A DNA stretch of 63,446 nt, filler included, from Globobulimina sp. (taxonomy: Eukaryota): the NCBI GenBank assembly GCA_003354225.1. It is 26 parts of 26 records of this genome, joined end to end, with 100 filler letters (N's around TTAATTAATTAA, not from the genome) between each part and the next. Parts side by side here need not be neighbours in the genome. Positions count along the whole stretch, not along the records: positions 39,120 to 41,463 come from PIVH01007268.1; 25 more parts are not named here. One strand, given 5' to 3'. The first letter of the stretch is position 1. Each line of letters begins with the position of its first letter. A program made the translations under genes and the position numbers. Below the pieces are notes generated by a model. The model was not told the origin of the DNA and searched no databases. It saw only the letters and a list, made by a program, of their open reading frames with translations. Positions 1 to 63,446 of this stretch are shown here, one piece after another.

Positions 1-190
1 AATTATTGCCACAGCTTTCTTTAGTCCATAGGATAACGGAATATATTATTGTATTCACATAACAAACCGAATTAAAAAGTTCAAAAAAATGGAACCTATC
101 TGATTGATTAAAAAGTTCATGAAGCAACCAACCACAAACTAAAATTTTTTTTTCTCACTTTTACATTGAATGAGAGCAAGCAACCAAACC

Positions 191-247
191 AAAAACGGGA
201 AGATAATGGCTTCTGAAAAACGGCTTCTGAAAAACGGGAAGATAATG
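191..247. repeat. Short composite direct repeat (AAAAACGGGAAGATAATG x2, GGCTTCTGAAAAACGG x2)
   Basis: Read directly from the sequence. Confidence 0.8.
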
Positions 248-1453
248 TTTGGCAAAGTGATTTGTGTGGTAGAATTGTCAGTAACTCAGTGCATTGAGTG
301 ATATAACTTGCGTTATATGTTGTAGTAGTGAATATATTGTAGTGGTGATTCAACCAAAAAACAATTTCTTTCTAAAATCATCTTAAATTCCAAGCATCAA
401 CCACTTTTTTTTCACCCCTGTGATATGTATGCTAGTGTTCTTTGAACAGGTCCACATTTCAACTGTGTCAATTTTAGATTCGCTATATTCATTTACTTTA
501 TTTATCTTACAATAATCACAGTTAGTTTTAAGCGATTTTCTTTTTTTACTTAACTTTGCACCGCAAATACAAATCGCTTGTTTACTGTCACGGTCACCTC
601 GATATTGCTTTGCACCATTTCCATAAACTTATCATACGGTGCATAATATCCCCATTTTTCTATATCATTTTCCGTGATGGCTGTTGGAGATGGATTTGCT
701 GATCTACCGAATATTGCTGATCTATCGAATATTATTTCATCTTCATCACATGGCATATATTTGCCTTTATCAATTTTATTAAACCATCCCCTTGGTATAG
801 GAGCATTTGATATTCCTATATTCAATTCCATGGCACAATGTGAATAAGTGCAATTATCATGTGATTTTGAATAGTAATTGCATAAATTAGGTAAACATAT
901 TTTAGGTATTGTTAATGAATGAATTTAGGTATTGTCGTTTGTGAGGTGTATAAAATTTGTCTACTTTTTATTTTAGAATCGTATTCTACACAAAAAGTAT
1001 TTTATTGATCTGAAAACTATTTTTGTTAAAAATGTACGGAAATTTTTTTAATCCAACATCATTAATGCTAGCTAAATTTTCAGATTTTTCAACATTGATT
1101 GCTTGATCATGTCACAAAGAGTCAACAAAAAAATTTCTAATATCGATTTTTGTGATCTTCATAAAAAACTGTATCTAAGTACATAACATCAATATATATA
1201 AGCATCAATATCAATGAAATTTAACAACATTAAGTTAATTCATTAAATAATTTAACAATCTCAACAATCTTAAAAAATAGGTTTCGGAGTCCGTTTTTTT
1301 GGTACATGATTTGCGCAGAAATGCTGCATTTTTTTTTAAACAATGAATCTGCGTACAAAGTGCAAGGAGAAACTGTAATCATATTTTGTGTCAAGAAACT
1401 GTATATCATATCATTTTTATGGATAACTTTTTTATTAAAAGGTTTACAAATAT

Positions 1454-1709
1454 GGCTTTCCTATATGTACTGAAAATTTCCCGTTGTCTGAAAAGTTTTT
1501 TTCCTTTTTCATGATCATATCGAACACCTCGGCAATCTCTTTGCATGTATCATCTTAAGTCTCATTATATTTGGCGAAAACACGTTGATATGCAGCAAAA
1601 TAAGTGTCGTATCCATATTATTGTCGCTTAGCTCAAGAAGAGCCCTGGCTAGATCCAGAAGATTCAGGTTCGAAAAGTTTTTGAAAATTTCAGTACATAT
1701 CGGAGAGCC
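1454..1709. repeat. Imperfect inverted repeat pair, MITE/foldback-like
   Basis: 1454-1480 GGCTTTCCTATATGTACTGAAAATTTC is the reverse complement of 1683-1709 GAAAATTTCAGTACATATCGGAGAGCC at 24/27 positions. A weaker outer pair lies at about 1345-1364 / 1740-1757. Confidence 0.6.
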
Positions 1710-2346
1710 CCTTAAAAGTATGTAATGTTTGCATAAACGTGCATTTGCACAGATTCTTAAAAACGTAGAGAACATTATTTAGCATTTTATGTAAATGTAT
1801 GTTTTTTTAAACGTACAACATGATATCACAGAAATTAGTTGAGCGTCAATTTATTTTCTGCGACATAAAAATTGCGTTGAAACAGAAACTCAAGTTATCT
1901 TCGTCGCACCTTTTTAAAAACACACATAATTATGGTTCATATATGTTGCAACGAATGGTAATAATCCATTGGATAAAACATACATGGTCCAAATTGAAAG
2001 TATCTCAATTTAAGCATATTCAAGGTAATCGAAAATCGTCATCTGTGATCATCAGACTTTTGATTGTTGAGACAGGTTTATATTTGACTTTTTAGGCTTA
2101 GGCTTCTAAACACTTCTTTTGTGATCGGCAAGGTTTTTGGGTTCAATCAACAAATGTATCGAATGAAAAATTCTACAATACCTCAAACAATGAGTTACTT
2201 GAAAAAAACAATAAATAAATAAATATAAAAACATTTTAATTACATATTTGCAGCCATTCTTGCTTTAATTAATAAAAACTTTTGTTTGTCTGATATGTAT
2301 CGCATGGCACTGATGTTAATATTCTCGTTTTCATTTTCATTCTCAA

Positions 2347-2446
2347 NNNNNNNNNNNNNNNNNNNNNNNNNNNNNNNNNNNNNNNNNNNNTTAATTAATT
2401 AANNNNNNNNNNNNNNNNNNNNNNNNNNNNNNNNNNNNNNNNNNNN
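2347..2446. other. Artificial contig-joining spacer N44-TTAATTAATTAA-N44, first of 25. The others start at 4793, 7238, 9683, 12128, 14573, 17018, 19463, 21908, 24353, 26798, 29243, 31688, 34132, 36576, 39020, 41464, 43907, 46350, 48793, 51236, 53679, 56121, 58563 and 61005.
   Basis: Identical 100-bp block about every 2445 bp, with stops in all six frames. Flanking fragments are size-sorted and unrelated. Confidence 0.99.
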
Positions 2447-3141
2447 AAACTGATAATTATAATTCAGATATCGACAATGAAACTGATATATGTTCTCACG
2501 ATGATCCAATGTATCCTGATCATGATTGTAGCTATGTTTGTGATGATTACTTAGATAATGAGTGGCGAATGGATTATATTTCAAGTTTTAATCAAGACGG
2601 AAATACAGTTTTTGTATACAATGCATTTGTGGAGAGTGATATTGATAATTTACAATGTACAAAAAAGCAACATAATACCTCACAAACATTATCAAAAATA
2701 TATTTACGGTTAGGATGCGATTGTAAATATCAAAGTGAATCTTTTTTGGAGTCCATCACTGTGAATATGGAACCTTTTGGTGATATTGACGAAGATTATT
2801 GGTCGTGGACATTAGATTTAGCAAATGGTGATATTCAAGAATTACAATTAGTTTTAGCCGGAGAGAATATGGAGATGAGTTATAGTGATATGACATTAGT
2901 TGGGTCTGACCGTCGTTGTACATCTTTCGATATGATAAAAGTACCAAATCCATGTAAAAGCATTTGTAATAATGGTGAATGGCAAAAATGGAGTACATTT
3001 GGCCAATGTAGTGAAGAGTGTGGTGGTGGCTATAAGTATAAAACAAGAGAATGTGTTTCTATTTGTGATGGTCTTACAAAAATTAATAATTGTTATGGTG
3101 AAAATAATCATATGTCACCATGCAATACAAATGAATGTTAA
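2447..3141 (+). CDS. Probable extracellular protein with C-terminal thrombospondin type-1 repeat (likely 5'-partial)
   Basis: NGEWQKWSTFGQCSEECGGGYKYKTREC...CNTNEC matches the TSP1 WxxW..CS..CG.G...R.C pattern. Confidence 0.8.
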
Positions 3142-3353
3142 GTTGTTTTGACTTTTGTAATTTGTATACGTATTTATTTTATTTTATTTGTCTTTTGTAT
3201 TGGTTGGGATTTTTTTTGTTTTTTTTTCTTTCAAAAATGACATCATATATATTTACCCTACTTTTTTATTCGATACTTGGATAGTGAGCAACCTTTCAAT
3301 TTAACAAAACAAACAAACAAAAACATAAAAAACAAACAAATTAAACCACGGAG

Positions 3354-4790
3354 TTATCCGCGTAGCCTTCCACCAATTGCCATTTCAGAGACAGTTTCTT
3401 CTTTTTCGTAAACATTTGGTACCGGTACCGACAAATGTTTTGAATGGCGATTATTTTGTTTACATTTATAATTTGCATTGCGTCTAAATTCAACGACACC
3501 GATTGGTTTTTCTGGTCTGCCTTCATCTTTGGCAAAAACATGACAAACCCCCAAATTTGATGCATATAATGATTTATAGAGATTTTGTGCTAAGTCAAGA
3601 TTTCCAGCTGTTGCTAATTTTACATTTTCCAAATAGTTACAACGTAAAAATAATTTCCTTATGATTGGTCGCAAAATGATTGTTAAATAATCATTTTGTC
3701 GTAATGCAATTTCAATTATTTTTATTTTTGGGCAGTTTGGATATTGTGATTTTTGTCCAGCAATATAATCCAAACAACGAATAGATAAAAAATTTTCATG
3801 TAGCGCATATCCGGAGGAACGGGTATAACCAAAAAAAAATAAATATTGTAAATTTGGCAAATGTTGATTGATTATCCAACTGTCATCGGCCAGCAACGGC
3901 AAACATAAATGTCTCAAGGTTTGCGGTAAAATGTTGCTTTTATTTAAGACCACCGGATTCTCCAATATCACTCTCTGTGTTTGCCGATTGTAAACAACTA
4001 TTTGCGACTCGAAAAATTGCAATTTTGGACTGTATTTAGACAATAAACTTGTAAATACATCCAAACAAATCAAATTATATGCATCCATTTTAAATTTACG
4101 TAGATTTAAAAAATTACTAAACACCAATCGCAATAATGTCTCGGTTTGGAATATTTTTATTGATGTAGGGGCACTATTTGCTAATCGATATGGGCCGCCG
4201 TGCAGTGATAATTTAAAGGAATGCAATGAGTGACAACACACACTTGCCAAATTACGAAAAAATAATTCAATTTCTTTGCTATATTTGAGAGCCATATAGC
4301 CGTTGACTCCATTATTGATATTTGTTACGTAAATACCGGTGCCGTACAGTAATGATAATGGTGTTTCTGGATTGTTCCAATTTAATTCAAACCGGGTTAA
4401 ATTCTTAAATGATCGACGCATTACATTTAACGATACACATGTTAATTTATCAATTTTTATACATAGTTTTTTCCAACATAATGGATGTGAACATAATAAA
4501 TTCATTTCGCGACAGACTAAGCCTAATCCGCTTGCTTTGGAGGATGTGTCCAAAAACTGAGCAATTAGTATCCAGGTTGAATGACACAATTTATTTAAAT
4601 AATTGACATAATCATAATTAGCATAACCAATATAACCCGCATAGCCCGCATAACCATAACTAGATTCTGAATGGGCAGATGAATACATTTCATTTTCATT
4701 AATATTTGATAACATATGCTTTTCATCACTCTCATCATCATCAAGATCATCAACATCATCAATGGAAACGTCTTCACTCCATTTTCTTTG
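3354..4790 (-). CDS. F-box protein with LRR-like/RNI-like C-terminal region (5'-partial)
   Basis: WILIAQFLDT...LGLVCREMNLLCSHPLCWKKL is F-box-like and is followed by LxxLxL repeats. The frame stays open to the contig edge through an acidic tract. Confidence 0.7.
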   Translation of the reverse strand, partial: QRKWSEDVSIDDVDDLDDDESDEKHMLSNINENEMYSSAHSESSYGYAGYAGYIGYANYDYVNYLNKLCHSTWILIAQFLDTSSKASGLGLVCREMNLLCSHPLCWKKLCIKIDKLTCVSLNVMRRSFKNLTRFELNWNNPETPLSLLYGTGIYVTNINNGVNGYMALKYSKEIELFFRNLASVCCHSLHSFKLSLHGGPYRLANSAPTSIKIFQTETLLRLVFSNFLNLRKFKMDAYNLICLDVFTSLLSKYSPKLQFFESQIVVYNRQTQRVILENPVVLNKSNILPQTLRHLCLPLLADDSWIINQHLPNLQYLFFFGYTRSSGYALHENFLSIRCLDYIAGQKSQYPNCPKIKIIEIALRQNDYLTIILRPIIRKLFLRCNYLENVKLATAGNLDLAQNLYKSLYASNLGVCHVFAKDEGRPEKPIGVVEFRRNANYKCKQNNRHSKHLSVPVPNVYEKEETVSEMAIGGRLRG

Positions 4791-4892
4791 ATNNNNNNNN
4801 NNNNNNNNNNNNNNNNNNNNNNNNNNNNNNNNNNNNTTAATTAATTAANNNNNNNNNNNNNNNNNNNNNNNNNNNNNNNNNNNNNNNNNNNN

Positions 4893-4940
4893 TTGTTGGT
4901 GGATTTGTTGGTGAATTTGTTGGCGGATTTGTTGGTGAAT
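4893..4940 (-). repeat. 12-bp tandem repeat encoding SPTN/PPTN (mucin-like Pro-Thr tract fragment)
   Basis: About 4 copies of TTGTTGG(T/C)G(G/A)AT at the contig edge. Confidence 0.7.
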
Positions 4941-4991
4941 CAATTTTATATCAATTAATATTATTGCAATTTGAAATATATTAATTGCAGT

Positions 4992-7052
4992 CTATATATA
5001 TTGGATTGGATTGTCTTTCAACCATGTTTCAACATCCATATTGTGACCAATATCATGTAATAATTGTTGAAAACATTTGAGTGGGCCAACTAATTTTGGT
5101 ATGTTGTCAATAAAACCTTTCAATATTTTACTAAAATGAGAATTTGAGAGGAATATAGGTGTGGCGGATTTAGCTCTATTATATGTATAGTAATCGTTAT
5201 GTTCAATCAATAAAGGTGCGATGTTGTTATTTTTCGCAAACATTACCCATTCAATATGCGATTTAAATTTATTCCAATTTGTATCACATTTGAGATCGAT
5301 ATCTGTAAATACTGTGGCAAGTTTATTCCATTTTTGATTTCCTTTTTTTGGAAGTTTTGATGCTGAATAATATTCCGGAAATTTTTCAATTAAAGTTAAG
5401 TAATACCATGTTCTATCATAAATTTGTCGCATTTGTTTTGTTAATGTGTCTTGATTTTTTCTTAATTTAATTAAATTTGTCAATTGTTCAACCATTTTCG
5501 GACCACTCTTCGGTAAGTCATCCGTTTGTATATTATAAGATTGTAAACCATAATTAAATATAGATTGATATTTATTCTTTTCCGCATCCGATAAATCCGA
5601 TCGCTGTGTTTTAATATAAATATAGAACATAAATTGATCCCTAATCAATTGCTTCCGTGGCTTATCAGAGGACTGTAGATATTTTTTAATATTTTTAGCA
5701 AACTCTATTATCACAGGAACACGTTGTTCAAATTGTTTTGTTTTTAATGCTGCAAAATTACCTATTTTGATGGCTGCTTCACCACCAAAAGGTTTTCCCT
5801 TTTTACTTACAGTAACATCATGTCCATTGTGTTTTGCTTTCTTTGTAGTTCCTCTTTGGCAATGCGAATAATCAAAGCGTCGCTTTCTTGACTTAATATT
5901 TGATGGACACATTGGTAATAATAATCGTTGTACATTATTCCCAATATCAAAATGTGGGAAATATACTCTTGTTTTGGCTGCAGTTAATGGGCATGGATTA
6001 TTTACATTTAATAAAAAATCTGATTGTATATTGCTATCTGTCAATAATTGTAAATAAACAGATATGCAATAATTTGTCAATTCATTTTTTGGAGTATTTG
6101 GGAGTTGCTTTGAATGATATAAATGAATATATTTACATAATAATTCAATATAATTATCCAATATTAATTGTAATCCTTTATTTTTAAATATTAATGTATT
6201 ATTTTCAATCATGTGGGTGAACTCATCAATTAATGCCGCTAACATAATCATTCCCGCATTAACATTTATTTTTTTCTGTTTAAATTGTATTTTATCCGTA
6301 ATATTTTTTGTTAATAAACATGTCGCACCAAACATAGTATTACTTTGTGCCGATAATATCGTCATACATTGTGCATACAATTTATATTTGTGATTTGGAA
6401 TATTACCAACATCATTCGGACAAATAGCGCCTAGCTCAAATGGATAGATTGCATGTAATGATGGTTCAAATTGTGTAGGCACAGCAAAACCCGGCAATGC
6501 ACATATTGCAGATTCACCGCCAAACAAAGATGAAATGAATGGGATATTAAAATATTGATTTAATAATTTATTTTTAACTGCTACTGAACAATCATTGTTA
6601 AATGCATCAAAATAGTTTGATCTTTGATTTTTCGTAACAGCGATTGTGATTATACTTCTCCGGCGCGAATCTAATATATATTTATACATTTTATTTGAAT
6701 GAAGAGATCGTACATTCTTTTCCTGTGCTTTATGTGGATGAATGTTTTTGTTTTTAAAAGTAATATCAAGTGCATTTTTTGCAGCTTGTGCTTCTTGTAA
6801 TTTTATACATTTATTTAATTGTATTTTTTGTTGTGATTCACTCATTTGTGATATTTTATTTTTTAGTATATTTTTATACATATTATTACACCAAATATTA
6901 TTAAATCCTGCCAATGGAATTTGTGCAATTGCTTCTTGCAAACGTGCGGTATTACACGTTCCAACAGAATAATAATCAATCAATGCCTTGATACATAAAA
7001 TCTGTATTTCTAAATGGTATATTTGTAATCCATACCACCAACTGTATAACAA
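4992..7052 (-). CDS. Hypothetical protein, 686 aa, intronless, basic central region
   Basis: Long stop-free ORF in very AT-rich DNA. No motif recognised. Confidence 0.65.
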   Translation of the reverse strand: MLYSWWYGLQIYHLEIQILCIKALIDYYSVGTCNTARLQEAIAQIPLAGFNNIWCNNMYKNILKNKISQMSESQQKIQLNKCIKLQEAQAAKNALDITFKNKNIHPHKAQEKNVRSLHSNKMYKYILDSRRRSIITIAVTKNQRSNYFDAFNNDCSVAVKNKLLNQYFNIPFISSLFGGESAICALPGFAVPTQFEPSLHAIYPFELGAICPNDVGNIPNHKYKLYAQCMTILSAQSNTMFGATCLLTKNITDKIQFKQKKINVNAGMIMLAALIDEFTHMIENNTLIFKNKGLQLILDNYIELLCKYIHLYHSKQLPNTPKNELTNYCISVYLQLLTDSNIQSDFLLNVNNPCPLTAAKTRVYFPHFDIGNNVQRLLLPMCPSNIKSRKRRFDYSHCQRGTTKKAKHNGHDVTVSKKGKPFGGEAAIKIGNFAALKTKQFEQRVPVIIEFAKNIKKYLQSSDKPRKQLIRDQFMFYIYIKTQRSDLSDAEKNKYQSIFNYGLQSYNIQTDDLPKSGPKMVEQLTNLIKLRKNQDTLTKQMRQIYDRTWYYLTLIEKFPEYYSASKLPKKGNQKWNKLATVFTDIDLKCDTNWNKFKSHIEWVMFAKNNNIAPLLIEHNDYYTYNRAKSATPIFLSNSHFSKILKGFIDNIPKLVGPLKCFQQLLHDIGHNMDVETWLKDNPIQYI

Positions 7053-7337
7053 AAACAGTTTCTTAATAATATAGTTTCGGATTTATAACAAAGAAAAAAC
7101 ATATTTATGCAAGCACCTACATATGGCCATCAATTCCAAAAACATTTTCGAGTACCAATTTTTTATCACTTTGCTGTTGAAAGCATAAATAATTTAACAA
7201 CAAATTTGCTTTCTGTAGCACAAATATATTACTTTTGNNNNNNNNNNNNNNNNNNNNNNNNNNNNNNNNNNNNNNNNNNNNTTAATTAATTAANNNNNNN
7301 NNNNNNNNNNNNNNNNNNNNNNNNNNNNNNNNNNNNN

Positions 7338-7856
7338 ACATTGGCTTTTTTCGCCCTGATGATGGTTATGGTATTTTCATCAAACATATTGATTTTTGGT
7401 TTAGTTGCAACGTTCGCATTTGTGTGCGATACGGTGTTATCGATCAGCATTGTTTTGTTATTTTTGCAGAGATTAAAGATGATAGCGACTGATTTTGGTT
7501 ATAGTTATGAGAGTGATGCAGCGAAAGAAGTTGATGCTATGATTGGTAATGACAGCGGCGATGCATTAAATTATATCGATATTATTACGAGATATGCGTT
7601 GCTTAGTTCTCTTGCGGTGTTTTCATGCGTTGTATGGGAATATTTAGTGGCAAGTGATCTGTTATCGATTGGATTAAATCCGAGTTTAAGTACAGCCGAT
7701 GAGATATCAATAATTAAATTGATTCAATGGCTATTATTGCCGGTTGATGCCATATTAAATGTGTGGTGTATTTATTTTAACAATGCATTTTCGACCACTG
7801 TGTATTATAAAGTGTGCGGAAAATGTCATATGTCATGCAAGAAATGTGTAACTTGA
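7338..7856 (+). CDS. C-terminal half of a 7TM/GPCR-like membrane protein (5'-partial)
   Basis: Four hydrophobic helices ending in DAILNVWCIYF...YYKVCGKCHMSCKKC (helix-7 plus a Cys-rich helix-8-like tail). Confidence 0.6.
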   Translation, partial: TLAFFALMMVMVFSSNILIFGLVATFAFVCDTVLSISIVLLFLQRLKMIATDFGYSYESDAAKEVDAMIGNDSGDALNYIDIITRYALLSSLAVFSCVVWEYLVASDLLSIGLNPSLSTADEISIIKLIQWLLLPVDAILNVWCIYFNNAFSTTVYYKVCGKCHMSCKKCVT

Positions 7857-8099
7857 ACTTATTAATGTGTGTACAGTATTATTTCTTGTGATGTGTCTAA
7901 TTAATATAAAACACTCTAAATATAGTCGTGCAGTCGAAATAAGAATCGTTACACGGTTCAAATTGTATATTTATACATATCTGTTTCTAAAATAAACATT
8001 TCCCTTATAATTACTTTTGATGTTTTCGCTTAGATTTAATTTGTACGTAAAGTTTTAGCTTCTCATTCTTCCAACGCAATTGTCAGAGCATCTGCGTGC

Positions 8100-9359
8100 A
8101 TGGCAGACCAATCAGATACATCTTCCACGTCATCTGGATCCAACACAACGGTTGATTCGTTATCAAAAATACCACAAAACCTTTTGAACATCAATGCAGC
8201 ATTCGACATTCGGAGATTACTCACCAACATTCTATTAATATTATTCCGTTATCATCCAAATGGTGTATTACAATCAGAATTAGCAACGTTTATTGTGATG
8301 AACTCCGATTTAAAGCATTTATTGACGACTCATCGATGTATAAACATCACCAAAACCGAACATGGTTTGCTATATACATTAAATCGAAAAGAAATACTAA
8401 ATACATACAGATCATTTAAAAATGAATTATTGATCATTGTTGAAACATATTTAATTGAACATATACTGCGATTATTTGATTTTTTCCCCAATGGAATTGC
8501 CTCAATTTGTTTTGATGAAACTTTTGAGAAAATATCTCAATATAAATTGTCAGATGTTATCCCATTTTGGTACCAATTCGTGTTATCCATTCCATTCATT
8601 ATTTGTGTTAAAATGCGTGGTTTGAATGTATTGATGAATACCGCCAATATGCAAACTGTAAATCACTTCGATTGCAACAAAATATTAACAAAACCAGTTG
8701 GTTATAAAGCATTGTTTACCGCTCATTGCACCAAAGCTTATTGCAACAAACAAGAATTAGAACAGTCATTTTTATCACATTTTAAATGGAAAATACGCTC
8801 CGAATCGCCATATATTGCAAATATATTGAACGATATGCAAATAATTGAGTATATGCATAGTAATAATAATAAATCGCCGTATCGCGAGGACCATTGTACA
8901 GTGTTTATGGGCGGATTTCCGCGTAAAACGAGTATAAAAAAAGTGTGCTATGAATTGGATAGGATCGGTTTCAAAGTTGTAAGATGCACGGAATTTAAGT
9001 ATAGAAAATATGGATTTACGTGGCTTACTCTTGCGAGCGACAACGAAGCTGACTATTTGGTGAAAATGTCACCTATAAAAATTATGGGCATTAAGATTGA
9101 TGTTCGACCGTTTATAAATAGAGAGAGACAAAAAAACATTAAACCAACGAATCAAATTATATTGAAAACGATGGTTAAATTAGTAAATAATAGTTTGGAC
9201 GGCAAGGGACTGTCCATTCGAGATATACAGCCTGTTTTATTCAATATGTTTTCGCATAGAATATCTGGGACGGATTTAAATGACATTGTTAAAGAAAATG
9301 CAAATTGTTTAAGTATTAAAATTGATGAACATGGCACTGAGAGAATATGTTGCGTATAA
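8100..9359 (+). CDS. RRM-containing RNA-binding protein, possibly with LOTUS/OST-HTH-like repeats
   Basis: RNP2-like TVFMGGFP and RNP1-like KYGFTWLTL, ending IKIMGIKIDVRPF. Repeated '(HP/FP)NG' and 'GKGLSIRDI' helical segments. Confidence 0.65.
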   Translation: MADQSDTSSTSSGSNTTVDSLSKIPQNLLNINAAFDIRRLLTNILLILFRYHPNGVLQSELATFIVMNSDLKHLLTTHRCINITKTEHGLLYTLNRKEILNTYRSFKNELLIIVETYLIEHILRLFDFFPNGIASICFDETFEKISQYKLSDVIPFWYQFVLSIPFIICVKMRGLNVLMNTANMQTVNHFDCNKILTKPVGYKALFTAHCTKAYCNKQELEQSFLSHFKWKIRSESPYIANILNDMQIIEYMHSNNNKSPYREDHCTVFMGGFPRKTSIKKVCYELDRIGFKVVRCTEFKYRKYGFTWLTLASDNEADYLVKMSPIKIMGIKIDVRPFINRERQKNIKPTNQIILKTMVKLVNNSLDGKGLSIRDIQPVLFNMFSHRISGTDLNDIVKENANCLSIKIDEHGTERICCV

Positions 9360-9490
9360 TGTTGGGTTACGTATATTGTTTTTTTGTTGTGTAAAATACA
9401 GTGTATATTATATTGTTTTATTTGATTTTCAGTGAATTGTGTTAATTTAAAATTCGTTTTCATTAAAATTTTGTTCGCTTTCTGCAACAG

Positions 9491-9592
9491 TAAATTGGTA
9501 GCAATGCAAAGTAAATCCGTTTGATAAATTAACATTAAATTGGTTGCAATGTAAAATAAATCAGTTTTAATAAAAATTAAATTGGTTTGCAA
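9491..9592. repeat. Degenerate tandem repeat of about 45 bp (TAAATTGGT(A/T)GCAATG...)
   Basis: 2-3 imperfect copies visible. Confidence 0.6.
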
Positions 9593-9783
9593 ACAAAAAC
9601 CAGTGCACAATCCACGAATAATATGTTGACGAATCCATTGACCGGATACTCTTTAAAAAAAACTTAAAGTAGGTTTTTGAAANNNNNNNNNNNNNNNNNN
9701 NNNNNNNNNNNNNNNNNNNNNNNNNNTTAATTAATTAANNNNNNNNNNNNNNNNNNNNNNNNNNNNNNNNNNNNNNNNNNNNA

Positions 9784-10674
9784 TATAGAAATAATATTAT
9801 CAATAATAAACAAAATAAATCAAATGCAAAGTTTACAATACTTTCGAATAATGATTACACCTCAGACAATTATCAAAATCAATTATTTTTAATTAAACAA
9901 TATTTAGATTTAAATGGAATGTATTGCACAGAACATGGGATAGAAAATTCGTTGATATTTTTAAATAATAAAACAAAAAAATTAAATGAAATAATAAGAT
10001 TGCAGCGTATTCGAAAACATAAAAGAATACAATCATTAAATGGAGAATGTGGAGTTAAAGCATTGATAAATATTCCTAAACATGCCATTATTGGACAATA
10101 TATCGGCACTCAATTATTTCAAAATGAATATAATAATTTTAATGTAAATCCATATGTACAGCAATTTGAATTACACAATAAATTCGCATTTAAAACCAAA
10201 TTGCCACAAACAAATAAATCAATGATCATTGATGCATTGCATCATAGTTTAAATTCAAAAGAAGATTGTTTGATAAATATGATTAATGATTGCAGAGAAA
10301 ATCTAAAGCATTGGAAACCAACAGAAATGGATAATAAATATCATAATATTGATTTCATCCATGTTTTAGTCAATGACTGGCCGATAATATTTGTGATAAC
10401 CAGAAGAGATATTAGCTGTGGTGAAGAATTAATGGCTCTTTATAATGCCGGCTGTGTCCCCAACAGCGGTGTCATTGTAATGGAGCAGAATGGATTGCAA
10501 GTTGTGGGTGGAAAGCAGCAATATATTAAAAGCGATCGAAGCATTGCTTATATTATGGATGACGTAAAAATTTGTTCCACATCAAAGTGGATTGAACGAT
10601 GTTTCAAAAGTAATTTTGAGGAATTTAATGAAAAATATAATCAACATATGGGTATTTATATATTTCTGTTATAG
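9784..10674 (+). CDS. SET-domain protein (putative lysine methyltransferase), 5'-partial, 3' structure uncertain
   Basis: GECGVKALINIPKHAIIGQYIG, INDCR (variant of RFINH.C) and TRRDISCGEELMALYN. Confidence 0.75.
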   Translation, partial: YRNNIINNKQNKSNAKFTILSNNDYTSDNYQNQLFLIKQYLDLNGMYCTEHGIENSLIFLNNKTKKLNEIIRLQRIRKHKRIQSLNGECGVKALINIPKHAIIGQYIGTQLFQNEYNNFNVNPYVQQFELHNKFAFKTKLPQTNKSMIIDALHHSLNSKEDCLINMINDCRENLKHWKPTEMDNKYHNIDFIHVLVNDWPIIFVITRRDISCGEELMALYNAGCVPNSGVIVMEQNGLQVVGGKQQYIKSDRSIAYIMDDVKICSTSKWIERCFKSNFEEFNEKYNQHMGIYIFLL

Positions 10675-10951
10675 TTATAGTTAAATTGTAGGTTTGCGGG
10701 ATTTCGCAACTATAGATATGTGTACATACATTCTGCAATACAATAGTTCGTTGATGCAATTTGTAGTGCGGACTGTGCGGTGACACTATGTCTCAGTATT
10801 TAAGTTATTGTAGAATGTATTGCAGAATGTATGTACAAATATGTAGAGTTAAATAGCCATATCAATAATATACATATAAAAAGATGCAAACGAACATAAA
10901 AATGATGCAAACGAACATAAAAATGTTTCTGATGAAATATATTATGGAACA

Positions 10952-12046
10952 ATGACGAACCTCCGCCGTTTCCCATTTACAATGACGAAGCCTAGCTATA
11001 AAATTGCGCATTTTGACAATAATATATTGTCTCCAAAAGAACACAACCATTTGAAACATTATTTGAATGAATATCAAAAGTGTGACAAAGATATTGGTAT
11101 TAAACGAAGAGACTCATCGATTGGCTCATGGAATATTTATGGTTTAGTTGATCCGGATAAACATTTGTCATCTTTTTCACATATATTTGATAAAAAATAT
11201 AGTGATCGCTCTTATAATTTCCATAAGTGGATACCATCCATTTTTTATGTGAATAAAGATAAAACAGAATGTAAATTATTATCGGAGATAGCAAATCTAA
11301 ATCCATACTTATATACAAATACAATTTATAAATCATTAACAAATTTATTTCTTAAAATGGTCCCAAAATTTGAATTAATTACAGAATATAATTTATCTCA
11401 AGTTCCATTGCGTGTCATTGTGAAAATACAAGATTTGCATATTTTAAACAACAGCGATAAATATAACTATCGAGGTCCAATTCATAAGGACGGTTTATAT
11501 GAAAATATTATTGGGGTTGGATTGTATTATTATGACATTTCTGACAATATAAATGGTGGCGAGTTGAAACTTTACGCTGTTAATACAATGCCCGAACGTG
11601 CATATATGGATGAAATAGAAATCAATATAAAGGAAAGAAGCTGTGTTGTATTGCAACATGAATTGTGTTTTCATCGAGTTTGTCAAGTAAATATTAATAA
11701 TAATACCTCCGGTAATCGCAAAATAATATCGTTTGCGCTGATTGGTCCAGATCCTGTGTATACGCGTAACGTTGTTCAATCCAAGATTCACGCCAACTCG
11801 ATTGTGGTTAATTGGATGTATCATTCACGACATATTATAACAAAGGCATTGGAGCAATTTAATTTAAACCGTATGGATTGTACGTGGTTAATCGGAGCAA
11901 TATGTGAATTTGTTGTTGGTGATAAGCAATTTATTGAACAAATGAGACATAAATATAATATATGTCGGTCAGGATATCAAGAAATCACTGCATCGGATGA
12001 AACAGACTTAACTAGGCCGCGGAAATTACTCGGAAACAAAGACTGA
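10952..12046 (+). CDS. DUF4246-like putative 2OG-Fe(II) dioxygenase
   Basis: HKWIPS, SEIANLNP, LRVIVKI, HKDG (HxD), ENIIGVGLYYYD, FHRV (distal His) and GNRKIISF (2OG-binding Arg). Confidence 0.7.
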   Translation: MTNLRRFPFTMTKPSYKIAHFDNNILSPKEHNHLKHYLNEYQKCDKDIGIKRRDSSIGSWNIYGLVDPDKHLSSFSHIFDKKYSDRSYNFHKWIPSIFYVNKDKTECKLLSEIANLNPYLYTNTIYKSLTNLFLKMVPKFELITEYNLSQVPLRVIVKIQDLHILNNSDKYNYRGPIHKDGLYENIIGVGLYYYDISDNINGGELKLYAVNTMPERAYMDEIEINIKERSCVVLQHELCFHRVCQVNINNNTSGNRKIISFALIGPDPVYTRNVVQSKIHANSIVVNWMYHSRHIITKALEQFNLNRMDCTWLIGAICEFVVGDKQFIEQMRHKYNICRSGYQEITASDETDLTRPRKLLGNKD

Positions 12047-12257
12047 TTTTTAGAGCATAATGTTTTTGCATGAAGAAATAGTTGTGTGAATGGCGCTTAA
12101 GTCCCCTCCAGCTTTACCAGATTTGTTNNNNNNNNNNNNNNNNNNNNNNNNNNNNNNNNNNNNNNNNNNNNTTAATTAATTAANNNNNNNNNNNNNNNNN
12201 NNNNNNNNNNNNNNNNNNNNNNNNNNNTGCAGTTCCTATACAAAAAAACAAGATAAA

Positions 12258-13043
12258 ATGATGCGATTAGCCAGCGTTAATTATATAGTTGGTAAAGGTC
12301 GCAAATGTAATTTGGATGATACATTGATGAAATATTTAGAGTATCATCAAAATGATAATCAATATATGAATGTAACAATGCAAGGATTACGATGTAACAC
12401 AGCAAATAAAGATGAATCACAATTTGTGCATAAATTTTGGAGATGGTACAGTACTGTTTGGAGGACTGAGGCAAAGAATCCAGGCAAACGAGTGTGTAAA
12501 ACATTATGTTTGGACAGAAGATGTCCCGCTGATGCTCATGATTGTTGTTTAGCTTTATTTTTTGACCTTTGTGTTACGGCGTCATTGACCTTTGTGTTTG
12601 GTCCAATATATTTCATCTCTAGATTTGTTACATTGTTGTTTCCTGCATTTATTGTGTTTTATTTATACTTTGGATATGGTATAAATATATGGAATACAGA
12701 CAGCATTCATATTTTCCAAATTGTTATGATTACAATTTATATGGTTTTATGTATTATTTTATCCATATTGTTTTATTCCAATATAAAGGAGCAATATCTA
12801 ATGGCACATTTATTACCCTCCAAAAAGAAAATTCAACAATTGGGATCAGGAGAAAAAGAAATGGAACTGCGGATTAAAGAGGTTATGAATCATTATTATG
12901 GGATAGTAACAATTCCAATACGAAGAGCAATGATAATTGAACGATTTGGCCCTGATTTAGGCCCTATTATCATATCGTTTTTACCAACAGATGATAATTT
13001 TGAAAATGTAGGACAAGTTGTAACAGTTCAAAATGTGGTGTGA
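12258..13043 (+). CDS. Hypothetical membrane protein with about 3 TM segments (probably 5'-partial)
   Basis: 261-aa ORF with hydrophobic helices. Confidence 0.6.
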   Translation: MMRLASVNYIVGKGRKCNLDDTLMKYLEYHQNDNQYMNVTMQGLRCNTANKDESQFVHKFWRWYSTVWRTEAKNPGKRVCKTLCLDRRCPADAHDCCLALFFDLCVTASLTFVFGPIYFISRFVTLLFPAFIVFYLYFGYGINIWNTDSIHIFQIVMITIYMVLCIILSILFYSNIKEQYLMAHLLPSKKKIQQLGSGEKEMELRIKEVMNHYYGIVTIPIRRAMIIERFGPDLGPIIISFLPTDDNFENVGQVVTVQNVV

Positions 13044-13167
13044 TTGTCTTGCAATTGTTTTGTTATGCATGCCGATCCTTTTTACCATTTTGAAGTACCC
13101 TCATTAACATCGTCGGACATTCAGACTATATACAAAATCGTTGTTGGATGTTAACAAAAAAAAAAGT

Positions 13168-13976
13168 TCACAATTTTGATTTGCCAATTACATCATCCAA
13201 GTCATTGATAACTTGATAGTATAAATCATTTTTAATGCGTGAATAATTTGCTCTATTGTGTGCAAAACGGGTTAATGTTGATGCAAATTCAACACATTGT
13301 TCAATAAATTTATCATTATTTTCATTGTCCATTTCTGTATCAATTATACGAGCATTAAGTGCCTCATTTGATCCATATTCTTTCCCAGTCAACATAACTG
13401 TTCTTATAGTATTTAGTGGTAATTTGCATGACATTATCCTTCTCCAGCCTTTATTTGGTGTCACACCAAGCTTGACAGCAGGCATACATAACTTGCCACA
13501 GTTTTTTCTCATTATTCTATAATCACAACATAATGCCACAAATAATCCAATTCCAAATGAATGGCCATTAATTGCAGCCACTGTGGGCATATTAAATGTC
13601 AATAATCGCCTAACAACATATGACAATTTTTTTTTTATTAATTCTCCGTTTTGAACATCTTCATTGGATATGCCTTTTGAAAAATGTTTCACATCTATTC
13701 CAGCACTGAAAAACCTATCTGTTCCCGTTACTATCAAACATTTGTTATCTTTAATACTATGTAATTATTAAATGAAAAAAATTCTGTTGAATAATGAAAA
13801 TAATAAATACTTAACGATTCAACATAATCTAATGCAGAATTAAATTGATGTGTAAACTCTGGATTGAACACATTGATATTTTTAGAGCCCGTTTCAGATC
13901 TACCATGCATTCTCATTAATAATACATCTTTGATTGATGTTATTGTGATTGAATTCGAACTGAAAACCGATGCCAT
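13168..13976 (-). CDS. Peroxisomal enoyl-CoA delta-isomerase / crotonase-family protein; intron 13757-13815
   Basis: FFSAGIDV and PTVAAINGHSFGIGLFVALCCDYR crotonase motifs, C-terminal SKL (PTS1). A 59-nt GTTAAG...CATAG intron joins ORFs 13734-14015 and 13168-13737 in frame. Confidence 0.88.
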
Positions 13977-14065
13977 TGTGTCTGAGTGTAAAAACGCGGT
14001 GTGGTAGGACACCAAAAACGCGTCTCATTATATACAAAATAAATTCTTCTTCAAAACTTTAAGAA

Positions 14066-14572
14066 TCAATACAATTCTTGACAAGATGTTAAAGTGACAG
14101 AAGATCCAACATGTCCACCCAGACACACAGCAATATAAAATTGTGGTGGAAGTGAAGTTTCACAAAAATTATTCTCATTTCCCTCCACCCATATTTTTGC
14201 ATTTAGTTTGCTGCAATCAACCGTTACATGTATAATATCGTGAATTTGCAACGTTAATCTCCGAGCATTTCTACTCTGAAACTCTGAAGAACCTCTAAAG
14301 TCCCGATCTGAATAATAAAATGTGCAATGTCCGCCAAATCCCCAATCACTATGTTCCAATTGCAATACACGATCATTCTCCAAACATACCATAAACCCCA
14401 AACCAATATGATCGGCTTTAGCATCAATGACAAATGACAACTTAAATTTTCTTTTTTCAATATGTGTATCAATTTTATCCCCCAAAATAACACAACATAA
14501 TAAGCCATCACTTACATTCCCATAACGAGCAGTTTTGCCATCATTTACAATATTAACTCTCTCCAAACTAGA
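14066..14572 (-). CDS. SPRY/B30.2-like domain protein (5'-partial)
   Basis: HIGLGFM ... HDIIHVTVDC ... FYIAVCLG beta-sandwich pattern. Confidence 0.55.
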   Translation of the reverse strand, partial: SSLERVNIVNDGKTARYGNVSDGLLCCVILGDKIDTHIEKRKFKLSFVIDAKADHIGLGFMVCLENDRVLQLEHSDWGFGGHCTFYYSDRDFRGSSEFQSRNARRLTLQIHDIIHVTVDCSKLNAKIWVEGNENNFCETSLPPQFYIAVCLGGHVGSSVTLTSCQELY

Positions 14573-14676
14573 NNNNNNNNNNNNNNNNNNNNNNNNNNNN
14601 NNNNNNNNNNNNNNNNTTAATTAATTAANNNNNNNNNNNNNNNNNNNNNNNNNNNNNNNNNNNNNNNNNNNNAAAT

Positions 14677-14701
<25 letters not shown>

Positions 14702-14707
<6 letters not shown>

Positions 14708-16354
14708 CAAAAAAAAAAAGAAAAAAAAAGTAAATCCTCCAAACGGAAACATACCACCCATGGTACGACCAGTGGTAATACTAAACGTGATGTATCAGCA
14801 ACGGCGACTGCAACAGTAACAGCAACAGCAACAGCAACAGCTGCAGACTCATTAAATAATTCAGTGTCTGTAGATGATGCATTATTAAGTATTCAAATCT
14901 TATCTGAACAAATTGCACAAATTAAGCAATTAGCACAACAACGAAATGTATCATTGGACCACCCCGACATTAAGACTTATTTACAACGATTGAATAGATT
15001 GAAAATGTTTGCTAGACAGAAAATTGATGCCAAGGATCAAGCCAAACGTTCAAAATCAGTTAAGAAATTTCTCATAATTTCAGCCAGTTCAACAACAAAA
15101 ATGCGTCTATCGTTGGTCGTAAACATGCAACCATTTCTGTTTAGGATCTCCATTCGACGCAAACAATAACATTCTCATCCATCCTTTGACAGATTTTATA
15201 GTTTTTATAACAATTTGTTGTCATTCAAAATTCAAATTATTATTTTGTATGACTGTGCAATGAGACACATTTCTTCTTACATTAACATTCAAAGCTAACT
15301 GTTTATTTTGTTTTTTTATAACTAGAAAAAGAAAAGTAAGCGATCCAAAGATGACGATAGCGATATAGAGATGGAACACAATTATAAAAGCAAAAAGAAA
15401 TCAAAACATAAGGACAAACGTAAAAAAAAAAGGAAATCCAAAACAAAATCCAAACATAAGAAACAATCTGATATATCATCCATGGATTCATCATCGGGGT
15501 CATCCTCATCCTCTTCTGAGCAAAACAATTCATACATGCATCATAATGCGGATAGACATCGACCAGAAATGGACAAATCACATAATAATAATAAATATGG
15601 CAATAACACGCATTCACATCCACATAGATCAAAATCGCCAATACGGGACAGACACAATGATAGATACAAACAAAGCAATGACAATAATAATGGAAGTGGA
15701 ACCGGAGGAGGTGGTGGATATGGCTATGGCGGTGGTAGTGGCGGTGGGTATTATCGAGGGAGAGGTGGATACAATAATTATTATCGCGGAAGAGGCAGTG
15801 GTTATTTTCGAGGCGGAGGTGGTGGTTATCGAGGGAGAGGAGGCGGTGGCGGAGGTTATCGAGGTCGAGGCGGCGGATATTATGGGGATAGAGGTGGATA
15901 TATGGGGCGGGGGAGGGGCTATCGAGGAGCATTTCGATCCAGAGGACATTATGGGGGACATTATCATGATTATAATTATAATAAACATGATCATTATGAC
16001 AAACATGACAAGTATGATAAGCACGACAAGTACGACAAATATGACAAGTATGACAATAGAGGGCGAGGCAGTGGCAGTGGCAGTGGCAGTGGGAGCGGGA
16101 GCGGAGGATATGATAAGTATGGAGGCAATGCAAATAACAGTAATAATGATAAGTATGCGGATAAATATGATAAATATGGGCATGGCGGCAGAGGAGGCAG
16201 AGGTGGCATGAATATGAGAGGAGGTGGTATGTCGGGGAGGGGAGGCTATGTGTCGCCTTTTCAAGATCCGGGTTGGGTGAGATTTGAAGCAGTTGACCCA
16301 AATAAAAGATTTGGTTTACGCGGATATCGCCCCTTTGAGAGGTATGTACAATAA
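14702..16354 (+). CDS. Lys/Ser-rich, RGG/YGG-rich low-complexity putative RNA-binding protein; intron 15059-15325 (5'-partial)
   Basis: Extensive RGG/GYRG repeats and (Y/H)DK repeats. A phase-0 GTTAAG...CTAG intron joins ORF 14864 to the frame of ORF 15371. Confidence 0.7.
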
Positions 16355-16551
16355 TACTATACAGTTTATCTTTATGTGTTGATTTAAATGCTTTGCTTTA
16401 TTATCATGTTTTTTTTTCCATGTTCGCCTTGAATTCGCTTTTTCAGTACAAGCATAAAAGTGTGATATGTATGAAATGTTGAAATGAAATGAGATAATAA
16501 TGGATTGGATTTATTGTGTGTACATGTATACAAAATAAGGAATAGAATAAT

Positions 16552-16607
16552 AGTGTAGAGAGTGTAGAGAGTGTAGAGAGTGTAGCATAGAGCATAGAGC
16601 ATAGCAT
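16552..16607. repeat. Adjacent short tandem repeats (AGTGTAGAG)n and (CATAGAG)n
   Basis: Read directly from the sequence. Confidence 0.85.
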
Positions 16608-17264
16608 AAAAAAAATAAAATTAACTTTGTAAAAATGTTTTTGAAACAATAAACAAAAAAACCCAACAAATAATAAATAATAAACACTAACTAATAGAGC
16701 GAGAGCAATAAAAAGATGTGATAATGTGGCGGAGAAAATAGATTTATTGATAGATTGGGTTCGTTACGCCTTCCCACCCCATCATGAATTGGACATATTT
16801 GATGTAGTGATGAATGTACATTTACATTTAATGACCTTATCCTTTGAGAAAATAACGGAAGCAAAGCTGGATGAAATTGATGTATTTATTAATTCAAAAG
16901 TGAAGGATTCTGACCATTTGATACCAAACTCATTCAAATATGATGACACAAATCTATTGGAACGACATGAAACCGATAGAATAAGGTTTGTTAGGTTTGT
17001 AAATATATATTTCTTTGNNNNNNNNNNNNNNNNNNNNNNNNNNNNNNNNNNNNNNNNNNNNTTAATTAATTAANNNNNNNNNNNNNNNNNNNNNNNNNNN
17101 NNNNNNNNNNNNNNNNNTATCCAAAGTATATTGCTTTAATGAAAGTGTATGTGAATTAAATTGGAGGAGAGAATGGTGTGAAATTGCCGCAAGACACTGA
17201 ACTGTTTGCATAATTTGTAAAAACTTTGCTTCTTTTTTCCTTGTAATAAGTTATATTAAATATC

Positions 17265-18566
17265 ATGGCAGCACCAATTCGCGATGTTCCTCTCCCTACC
17301 GATATACGCACCGTTAATATTGACGTAAAAACAGGAGAAACCGTACTCCTTGTAATAAAAAATAACAATATCAATGGAAAACGGGAGAGAAGCAGCGATG
17401 AGGACGATGATATGAATAATAATAATAATAATAACAACAATAACAACAACAACAACCACAACCAAAACAACCGAAATAACCGCAAACGTAATAATAGAGA
17501 CCGACGCCATGGCAAAGGCGAAAACAATGGCAATGGCAATACAAATAACCAAAACAACAATTGGGGCGGAGGAATTTTTTCATGTTATAAAGACGCTGTA
17601 TCGCAACCATCAAAAAAGATGAAACTGAGTTATTTAATCTATTTATTTTCTATATAATATAACGTGTTTGCACATAAAAACAAATGGAAAATGATAATAT
17701 AACATTCAGCCAATGGCGACAGCAAAAATGTGGATGAAACCAACCATAACAACACATTGAATAAAATAATAAAAATGATAAACAATGGCGATGAAACAGG
17801 GATTCACGCATTAAGCGAATGGATCCAATCAGTATCCGGCAATAAAAAACATGTAAAAACCACACATATTATTACCAAAACATTATCAGAATATTTTGTA
17901 AATATATATTACAAACACTTGGAATGCGACGATAAGCCCATTATTATGTGTTTAAAGAATGCGTTTTTGTATTTGCCGATGGCAGAAAATGAGATTTTAA
18001 CATTGTTGCGTGCATATTTTAAATTAGTGTCATTAAACATTAACAAAATAGAATTGGCGCAGCGATTTATGGTGCAAATTGGACGTATGATTAAACCTTT
18101 GATTGTGGCACAATTTAAAAATAACGACGATACATTGCGATTGCGCCAATTGGTGGACGAGTTCTCCCGCCATGCCATTGAATCACGGCAACAGATGGTG
18201 TGGCTATTATGCATAGCTGTTTGGTGCTATTATTTGAATAAAGGGCGCCAACAGTTGTTAGATAATGAAAGTGAAAAGATACAATTTATAAAGAACAATC
18301 GGTGTAATATTAACGCGTTATATGATGTATTATCCGCATCATTTGAATGCATGGCCCAATTTCAGTCGTTATTTGTATTAAAACCCATAAATGTGATGGA
18401 TTGCATCTTATTTTTTGTAATCGCTTTTCATGAACAGACGCATACGGACAATCTATTTATTATGAATTTCAATAATGAGAAAATAAAAATGTTATCAAAT
18501 GTTATCGCAAACAAACAAATTTTATTGGAGATAAACCATCGAAAAGAACTATTTAAACATAAGCTA

Positions 18567-18601
<35 letters not shown>

Positions 18602-19094
18602 CAAAACGAGAAAAGATTTAATAGCCGATCCGTGTGAGTCTAAATCTGAATTTAATAATGATAATAAATCTGCAAAAACAGCCACATATAAAAGAAAGTC
18701 GCGATCTGAAATCAGTGATGATGAATATCGAAATGAAAGAGCCAAAGCAATAAAAAATAGAAATCAAATGTTAAAAATACCATTTTTAAATAAAAAGGAA
18801 ATAGCGGAGGATGCGACGTATTGTGAGATAAACAACACATATTACTCGAAAATTATGGGAATTGGATATAAAGAATGGGAAAACATAAAAAATTGCAAAA
18901 AATTTGTTAAAGTTAAAATTGAGCCAACATCACAAAAAGGTATTGGATTCGCATGGAATACGAAGGAAGAGTATGCTATGTGTCTTATAGATGGATGCGA
19001 GGCGGTGTTTTTCCAAGGAGATGAGACAAAAAAACTCAAAGTAAATTCTAAAATGTGGAAACACAGAGCAAGAGCTCATCCGAAACCGAAATAG
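17265..19094 (+). CDS. Asn-rich protein with C-terminal BED-like zinc finger; intron 17629-17709
   Basis: An 81-nt phase-1 GTTATT...CAG intron joins ORFs 17265 and 17730. C-terminus is CLIDGC-x21-HRARAH. Confidence 0.65.
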
Positions 19095-19410
19095 TGAACA
19101 CATCTTTTTTTTTTATTATTTTATTTTTTCTCAATTATTTTAAATGTTTCTGATTAAAACACCTTTAAATTATTGATCAACAATCTGTTCCGGATTAGCC
19201 AATCCTTGATAATTTTGTGCAGCAATCGGTCCAGTCAAAATGTGATCAAATAACATGTCAGAAACAATCAGCATAGCTGTTAAAAACATAAATATTCCGA
19301 TCCAAATCTAAACTAAGAGGAAACACTTGCTTGGCGGGTTTATGTTCTTTTGTTTATTGTTTGTTTATGTGTTGTTTGGCGGTCTGTTGATGTAACGCCA
19401 TTCAAACGAT

Positions 19411-19462
19411 TTGATTATTTATTAAGTTAATGTGCGAGCACTTGTGTGCCTTCTTGGGGAAA
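19411..19462 (+). mobile_element. Probable 3' terminus of a CRE-related non-LTR element or SINE-like derivative
   Basis: Matches 34001-34062 (GATTATTTATTAAGTT, TGT.CGAGCAC, TGTGCC). Preceded by a GT-rich tract and runs into A at the contig edge. Confidence 0.55.
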
Positions 19463-20070
19463 NNNNNNNNNNNNNNNNNNNNNNNNNNNNNNNNNNNNNN
19501 NNNNNNTTAATTAATTAANNNNNNNNNNNNNNNNNNNNNNNNNNNNNNNNNNNNNNNNNNNNTTTATGATATAAAAAATGTAGGTAATTCTGTATTATAT
19601 CCTTTTCAACATAAATATGATTGATATAATTAAACATTTATTCGATTAGTGTAATAAATATAGACTGTAGACGGATAAAATTAACTGAATTATCTACTTT
19701 GCTTTCAATTCAGTTAAATGCACTAATTCTAATAGGCATTTTTGCTTTATAAAATATCTAAATAAAAAAACAACAATTACAAGTAAAGTTGCTATGTATC
19801 TCTCCTACAATCATGAACAAACAAATTGTCCCTTGTGCAACATAAGGAGATGAATTGCCAACTACTTCCTAAATTATTTGATGCTGTGCCATCATTGCTA
19901 CTGTCTTCAATAAAATTATATGGGAAATACTGACATGTTTGATCCAGAGTTGTATTGCTGTCTTGAATGTTATCTGTTTTTTGTTTCTTGGATTGTTGTT
20001 TACTCTTTGCACTGTTTCCTAATGTCCTTTTGCTTGCCATTTGTTTTGATAGTACTGTATAGCAGTGGGC

Positions 20071-20142
20071 GATATGAATATTATTAGTTAATTATGAATA
20101 TTTTTAGTGTAATTGTGAATATTATTAGTTTAATTATGAATT
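20071..20142. repeat. AT-rich tandem repeat of about 20 bp (TGAATATTATTAGTTAATTA-like, ~3.5 copies)
   Basis: Read directly from the sequence. Confidence 0.7.
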
Positions 20143-20365
20143 GACTTTTTGCTTCGTATGAAAAGGTCGATCGAATATTCACCGCCAAATCTAATTCCAT
20201 GAGCCAGAACCACAATATCAGTCACTTTAAATTGGTCAGAAACGAAAAAACTTTTCGATATTATAATAATTCTTGGAATAATATGACAATATTAATTGAT
20301 AACATAAACATTGATAATATAATAAAAATAATCGGAAAATTGGTAAAAAAAAGAAAAATCGATCA

Positions 20366-21907
20366 CTATTTAAATTGAATAGATATTGCGGTGATATTAT
20401 CTCTCGAACCATTATCCATAGCTTGTTCAGTTAAATACATTAAACAATTTAAATTTGAATTTTTCTCATTTTTATGTTCCTCGAAAATATATTTACAATT
20501 TTTAACAATTTTTTCATTATTCCAATTGGGAGCAACTAAACCATCACAAAACATTAGCAATGTTTCATTTTGTTTGCAAATAATATGTTTACATTCAGCC
20601 AATGCTATAATTTTCTGCTGATTTTGTGATAAGTCTTTATTATTTTTCATTGGATGACAACCAAAACCTCGCGAAACCTCAACAATTCCATCAATCCGAT
20701 TATTTATAATCTTACCATCTGCATTTTCAATTCTTTCCATTTCTGTTTCCACGCTGCAAACATGATCAACTGTTACACTTTGAAAATTATAATCTTTTTC
20801 AATGGTTATTGCGCGAGAATCACCTGCCCAAAATACACGAACCTCAAAGTCTTAAATTAAATTAAATAACATAAATATACAGATTTGCTAATTGCTATCG
20901 ACAGTGTTTCTCCGTTTTTTGTGTGTTTTTTGATTTGGAGCTAATGTAAGTAACGTTTCATGTTTCTGAGTCTGACCAATATTCACAAACGGTGAAAAAC
21001 GATATTTTCGGAAATATATAATAATGAAAGGAATGCATTTAATTTCGAGGTTGAGGGGTTCAGAAGTTGATGGATAAAAAACAGACTTATTATAAATGCA
21101 TTCCTTTCAATGTATATGCAACTGCATAATAAATGTTTTGCTTTGTTTTCTGATAATTATATTTCGTTATTATATTTGCTTTGTTTTCTGCTCAGTTATT
21201 ATATTTCGTTGAGGATCGCGATCGATTATGTTACATTTAGTATAAAGAATACTTTTTACTTTTGACAATGTTCAGTCACTGACAGTCAGAAACAACTACG
21301 AAAAATGTTGAGATTCTGACAAAAACAAACGATAAAGAAACAAACCATGATATTCATGAATCGACTCAATCGGAGAAAATGTATCTGCTGCTACGCTTTG
21401 ATAGATATTTGCCTCATTGATACTTGAGCTGTTTGATGAGACTCTAAAATGATTTCGTACATTTGTGGGTGTTTCTTGATATGAGAATGACGGAACATTT
21501 TTGAGATGAAGTGGTTGCATTGTAGGCGTTGCAGAAAAATCACTAGCAAACGTTTCTGCGATTACTGGCTGTCTAATATTAATAACTTTGATTAGTGCGA
21601 ATACGAAAGTTGAGCCAGCTGCTTCCATTTCATTCTGTGCTAACCAGTCTTTATCCATTTCATTGATTGCATTTATAATGGAATTATCATCAGATACATC
21701 ACTTAAATCGTTTACAACATTTAATATGTTTTCTGATAAATATGAAGAGGCTTCGAATCCATTGAAACCATCAAATATACCAAATAACGAATATTGTGGA
21801 TGATTGGGAATGCTTAAGCACACTGTGTGTCTATCTTCCATTTTTCTGCGGTAATATCCTTGGTTGGAATAAACACTGCAATTATAAACTTCATTTAAAT
21901 ATGAATC
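20366..21907 (-). CDS. Protein phosphatase 2C (PPM family), multi-exon, 5'-partial
   Basis: RRKMEDRH, FGIFDGFNG, GSTF, WAGDSRA, DH, VSRGFG, LMFCDGL and GSRDNIT motifs. The middle exon structure (about 20850-21350) is unresolved. Confidence 0.88.
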
Positions 21908-22074
21908 NNNNNNNNNNNNNNNNNNNNNNNNNNNNNNNNNNNNNNNNNNNNTTAATTAATTAANNNNNNNNNNNNNNNNNNNNNNNNNNNNNNNNNNNNN
22001 NNNNNNNACAATCTTAAAAATCAATGTCATGACCAACTTGGACTTGTTGTGCAATAAATTGTTTCCACGAGTTT

Positions 22075-22830
22075 TCATTCGCTTTGCGCTCCATTTTTGC
22101 TCTCGACATTTGCGCCCAAATTGCATAACTTATTTTCTTTTTTTTTATTATTGTTATTATCTTCAAATTGAGGTTGCATAACCTCATCATCAATAAAGTC
22201 ATATTGAGAACATTCATCAAAATGTGCGTATTTATTTTGTTGATATTTACAATTATTGCAACATATTTTATCATTCTCTGTATAGGTATTTGAAACCAAA
22301 CAATCGATACAAACCCAATTCTCATCACATTGTTGACATTTTTGTATTGAATGCATTCCCTTTCCGTCATTATCACAATCAATGCAAAATATTTTACCAC
22401 ATTGTGTACAGTTCCATAACTTCAATTCCTTACACTTTAAACATAAACATCTGACCAATAATTTGGGTTTACCACTCCTTCCAAAATCAAATACTTTTTC
22501 CTTGCCATAATCCACTGTTTTGCAGCCACACACTGCTAACAATAAACTATAACAACCATCCTCGTCACAGGCATTAAAACATATGGATTGACCACCGATT
22601 TGTAAGCCGCATTCATCACATTTTACATATGAGGCCATACAGAATGAACATATAAATTTATCAACAAATCCAGTCAAAGCCCGACAGTCCTGACACAAAA
22701 CCACAGTGTCACAAACTACACATTTTACTGCACATTTCAAGCAATATTCGTCATCACAAACTCCATCGCATCTTTTACTGCTTGTTTGCCTCTCACATTT
22801 GTTACAAACTACGTGACCACATTCAAAGAC
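22075..22830 (-). CDS. Cys-rich (multiple CxxC) putative zinc-binding protein
   Basis: More than 10 CxxC pairs. Start uncertain. Confidence 0.55.
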   Translation of the reverse strand, partial: VFECGHVVCNKCERQTSSKRCDGVCDDEYCLKCAVKCVVCDTVVLCQDCRALTGFVDKFICSFCMASYVKCDECGLQIGGQSICFNACDEDGCYSLLLAVCGCKTVDYGKEKVFDFGRSGKPKLLVRCLCLKCKELKLWNCTQCGKIFCIDCDNDGKGMHSIQKCQQCDENWVCIDCLVSNTYTENDKICCNNCKYQQNKYAHFDECSQYDFIDDEVMQPQFEDNNNNKKKENKLCNLGANVESKNGAQSE

Positions 22831-23216
22831 TATGTTACTTTTTATAGATTAACATTGTCAAAGTATTGTGTTTTATGATTATTATATTATTTCAATTTTG
22901 GTTTCGGATTTTTGTTTTATTTTTATTTTTTATTGAAATAATTCTATTTAAACGAATCACTTTGTATGATTCACTAATTATATTTGCATTTCTATATTAT
23001 ATATTCAATATTTCACGTGTGTGTCTTGTGGTGTTTACTTGTTTGAGTTTTGTAGTTTTTTTGTGATTGAACAATAAATTTTCAATTTAAAACACTTTGA
23101 CAATGGCTTCTTTACGATAGCCGAAAGCTCAGTGAACTATTTCATTTCTAAGATTCAACTAATTCACACTATAATCTTTGTTTATATTTATATAATATTG
23201 CTTTATATATTTCATA

Positions 23217-23930
23217 TTAATAATAATTTTCAGATATTCCTTCATCACAACACGGTCGCAAATATTTATCACAAACACCACAATCATCATAAGTCGCCCA
23301 CGAATAATAAAATGTGTTGCATTCATAACAACCTTTTCTAGATTTATGTTGGATGCAGTTATCACATAACAATATATCCTCTTTATTCAGACTCATCTCA
23401 TCTAAAACTGACATTATTTTTAAATGTTTGCGAGGATATTTGTTATTGCAATTAAAACATGTTTCAAATGCAGTTTGTTGTTTGTTGGTGTTGGCAATGC
23501 ATTTGCTGCAATATATATATTTTGATATCCATTTGTTGTCAGCATACAGATATTGAGAGGAAGGGTTGGATGAAAAAGTATAAATAAGATACGAATGTTT
23601 GTATTCCTGACCTTTCAGACATAGTACTTCCGTTTCATTGCATCCATCGCATATTTTGATTTTGCCAGTTGAATAATATGCAATTATTAACAATATGTCG
23701 TCTGGGCATTGCTTTAAATTCAGCATTGATATCAATGTTTCAAATATTAACTGAAATCCATATTCATCCGACTCATTTTTAAAATGAATACCACACTTTC
23801 TTTTAATATTGCTATTTTGTGGCAATTGAGGTTTATGACGCTTTAATGGTCGATCAAAATGAATGTAATCATATATTGACCATTCGTGACCAAACTCGAG
23901 TGGCCGTTTCTTGTTTGAACATTGTTTCAT
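23217..23930 (-). CDS. Protein with an F-box-like segment followed by CxxC repeats
   Basis: CPDDILLIIAYYSTG then multiple CxxC. Confidence 0.5.
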   Translation of the reverse strand: MKQCSNKKRPLEFGHEWSIYDYIHFDRPLKRHKPQLPQNSNIKRKCGIHFKNESDEYGFQLIFETLISMLNLKQCPDDILLIIAYYSTGKIKICDGCNETEVLCLKGQEYKHSYLIYTFSSNPSSQYLYADNKWISKYIYCSKCIANTNKQQTAFETCFNCNNKYPRKHLKIMSVLDEMSLNKEDILLCDNCIQHKSRKGCYECNTFYYSWATYDDCGVCDKYLRPCCDEGISENYY

Positions 23931-24504
23931 TGTCAACGGCTGTTTTCTATAGAATAATAGTAATAAAATGACACACAATCACACTTATTTTACATTTATT
24001 CAACAAGTAACTTGCAAAATCTTTGTTTGTAATACTTTTAATAACACATTTGATACTTTATTTTTTTCAACATTTAAATTTTCTTGAATGAAATCTGTAA
24101 TATTCTTTAAAAACTCATTCTTTTCCGTTTGTAATTTGAATAATTTTCCATCAATTTTATTCTCAACAAAATAAGTGCAAATCATTTCTTTTTGTCGTTG
24201 ATTTAAATCAAACTCCTTATTCAATAAAATTTTTTTTATTAAATAAACCATATTTGCCACACAACAACTCTCCAAATTAATATTTGGTATTTTTCCCATA
24301 TTTGACATTTTCGTATAAATTAACATATTCATTTGCTTTTCTTTCCTATCGANNNNNNNNNNNNNNNNNNNNNNNNNNNNNNNNNNNNNNNNNNNNTTAA
24401 TTAATTAANNNNNNNNNNNNNNNNNNNNNNNNNNNNNNNNNNNNNNNNNNNNCGCTAGTGAGAAAGGCAGTGCAAAAATTGCATGTAAAGGAATATCACA
24501 TACG

Positions 24505-25374
24505 TTGGAAAACTTCGAAGTTTTACAACTTGGTAATTACTTGAGCACCGTGTTCGATGTTGACAGTGAGACAGAACGAACTCCGATTGTCAGAGGTATT
24601 AGAAGTGACCAGGAGCAATTGATGAGAACATACAAGCAAATCAAGAAAGGTCTTCGCCGTTTTTGTCCAAAAGTTGGTTATTTCAAATGTGGAATATGTA
24701 ATTTTCCAACAAAGGTGATCCAACGAGCAGCTGTCAATAAAAGTTGGTCCAGCAACCAAGAGTGGAACAAGACAACATTTTGTAGAGATATTTTTAACGA
24801 TATTCCAAGTGAATTGAAACAATTACCCGATGATGTTTATCAAATAATTTGTGAGACACAAGAAAAATCAGGGTTCATACCAACAATATTTCTAATTCTG
24901 TCACGGCGACCTGATGAATTCCGCGCGTTTTTTAATTACTATGATGCTTTGATGAAAAACAAAAACAGTGAATTGACAAGTTTTGAAAAGGAAATGATTG
25001 TGGTAGCAACCTCATCATACAATAAGTGTTTATATTGTGTTGTTGCGCATGGTGCCATGTTACGAGTGTTTGCTAAAAAAGAATCAATGGATAATTATCA
25101 TAAAATTGCTGACCAAATAGCTAATGATTATAAAAAAGCGGATATTTCAGAGAAACAAATGGCAATCTTAGATTATGCAATAAAACTTGCTATTAAACCG
25201 TATGAGTGTACACAACAAGATATTGATGGTTTGCTGCAGTATAATTTGTCAAAGGAAGCTATTTGGGATATCGGAGCAATCACTGCATTGTTTGCTGCGT
25301 CAAACCGCATCGCACATATGACTGCGTTAATGCCTAATGACGAATTTTATGAAATTTGTCGTTTGAACAAATAA
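24505..25374 (+). CDS. AhpD/carboxymuconolactone-decarboxylase-like peroxidase-related enzyme (domain about 24790-25374; upstream part unrelated)
   Basis: QEKSGFIP, RPDEFRAFF, EMIVVATSSYNKCLYCVVAHGA (E-x11-CxxC-x3-H), IADQIANDYKKADI and PNDEFY, all typical of the bacterial peroxidase-related AhpD family. Confidence 0.88.
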   Translation: MENFEVLQLGNYLSTVFDVDSETERTPIVRGIRSDQEQLMRTYKQIKKGLRRFCPKVGYFKCGICNFPTKVIQRAAVNKSWSSNQEWNKTTFCRDIFNDIPSELKQLPDDVYQIICETQEKSGFIPTIFLILSRRPDEFRAFFNYYDALMKNKNSELTSFEKEMIVVATSSYNKCLYCVVAHGAMLRVFAKKESMDNYHKIADQIANDYKKADISEKQMAILDYAIKLAIKPYECTQQDIDGLLQYNLSKEAIWDIGAITALFAASNRIAHMTALMPNDEFYEICRLNK

Positions 25375-25422
25375 TAAGATTTTCGAAGTAAGTCACCATT
25401 CCTCAAATTGTAAATTAATACC

Positions 25423-26505
25423 ATGGTCGCGTCGTGGGTTTTATCAGCTTGGTTTCAAATCCTTCTTTTTATCATAACATTTGTAGTATTTATGGGTTTG
25501 ATGGAGTTCTTTCGTTGGTTTCCCGCAATTAATCTTTATTTGGCACTGATCGCATTGATCGTGTTGTTTCCTGCGCAAATTGGAATAATGCCCGGATTTG
25601 AAGCAGGTGGCTTTGGAACGACTGCGAAATTCTTGTTGATCGTTCCGTTTCTCTCAGTTGTATGTGGCTGGAGATTGGCGTATATGCCCATTAAAATTGG
25701 TAATCTGTACAATAAATTCCAAGCATTTACAATTAGATTTTGTAAGAAAGTGTTTTGTTGTATGCCTGAAGTGTTAAACGAAGAGAAAAAAAGGCCAACC
25801 TTATTGATGGAAAGTGTTTGGTTTTTATTAGCATCGATTAACATTTTAGTGGCTGTGGTTCCCGGTTTTATGTGGGGTTCGATTACAAATCCAATCGCTG
25901 GAATATTATTAGCATTCTCCTTTCCTTTTCCTGCGCGATTATTAAAATTGAATTACTTCCATGGCGTATATATGACGAATAAATATAACAATAAGAAAGT
26001 ATATGACGGCGTGGCCGACGGATTAACCATTTTCTGGGTCGTTTGCTTTACATCTTGGGATTTATTATTTGTTTTCTCGCATACAACTGATGATTTTTTA
26101 ATGCACTCTTTCCATTTGGTTCCGAACTGTGTAAGATGTGTTGTGACAAAACAGTATGATTTGTGGGCTCAATTAAGAGTGTTTACCTTTGCAGTTTCAT
26201 TGTGTATGATGGCGCCAATGAGAGCCACAAACAAAGCCATTATGGATTGGTATTTAAATACACAAAATGTTGATTTTATTATGGATGCGAGTGACAAACA
26301 ATGGATTATTGAAGTATGGGGATCCATTAATGTTATTTTAGTCGTTATTCATTGGTTTATATGGATTAAAGAATTGTTGCGAAGAAAAGATATCCCTCAA
26401 AATGAAGTTGATCAGCCTCTCATTGTTGATGTCGATGTCGATGTTGATGGTGCTCAAAATAAAAACATTGTCGATGCACACCGTGTTGAATTGGGCTATG
26501 GATAA
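25423..26505 (+). CDS. Polytopic membrane protein, DUF5692-like
   Basis: About 9-10 TM segments; E..R, AK, SINILVA, NPIAGILL, FW...TSWD and DLWAQLRVFT spacing as recalled for DUF5692. Confidence 0.55.
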   Translation: MVASWVLSAWFQILLFIITFVVFMGLMEFFRWFPAINLYLALIALIVLFPAQIGIMPGFEAGGFGTTAKFLLIVPFLSVVCGWRLAYMPIKIGNLYNKFQAFTIRFCKKVFCCMPEVLNEEKKRPTLLMESVWFLLASINILVAVVPGFMWGSITNPIAGILLAFSFPFPARLLKLNYFHGVYMTNKYNNKKVYDGVADGLTIFWVVCFTSWDLLFVFSHTTDDFLMHSFHLVPNCVRCVVTKQYDLWAQLRVFTFAVSLCMMAPMRATNKAIMDWYLNTQNVDFIMDASDKQWIIEVWGSINVILVVIHWFIWIKELLRRKDIPQNEVDQPLIVDVDVDVDGAQNKNIVDAHRVELGYG

Positions 26506-26897
26506 ACATATTAAGAGCTTTTTGTTTTTTAAATGTTACTAATATAATTCGTTCACCAATGTTTGAAATGTTTTCAAAATAAACAGCAGCAACACTAAAA
26601 TCTCTAATCATGGCCACTTTACTTGCTAAAGCAGTAATATTTAAATCACTCATAAAACAATTATCAAAGCAAGAATTTCTGACATCAATGGGTAAAATAT
26701 ATGATATGGATCGGTCCGATTTAATACCAACAGCATTGTTTAATTATTTTATTCATCCGCCATCAGTTACAAATCCGAATCCTGATCATTTGACTAANNN
26801 NNNNNNNNNNNNNNNNNNNNNNNNNNNNNNNNNNNNNNNNNTTAATTAATTAANNNNNNNNNNNNNNNNNNNNNNNNNNNNNNNNNNNNNNNNNNNN

Positions 26898-29103
26898 TGT
26901 TGATAATGCCAATGCTGTGGACGACGCAGATGCAGAGGTTGCTGCTGTTGGTAATGAGGAAGCAGCGGTGGTGGCTGTTGATAATAATGAGGAAGCTGCA
27001 GTGGTGGTGGCAGTAATACCGCTTGGAAATGATGAAAATGAGGATATTAACCAAGCACAACCACCGCCAGAGCCAGAACCAGCACCACAAGCTGCACAAA
27101 TGGACGTAGACGCACAAGCGCCGGCGATTGAAATAGAAGCACCGCATGAACAGAAATCCGATGAACAAAAGGAAGTATTTGGTATCCCGCCAATACCGAT
27201 AGTAACACCAATCCCTATACCAGTACTACCGCCTGACGTATCTGTGGATAATGAGCAGAAGACGGAAGAAAAGGAGCAAACCATAGTGATTGCGAGCAGT
27301 CCGCCACAGCCACAATCTACACCTCCCGATGTGGCCAGTTTTATGCAAATGGCGCAAGACGGTGATGATGTGTTTATGCCGGATGCAGAGGAAGCTGCGG
27401 ATGATTTACGTGAATTAGATGAGCAATTACAGCAAGCCATGCAACGCATCATCGCTGCGGACAGCTATGACCAGAATGTAAATAGAGCTGCCATGGAACA
27501 GCAAGTGCACCGACAAATGCATGCGCGTTTACAGCAACGATCGCAAGAATTGGAGCAGAAATTGCAAACTGATGAACAAGCCGTATTTCAATTAATGCAA
27601 CAGCAACAGATCCAGTTGCAAGCACTGCAGCAGCAGCAAGAAGATGACGCCTTGGCGGCTGCCTTGGCGCAATCATTGCAGCCCAACAACAATGCGGCGG
27701 TCGATGACAACGCCGACGCAAACCCCGAAAATAACGCAGATATTAATGTTGTTGCAGACGATGTACACGCCGCTGTCTCGCAAGTGGCTGAGGAGGAGTC
27801 GCAAGTTCAAGCGCAGTTAGCGAGGCAAGTGCAAGTGGACGAGTTACGCACACGATATCAGCAACAGATTGAGGAACGAAGACGCGAATTGACGCAACAA
27901 CGACGTGTACAGCAACGCGTACAAGCACAGATTGAACATTTGCGTGTACGGCAGTTACAATCGCAACAAGAGAATATGGATAACGATCTCGCGCAATATA
28001 TGGATTCCGGCGATGATAATAGCAACCGTATACAGGGCCTATTTGGCGCCATGGGCATGGGTGGAATGGGCGGTATGATGGATGCCATGCGAGCCTCGCA
28101 ACGCGGCGGCAGAGGAGGGAGAGGCCGTGGCGGCGGTGGTAGAGGTGGCGGATTGTCAGGGATGGATATATCGTATGAGTCGTATTTGGCGCAACGGAGA
28201 CAGTCTTCGCAGAGTCCGCAGGCTCAGCCACAGTTGCAACCGCAGGTTGTGCTGAGTAATAATGTCGGTGTGGGTGTCGGTGGTGGATTGAATGAGCAGT
28301 TTGGGTCCGGGGCGCAGAACATCGCGAATTTATGGCGCGACCAACCGGCGCAGAGCTTCAATCGCCGGCATAATCCGTATGGACACCATGGCTTTGGGCG
28401 GAGAGGAAGAGGTCGCGGCGGAATGTTGCGTAGCCAATGGGACGATTTTCAACACCGACATCGGCATAGACGGCGAAGGGACGTGGCCGATGAAGAGAAG
28501 AGCGAACAGAAAGATGCCGCGGATGAGAAGAAGGACGAAGTGAAGGAAGCTGACGATGCGTTTAAGAGTGAGGAGTTGCTCAATTTCTTACTGAATAAGT
28601 GCATACAAGACAGTATTGAGATTATTCAGACTGCGAAAGCGGTGCATGTCGAGAATGAGAGTGTGAAGGAGAAGATTGTTAAACGGGAGGAATTGCGCAA
28701 ATTGCAAGTGGAAAAAGAGAAATTGGAGCAGGAAAAAGCGGATAAAGATAAGAGTGAAGCGGTGACGGTAACGGCTACGGAGGAAAAAAAGGAGGTAAAT
28801 ACAGAGAAAGTGGAGGAGGAAAAGTTGGAGATACAGATATTAATTCCGACTGCATCGCCGGTCACGAGGCTGTTAAAAGTGATCCAACGCGATTTGACTA
28901 TGCGTGCATGTTCTCGGCAGGAGAGGAGTGACAAAGATATCACATCGTTTATACAGTATTTGCAACAGCTGACCTGCGCCACATTGGATATATTGAAGAC
29001 ATTCATTCTGCCCATATTTGAAGAGTGTAAACAGGAATGCATAAATATCATCGAACACTCCTTTATTACGCACTGTTTTTTGCCGGCGATTCAACAGAGA
29101 TAG
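26898..29103 (+). CDS. Large low-complexity/coiled-coil protein fragment with UIM-like motif and RGG tracts
   Basis: ORF over 700 aa, higher GC. DDALAAALAQSLQ is UIM-like. Q-rich coiled coil. Confidence 0.7.
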
Positions 29104-29343
29104 TTTTCACTAACAGCAAACAAGCTCTTTAAGGTTGAAGAAAGCATATAATATGAAGAAAACTTTGTCATGTTTTTTTTACTGAACCTTATAATGACGT
29201 TATGAAAAATAATCCCTACAATTAAATAGAATAAAATAACAANNNNNNNNNNNNNNNNNNNNNNNNNNNNNNNNNNNNNNNNNNNNTTAATTAATTAANN
29301 NNNNNNNNNNNNNNNNNNNNNNNNNNNNNNNNNNNNNNNNNNT

Positions 29344-31263
29344 TTAGATTTATCGGCAAATATTATATTTACTTTACCATTGGCTGTATTTGATGATTTA
29401 AAGAATTTACAATATTTAGATTTGAGTGAAAATAATATCCAATATATTCATCCAAAAACTTTTGAAAATACATACAAATTAAAACATTTATTATTAGCAA
29501 AGAATGAATTAAAAGTATTACCAAAAAATGTATTCGACAAAGTACACTCAACGCAGAATTCAGATATTCCAATATCTCAACGACGAACCATCACTGAATT
29601 AAATTTGATCAAAAACCCGATAAAATGTGTACCGATTTGGATGGAAGGACCAGATTCGAATTGGGCACAATCAATCCCTCAATATCACAATTTATATGGT
29701 CCACCGCCTGGTTATTGTACATTATGCGGTGTTGGATTCTATTCGGCGCGATTTGATAATGAAGGAAATGATTGTGAGCCATGTCCAAAAGGTGCGCTTT
29801 GTCCATATGACCATGACGAGAATATGGGCACTTTTCCATGGACATTGATTTGGTGTGAACCAGGAACATATGTCGAAACAGGCCAAGGATACACAATCAA
29901 TGATTGCAAGTCTTGTCCAGCTGGCCATTATTGTCCCGGCGAAGGCGAACTTTATCAGTGTACGCATTTAGGTGAAGTTTGTGAAGGTGGATGTATTGAC
30001 TCTTGTTATCAATGCCCATTTGGTACATTTGCTAATCATGACCATACAAAATGTAACTTGTGCGATGTCGGATATTTTAGTGATGATGGCTTACAATGTC
30101 AATTATGTCCAGGTGGTACTTTTGGAGATATGAAAGGATTAACAAATGCGTCATGCAGTGGATTGTGTGCGGTTGGATATTATTGTTTGTCTGGTTCAAC
30201 AAACGCAAAACAACATAAATGTCCATCAGGTACAATATCACAATATAAATAATGATTTTTGTTTAATAATTGCAATTAAGGAACGTATGGCGACAGAAAA
30301 GGATTAAGCAATAAATTATGTGCTGGTTTATGTGAGATTGGTTCGTATTGTTCGCCTGCTTCAACATCGAGATTTGGCATACCGTGTCCAGGCGGAAGGT
30401 ATGGCGGTGAGCCGGGATTAAGTAATGCGGAATGTAGTGGTCCGTGTTCGCCTCAACATTGGTGTCCAATTGGTAGTGTATCAGCCATTAATATGAAATG
30501 CGGGAATGGTAATATTAGTCGTGTTGGTGACCCGTATTGTTATCAATGTGCACCTGACCATTATAATAATGCGCGATATCCAATGTGTACAGATTGTGGT
30601 GGTTTGCGTACATTTAATTCATCAGTTTCTGCTGCTGCTGCTGTTGATGGTGAATGTGAATCGTGTCCATTAGGCACATATAATCTGACCATTAATGCAT
30701 ATTCAATTTATCAAGTATCAGAATGTCGAGAATGCGCAGCTGGGACATTTAATAATAAGTGGTTCTCAGATACAATAAATGACTGCAAGCCATGTCCAAT
30801 GAATACATATTCTGAGAATCCCGGCATATCTTCGCCTTATTTATGTGAGCGATGTCCATTAGGCACATTTGGTAATATCACAGGTGCGATATCAAAGAGT
30901 GTGTGTAAAGCATGTCCGTCTGGCAAATATTTTGTAAAAGGGATAGATGCGTCTGGCTTTGCTCAGTTATCAAGAGATATTGATGTGGTTTGTCAGTTTT
31001 GTCCGTCTGGCTCTTGGACAGATGGTTCCGATGGTATTTGCCATTTGTGTCCAGTTGGTTATTGGTCAAATATTGAAGGCAAAACTTCACAGTGCACTCA
31101 AATATGTGATAAAGGCTATTTATGTCCGGTTGGCTCTACAAATCCGAGAATGTTTATACTTCCGCAAGGAAATCAGTTACCAATCTTAGAATATCCATTT
31201 TGGATTGGCACTTTATTATGTTTCTCTATCTCAGCAACTGTTTTATTATTTAGACTTGCATAA
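29344..31263 (+). CDS. Cell-surface protein: LRRs, Cys-rich TNFR/ephrin-receptor-like (GCC2_GCC3) repeats and C-terminal TM; intron 30230-30280 (5'-partial)
   Basis: LQYLDLSENNIQYI-type LRRs, repeated CPxGT(Y/F), terminal hydrophobic helix. A 51-nt GTACAA...TAAG intron removes the TAA at 30250 and restores CPSGTYG. Confidence 0.85.
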
Positions 31264-31787
31264 ATTTGCATCTTTTACATAATTATATCAACACTTATTT
31301 AATTTGTCTTTTAATTCTAGTCTGTCCAACATCCAGCACCTCACTGTTTTCTGTTAAAAAGTTCTTTATCCTTCACCATGTCTGCAACTCTTGGCCAATT
31401 TCGAGGAAGGTCTTGGAGTGAAGTGGTTGTTCGGCAAAAAACCAAAGGTAACACGTATCTCACTCCGTATCCATACCAAATAACAATAAAAACAACATTG
31501 GGAAATATAGCAAATGAAATACTTTTATCTGAAGAGAACTCCTATGATTTGTTACGATGCCGTCACTGCAAAAGGGTCATAAAATGTGGTTTTATCGATA
31601 TACACTTAAGTTAATTATAAAAAACATCTACATGCCACATACAATTAATTATAACTTTTTATAACTCTACGTACACGCATTCAAAATNNNNNNNNNNNNN
31701 NNNNNNNNNNNNNNNNNNNNNNNNNNNNNNNTTAATTAATTAANNNNNNNNNNNNNNNNNNNNNNNNNNNNNNNNNNNNNNNNNNNN

Positions 31788-34062
31788 ATGATTGAAATGC
31801 ATCGCAGAATGGGTTGGTTTATGCAGCATTCAGAGGGTTACGATTCGAGTGATTGTGAATCCATTTCGGATGATGACGATGTAAAATCTGACCATGAATC
31901 GGAGTTTTACAGTTTATTGCAAACTGACATCGAAAACTGCTTTAACTCCCTCAACAATGAAGCGACGCTAAAATTGTACGCCAAACATGTCCCAAACCTC
32001 TATCCATTGATGTATAGTATGTATAACAAGCCATTTAATCTATTCCTCGCAGATTCCACTATTTATCAGCATTGTAACGGCGGAGTACAAGGCAGAATTA
32101 CTTCGGGTTACAGCCTTGCTTTGGTTCAGCGGGAAATTGAGATTGGAGTTAAAAATCGGTGTATTTCATTATTAAAAGACTATAAAATTAATGGCCGGTC
32201 ATATTATATTGATGATAACGGCCAAATCGCGAAGAATTTATTCAATTTAATCTATTTAAGGTGTTATAACAGCGTCGCCGTAATCTATGGGCTCAATTTA
32301 AAAGACAACAAAACAAATCTTATTATTGGCCAATCTTTAGATGAATTGTACGATTTATTGATGAGTGACATATTATTTGTGAATGCATTGGAGATTTCTG
32401 GCGCGGACACCATTGATTTTAGTAACTTAAAGATATTAGAAAACAGTTCTTTTGAATGCATGGGCGTAAGGTTTGGGAGCCAGAGAGATATCGACAATTT
32501 TATGTTCGAAAAAGTCACAAAGTGGCTAGAAAATATTAAGTTAATTCGGAAGCTGCGGTGTGTACACCACCAATTTTTATTAATTTCAAATTTTTATAAT
32601 ATAAATAAAATCAATTATTTGATTCGCAATCTATCGTTTAATGGTATTAACAAATGGCAGATCAAATTTGATGAGATATTTATTGGTATATTTAACAAAA
32701 TAATCGGTCAAAATATGTCGAAAATAAATGTAAAACATGCAAGTATTTCGTGCAAACGAGGTGGTGTAAGCATGCGCACAATTAAACAAATCCAAAGCGC
32801 GGCCTTCATTTCTTCCAACACAAATACAGGAAATGTCTTATCCTTATTATTAGATTCAGATTTGATTGCTTATACAGATAATTATGCCTCAAATGTATTA
32901 GAATTAGCCATAAATGATTATAATAGCAAAGTCCTCCGACAATTCCAAATCCATTCAAGTGATAACCTAAAATATAAACAGTCGGATTTGATTGATCGAA
33001 TTGATAAAACATTATTAAGTGAACTGTATCAAATTTATGACAATCGAGGCAAAGCTATCTTAAAAGCTGTGTCAAATTGGAAATGCGACTCGTGGCTAAA
33101 AGTCAATCCCTCGGTTGGCTTCGGGGTCGATTTTGACAACATTGAGTTCCAGTTATTGATGAAGAGGCGGCTAAATATGCCTATTATAGCCAAGAAATCC
33201 GAGTTAGATATATACCAAGAAATCCAATATGTTTACTATGTACAGCCGAGTTAGATATATACGGCGATCATGGCTTAAATTGTGCCTTCGGACACGGTCG
33301 ACATGGCAGACATAATGCGATAGCAAAACAAGTCATGTCCGTGTGTGAAGGAGCAGGCTTTAATTGTGATTTGGAACTAAATGGATTGATCCAAGACACA
33401 TGTAAGAGACCTGCGGACGTTATGGTTTATGGTTTATTCCCAGACCAAGACTGTGCCATTGATGTAGGAATAACAAATAATATCTGTGAATTTACCACAA
33501 GTAACAGATTAGCAAAATTAAAGAATTGCGCAGAAAACAGATTAGTTTGCGCTGATTTGTATTATGCGACAAAATCAAGAAAATATCAGGACATTATTAA
33601 CAATGACCACTTAAGTTATAAATATAAACCATTGATATTTGAGTCAATGGGTGGTATGAATTATGAAAGTAGAAAGACGTTAAATTATATCATTGATTTG
33701 AAATGTCAGAATAAGAAATTAGATCAAGATCAACAGAAATGTTATGTATATCGAAAGTTATTGGCAAAATTGCAAAAAGAAAACGCAATCGCGATTTTGG
33801 AACATTATGCGCCCCATTTTTACTTTAATGATAATCATTAGTTCTTTCATTGTTTTATAAACTTAGTTGTGTATTCTTTGTATTCTTGTTGTTCACTGTT
33901 TTGTTGTTGTGTGAATTTTGTTAGTTTTTGCTTTTTGGGTTTGCTTTCCTGTGACTGTTATATACCATTTATTTTGTGTTATTGTTATGTGACAATCCAT
34001 TGGATTATTTATTAAGTTGTTGTTCGAGCACGTATTTTTGTGCCGTTTCGAGTGAAAAAAAA
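31788..34062 (+). mobile_element. CRE-like non-LTR retrotransposon (RT, CCHC knuckle, restriction-like endonuclease, 3' UTR, A tail); frameshifted at about 33189
   Basis: GGVQG, YYIDD, RGGVSMR, WLKVNP, CLLC...GDHGLNC, RHN, RPADV, AIDVGIT, KSRKY and PLIFESMGG motifs. Confidence 0.88.
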
Positions 34063-34231
34063 TTTTATGAATGATTTAATTAAATTTATGATATCTTGCG
34101 ATGTGTTTAAATAAATATAATTATCTTTTATNNNNNNNNNNNNNNNNNNNNNNNNNNNNNNNNNNNNNNNNNNNNTTAATTAATTAANNNNNNNNNNNNN
34201 NNNNNNNNNNNNNNNNNNNNNNNNNNNNNNN

Positions 34232-34730
34232 TACTTAGCGCTCCAACACCAAATCCAAATGATTTTTTGGTTAAATATGTTGTTTGTCTTCTTTTTTTCA
34301 AATATATGTAACCATTTTCCACAAAAACATATAATATAATTCTATCTAAACCTAATATAGAATTTTGTTGTTTTGTACTTTTGGTAAATTCAAAATGCTC
34401 TTCAAATGTTACTTTCTTAATATCGTTTGGAAGATGTGCACTGATCATATGTTTAACTTCTTCCATTTTTTTAACAGCATCAACACCATACGAAGAATAT
34501 AATTTATTCATATCCATTTTACAAAATGCCTCCGCCGTCAATCTATTTTTTCCATCATGAACTTCATCTGATAACACATATCCTGTTGGAGTTTGTTTAT
34601 ATTTTCTAATTTTTTCATTCAAGATTTTCTCCATCTCATTGTTTGCATTTTCATTTACATTCTCCTTTTTTTCTTCACATTCAAGCATTGCCATTCGACG
34701 ATGATTCCTACGCAAATAAAACCCCCTCAC
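34232..34730 (-). CDS. Hypothetical protein (3'-partial)
   Basis: Open frame to the contig edge. No motif recognised. Confidence 0.4.
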
Positions 34731-34881
34731 TAGTGACCAATCAACTGCAAAAGTCGAAATCCGATCGATCGGAAATTAAACGATGTTGCAAACAAAAAAG
34801 AAATCTGATTTTATCGTAGAAAATCTATAAAAATTAAAGACAAATCACACACAATCAATCAAGAAACAAAGGATATATAAT

Positions 34882-36540
34882 TTACTGATGCACCATGGCA
34901 TGAATCATATTGTCCATAATCCGTCTTTTATCGCTTAGGCAAACATCGAGAATCTTCAATATATGTTTGTACACATTCTGATTGCTAATGTCATATAAAT
35001 GTAGCTGATCGCGCAAATAATTGATGTGTTTCTTAATAATTAGCTCTGGCATTTGCGAGGGTAACATCAACACAAATAAGTTCACCAACAACTTATGTTT
35101 CTGCCGCAGCGATAAATACGCATTCACATTGTATTGGATAAAGGTTTGATAATTATTGTCGTCCTTAAAATTGTTGACATTAATATTGCCATTCTCGATG
35201 CAATATTTATTTGCGGGCAAAAACACAAACGGCGCCACTTCGCGTTGCCATTTGACAAAGTCACCGATCACTTTCTGAGATTTAAAATTGCCCAAAAAAT
35301 GGCTAAAATCAATATGAAATAATTCGCCTTTTCTTCTCAGCATAATATTCGAAGGATGGCGGTCTCCCAAACCCAGCACATACGACGCAATGCAATATCC
35401 GGCACACGAACGGGTATAAATGTCGCGTGCTTTTGCCACCAATTCCAAATTATTCTGGTTCACATCCAACAAATACTTCAAATGTGTGGTGATGTCTCGT
35501 GCTCCTTTTTGTGGCCCACCTCCGTAATGGGTATGAATATGGGTCGTCGTGCTCGAATCCAACACAATTTCCACCATTCCCTGGCCGTAACCGCTGCAAA
35601 TCACCGCATAAAACAACAAATTCAAATTCAAGCCGCGGTCCAACCAAATCTTGTCAATGACGCGGATCACATTTAAGGTCAAGATGTCTTGTCGCAGATC
35701 GTCGCCCGCCTTAAACATCATTGTGTTCTGTCCGCAATCCACGTTTTCAAAGGTTAGCCACAACGGCATCTGCGCACTGCTCATTATTTTGCATTGCTCG
35801 ATGATTATGTGTTTGCAGTGCCATTTGGGTTGGATTGGTAATATAAAATCTGACGGTAACACTTGGTTCAATTTATTCAAATCTCGCTGCAAAATGGCGA
35901 GCAAATTGAGGTTTTTGCCCTTGTACGATTTCGAGTATTTGCGTAGTTTGTTGTTGATGTAATTGAGCGCCATGGACAGATTGGTTTGGATCAAGATGTT
36001 GCGCGCAATATTGGTCTGCGAAAATAATAAATATTCTTCCAAATACAATGCAAACCGCTCAACGTACATCAAATTCAATTGCTTATTGTCTGCGTACTCC
36101 GATTTGATATGCCACCAAAAATAATGTCCGATTTGGTTGGGATTCAAAATGCAGCGACGCATTAATAAGCGTATCAGCGCATTGTTGTGATGCAATTCGT
36201 ATTTTAAGCATTGCACCAATTGCAACAAATAAATCTGTAGGTCGTCGTCGCTCATTTGCGCCAGTTTCGTCACTGCATATTGCCGGATATAATTATCCAT
36301 AAATTCGTAGGATAGCAGTTCCAAGAAATCAGACAAATTCTTGTCGTTACACTTCCATTTCGATACATATGCATACAACTCACTGCGCTGATATTTGTCT
36401 CGGAAATCAATGCAACGGACAAACGCCGTGAAAGCCGCCGGGTTTTTAGATAAAACATCACGGTGTTTCCATATGATTTGCTTTTCTTCGCCGTTGTATT
36501 GGTGCAATAAGTCAAAAGCTATCAACCTGTCGCACTCCGC
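34882..36540 (-). CDS. Phosphatidylinositol 3-kinase catalytic subunit, class I-like (helical and kinase domains, 5'-partial)
   Basis: YLLQLVQCLKYE, GHYFWWH, IMSSAQMPLWL, FKAGDDLRQD, SCAGYCIASYVLGLGDRHPSNIM and FHIDFSHFLGNFK. Confidence 0.95.
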   Translation of the reverse strand, partial: AECDRLIAFDLLHQYNGEEKQIIWKHRDVLSKNPAAFTAFVRCIDFRDKYQRSELYAYVSKWKCNDKNLSDFLELLSYEFMDNYIRQYAVTKLAQMSDDDLQIYLLQLVQCLKYELHHNNALIRLLMRRCILNPNQIGHYFWWHIKSEYADNKQLNLMYVERFALYLEEYLLFSQTNIARNILIQTNLSMALNYINNKLRKYSKSYKGKNLNLLAILQRDLNKLNQVLPSDFILPIQPKWHCKHIIIEQCKIMSSAQMPLWLTFENVDCGQNTMMFKAGDDLRQDILTLNVIRVIDKIWLDRGLNLNLLFYAVICSGYGQGMVEIVLDSSTTTHIHTHYGGGPQKGARDITTHLKYLLDVNQNNLELVAKARDIYTRSCAGYCIASYVLGLGDRHPSNIMLRRKGELFHIDFSHFLGNFKSQKVIGDFVKWQREVAPFVFLPANKYCIENGNINVNNFKDDNNYQTFIQYNVNAYLSLRQKHKLLVNLFVLMLPSQMPELIIKKHINYLRDQLHLYDISNQNVYKHILKILDVCLSDKRRIMDNMIHAMVHQ

Positions 36541-36675
36541 AATATTATCGCTTTTATAATTACTTTTTTTGAAATNNNNNNNNNNNNNNNNNNNNNNNNN
36601 NNNNNNNNNNNNNNNNNNNTTAATTAATTAANNNNNNNNNNNNNNNNNNNNNNNNNNNNNNNNNNNNNNNNNNNN

Positions 36676-37724
36676 TATTTATTTCTATTGTAAGCATTTT
36701 TCTTTACTTCAATTTGATTTCTTTTTGTAATGTTGTTATTGTACCGGAATATTATTGCCGGTCCATTCCAGTCTGCTTGTTTCTGTATTTGTGGGAGTGG
36801 GACGCCTCTTGCTATGGCGTTCTGTGTCCCTCCTTTTCTGAGTCCGTGGGATGTATAGCTATCCGGATCATATCCTGTCGCAATGCATAGCTCTTTTATC
36901 TTGTTTCCCATCATATATTTATCGATGGGCTGCTCTATTCCCATTTTATTTGTCGCCGTAAAGACTGGCGTTTTCTTATCCAAATTCTGCTTTTTTCCTT
37001 GTAATCTATGCCTTGTTAATTCTATTAAGGCGCATTTTGCGCAGATCTTTGTTGCTGCGGTGCATTGGCAGACTATGGCTGTCTGTAACTGATTGTTTTT
37101 ATAGTTATACTGATGTGTTTTTCCTTTATTTCTTGTCCATATTATATATGATGATTGTTCCCATTTTTTTGTGTTTAAATCGTATTCAAATTGTAATGCT
37201 TCATAGTTTATATTGGCTTCAATTTGGTTATTTTTGGTATATTCACTGATTCTTTTCATTTCTGTGAATGCTAAAGTTACTATTCCAATCCATGATAATT
37301 TCGATATTCTATTCATGGTTTTGTCATTTTTGATGTTCTGGATCCATTGGCATAGCATATGGCGGTCGATTGCTTTCGATCCGCCCTTGCCTGGATTCAA
37401 TCGCTTTTGTGCTATTTTGTAATTGTGTAGGTTTGGCATGGCTGTTTTTGTTGTATTAATTATTTTATTGTATTTTAATGCAATATCTCTGATTCCATTC
37501 TGATGGGAATGGATTGCTGTCCATCCGAACTTCTTTTTACATGTTTTATTCCATATCATGTATTCGATTATATTGTTTTCATCAAATTCTGTTACTGATT
37601 TGTTGTGCAATTTGTTATATATCATCCAATATTTCTCGACCGAGGTATATTGATCGTTGGTGTTCTCAGCATGTCTGTGTTGCCAATTGAATTGTTTCTG
37701 TTTCTCGAATTCTATTCGTGACAT
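36676..37724 (-). CDS. Tyrosine recombinase of a DIRS/Ngaro-like retrotransposon (3' end at contig edge)
   Basis: LAFTEMKRISEY (catalytic R), YTSHGLRKGG (HxxR), DW and IFRY (catalytic Y). Confidence 0.85.
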
Positions 37725-37901
37725 TCTGCGCGGCTCAAAGTTGGCTCTCGTTCTCCTCTTTCTGTTCGAGGGTATCTTTTTGTTTGTAAAGTGAGTTTTT
37801 GTTAGTAAGTTTTCTTTGAAAAGTGACCAGATATTTTTTGAAGGCGTGCAAAGGCAAAAAAACAGAAAATTTTAAATAGATATTATTGTGAGTTATATTT
37901 A

Positions 37902-39019
37902 TCATTTGTTTGATCTCCATTTTGTATATGTTTTTTGTTGTGTACATGTTAATTCATTCTGACAATTACAATTCTTTCCTTTTATCTTTTTAATTCCCAT
38001 TCGTTTCCGTGCTTCATTATATATTTTAATTCCTTCATTTGCGGCTTGGTTTGCTTCCGTTGATAGATTGGTGAAAGTCCATCGATTGCTACATGTTTTC
38101 AATGGGTTTCTATAGCCACGGGACAGTCCATCCGCTCTTGGATTGTCATCCGTTGCTATCCATTTTATCCACAGATAGTAACAGTAGAAATTGCATAGCA
38201 TACAAATTCTGCGCAGCAATTCTTGCAAGTCTTTGCGATAAAAACACGCGGACTTTTTGGCCACAATGGCGCAGACTGCCGCATTATCGCAAAGTAATAA
38301 TAATGCCTTTCCACTCCAATGCTTTGATGTGATTTTTAACATAACATAAATTGCTAATAATTCTAAGTAGACAATGTCCGGCGGATTTGCCTCATTCCAA
38401 TCCTCCAATTCATTGTAAAACGTAGCATAAAACAATGCGTTTTTATGCATCACGATTCCGCCTAATCCGATCTTTCCCGACGCATCGGTTTCGATGGTAA
38501 TATCTGCGCTGGCTTTGTCGTATAGGAGCCACTTAAAAGGGATTGAGTTCTTTGTTGGGTCCTTTATTGGATCCAATATCACGTTTATGTCCCTTGCCAT
38601 TTCTACGGTAATTCGTACCGGATCCTTCGGCTCTTTTTTTGCTACGGCTTCCTCCAAACGCCGTAAAGCAGGGATTATGTAATAATGTACATATGAAACA
38701 TGCCGCGATATCCCTACAAATGAAGTTATCTGCGATGCGGTGGCATTCCTTCTCTGGCTATGCAGGTTCAGTAATAGTTGACCTTTAACTGAGGTCTTTG
38801 CTATTTTTGCTCTCGGGATTGATAGTGACTGTGTTATGCAGTTAATAATGAATCCAATCCATATTAATATCTGTGTCGGCGGTATCATTTTCTTTTGCTG
38901 CGTAGGGATACCCAGCCAACTAAACATCCATTTTATTGCATGGTACTGCTGCCAGGCCATCCTTTCACTGTGATGACCGGCGAAAAAATCGTCTAAATAG
39001 TTCTTTAGGACACATATCT
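37902..39019 (-). CDS. Reverse transcriptase-RNase H of a DIRS/Ngaro-like retrotransposon (5'-partial)
   Basis: In-frame YLDDFF at about 38982-38999 upstream of the ORF-track start; WIGFII; RNase H TDASG, LELLAI, CDNAAV and NPRADGLSR. Confidence 0.9.
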
Positions 39020-39119
39020 NNNNNNNNNNNNNNNNNNNNNNNNNNNNNNNNNNNNNNNNNNNNTTAATTAATTAANNNNNNNNNNNNNNNNNNNNNNNNN
39101 NNNNNNNNNNNNNNNNNNN

Positions 39120-41463
39120 GATGATCCACAACTCGCTGTATCAACGTTTGTATCGGTTTTATAATCTCTGCCGGTTTACGCTTTTCAATCAAATCAGATA
39201 TAAAATCCAATGCTATTAAAATTGGTTTACATTCAATTCCGTGCCAAAAAATATTTTTAAATTGCAATCCTTCTTCACCTTTTTTTTAATTTTGAATTAA
39301 TATTTTTGTCGAAGAAGAAACATAGATAGGCATACCTCCAATGAATAAATGTTCCGATTCATTTCCAAATCTAGAGAGCCAGCCAATGGATAATAGTGGG
39401 GCATAACCGATATCGTCACCCAATTCTATAATGACTCCGTTATCGAAATTTGTAAAAATAGTGGCAACTTCAAAACTTGATGATGTTGATAATGGGCCAT
39501 AAATATATTGTTTATTGGCAGTTGATGTAAATACTAATTCTTCTCCAATGCCATGATAAAATCGTTTGATTGTATCTTGATATATTGCAACACCATTAAT
39601 TGTCACTGCTTCTTGCAAACATTTGGCTAAATGCCAAAAATACGAATGTCTTTCTTTAATACTACTTTTTGTTTCCTCTGAAGATAGTTTCCTGAAAGTT
39701 TTGCTGAATTCGAATTGCAATGCAGTATAATTACAATATATCATTATTGCTAAGATATTTGATAGAGGATATTTGATTTTATCATATTTATATTTGAAAT
39801 AACCACTTTTTTGATGTTGTATGGCATTATTTAATACCATACGATACTGAGACATACTAACTGTTGATTCAGTACTTAACGCATTGTGAGTCAGCTCTTC
39901 CTTCAAAGAACAATATTTTGGAGCTAAATACCCAATATATCTTTCATTATTATTTTTGTGCTCCGCTCTGGCATCATATCCGCCATTATCATATTGGAAG
40001 ATATAACCAAAACTATACAATCCATCGTTATTTCTTTCATGATTATCAACACCAACCAATGACGTGAATTTATTATGTTTTATTCGTTTTCGTGATTTAA
40101 ATGATTTCAATTTCTCTGCAATTATTTTATTAATCGGTATTTGTTGATTTAAATTAATTAATGTGCAGTCATTGTCAGTATTAATATTTGCCTTCATTAT
40201 ATCCTCTAATTTGATCCTTTCACTCTTTGTTAATCTAAATCCCTGATCAAAACAATGAAGGTAATAACAATGGATCTTATCCAAAATTTGCTGATACAAA
40301 ACTATTTTATCTTTTTTGTCATTTCTGTTTCGTTGAATAGATTTAACCATTCGATGAAATTGTTCAAATACGATATGATCATTATTTTCTTTTAATTCAT
40401 ATGTTACCTCATTCTTTTCTTTTAATTCATCTGTGTCAATGATTGCATGTTCAGTGTTTTGTCGACGTCGATCTTTTGTATGGACGTTAAGTTCATCATT
40501 ACTTATCTCCAGTGTCAGTGGCGTAGAATGCCCGTTTCTCGGCCTCGCGATCGGTAGTACTGATTGCTTTGAATTATAATCAGCATTCAATTCGAATTCA
40601 TTAATAATGGTTTGCGTAGTTGATGGATTTTCCTTTCCATGCAATAATGCTCGGATATTATACATATCGTTTTTACTGGAAATACTATCTAAAATCTCAT
40701 CAATGCTTCGAAGCTGTTCACAAATGACAAATCAGTCAAATAAAATAAATATAACTCGATATTGCTTAACTTTATTAGAAAATAAGTAATTAAGTTGTTG
40801 CTGTTGATCAGCTCTTATTTGTAAATCACGTATCAACTCAGTCAAGGCAGTCATTTCTACATCAGATTGTACCGTACAATGAGTTAAATATTGGTTAATT
40901 TCTTCTTCATTGTCATCATGACTTCTATCTCGATAATTCCTTGAAAATATTCTGCACTCCGCAACACCGCAAGGTACTAAACTGTTGTATATATATTCAA
41001 AATCATCATTATTATCATGAAAATGCGTTAGATGCAGGAAATCATTTAATATTAATTCAATATTAAATTGATCAAAATCTACAATAGTGCCTGTCATAAA
41101 TGTAGCAAACGTTTTCATTGCAATTGCTAATCTTTTTAAATTGGTACATAACGATATTTCTTCACACGATACAAAATGATGTTTAATTAAATCATTCTGC
41201 TGAACATTCGGAATCGGATCTGTCTCCCTTGTCTTAACACGCTCTATTAACTTTAGATATGCTTTTCTCCGTAACTCATTTTTTGGTGTATACATATTGT
41301 AATTATTATTGTTTGAATTTATATAACATTTAATACATTCATTCACTGACAATTTTGTATTATCCAAATTTTTGTTCCATTCACAAATCTCGGAAATGAA
41401 CTTCGAAATAATCTCACTGTGCTCAAAATAATATGCCAAATCCACATAAAGTGGATCATATTT
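39120..41463 (-). CDS. Large protein with ADP-ribosyltransferase-like domain; introns 40714-40770 and 39279-39335; partial at both ends
   Basis: Two 57-nt GT-AG introns join ORFs 40732-41445, 39286-40665 and 39064-39267 in frame. ART-like motifs RFYHGI, PLSTSSSFEVA and SRFGNESEHLF. Confidence 0.7.
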
Positions 41464-41563
41464 NNNNNNNNNNNNNNNNNNNNNNNNNNNNNNNNNNNNN
41501 NNNNNNNTTAATTAATTAANNNNNNNNNNNNNNNNNNNNNNNNNNNNNNNNNNNNNNNNNNNN

Positions 41564-42499
41564 AAGGACCATTTGAATGACGCCAATGAAATGATCGATC
41601 GGTATAACAGTTTGATCAAAGCGTGCAACCCAAACAGCAGCAACGTGCGCGCTGTGCGCAGATCTCCCTTCGACAACAATTTATTGCACGATTTGTGGAA
41701 CTTATTGAACGAAATCGGCGAGAATGACGGCAGCGAATATGGGGTGGTCTGGGCCAGCGAAGGGCGCGCCTTTCACATTGTAAATGTGGACTTATTTGTG
41801 GCCAATTTCATGTCGCGCAACAAACACAATATCATTGAGGATAAAAATTATGACTCATTTAGTTTAAGGTTAACTGTGTTGGGCTTTGAGCAGGAAAAAG
41901 ATGCCAATTTGTACCATCATCCATGTTTCAATAAGAGCAGTAATAAATTGATTGACTTTATTGGAAAGAATAGCATTCCGCTGCCGGATGACGATGATAA
42001 AGCGGCGTTGTTTAAGTCGCGAGTCTTGAAAGAGAAACAGCAGCAAATCCATCCGATCATTGATGACTTTGCACGGCCGTTGCATAATAATTTCGATATG
42101 AATATGAATGTTATGAATGCGATGAATACGCCGATGGGGAATGATAGGAAGAGGAGTAGAGCTGCGGTGAAAATGGAGGAAGTGAATTTGAATTATAACT
42201 ATGGTTTGTTTGTGCCCATTGAGAGTGGTTTAGATTTGAATCAATGCCATACATGGACGGAACATGAGGTTGGTGAATGGATTCGGCATTTACCGGATTG
42301 GGGCAATTATTATGCTGCGAAATTTGTGGAGAATGGCATTGATGGCAGGATATTGTTGGAATTTGAGGACTTGGAGTTGGTGATGAAAGAAGCGGATATT
42401 CAGCCTATCCATAAAGCGACCTTTATTTGTGGCGTCAATATGTTACGGAGTGTTCGGCGAAGAGGTATTCAACAAATGAGGCAATCACAAGGGAAATAA
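41564..42499 (+). CDS. HSF-type DNA-binding domain plus C-terminal SAM domain protein (5'-partial)
   Basis: LWNLL...VVWASEGRAFHIVN...NYDSFSLRLTVLGF...YHHPCF (HSF-like) and WTEHEVGEWI...YAAKFVENGIDGRILL (SAM). Confidence 0.75.
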   Translation, partial: KDHLNDANEMIDRYNSLIKACNPNSSNVRAVRRSPFDNNLLHDLWNLLNEIGENDGSEYGVVWASEGRAFHIVNVDLFVANFMSRNKHNIIEDKNYDSFSLRLTVLGFEQEKDANLYHHPCFNKSSNKLIDFIGKNSIPLPDDDDKAALFKSRVLKEKQQQIHPIIDDFARPLHNNFDMNMNVMNAMNTPMGNDRKRSRAAVKMEEVNLNYNYGLFVPIESGLDLNQCHTWTEHEVGEWIRHLPDWGNYYAAKFVENGIDGRILLEFEDLELVMKEADIQPIHKATFICGVNMLRSVRRRGIQQMRQSQGK

Positions 42500-42676
42500 T
42501 TATGTTTGATGTTTTGTAAAAGACCTTAATAAAATGATACTTGTGTTTAATGTTAAATGCTAGGATAGGGGTGCAAGGATATTCTGATTTTTCATGGATT
42601 TTTATAATTAAATTAGTTTTAATTTTCCATTTAAAATACTGCTCAAGTTTTTTTTGAAAGGTTTTCACAGAAACGA

Positions 42677-43906
42677 ATGATGTGCATTTCATCTGTTGTT
42701 GTGGTGATTATTTGTAATATTATTTCACTTTCAGTTTCACGAGCATTGATTGATAAAGTTCATATAATTTGGTGTAATCATTTGGATGTTGGTTATCACA
42801 GAGGTTGGGATATTGATTCATGTGCATGGAATGAAGCATGTTCTGTACATTCTGTGATTGATGAATATTGGCATTATTATTATCCATTAACAATATCAAT
42901 TGCAAACAGATTACAAAATGAATTTAATTTCACATTCAATTATCTCACATTTCCATATTTGATGTCATTGTATTTAGATTGTCAAGAAAATAATAAATTT
43001 AATTTAAAATGTCCAACAAAAGAATCAAAGTTAGACACATTGAATGGTGTAAAAAATGGAGATTTATGGTTCAATGCATTTCCGTTTAATTCTCAGTTGG
43101 AAAATTATGATAAATCTTTGCTTGAATTCGGCATCAATTTAAGTTATGATTTAATGAAGAATTTGAGCGATTTACCATCAAAATATTATTCAACAGTTAT
43201 CTCTCAAAGAGATGTTCCAGGAATTCCAAGAAATTCCATTCCAATTTTAACAAAGAATGGAATCCGAGCATTTTCTGTCGGGGCAAATGATGGTACGCCA
43301 AACTTGAATACCTCAAAAATATTCAAATGGATTGATCCAAATTCCAATGAAATGATATTTGTTATGTACCATAGTAAAGGATATGGTGGATTTAATATAA
43401 GTGATGCTTTGATAATCGATGGATTCAATGAAGCCTTAATCTATGCGTGGAATGGTGATAATTTAGGACCATTTTTAGAACCGCAAATATTGCTAATTTT
43501 AGAAGGATTAGAACAAGAATTTGATATTTACAATGGAGGGAAAGTTGAAAATATCCAGTTAGTATCATCAACATTTGATTTATTTTTGGATGCATTATTG
43601 TCTTTTCCCAATAACTCGGTCGTTGGAAATATCCCAATTTATGATGGCGAAATTGGTGATCGTTGGAGTTATGGACTATCAACAGATCCATTCAAGACTG
43701 CAGCATATCGAAATGCAATGAAATTGAGATCAAATTGCTTGAAAAGAAATGAATGCAGTTTAGATTCTCCACATTTTTATAATTTTAGCAGATTGTTATT
43801 GAAAAATGGTGAACATACATGGGGAGCCTCAGTAAAAAAATCATTGGATCAGGCACAAAATGCGCCGGATTATTCGACATATTATAACCAACCATTTTGG
43901 GCCTCA
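42677..43906 (+). CDS. Secreted GH38-N-terminal-like / DUF5054-family putative glycoside hydrolase (3'-partial)
   Basis: Signal peptide; HIIWCNHLDVGY, QRDVPG, DNLGP, EIGDRW.YG..TDP.K and EHTWG. Confidence 0.75.
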
Positions 43907-44178
43907 NNNNNNNNNNNNNNNNNNNNNNNNNNNNNNNNNNNNNNNNNNNNTTAATTAATTAANNNNNNNNNNNNNNNNNNNNNNNNNNNNNNNNNNNNNN
44001 NNNNNNGAAAAATCATTTGATGATGATGATGAATTAAAATTGGCATTGGCAATGTCAATGATGGAGCCATCCGATGACGACAATGATAACAATAACAATA
44101 AAAATAAAAATAATAAAAATAATATAAGGAATCTCTTTTACAAACCATTGTTAAGTGTAAATATACATACGTATTAAG

Positions 44179-44607
44179 ATGGAAATAACTTTAACTTTCA
44201 TAAACATACTCAGATCGAAAAAGATTCAGAAACAGAATAAAGCGAAGAAAAGAAAAACCGCAGAAAATGGAGAAATTGGAGAAATTGGCGCAATAATTGC
44301 GTATTATCGCAAGATGATGGTAAAAGGATGTGGAGAGCCAAGATGTACAAATCCATATTGTAAATCGAATTGGAATAATAGAGATAAAACATATTCTGCT
44401 CAACAAGTATCAGTTGGTGCAATAACTCTGAAAATAATGAAATCTGAAATTAAAAAATGCAGTCAATTTAAAAAAAGCAAGATGATAAAAGATAAAAAAA
44501 AGAGAATTGAAAAACAAGAAAGAAAAAAAAGACCAAAAAATAAATCAAATAATTATAATTTGCAAACTTTTTTAAAACTTAGTCAATCACAAAAGAAGTG
44601 TGGCTAA
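44179..44607 (+). CDS. AZUL (UBE3A N-terminal zinc-finger)-domain protein fragment
   Basis: YYRKMMVKGCGEPRCTNPYCKS matches the AZUL YYxQLxxGCGxxxCxNxxCxS pattern. Confidence 0.65.
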   Translation: MEITLTFINILRSKKIQKQNKAKKRKTAENGEIGEIGAIIAYYRKMMVKGCGEPRCTNPYCKSNWNNRDKTYSAQQVSVGAITLKIMKSEIKKCSQFKKSKMIKDKKKRIEKQERKKRPKNKSNNYNLQTFLKLSQSQKKCG

Positions 44608-44727
44608 AAAGTCGACTGTTTTATGTTTTGCATATTTAAAATTAATTGTTTATTAAACAACCAGTCAGCTAAATAACTCATTGTGTTTGTGATTAACGGC
44701 CGTTTTGAGATAATTGTTCAAAATTAC

Positions 44728-44773
44728 TGGATTCGGAGATCAAAAGGAATATAATGAATGGATTCGGAGATCA
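44728..44773. repeat. 15-bp direct repeat TGGATTCGGAGATCA x2
   Basis: Copies at 44728-44742 and 44759-44773. Confidence 0.8.
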
Positions 44774-44867
44774 CAAAATTAAATAATATAATAATATTAT
44801 ATAAAAACGAGAGGAGGTATTTATGCAATAAATAGTACTGTCAAATAGCTACAGAATATAGATCCTA

Positions 44868-45827
44868 TTAATTAAGGAATTGATATTGACAATTTCCAGC
44901 AAATGATAATATTGGATAATAAGTGTGTCCCTGTTGTAAACTCAGTGCCTTTCTTACATTTACGCCATTTAAATAAAATTTAATTTTCCATTTATTTAAA
45001 TCTATCCGAATCTTAATAATATCACCGGTACACCATCCAATATGATGTTTCTTTGATAAATCACGAAAACACCGCGTACTGCCATCATCATTATAAGATC
45101 CATAATACATTGAATTTGTACTTAATTCATTTCCATAAATTGAACATGCTCCAAATTTATTTATTTTAATATCATCCATATTCAATGTACCAATCACTCC
45201 AATTTCTTGCCTATCTACATCGCATTTTAATATTTCAATACTCCATTCGTGATATCCTGCACCTAATCCCTTTGGAGATACAAAACATATTTTATTGGTG
45301 TTTGTTATACCAACTTTATTAAGAAAAACACTTTTATTATTCTCGTTTTCCGCTGTTTGAATAATATGTTTTTCAAATAAATCATCATCGGATAATACAT
45401 TTAAATCAGATTGCATTGAATCATCAGACGAATATCTCGGGCTTACCTTAAAAAGCGGCGAATTTGCAGATTCTGCATGAATATATTCATTGATTTCAAC
45501 ATTATCTGTTTCGATTTGAATGTCTGTGGTTTCATTGCCTGACTCATTTATATCAGTTTCTGCTTTTTTGAATTTGGCAGTAAATGGTAATCGTTGATCA
45601 TAGAATATGTATTGAAGCTCTTTGAAAGTGTATTGTAGAGATCGCGTTATTTGTGATATTGGAATATCATTGATTGAAGTTAATGTATCGCCAACAGAGA
45701 TTCCTGATTTATCAGCAGCATCATTTACATTCAGTACCTGTGATGTATCAAAATCGTTGCTTCCAAATGCAATGAACTTTGTAGTTCCTAATAATTTTTC
45801 TGTAATTTGCACTGAGTATTCAGACAT
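44868..45827 (-). CDS. PDZ-like plus SPRY/B30.2 domain protein
   Basis: AADKSGISVGDTLTSINDIPI (PDZ-like) and GYHEWSIEI..IGVI..GDIIKIRIDL..IKFYLNG..YYPILS (SPRY). Confidence 0.75.
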   Translation of the reverse strand: MSEYSVQITEKLLGTTKFIAFGSNDFDTSQVLNVNDAADKSGISVGDTLTSINDIPISQITRSLQYTFKELQYIFYDQRLPFTAKFKKAETDINESGNETTDIQIETDNVEINEYIHAESANSPLFKVSPRYSSDDSMQSDLNVLSDDDLFEKHIIQTAENENNKSVFLNKVGITNTNKICFVSPKGLGAGYHEWSIEILKCDVDRQEIGVIGTLNMDDIKINKFGACSIYGNELSTNSMYYGSYNDDGSTRCFRDLSKKHHIGWCTGDIIKIRIDLNKWKIKFYLNGVNVRKALSLQQGHTYYPILSFAGNCQYQFLN

Positions 45828-45866
45828 TATAGCTTAAAGAAAAAATCAAACACTGAGTATTCAAAA

Positions 45867-46349
45867 ATGTCTGTTGATTATTCTTTCGAATTATTTATAT
45901 TACCCACAGTCATTTTTGTGTTTGTGGCCTTATCATTCATTCTATTGGGCCTCATCATTCATTTAACATTAGAAACACGTAAAGCATGGAACAATAAAAA
46001 AACCAAAAAACCGAAAAAATTGTCATTAATATTGGGAACGACAATTTTTGCTATAATTTCATTTGACCTATCTTTAGTATGCATAATTATTTTGGTTCTC
46101 CAAGTTTATTTATTAGATACTAACATTAGAGACGAAGCGTTAATATCCGACAAATTCTTTGCTGCAACGCATGATACGTTTGAATATTTAATCGCAGTGC
46201 TTGACTCATTCGGTCATTTAGCGATGTTATTCGTTTTTATTATCAGATTTCATTTTGCGTTTTCAAATCCAATATTTCGTCAATCACAAGTATTCATACA
46301 TTGTTTATATGTGTTATTAGTTGCATTATTCATTACGTCGTTTGTGATC
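45867..46349 (+). CDS. 7TM/GPCR-like membrane protein, N-terminal part (3'-partial)
   Basis: Four TM helices; FIIRFHFAF at the end of TM3. Confidence 0.6.
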
Positions 46350-47006
46350 NNNNNNNNNNNNNNNNNNNNNNNNNNNNNNNNNNNNNNNNNNNNTTAATTA
46401 ATTAANNNNNNNNNNNNNNNNNNNNNNNNNNNNNNNNNNNNNNNNNNNNTTTTGAAATTGTATACTTTATCCTAGCACTGTATGTAAATCTTCATAAGAT
46501 TTTAAATTGTTTAAACACGCGGTATTCTAAACACGTCCTATTCTAAAGTATGTATTTTAACACTGCAATTCGGAAGTTTTCACACATTCTATTCGTAAAT
46601 AATTGTGTCCTACGATTCCTGTTTCAATATTCATAATTGTTAACACATTGCTTCATGGATGAGGTGTACAGATGACTCATGCTCATGACTAGCTTAAATT
46701 ACTTCGTGAAAATCTGAAAATCACTGTTCAGAAATATTTTTCTAATATAAAACAATGACGAAACTGTCAAGAAAAAAAATATTAATTATATACGTTATAC
46801 AGTATGTCGAGAAAAAACAAAAATCACACATGGAGTCAAAGAAATAATAATATTACAAAAATCAAATGTGATATAATCATATGAATCACTGGCAACACGA
46901 GAACGCGTAAGGTGTAAACAAAAAACGTTTTGCGGGTTCTAAGCTTCTAATTCGCAGTGATTCATACATTGAAAAATTCACATTTCTGTACAATAATAAT
47001 AATTTA

Positions 47007-48610
47007 TTAAATGGCTTGTTTTTGTTGAATATATTCATGTCCTTTATCAGAGGTCTTGAATCTTGAAAATGCAAAATTTAATAAAATAAGTATCTCTCTC
47101 CGCGATTCATCATATAAATGGAATAATGTGTCTGTCGATACCTTGTTAGTTTTTAAAAATTGCGCAATCTCTTGATTAGATTGCCTTGCATTATCACTCT
47201 CATTCTCGATTCCAAATTGTTGATACAAACTATTTCTTTGGACATAACTAATATTTATACAAAAATACGAATTATTGGCGACATATTTCTTAAAAAATTG
47301 AACAGATTGCAAATATTCACTGAATGATGGCATGCCCTCTTCAACAACCTCCATATTAATATTATATTTGCTGTCCAACGTCGCCACCTCCTCATTTCCC
47401 ACGATTTTGGATTTTGGCGCCGCACTCGATATACAAACGTTAAACAAAGAGTTATGTACAGATTCGCAATTTTTATACGCATTCCTTTCCAACAACGATA
47501 ATAACCATTGATGCGTTTCGACAAAAAACAAGAGATTCTCCAAACTAAACTCCTTAGTGACATGTCTTGCAAATTCGTTGAATCCGTGTTTATCATTCAG
47601 AGTGTTCCGAAGGTCGAACTGTTCGCTTTCACGCAGTTCATCGTCAGACGCATTGTGATCTGATTTAGATTTGGACCGGAAACTTAACTCCAACATTTGC
47701 TGCGGGACATATTCTTTGACTCGCCATGGAGTGGAAGGCAAACGAAACGTTTTCAAAACATAATAATTGATACAATATTGGCAGCAAAAGAAGCCATTTG
47801 CAGCGAATAAAGGCAATAAAGTATAAGTCACTGAATATCTTTCAGGCTGCAACAAAAAACCAACACACGAATACAATAAAATAGTCAACAATTCACACCT
47901 TACAGTAAGATAATATATGTTCATGGGATACAAAATGTGTATGCTATATTTATAGAATACCTTAAAATTAACAATGATTCCTTTGCTAAATACCACACAT
48001 CGTTAAATTTTGGAAATTTCAAATAAGTAACAACATCAACGAGTGTTGGTATCAAGGAACAGATCGTCACGGAGACCATACTAACGTAGTTTGGTTCTCC
48101 TTTGTTTATTAACGTAGAGACACTTACTACGCTTAACCAAAACGCCCAGTTAATGAATAACAAAGTTGATATTCGTTTGGATGAGCCCCAACTTGCTCTG
48201 TGTTTTAAAAACCAATTGGTTTCATTTGGATCGATCTGTAGTCGCCACTCTTTATCTTGCAATGCTTTCACAAATTTAATATCATAATAAACCATATATG
48301 TTCGATAGGTAAATAGGTGATATACGCCAAGACTTGTAAACCATGACAGCGTAATGATCATCAATGCGAGATATGGCATTCGCGGCACCATTCTTACATT
48401 TCCTGTAAGCAATACAATTGGATGGGTTACAAAATTTGAGAGTACACATAATACACCGCATAAAATGCAGATTGTTGGTCTTCGTACACTGATTTCGTCT
48501 AAGTTGCGAAGGAAATAATAGCTCAAACACCAACAAGTACCAATAATACCACAGATAAACATAATGCCTAAAGCAATAAATGTTGCAATGTCTACTATAC
48601 TAGGGCTCAT
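47007..48610 (-). CDS. 7TM-RGS protein; intron 47899-47960
   Basis: About 7 TM helices, then RGS motifs GFNEFARHVTKEFSLENLLFF, KYV...CINIS and FSRFK. A 62-nt GTATTC...TAAG intron joins the two ORFs in frame. Confidence 0.88.
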
Positions 48611-48897
48611 TGTGGACTCTGAGTGTCAGTGAGTGATAACTGAAAAAGTTGAAAGCCGATCACGCAAAAACACGTCTTTTATCTGTAATGATAATGATAT
48701 TTTTCATTCAATATAATATACACAAACACAAAATAACCAAAGAAACAAACGAAAAAAAAATATAATAAATAATAATGTAAAAAAAATATGAANNNNNNNN
48801 NNNNNNNNNNNNNNNNNNNNNNNNNNNNNNNNNNNNTTAATTAATTAANNNNNNNNNNNNNNNNNNNNNNNNNNNNNNNNNNNNNNNNNNNNTTAAC

Positions 48898-50645
48898 ATG
48901 ACATCATTTGAAAACATATTGGTTATCATCACATTGATTGTATTCCTCTGCATTTATTCCCCGTTATCCATATATCAAATATATCGCTTATATTCATGTA
49001 CATACCGCAAAGTGAACCCGGTGGAATGTCTATTAAAACGGCAGACATCCCTCTCATTAGTTTGCTGCATTGCATATTGCGTACAATTCATTGACTTAAG
49101 TTTATGGTCCATTGTATATACGGATTGGTTTTCTTTGCAAACAGAAGAAACCATAACATTTCTCTCCCAGTTCATTCATTTATTGATGCAATTCATTTTG
49201 GCATTTTTCATTGTATTACGCTTTTGGTTGTTACACTTCTCCATCAAATACGAGATGATCGCCAGCAAAGACCATTGGAAAAAGATTATCGATCCAGATT
49301 ACATAATCGCAGAACGAAAGACACAAAACAAAACGTATCCATATCCACATCCTGGCAATAGAAGTAACCAAATCTTAAACTCTGAGTGGATTATGGCCAA
49401 TAAACATAAATGGGGCAATCTACAATTTTGTTTGAAAACAGGTGGTGTCATTTTTATAATCTTATTCGTTTCCATCTGTGCAGCACAAATATTGCACACC
49501 TTTTATGACTCCAACGCCTTCCAATTAATACGTATGATATCCGCTATGACGACCTATGGCATTTTCTTATTAATTTGGAGCTTAATGTTGGCGATTTATT
49601 GTCGAACGCCTTCCTTTTATGATCATATTTATGTCAAAAAAGAATTAAAACATTTGTTCCATGTCATGGTGGCTTTTTTCTTTGTCTATATCATCTTTGC
49701 GGTCTTGTTTGGCTTCAATGAGGACAACGTGTACGATTCGGCATATTTCCCCGAAATATTGTTGTTGTTTCATTGTGTTGCTTTGGGGAACTTGATCGCC
49801 ATACTAGTCTTTACATATTTGCCGCTATCCAATTTACAAAAGTTTCAGCAAGCCGGACATCAAAGAAATAAAAATGGGGTTAAGTTGACAATGGATATCG
49901 CGCTGAATTTAACCGATGTGTTGAAGAATGAATATGGTTTCAGCGTACTTATGAAGGTATAGATACTGTGCATAGTACATACTTTGTTTCTGTATACTGT
50001 ACGTATACGTTTTTGTGTTGTTGTATATAGCATTTAGCGCATGAATTTTCAACGGAGGTACTTTTGAGTGTCACAGAGTTTACAATGTTTAAGAAATATT
50101 TATATGATAATGTGCTGAAAATGGTTGGATTTGCTGATAGGAATCAAGCAATGCACACTGATATGATAGGAAACGAAACAAATTTAAAGGGCACAAATGT
50201 TGCAAATTCGGCAAACTTAATCGCTCCGAAAAACCGGCACAAGCGCTCGGATATTTATTCGGATGCACCGTATTTGGTGTTGCCCTTTGATAAATTGCCA
50301 AAGTCTTCGATTGTTTATAATGAGGAACTGAGCAACACCGAGAAATGCTATTTATTGTACGCCAAATATATAAAAACAGGCTGCGAATATGAGATCAATA
50401 TTGGTGGTGGATTGCGATCACATTATAGGACAATGTTGGATAATAAACGGAAATGGATGAATGAGATATCGCGCACAATGGATATCGGGACAATCGCTGC
50501 ATTGTTTGACAAATGTAATGACATTAATGTAGGTTTGATGTCACATTCTTTCATACGGTTTAAAATGAGCAATGAATGGGAAAAAGTAGTTCGTGCAATT
50601 ACTACAAAACAGTCCATTGATGTGCCTCCAAAAGAAATCATATAA
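48898..50645 (+). CDS. 7TM-RGS protein; intron 49957-50030
   Basis: About 7 TM helices. The spliced junction gives GFSVLMK|HLAHEFSTEVLL; also KYIKTGCEYEINIG and SFIRFK. Confidence 0.88.
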
Positions 50646-51335
50646 TTCGTTTTCTTTTTTTATTCTTGTAGCTTTTTTTTGGATGAGTGTAGTTACAAGT
50701 GATCGATTGATATATTAATTTCCATGTTTCAACATTTTAATATTAATAATTTTATTTCTTATTTACTAGAATTAATTCCGTTTTCAAAAAAAAATGTGTT
50801 CGATCCAAGCATCCAACATTTACTTGAGTTGACTACACAGTTTGACATCTACCCACATGCAATTAAAATGAGTCGTGATTATACAAATGACGAATCTAAG
50901 AGGCCGGAAAGACCAACAATGAATGGATACAGACATAAACGAAATCCGTCCATTCGAACGCTACTAAATTCGAAACGCTATGATGGAAAGAGTATTCTTC
51001 TCACCGCACGGCGACGAAGTGCAAGACAGCCACTCTGACTCCAAAATACAAAGATTAGAATCAGGTATGTTATAATATAATATTTGTATACTGTACACTC
51101 ATTATTTAATTTAACCGCTTATAATAATTGTGTTTTATGACTAGCACAAAATGTAAAATAAGTTGTTTCTTGATTGGTTGGTTTTGTATATTGAAACTTT
51201 TGCAGATCGATTTGAATACATTGATAATGGATTTGNNNNNNNNNNNNNNNNNNNNNNNNNNNNNNNNNNNNNNNNNNNNTTAATTAATTAANNNNNNNNN
51301 NNNNNNNNNNNNNNNNNNNNNNNNNNNNNNNNNNN

Positions 51336-51686
51336 GTATTCAATCTCTCCCAATCTGCCACATTGCTTAATTGCTGCGGTATATACACTGATGTCAAATT
51401 GCAAATGGTTGCTGCAGTTCAGAATTGATTCTATTTGTTGTATTGAATCACTGTTTAAGATCTTGTCTCGGTATTTCCTGAATTTATTATTTCCAACCAC
51501 TCGGGAGATGGCGTTTACATTTGTTCCCAACATTTGACGGTTGGTTTTTTGTTTGTGAATAAACTCGTCTGCAATGTCCTTAGTAAAAGTGTTTATTGAT
51601 AGCTTCCATCTTTGATAAAAATGTAACTTTGTGAGATTACTCCATGGCTTAGTCCATACACAGTGCATTCGCCGTAAAGATGCCAT
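51336..51686 (-). CDS. Pentatricopeptide-repeat protein N-terminus, possible mitochondrial presequence (3'-partial)
   Basis: Arg/Lys-rich, acid-free N-terminus; PPR-like DISVYTAAIKQCGRLG. Confidence 0.6.
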
Positions 51687-51723
51687 GGATAATTACCAAT
51701 TGACAAAACACTAACTTCAAAAC

Positions 51724-53019
51724 ATGGCACATTTGTCAAAAAACAGGTGGAGAAGAGTGATATGGAGGAATAAAATAATCATAGTGATAATCTTAATTAT
51801 TCTTTGTCTCATTTCTGACCAAATCTACCTGAACTCACTGGTGATCGATAAACCCGATGTACCGTATAAGCCAATAATAGAGAAACAAAGTATCACCTTG
51901 AACAAAAATACAAACACCAATCCATTGCAAAAACACATAGAACAACGGACCAAACCAACACATACTCACTGTCCAAATCCATATCTAGAGCACTATAACA
52001 CCGCACGTCCGAAATACCAACGATTAGACATATCCAAACTACCCAGTAACTGGCTATATTTTGCAAATCGCTGCCAAATGAATGAAAAGAAATTTACTCA
52101 CAATGGGCACGGTGATTTTGACAAAATATGGATGAATTCCAAAATAGGATACCTACATAATTATAAATGTGGCGGTTCCAGCATTCAGTTAGCATTGGAA
52201 AAATTATCTAAAATAGATTTAAAAGGAGATTATCTGTACAATGATTCGAGACGCAACGATGTGAATTTATTTGTAAGTTCCAAAGCGTTTATGAATGAAA
52301 GTGGATGGCACACAAATCCGCACAAATGGTACAAAATATTGACGGATATGTTTTTATTTACGTTTGTGAGGGATCCAATTGACAAATTTCTATCATCTTT
52401 TTACGAAGTTCATACCAGAAACCACAGTGCCAAACGCATTTGGAGCCGATTGCACGTGTCGCAATATTCGGGAATAACACGGTTAAGGAAATTATTACAA
52501 TTATTCGGAGCAAACATGGATGAAATGAGAAACGGAGTTATTGGTAATGAGAAACATCACATTGATATTGGCAGTTTATGGAAAGGAGAGAGACATTTTC
52601 ATCCTCAAATGTTATTTTTATGGAATGTGGAATTTAAATTTTTGCCTTTTGATTATATCGGAGATATAAATGAGTTGGATAATGCATTGAAAATTATATT
52701 GGATGAATTTAGTGATTATTTTCATGCGAATCCAGACAAATATGAAACGTTTGTAAGACATTTGAGACAGAGACAAGTGGAGGATACTATAAATAAGGAC
52801 AAGTTCAGAAAGAAACGTAATTATGCACATGCAAAGGACAATGCTTATTACATAACAAGAGATGAATTGGATGATGATGATATTAAAGCCATCTGTGAGG
52901 CATATTGGGTGGATTATATTTGTCTGCCATTTGATATTCCGAAACAATGCAATGCTGAACAATTGTTTGCCAAATACTTTAATCGGTTTGTTGCTTATAA
53001 TGATTGCTACTTCAGTTGA
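51724..53019 (+). CDS. Golgi type II membrane sulfotransferase (Sulfotransfer_2 / carbohydrate sulfotransferase-like)
   Basis: N-terminal TM, 5'-PSB YLHNYKCGGSS, 3'-PB FTFVRDPIDKFLSSFYE, HFHPQ and FDYIG. Confidence 0.88.
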   Translation: MAHLSKNRWRRVIWRNKIIIVIILIILCLISDQIYLNSLVIDKPDVPYKPIIEKQSITLNKNTNTNPLQKHIEQRTKPTHTHCPNPYLEHYNTARPKYQRLDISKLPSNWLYFANRCQMNEKKFTHNGHGDFDKIWMNSKIGYLHNYKCGGSSIQLALEKLSKIDLKGDYLYNDSRRNDVNLFVSSKAFMNESGWHTNPHKWYKILTDMFLFTFVRDPIDKFLSSFYEVHTRNHSAKRIWSRLHVSQYSGITRLRKLLQLFGANMDEMRNGVIGNEKHHIDIGSLWKGERHFHPQMLFLWNVEFKFLPFDYIGDINELDNALKIILDEFSDYFHANPDKYETFVRHLRQRQVEDTINKDKFRKKRNYAHAKDNAYYITRDELDDDDIKAICEAYWVDYICLPFDIPKQCNAEQLFAKYFNRFVAYNDCYFS

Positions 53020-53052
53020 TCTGTAAGTTGATCTGTAAGTTGATCTCTGTAA
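53015..53052. repeat. 12-bp tandem repeat GTTGATCTGTAA x~3 overlapping the stop codon
   Basis: Read directly from the sequence. Confidence 0.8.
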
Positions 53053-53378
53053 AATTACGAAATAACACTATGAAGCAAGTCACCACTGCAATATTGCGGG
53101 AATACTGGTAATATACAAATTACATGTTTTGTATCATTGGTTGCTTGAATCAATAAGTTTGGTCCAATACCATCAGCCTTTGCCTAGCTTATATTTACCT
53201 TCATCCTCCGTAGCCAAAACTGCCGGATGTGTACAGTTGATTGCCACATGTTTTTAGGTGAGGTAAATGAGTCAAAACATTTGTTTTGCAATGCAGCTGT
53301 CAATCGGAATTTGGTATGTGTGCAATTTCGCGAACGGTGATACAGACAGTACGTTTGAATTAAAATCCTAAACTATAG

Positions 53379-53678
53379 ATGATGATTAATATTTTTATTT
53401 GCATGTCCACAATCCTCACAATAACAACACATGCAATCAACGATCCCGATGTATTAAATGTAGCCTTTCAACATTTAAGTACCAATGACTTATTGACACG
53501 CACCTTATCTGTAAGCAACACCTATCGCATGCAATCAATAAAAACATTACCGCAAAGAACAGGCGCATTAGAACAATTATCATTATTTCAATTACAAAAC
53601 ATTATCCAAATGGTGAACAAATCAAATCAACATTTTCCAACAAACGTGCTTCACAAATTCACACAACAAGAGTTTCAA
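53379..53678 (+). CDS. Hypothetical protein with hydrophobic N-terminus and F-box-like segment (3'-partial)
   Basis: MINIFICMSTILTITTHA followed by DPDVLNVAFQHLSTNDLL..TLSVSNTYR. Confidence 0.4.
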
Positions 53679-53778
53679 NNNNNNNNNNNNNNNNNNNNNN
53701 NNNNNNNNNNNNNNNNNNNNNNTTAATTAATTAANNNNNNNNNNNNNNNNNNNNNNNNNNNNNNNNNNNNNNNNNNNN

Positions 53779-55650
53779 AAGAGAAAACTGCAACTAATCT
53801 TAACAGTTGCTGGTCTATAATTTAAATTAAAGTGTAAAACACCACAAAAAGGAAGGTGCGAACAAAAAGAAACCAGAAACATAAAGTTTATATAGAAACG
53901 AAAAAAAAACAAAGATAACAAAGTCGAAACAGTATCGATTGACATCAAAATAAACTCTGAAACACACACAAAAAATGAATATATCTAAACATCAAAATAA
54001 CAAATTATAAAACACACGTTCAAAAATAATCACTCAAAGATTAGTCACAAAATAAGTCATATTAGTCATATATTAAAAAATAAATAATATTATACTAGAA
54101 ATAATAAGTTGTTTGTGTTATATTGCAGCAACGCAATTGCATTTGCTTTCATCAAATTTGATGATATATACTGGAAGCAGTATCCAATAGAAACACTGCT
54201 TAGAATATTCATATTTGCTGCTCTCAATTCTCCCAATTTTTTGATAAATTTCACAGTCTTACTATAAAACCTACCCGACGACTCCATAATCAATGGTAAA
54301 TACTCCAAATTCAAATTATTAATATTTTTATTCTCCAAATATTTATTATATTTATTCATTTTATGGGTGTAAAATTTCTGCGCTGCTGACATACGTTTCA
54401 CACTCGCTTTCTCATAGTTAGATTCACACAACGGCGACGTCACTCCAATATCAAAGGCACACCGTTTGCCATCATTCCATCCATTGACGTAAATGTCCGC
54501 CGGTTTCATTCTACTATTATCAAATAAATGTCTTAATTCGATTTTATGTTTAATATTTGCATCCCATAATAAACGAGACACACTCTTGACAAGCGTATCA
54601 TGTTTGAAAATAATTCCTTTGCCATATTTGCATATCTCGCCGTGATCCCCAAAGTTGTCCACATTTTCTCGACACTCCAAACACTTACAATTCTTAATTA
54701 CTAATTCAATCCTCAATTTCCTTTTAACCAAAATTCTGAACTCTGAATTTGTGAATAATGTTCCATACCCTTTACACATTGGCGCATTCAACCAAGCACT
54801 CGCGTTTCTATTTATTTGAGACAGCAAAGCTGCTCTGTTCTTGCCATCAAATTGTGCCAACAAACTATTCAATTGAAGTGACTGCATAGCATTTGTCATC
54901 CATTTTGTGGTGTGAATCTTCAAATCAAACTCTTCAATTTTATACCTATCACACACTCGACTATTATAATCTCCTAAACATAAATCAATCCTTTCCAACA
55001 AAACATTATTAAATCCATCAAATATTTCACTCGAAACCAATCTCTTTGCAATACGTTTAGCTGCGAATAATGATGGCAATTGAATCGCGCTTAATTTGTC
55101 TAAACAAGTGCGCATACCCAAGCCAGCTTTCTTCGTTGATAACGTACATTGAATCCATTGATCATCGCTCAAAATATGTCCAAATAAAATATTGCAAATC
55201 TCTCTCAAATGTGTATCATATTTTATTGCCACGGTTCTAATCTTATCAGGAGGGATAGTCCTAAACCAATAAATCAACTTCGAAATATTCACAAAATCTT
55301 TCATTATTTTATATTGCAATTGTACCAAATTCAATGATTTAATTAATCTCAATTCTTTGTCAATTTTCGCTACCAAAGGGATCAAATTCTTTTCTATCCA
55401 TGCCACATCTCCGATAGGTACGTTCAAACAAATACCATTGCCATTTTCATACACTTCGAATCGTTTCAATTTCATGGATAATAAATGGTAGACAGTGCCA
55501 ATGGGGCATCCCAAAGTAAGGATACTTTTAGTATCATTCAAAATAAACCCAAATGAAGGACCTAATTCTATCACTGCTTGCATCCTAACTACGGCGTCAC
55601 TGATCAATTGACAATTGAAATTATCATCAACCATTGACCCATCAGCTTCC
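53779..55650 (-). mobile_element. CRE-like RLE non-LTR retrotransposon, 5'-truncated within the RT (ORF 54090-55634)
   Basis: MVDD, GFILNDTKS, KAGLGMR, SAWLNAP, CLECRENVDNFGDHGEIC, KHD, KPADI, AFDIGVTSP, KMNKY and PLIMESSG. Confidence 0.88.
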
Positions 55651-55810
55651 TCTTTTCTTCACTGCTTTTCTTCACTGCTGCTTTGAAGTGTTTTTGCGTT
55701 AAACCCAATATAGTATTGCTCAAAATATGTCCCTGATTCACTCCCAATGCGGCGGTGTTTTCTAATTATATCTCATAATTTAAGCGAATTATGAGTTTAG
55801 ACATGACATT

Positions 55811-56120
55811 TTGTGCAAAATGTCATGTCATGTAGCTGCATTTCATATTATGCCATGGTATCTGCCCGGAGATATCCATCAAAATATATTAGAAAATTGC
55901 TATAATACCACTGTGGCTGAGGATAAAATGTATGGCAAATACCGCATTGTGGACTATCCCGTGGCCATACATCCATTGTCGATGCATATCCCTTTACATA
56001 TGCATTTGACGAGTTATTTGAAGCTGTTTTATGATAACGATCCGCTACGATTTGAGACGGATTTATGCAGGTTTTTGACGCTGAAATACAGCGTGCAATT
56101 AATGGAGCATCCTTTGCGAT
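55811..56120 (+). CDS. UBR1-family (N-recognin) E3 ligase-like internal fragment
   Basis: DYPVAIHPLSMHIPLH...LMEHPLR resembles the UBR1/2 VSxHxPL...LxEHPLR segment. Confidence 0.55.
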
Positions 56121-56389
56121 NNNNNNNNNNNNNNNNNNNNNNNNNNNNNNNNNNNNNNNNNNNNTTAATTAATTAANNNNNNNNNNNNNNNNNNNNNNNN
56201 NNNNNNNNNNNNNNNNNNNNCATCATATTACAATAAGTAAAATCATCACAACATTTATCAGTGCAACTAGACTCTTATACCTGATAATTAACATCAAATA
56301 ATATGTACACACATTATTATAGAATAAATACAAATAAACAAAATATTTACAATATTAGAAATTTATACGACAATACATCAATACCGTTG

Positions 56390-58562
56390 TTAATTACTAT
56401 TCAATAGTCTATAGTCAATAATTACTTTACATACATGACATATCCATATTTTACAAATTTCACATTCTATACTATAAAAAGACAAAACCAAAATCAATAT
56501 ATGCAAAAAGAATCTATTTTCCTCTGGTGTTCTTTGTTCCTGTTTATTTACTGTTTGTTTTATTTGTTGTCTACTACTTGTCATTGCTGCCATTATTGGG
56601 GCTTGTTGTATTTTTCCCAAAAAGAAATCTTGAGGTGGCAATAGACTAGATGTTTCTACTTTCTGTGTCAGTCCTTCATATGTCATTGGTGTCGCCACAA
56701 ATGTTCTTCCTCCATGACCTTGTCCTCCTTGATATGAATTGTTGCCTCGAGATGGATTATTGGCTACATAATTGTCATAAATAGGCTGATTCTTTTTAAT
56801 TTTGTCCAATGGACTACCCAGAACTGTCGGATTTGATCGTTTCAATACTGGTGGTATTTCAGCTCGTTGATTTCTAATTGCTTGGAAAAATGCTTCTTGA
56901 GCAATTTGTTCTTCCTCCGGTGTTTTCCAGCTGTTATAAGTCTCCCCCCGTGCTTCCGCCAAAACTTTCTTTCCAATTTCGTCCTCCATCCTTCGAGTTT
57001 TCCAATCCTTATTACATTCAATTAAGAATTGCGCCTGCTTTTCTTCTAGTTCCGGGATATTACAAAATTGTTCAAATTCGGCTTGTTCCTGAGGAGAAGA
57101 CAAAATATCAGTAATGGAATGTCCAAAAGTTCGTAACTGTGTCTTGCTTTGTATACTTGATGATCTTCTATACATTTCGGGCGATGATTCTGGCGAACTT
57201 GGAGAACTCGTTATCTCGGTAGAATGTCTTTTATGATTTTCAGCCATTAGCTCGAATTTGTCTTTAAATTTGTCTATGTCTATCGCAAAATCCAGCAAAG
57301 TAACATAGGCTTTATAACGATACCAATCTAATTGAGAATAGTCCATATAATTCAGTATAGCATCTTTAATTTGTTCTCTGATTGCTTTGATCTCGTGTGA
57401 TCTGTAATATTTTGATTCTTTTGGCAAGGGTCCAAATATTACACCACAAATTCTAAGGCAACCAGGAGGTGGGACCTGCTCAATGTTCTTCCATGCCTCT
57501 GGTAATGGTAGATGTTTTACCAATCCAGATTGCAATACCAATAGCGCTTGATCTGGTGGAGGCGATTTAAGTTCATTCCCGTTACTTGTATTATCCATAG
57601 GTTTACCGAAAGTTTGACTGTTCGTCTTTTGATGATATGTCTGTCCCACTACTTCATGTAGATCATTTACGTCCGGAGAAGAATCACTGGTATCGGACAA
57701 ATTCCGAATGTCATCAATGAGACCACCTTGATCTACACTGTTCAACACGTTTGGCACTGTTGTTAGTCGATCACTTGCCACTTCACACATTACTTGCTGT
57801 CGATGCTGTACAGTTCCTCTTCTCTGATGCAATGGTCTTTGTTCCCATAGTGAATTTCCGTTTGAAGGTTCTCTACTATCTAATATTGGTGGTCCACCTA
57901 ACATAAGTTCCAACTGTGAATCGTACAACTTGGTAAGTGGCAATAGTGACTGATCTATTTCGTTACTCTGCACTACTTCCTGCAATGTCATGTTCCCCGT
58001 TACAGTATCCGGTATTTGTGTTGTTCCATCAGTTACTATAGTGTCAGTAGGTGTATCTAAAAGGACTAAATCATTGTTAGAGTTTAACTCTACTTGTTCT
58101 TGAATTCTGGTGAACTCCGTGCTCCTTCTTCGATTACTTGGCCATTCAGGTCTATCTGATTGTTCCGTATTTAAAAGAAAATCAGCACAATCTTCTGGAT
58201 TTACTGGTATACTTGAATCTGGAACATTCTCTTTGATATCTTCCAATACTGTTTCCATAACAATGACATCAAAATATTTTAAACTTTTAAATGTTGGTTT
58301 CTCTGGTATCTTATGATATTCTCTCTTCTTGATATCAGTACTTAGAGTTATGGGTGGTGTTGTCTCGAAAAAATGTCCTGCTCTCAGTATACTTGTTCCT
58401 GAACTTTCTGGTTTCTGACCATTTCTAGTCTCACCTAAATGTCCTCGAGGAATTGTGCCATTTGACAAGTTGTTGTCCACCACTGTGACTTGTTTAGATT
58501 CTATCACTACAGGTAAAATATCTGATGGTTTGTGATCCATCTCCTTGGATTCTGTCTCTTTA
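56390..58562 (-). CDS. Hypothetical protein of over 716 aa, P/S/T/Q-rich; possibly a retroelement ORF1/gag-like protein
   Basis: Long intronless ORF with an A-rich coding strand. No recognised catalytic motif. Confidence 0.6.
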
Positions 58563-58780
58563 NNNNNNNNNNNNNNNNNNNNNNNNNNNNNNNNNNNNNN
58601 NNNNNNTTAATTAATTAANNNNNNNNNNNNNNNNNNNNNNNNNNNNNNNNNNNNNNNNNNNNCAGCCTCAATTAATTCAATTACACTTATTTTCTCTTTA
58701 CGGCGTGAAAAAAACACTAAAAATAATATACAAACGACACACAAACTACACCCAAAAACGTATACAATACAAAATAAAAA

Positions 58781-61004
58781 ATGGTTAAATATAAATTATT
58801 ACAATATAACGTCAATGGGATTATTAGTCCCACAAAAATGACACAAGAACAAAAATGCAAAAAAATCCACCAAATAATGATATCAAAACAAATTGATTTC
58901 GTTCTCCTTCAGGAATGGAGTGCTACTCTCCGCTATGCAGTATCTCCAACAAATCCAAATTACACGGATTCCAATAATAAAAACCATTCAATAAAATTCC
59001 CAATTGAATACTTTCCGAAATACAAAGTCCATTATTCGGGAACAGAAACGGCCATAATGTATAGAGAAACACTATTAGTCACTCCGCTACTTTCCCCACC
59101 AAACTATGACCATAGAAACCGCACAATGAACTGCCATATAACAAGTTTAATCTTACACAGTGGCGACCAGAATATAGGCATCCACTCCCTATACAATTGT
59201 CCAAGAAACCCAAATATCGATCAATTATTTAATTACCCCCTGACTGTAGACAATAATGTCATCGCCGGGGATTTTAATATACCGAATGTAATTTGGGGCA
59301 GTGATAGATCCACTGCAGAGTCTGATAATTTTGTAGACGGAATTGAATTTTTAAATATGCAGATCCTAAACATAACTAATCCGTCTTATACACACATCCA
59401 TAAATCCTACCATACAAAATCTGCCATAGACCTAACGTTATTCTCCGATAAACTAAAACACACCAAATGGAATATACTACATTCATTGTATGATCCGGAT
59501 TGTTCCGACCACGTTCCCATTGTCTCCGCCTTTGAAATTGAAAACGTCTTTGGGTTCAGTGAGACAAAAAAAACCTGGAACCTGGCGGACAAAAGGAAAT
59601 GGAATAAATACACGGAAACCCTTGAAACAAATATTAAAACTACAGAATTTGATAAAAATCCGAACCTATATACGGAACAACTGACCTATCTCATAATATT
59701 CACAGCAGAGAAAACCATTGGATATAAACACTATTACCGTGGCCATAAACCATGGTGGAATAATAAAATAAAGAAATTAAAAAAACGCTGCAAACGCCTT
59801 CGGCGTAGAATCCAACGAATGAAGAAAAAAGCAAAACGCTGCTGTACTGATTTCCATCTTTTTCCAAAATATAAAACTATCCAAATTGCCAAAGCTGCCC
59901 ATAATAACAGATTGAATAAATATATACAAACATGCAAAGACTATGGCCGCAGATTCTGGCGAACCATAACTAGCAATAAATCAAATGACACCAATACAAA
60001 TAATATCCCACCATTAAATTATAAGAATAAAACGAATATAGTTGATCCAAAACTGCAGGCGAAGGTGCTCCAGGAGGCAATGACAAGACCGCCTAAACCA
60101 AAAACGAGTGATAACCATAAGGATTGGCATAAATATGTAAACAATTTTGTCCCTGAATACCTAAGAAATCATAAAAATCCAACAATAAACGATATAAATG
60201 ATATACATAATATAAAACATGATAAAACTGCGCAAAATAAAGATTCTAAAATCAATAATCCATCGCAAATAAATACAGAAATCCCAATCCCAAATAATAA
60301 ATACCAAATATTAAATGATCCAATACTAAAATATGAAATCCGCGCTGTCATTAAAAAACTTGATACCCACAAAGCATATGGACCCGATCGGATTCACAAC
60401 CAAATGATCAAACATGGTGGGGAAGCACTTATAGAATGCCTCCAACCGCTGTTTAATAAATGTATGACTAATGGGATATTCCCGGGATATTGGAATTTTG
60501 CACATATACTACCAATTCCTAAACCAAATAAGGACCATAGTAATCCCAAGAACTACAGACCCATTGCGGTCTCATCCTGTCTGGGAAGAGTTTTTGAAAA
60601 GATCCTAGCCAACAGACTTCAGCACTACTGTGTGGAAAACAGAATATTCAATAACTATCAATGCGGATTCCAGATTAACAGATGCTGTGATGATGTACTT
60701 ACCACATTTATCACAGATATACAAACGTCTTTCGATATGGTCAGTGAAACGGATGTTGTTTTCACGGACTTTTCCAAAGCTTATGATAGTGTCTGGCACA
60801 ACGGTCTGCTATACAAACTAATTAAAAATAACATAAAAGGCAATATATTGAATGTTTTGGCTTCTTTTATCCAAACAAGATACACAAAAGTTATCGCGAA
60901 AAAAGCAGAGTCAAATTGGGTGGCTCAACCAATTGGAGTCCCGCAAGGCTCTGCATTATCGCCTATCCTATATATATTGTTTACAAATGATTTTAAACTA
61001 AATT
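58781..61004 (+). mobile_element. APE-type non-LTR retrotransposon (LINE) ORF2: AP endonuclease plus RT (3'-partial)
   Basis: QYNVNG, LLQE, GDFN, SAIDL, SDHVPI (EN); KAYGPD, YRPIA, QCGF, DFSKAYDSV, GVPQGSALSPILY (RT). Confidence 0.95.
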
Positions 61005-61105
61005 NNNNNNNNNNNNNNNNNNNNNNNNNNNNNNNNNNNNNNNNNNNNTTAATTAATTAANNNNNNNNNNNNNNNNNNNNNNNNNNNNNNNNNNNNNNNN
61101 NNNNT

Positions 61106-61664
61106 GAACCAGGAAGAAAATTTAATGAAAATTCATTCAAAACCAATCAAAAGGTAGGCGAACTCTTACCGGATGACAGTACATTTCCTGCTCACAGACT
61201 ACGTGTTGCAGACGCATTGTGTTAAGTATATATATATATATTTAAACATAGTTACATATACTCAAAACATATAATATATACAATCAGCAAATCCAGAATC
61301 AAATGTCGGATGCCTTATCGCCTGGTGCGAAAGAGGTCGACTGGGCTGTGTGGCAGATTTCAATGTTGAATTTTATGACCAGTTTGCAAAGGGCGAACCT
61401 GTGCGACCGGTTATATTCTCGCTTGGATGGACTGATCTTTTACTGTCAACAGTGTTGTTTTTTGAAATTGTTGCCAGCGCAACATTTATAATGAGTTTCT
61501 TTTTCAAATATAATAATGTGTATCAGAGGTTGTACAGAGTTAGAAAACATAAGAAAGATAAAACAAAACACAGACCAAAATCCAGCAGAACAAAATCCAA
61601 AAGGAAAAGACGAAAATCTAAATCGAAGCGGAGAAATGATGAAATGGATGAAAATGACGAATAA
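61106..61664 (+). CDS. Hypothetical protein with C-terminal TM and basic tail; intron 61221-61287 (5'-partial)
   Basis: A 67-nt phase-1 GTTAAG...CAG intron joins the contig-edge frame to the frame of ORF 61350. Confidence 0.55.
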
Positions 61665-61843
61665 CTGTTTCCGAATTACACCTTGTTGTTTATCGTTACT
61701 ATCGTATATAATTTCTTATTTATGAGATTGACATTTTATGATTCATAACTCTTTTTATATTACTTCCCTAAAAGTATATGATGAGAACATTTTGGAACAA
61801 TAAAAATCTCTTACAAATTATCTACAGCAATCTTCACTCAATC

Positions 61844-63156
61844 ATGGGCAATAAACTTTCACTTCATCGTCGAAACTCATCGTCAGTCAACGGTACAAAA
61901 TACAAATCGACATTAATGGTCGATCGAATAACGTACATCTCTTTTCCAACATTAAAACACACAAATAACCCACAGATGAAAAGATTATTGCAGATATACA
62001 TGCGCCTACACCTGATAGTCAACACTCATATGATATTGATATTGATTTTAAACAGCTTAAACCAAAAACTTCGTCTCCATCAGCAGTGGACGCAGATATT
62101 TCTGAAAAATTAACCGCAGAAGAATTTGCACAAAAATTTACATTAAATATGTTATTATGCGGCACTGAACAAAGTGGCAAATATGCTATATTCAAACAAT
62201 TGGAGCAAGCATTTAAAGGCAGCATCGATAAAAAACAAACAAAAATTGCATTAAAGGCTATTCGAATACAATTAGTCAAAGACATGGTAGCTCTCTGTGG
62301 TTTAAATAATTCCTTAAACAAACAAGCGAACCAACCGCTGATCACAAAATATAAAATAAAAAACAGCGAATTAAAACAAATTTGTGTCAGAATAGCATCA
62401 TTAAAAGAAATCTCCTATACATTATCCAAAGAATTATCAATGCTGTTATATTTACTATGGAATGATGCCGCCATTCAAGAAACGTATAAAAAATCTGTCG
62501 AACTTCGTATTTTAACATCAAATTCAAAATATTTTATGGATAAAGTGCTGCAAATTGTAGATACAAATTATATGCTAACATTTGACGATTACATTGAGAT
62601 CAAAGATAGTGAGAGTCAGTCGAATGGTGTTTCGCAAAAACAATTTCGCATTGAAACCAAACAAGGACAGTATAAGTTTAATGTGTCGCAAATTAATAAA
62701 CAGCGCTCTGAGAGAAGGAGATGGGCCTCGTATTTGGACAACATTCAGATATTTGTGTATGTGATAAATATATCGCAGTATGATGTTGCAAATAACTTAC
62801 AAGCTGCAATTGATTTATTTGGCAAAGTGTGTGCTGATCCAACCGTTACTGCCACGGATTTTGTTGTGTTATTTAATGGAATAAATGAGTTTGAGAATAA
62901 AATACAAAATGTACCATTTACAGTATTTGATGTGGAAGAACCAAATCAAAGTCAATGTGTACAACTATATCTGATGAATAAATTGAAAACAATCTGCAAG
63001 AATAGCAATGTAAATAATGCCTATAGCCATAAAAAACGGCATATATATTTTCATCGAGTGAATGATTCCAATACAGAGCAAATTGGCTTATTGTTGCAGA
63101 AAATCCATACCGATGTTATTACTACGTCGATGAAAAAAATGGGCTATGTTTTGTGA
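61844..63156 (+). CDS. Divergent heterotrimeric G-protein alpha subunit-like protein; intron 61893-61975
   Basis: MGNKLS start; an 83-nt GTACAA...CAG intron links it in frame to ORF 62086. LLCGTEQSGK..IFKQL, LWNDAAIQETY, QRSERRRW and FVVLFN. Confidence 0.85.
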
Positions 63157-63446
63157 TGTGTAACTTTTTTGAGTTTTTTTTGTGTGTTATTTTTTTCCCG
63201 TCTCCACCAATGTCGTGTTGAGATATTAAATAAAAAGTGAAATTACTAGCTGTGTATTAATATTTCATGAACAATATTTGTTTGTTGTGTATTAATATTG
63301 TTATGATTTATTTAATTTTTTTTATTCTATTCAGCATGAAATTAGCCATGCCACGGACCAGCGTTTATTTTTAGCATTAAAAATAGTAGACGAATTGTAG
63401 TGATAACTGATAACCAGATGAAAACCAGCAAAATAAATCTTTTTGT

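Follow-up and report, generated by a model that had tools for sequence, protein, structure and literature searches.

Does a contig in which a histidine stands at the position of the defining arginine of the R-S-E ADP-ribosyltransferases (ARTs) code for an active enzyme of this fold and, if it does, what might that enzyme modify? The question is raised by a stretch of Globobulimina sp. DNA of 63,446 nucleotides (hereinafter the window; assembly GCA_003354225.1), in which 26 contigs of ~2.34 kb follow one another with N/TTAATTAATTAA spacers in between.

A spliced gene fills the contig

Positions 39120..41463 of the window constitute a single contig, which is occupied end to end by one partial gene on the minus strand; all features described below are on that strand. 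The preliminary description of the locus held that two 57-nt introns merge three ORFs into a protein spanning the contig, and this gene structure stands: splicing yields 743 stop-free codons from three exons, with the gene remaining open at both contig ends. Exon 1 (40771..41463; 231 codons) holds an N-terminal region without a known family match and the first part of a Cys/His helical module. Exon 2 (39336..40713) encodes a low-complexity linker, the second part of this module and most of an ART-fold domain, and exon 3 (39121..39278) the last ART strands together with the start of a helical linker toward a C-terminal alpha/beta (LRR-like) domain. Intron 1 (40714..40770) and intron 2 (39279..39335) both measure 57 nt and display GT..AG borders; the latter is in phase 1 and is placed immediately past the strand that follows the ExE motif. 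The GC fraction is 0.307 in the exons and 0.246 in the introns.

Further support for splicing comes from outside the assembly. In the public run X2, one contig has 40713 directly followed by 40771, the shorter flank of the joint measuring 185 letters, and the joint of 39276/8 with 39334/6 is present in contigs of X2 and of a second public run, X4. Both joints drop 57 nt each, with CT..AC on the plus strand; these two runs are from the same sample, their RNA status is a guess and their contigs show 90–99% similarity to the window. By contrast, contigs of run X1 read into both introns. At the protein level, the homolog P0001 aligns gap-free over the exon 2/3 junction, which falls between LFIGG and EEGLQF, with 80% identity over 191 aa, and 133 HSPs span this junction and 16 span junction 1.

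These observations bear on whether the gene is real at all. The assembly is very fragmented, retroelement ORFs occur on neighboring contigs and the copy number of the family is extreme, all of which might be taken as signs of a contaminant, a transposon-borne ORF or a chance ORF. However, we deem such an origin very improbable: there are independent contigs from which the spliceosomal introns have been spliced out; the base composition matches that of the other contigs; functional residues are kept in thousands of diverged homologs; and neither the gene nor L002, a related locus and the one relative recovered from metagenome contigs, encodes a transposase or RT. The best explanation of the contig is that it represents part of a nuclear gene from a foraminiferan-type protist. 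There is no second copy of the gene among the other 25 contigs of the window.

A predicted ARTC fold with a hybrid active site

Searches for known ARTs at the sequence level returned little. Pfam recovered no meaningful family in the three window exons. The PF01129 (ART) model matched two of 40 family members, with a best E-value of 0.0018 and below the gathering score; no match to PF01129 or PF03496 rose above that score, and no ART Pfam family was detected among the other 142 paralogous proteins (E ≤ 1e-3 or 1e-4). Searches of PDB sequences, using phmmer with exon 2 and hmmsearch with the family profile, gave zero matches at E ≤ 10. When the family alignment was compared using hhalign with the ART domain of SpvB or with an alignment of eight SpvB-like sequences, just the ExE segment was aligned, with non-significant probabilities of 7.2% and 1.4%, respectively. 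Likewise, plasmids yielded no tblastn match to the ART domain at E ≤ 10, and PF01129 was found neither in pSLT nor in 14 control genomes. With no Pfam match for the contig's protein, no PDB sequence match and no significant hhalign result, the link of the family to the ARTs thus rests on predicted structure.

Here the comparisons agree with one another, and with the preliminary description, which had suggested an ART fold. The ART-fold (ARTC-like) domain spans 39220..40026, i.e., residues about 230–460 of exon 2 and ~19 residues of exon 3, with an approximate 3' limit, and intron 2 falls within it. The model displays the split beta-sheet core and the N-terminal helical sub-domain of the ART fold, at a mean pLDDT of only 66 on account of the linker. 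A Foldseek-independent scan over 48,161 chains placed ARTC enzymes, without exception, in rows 1–19, the closest structure being rat ART2.2; a weaker signal is that the top clusters in the ESM Atlas were mono-ART clusters with a score of 0.97.

ADP-ribosyltransferases have been divided by their NAD-binding triad into two clades, R-S-E and H-Y-E, according to a 2010 review (PMC3102197), and the features of the window domain are drawn from both. In RFYHGI (39547–39564, exon 2), as located in the preliminary description, the codon of His387 (39553–39555; exon-2 numbering) occupies the position of the R-S-E arginine: the predicted strand beta-1 (385–389) reads F-Y-H-G-I in place of the aromatic-R-G of the ARTC enzymes and has the His-Gly typical of the ARTD/H-Y-E enzymes. 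In contrast, the remainder of the site is of the R-S-E type. The motif PLSTSSSFEVA is present as earlier reported, with its coordinates corrected from about 39470–39498 to 39463–39495 (exon 2). It contains S409-T410-S411 (39481..39489) on the predicted strand beta-2, ahead of a helix (414–420), whereas the Tyr motif on or after beta-2 that stacks the nicotinamide in the H-Y-E clade is absent, this strand reading P-L-S-T-S-S-S. The catalytic Glu is part of the E-x-E E452-S-E454, which lies at 39352..39360 as first noted, at the end of an ARTT-like loop and ahead of the strand 454–456; an aromatic residue occurs three residues upstream of the motif.

The end of the alignment with ART2.2 (model residue 460 with chain residue 195) places E454 on residue 189 by the aligned ranges, a residue for which PDB titles name the mutations E189I/E189A. 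For P0002, a compact full-length paralog, the alignment with diphtheria toxin starts at model residue 338 and chain residue 12; its His347 would then fall on residue 21, the catalytic His of the toxin. Judging from these aligned ranges and the strand positions, the H, S and E residues would be expected to converge in three dimensions. Upstream of beta-1, a helix carrying the motif MIYCNYTALQFEFSKTFR (39691..39744) has a conserved Asn (178/187) and Arg (171/187), and may correspond to the Y..Y..IN..LR helix of the C3/VIP2/SpvB-type ARTs.

An expanded family that conserves the site

The suggestion that the gene belongs to a lineage-expanded family is borne out by a census of paralogs: clustering at 50% identity leaves 6759 representatives, and all homologs with a species name (27 of 27) come from two foraminifera. 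As far as our searches reach, no members were found in NCBI or UniRef, and no Pfam model covers the family; hence, routine annotation would miss it at present. No relatives were found in viral contigs or, with a single-protein query, in genome contigs. Our literature searches yielded no paper pairing 'H-S-E' with 'ADP-ribosyltransferase' and, judged by title or abstract, none on this family among those on Reticulomyxa and ADP-ribosyl; the papers that mention foraminifera together with ADP-ribosyltransferase deal, by their titles, with PARP systems and with ubiquitin evolution. The family is so far undescribed, and what is new in it is the His at beta-1 of an R-S-E-type ART domain.

Conservation was evaluated over 187 aligned homologous domains with 241 match columns and a median top-residue frequency of 0.50. 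The beta-1 column has H in 179 of 183 domains, R in three and D in one. It is preceded by an aromatic residue (Y 166/183, F 15/183) and followed by an invariant G (183/183). The three R-bearing domains show [FY]-R-G in the very column of the family His, which confirms that the His replaces the canonical arginine, as had been proposed. The S-T-S motif is retained with S in 182/182, T in 178/182 and S/T at the third position in 181/182; both glutamates of the E-x-E are invariant (174/174 and 172/172), and the ARTT-loop aromatic is Y or F in 171/174. The H, STS and ExE motifs are not chance occurrences, as they are among the most conserved of the 241 columns in domains whose mean column identity is otherwise ~15–16%.

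This pattern is pertinent to the notion that the domain is a pseudoenzyme, i.e., an ART-fold scaffold or a reader of NAD or ADP-ribose that lost catalysis along with the arginine. To its credit, the Arg that defines the clade is missing, none of the ART Pfam models scores above threshold, and there is a precedent in divergent ART-like domains flanked by LRRs that were described as likely pseudoenzymes (PMC7955679). However, pseudoenzymes usually lose their catalytic residues, whereas in this family the conservation of H, G, S, T, E and E amounts to 98–100% in the face of strong divergence elsewhere in the domain. Moreover, a His at beta-1 supports NAD+ binding throughout the H-Y-E clade. Hence, we regard a loss of activity as improbable.

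Modular architecture and proposed function

Beyond the ART domain, the His/Cys motifs described earlier for the helical N-terminal region are present, with one correction: the cysteines of CGVAECRIFSRNYRDR (CGVAEC..RNYRDR; 40924–40971, exon 1) are spaced C-x4-C rather than C-x3-C. The module further includes CEEISLC (41146–41166) and LNDFLHLTHFH (41017–41049) in exon 1 and LDKIHCYYLH (40255–40284) in exon 2, and its conserved C-x4-C...H-x4-H set is probably a zinc site. No look-alike of the module was found in the ESM Atlas, where the best score of 0.77 is within noise. By homology, a small LRR-like alpha/beta domain follows at the C-terminus, beyond the contig end. Fusions to adaptor domains of the ubiquitin, proteasome or p97 systems were seen in 25 of 181 paralogs, with PUB, PITH, UBA, UCH, RING, AZUL, Skp1 and UBC+Ub among the fused domains, and one paralog has a Dev_Cell_Death domain.

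Taken together, we favor, by a modest degree over even odds, the proposal that the product is an active, intracellular and probably arginine-directed mono-ADP-ribosyltransferase with an H-S-ExE site. Briefly, we advance the following mechanism. The protein would be a multidomain enzyme of three parts: the Cys/His helical module, the ARTC domain and the LRR-like domain. The ART domain retains the S-T-S strand and the E-x-E pair together with the ARTT-type loop and its aromatic residue. At beta-1, His would bind NAD+ in place of the Arg that, in R-S-E enzymes, makes contact with the NAD+ diphosphate, and catalysis would be NAD+-dependent. Because of the ExE, the enzyme would most likely modify proteins of the cytosol or nucleus on their arginine side chains, and its targets might be selected through the variable adaptor domains at the N-terminus, which are not the same from one paralog to the next. 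ExE is given as a marker of arginine specificity in ARTCs in the 2010 review (PMC3102197). As for the substitution itself, the R65A mutant of CteC, at the equivalent arginine, is reported as inactive (PMC10810742); thus, His at beta-1 could weaken NAD+ binding or alter the chemistry.

An enzyme could also consume NAD+ without any macromolecular acceptor, and the domain might then be an NAD+ glycohydrolase serving as an effector or sensor, e.g., as an intracellular switch for immunity or death. Such an activity would fit the fold, the catalytic Glu and the STS motif just as well, and rat ART2.2, the closest structure, is one of a group whose rat members are strong NADases. The huge lineage-specific expansion, coupled with the LRR-like C-terminal domain, recalls immune receptor families, and the paralog with the Dev_Cell_Death domain is in keeping with a role in death. 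Nevertheless, the first Glu of the ExE and the ARTT-loop aromatic serve acceptor recognition in ARTCs, and their near-complete retention in the family is hard to explain if there is no acceptor; the adaptor domains, too, suggest protein targets. Hence, we see an NADase as rather unlikely. We hold it to be quite unlikely that the domain is an active ART with a nucleic acid or small molecule as its acceptor, along the lines of pierisin, Scabin, DarT or Arr.

Relationship to known ART systems and implications

The mono-ADP-ribosyltransferase that we propose differs in several respects from the systems it most resembles. The vertebrate ecto-ARTs, typified by rat ART2.2 and PF01129, have an Arg at beta-1, whereas the window family has His and no Pfam match at threshold. 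Further, the ecto-ARTs are secreted or GPI-anchored single-domain proteins; in contrast, the ART domain described here is flanked by a Cys/His helical module on one side and an LRR-like domain on the other, and the adaptors are of a cytosolic type. The bacterial ARTC effectors and toxins, namely XopAI, HopU1, the 6drh/6dre toxin–immunity pair, ExoS, C3, VIP2 and SpvB, likewise have the beta-1 Arg (Y-R-G in SpvB-like proteins), while the window family is eukaryotic, intron-containing and massively paralogous. With the H-Y-E/ARTD enzymes (diphtheria toxin, PARPs, Arr and Tpt1) it has in common the aromatic-His-Gly on beta-1 and the catalytic Glu on beta-5. LRRC9-type proteins, as known from their description, are similar in pairing a eukaryotic divergent ART-like domain with LRR-type repeats, and an innate-immunity-like role was proposed for them; however, by that account LRRC9 has no recognizable classical active site and is a proposed pseudoenzyme, whereas the window family keeps the S-T-S and ExE (PMC7955679).

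The family thus combines the R-S-E fold, S-T-S and ExE with the His of the other clade, strongly conserved in thousands of copies. If active, it would indicate that ARTC chemistry can do without the beta-1 Arg and offer a natural system for assessing the contribution of that residue. The 2010 review remarked that unicellular eukaryotes seemed to have no arginine-specific ARTs (PMC3102197); the family would be a very large counter-example from a little-studied protist lineage, and it suggests that foraminifera have a new branch of protein-modifying enzymes.

That members of the family have repeatedly been fused to adaptors of the ubiquitin, proteasome and p97 systems suggests that ADP-ribosylation and ubiquitin signaling are in cross-talk, a link that would have arisen independently of the bacterial effectors. 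A bolder scenario, to which we accord only a slim chance, is that foraminifera possess endogenous, diversified H-S-ExE ARTs that are recruited by the PUB, PITH, UBA, UCH, RING, AZUL, Skp1 or UBC–ubiquitin modules to ADP-ribosylate ubiquitin or components of the p97/proteasome machinery. These would be a eukaryotic counterpart of the SidE/CteC strategy, deployed in intracellular conflict or self/non-self control (against symbionts, kleptoplasts, prey or selfish elements), with the LRR-like domain as the variable recognition part. SidE/SdeA and CteC themselves are injected bacterial effectors with an R-S-E triad, whereas the ubiquitin link of the window family consists solely in the domain fusions of its paralogs.

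A spliced gene with both ends open

The gene fills a whole contig (39120–41463; GC 0.305) on the minus strand, where two short AT-rich segments, each starting with GT and ending with AG, lie between three open frames. The resulting model comprises exon 1 (41463–40771), intron 1 (40770–40714; 57 nt, GT..AG), exon 2 (40713–39336), intron 2 (39335–39279; 57 nt, GT..AG, phase 1) and exon 3 (39278–39121), with GC contents of 0.307 in the exons as against 0.246 in the introns. Joined by script, the exons yield 743 codons with zero stops, and the frame runs open at both ends of the contig; thus, the gene is partial at both ends.

Both introns are real on two independent lines of evidence, namely alignment to homologues and joints in public contigs. 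On the first count, the closest homologue, P0001, is 80% identical to the spliced product over 191 residues (84% to exon 2 alone), and its alignment is gapless across the exon 2/3 junction (LFIGG/EEGLQF); this junction is crossed by 133 HSPs with family members and junction 1 by 16. On the second, a contig from the public sequencing run X2 fuses 40713 to 40771, the shorter side of the joint being 185 letters, and contigs from runs X2 and X4 fuse 39276 to 39334, a cut that can be placed two bases further equally well. Every X2/X4 joint omits 57 letters, which read CT..AC on the plus strand and hence GT..AG on the strand of the gene. These two runs represent a single sample, which we guess to be RNA, and their contigs are 90–99% alike to the one studied, so their source is a close relative or an allele; contigs of a further run, X1, read through into both introns. 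The merger of three ORFs into one protein via two 57-nt introns, as proposed in the preliminary description, is thereby borne out, and to the reading of the gene as an artefact we attach only a very small probability.

An ADP-ribosyltransferase fold predicted by structure

No exon of the gene matched any Pfam family, and neither the studied protein nor a profile of 40 family members matched any PDB sequence. A sub-threshold match to the ADP-ribosyltransferase (ART) family PF01129 was seen in 2 of those 40 members (best E 0.0018). Structure prediction was decisive for the identity of the domain, sequence methods alone being almost uninformative. The model of the exon-2 protein, built with the family alignment, has a mean pLDDT of 66, rising to 84–95 at residues 261–370 and 71–83 at residues 381–460 (exon-2 numbering throughout). 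Foldseek returned top rows consisting entirely of ARTs of the R-S-E clade, albeit with weak E-values (best 8.5e-3, probability 0.99), and the model scored 13.3 against rat ART2.2 (rmsd 3.2 Å over 183 residues, model 230–460), 11.4 against XopAI, 10.8 against HopU1, 10.6 against 6drh (an ART toxin/immunity pair) and 10.1 against ExoS. The full-length paralogue P0002 (633 aa), modeled from 75 sequences with a pLDDT of 88.6 and a pTM of 0.89, was scanned independently of Foldseek against 48,161 representative chains: rows 1–19 are all ARTC-type, with ART2.2 at 13.7. A weaker hint, like the PF01129 matches, is that the nearest ESM Atlas clusters are of eukaryotic mono-ADP-ribosyltransferases (score 0.97); PF01129 is present in only 20–27% of their members. 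Together, these comparisons point to a domain with the ART fold.

A predicted hybrid active site with histidine in the place of arginine

In the model, F385-Y-H387-G-I lies on a predicted strand (385–389), S409-T-S411 immediately ahead of a predicted helix (414–420) and E452-S-E454 immediately ahead of a predicted strand (454–456). This order and placement corresponds, as modeled, to the beta-1, beta-2/helix and ARTT-loop/beta-5 positions of the R-S-E enzymes. The alignment with ART2.2 ends with model residue 460 on chain residue 195, which puts E454 on residue 189, a residue that appears in titles of PDB entries as 'E189I' and 'E189A'. For the beta-1 Arg and the STS Ser of ART2.2, which we take to be R126 and S147, the offsets are 261 for His387 and 262 for Ser409, both compatible with collinearity, given that the offset of the alignment climbs from 226 to 265. 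Comparison with SpvB by hhalign aligned only the F/Y..E-x-E..L-F segment and the next strand, with non-significant probabilities of 7% and 1.4%.

With an HMM built for the domain, we aligned its 187 occurrences in 181 proteins. The beta-1 column holds His in 179 of 183 domains, Arg in three and Asp in one; the following Gly is invariant (183/183), as are the first Ser of the STS (182/182) and the first and second Glu of the ExE (174/174 and 172/172), with the Thr of the STS at 178/182. In conservation, these catalytic columns rank near the top of the 241 that are well occupied, for which the median top-residue frequency is 0.50. An aromatic residue (Y or F) stands three positions ahead of the first ExE Glu in 171 of 174 domains, and an Arg in an upstream F-S-K-T-x-R helix is conserved in 171 of 187. 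That His stands in for the R-S-E arginine is supported most strongly by this comparison within the family itself: in the same column the three Arg-bearing domains show the canonical aromatic-R-G (F-F-R-G-L, L-Y-R-G-V and F-Y-R-G-V), with S-T-S/T and ExE intact. Two of these three domains (P0056/358–589 and P0171/889–1083) are the extra, more divergent copies in proteins with two ART-like domains, an architecture found in 6 of the 181 proteins; this hints that the His form was derived from an R-S-ExE ancestor.

In terms of classification, the domain resembles ARTC enzymes in its fold, S-T-S, ARTT loop and ExE. Unlike the R-S-E clade, it lacks the beta-1 Arg and a match to a curated sequence model, and unlike the H-Y-E clade it lacks the beta-2 Tyr motif; therefore, it is most aptly placed inside the ARTC-type fold as a new, H-S-ExE variant. 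In the open-access literature searched, neither such a triad nor this family is described.

A large foraminiferal family

Among 1.84 billion proteins, each representing a cluster at 50% identity, a profile search recovered 6759 at E <= 1e-3, of which 4912 reach E <= 1e-10 and 2554 reach E <= 1e-30. All three figures are upper bounds on gene numbers, since a single gene broken into fragments that do not overlap may be counted as several clusters. Taxonomic labels were retrieved for 30 members: 24 are from Bolivina argentea and 3 from Nonionella stella, both foraminifera, and 3 are ENA/Logan records. EukProt supplied 49 of the 53 matches to the studied protein and 102 of the 108 to the family profile, the remaining 4 and 6 being from ENA/Logan and none of the 108 from NCBI or UniRef. 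No relatives were found in the viral and prokaryote genome collections, and no paralogue among the other 25 contigs of the window. JGI metagenomes contributed one relative, L002, with 50% identity over the best segment, H-S-ExE kept, a GC of 0.305 and a frame break at a position different from the introns of the studied gene. At this locus (2223–7377), the family member is adjoined by an acidic ORF of 822 codons with low complexity and by another ORF, with RING plus CCCH, that looks makorin-like by eye.

Flanking modules and domain fusions

On its N-terminal side, the ART domain is preceded by a helical module in which Cys and His residues are conserved (40924–41166 and 40255–40284; P0002 residues 1–190). 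Its C-x4-C (CGVAEC, exon 1) and H-x4-H (IHCYYLH, exon 2) are at least 90% conserved; an upstream C..C pair and an L-N-D-x-x-H-L-x-x-H motif are less so. The module had no Pfam match, no PDB match that stood out and nothing resembling it in the ESM Atlas (top score 0.77, in the noise range), and the first 100 residues of the studied protein were likewise without a Pfam match; the module is probably zinc-binding and a candidate new domain. A long linker of low complexity (exon-2 residues 14–104, pLDDT < 50) separates its two halves in the studied protein. Within this linker, X4 contigs lack 39 and 51 bases at 40146–40186 and 40377–40429, in frame and without GT..AG ends; these gaps seem to reflect length differences between alleles or paralogues, not introns. 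Paralogues carry an alpha/beta repeat domain of ~170 residues C-terminal to the ART domain; the studied contig stops within the helix leading to it.

Pfam scans of all 181 family proteins and the studied protein (E <= 0.1, 1e-3 or 1e-4 by batch) found ubiquitin-, proteasome- or p97-type modules in 25 of the 181: PUB in 13 (only 2 above the Pfam cut-off), PITH in 5, UBA in 3 plus one weak case, AZUL in one of the UBA proteins, and a UCH deubiquitinase, Skp1_POZ, UBC plus ubiquitin and RING in one each, the RING protein also having pyruvate:ferredoxin oxidoreductase domains and being possibly a chimeric transcript. Eight proteins have other modules (ankyrin, YEATS, bromodomain, RhoGEF, Dev_Cell_Death, adaptin, CCCH, EGF/Kelch), and precomputed annotations add MYND, CHY and RanBP zinc fingers, SAM, Kelch and dsRBD. 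The majority of members are without a recognizable accessory domain, and some fusions may be artefacts because many of the sequences may stem from assembled transcriptomes.

A proposed mechanism

In H-Y-E enzymes, NAD+ is bound by a His in the corresponding place. We advance the following mechanism: NAD+ would be bound through His387 and the S-T-S strand, with the Arg of the upstream F-S-K-T-x-R helix perhaps assisting with its phosphates; Glu454 would then catalyze transfer of ADP-ribose onto arginines of proteins, which the accessory modules might bring near the ART domain. In ARTCs, as described for CteC (PMC10810742), the Arg touches NAD+ at its adenine and diphosphate, and the nicotinamide ribose is the site on which the Glu acts. 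Arginine specificity is set by the first Glu of the ExE (PMC3102197). Among alternative readings, an NADase in place of a transferase is unlikely, and a non-protein acceptor we rate slightly lower still. The nearest conceptual precedent is the LRRC9 family, a divergent eukaryotic ART-like domain beside LRRs that has been proposed to be a pseudoenzyme (PMC7955679); for the present family, with its near-invariant catalytic columns, inactivity seems distinctly improbable. On balance, we lean somewhat towards an active NAD+-dependent ADP-ribosyltransferase with arginine of proteins as the acceptor.

The earlier interpretation of a lineage-expanded ART-fold family with a hybrid H-STS-ExE site is thus supported overall: the spliced gene, the predicted ARTC fold, the placement of H/STS/ExE and its near-invariance in 187 aligned domains all agree with it, as do the 6759 proteins (E <= 1e-3) and the foraminiferal origin of all species-labelled members (27/30). 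The interest of the family lies in its size, its mixed catalytic signature and its fusions to the ubiquitin system.

Other contigs in the window

The 63,446-base window concatenates 26 unrelated contigs of 2342–2346 bases each, ordered by size, with stretches of N around TTAATTAATTAA as spacers; therefore, neighborhood within it carries no genomic-context information. No Pfam family was found at E <= 1e-5 in 10 of the 16 longest ORFs (311–742 codons as scanned), and much of the coding content of this genome is uncharacterized. One contig (26898–29242) has a GC of 0.48 as against 0.29–0.37 in the other 25, and its 734-codon ORF (26899–29100, plus strand) is without a Pfam family; it could represent another genomic compartment, or repetitive or contaminating DNA. 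Pfam scans further identified a LINE-like retroelement ORF with Exo_endo_phos_2 endonuclease and RVT_1 reverse transcriptase domains (58778–61003, plus). As the host, a rotaliid foraminiferan related closely to Bolivina is the most likely. A eukaryotic host is supported by ordinary eukaryotic genes found on other contigs by the same scans: a PI3-kinase (PI3Ka and PI3_PI4_kinase; 34885–36573, minus), a G-protein alpha subunit (61969–63153, plus), an HSF-type DNA-binding protein (41564–42496, plus) and a sulfotransferase (51715–53016, plus).
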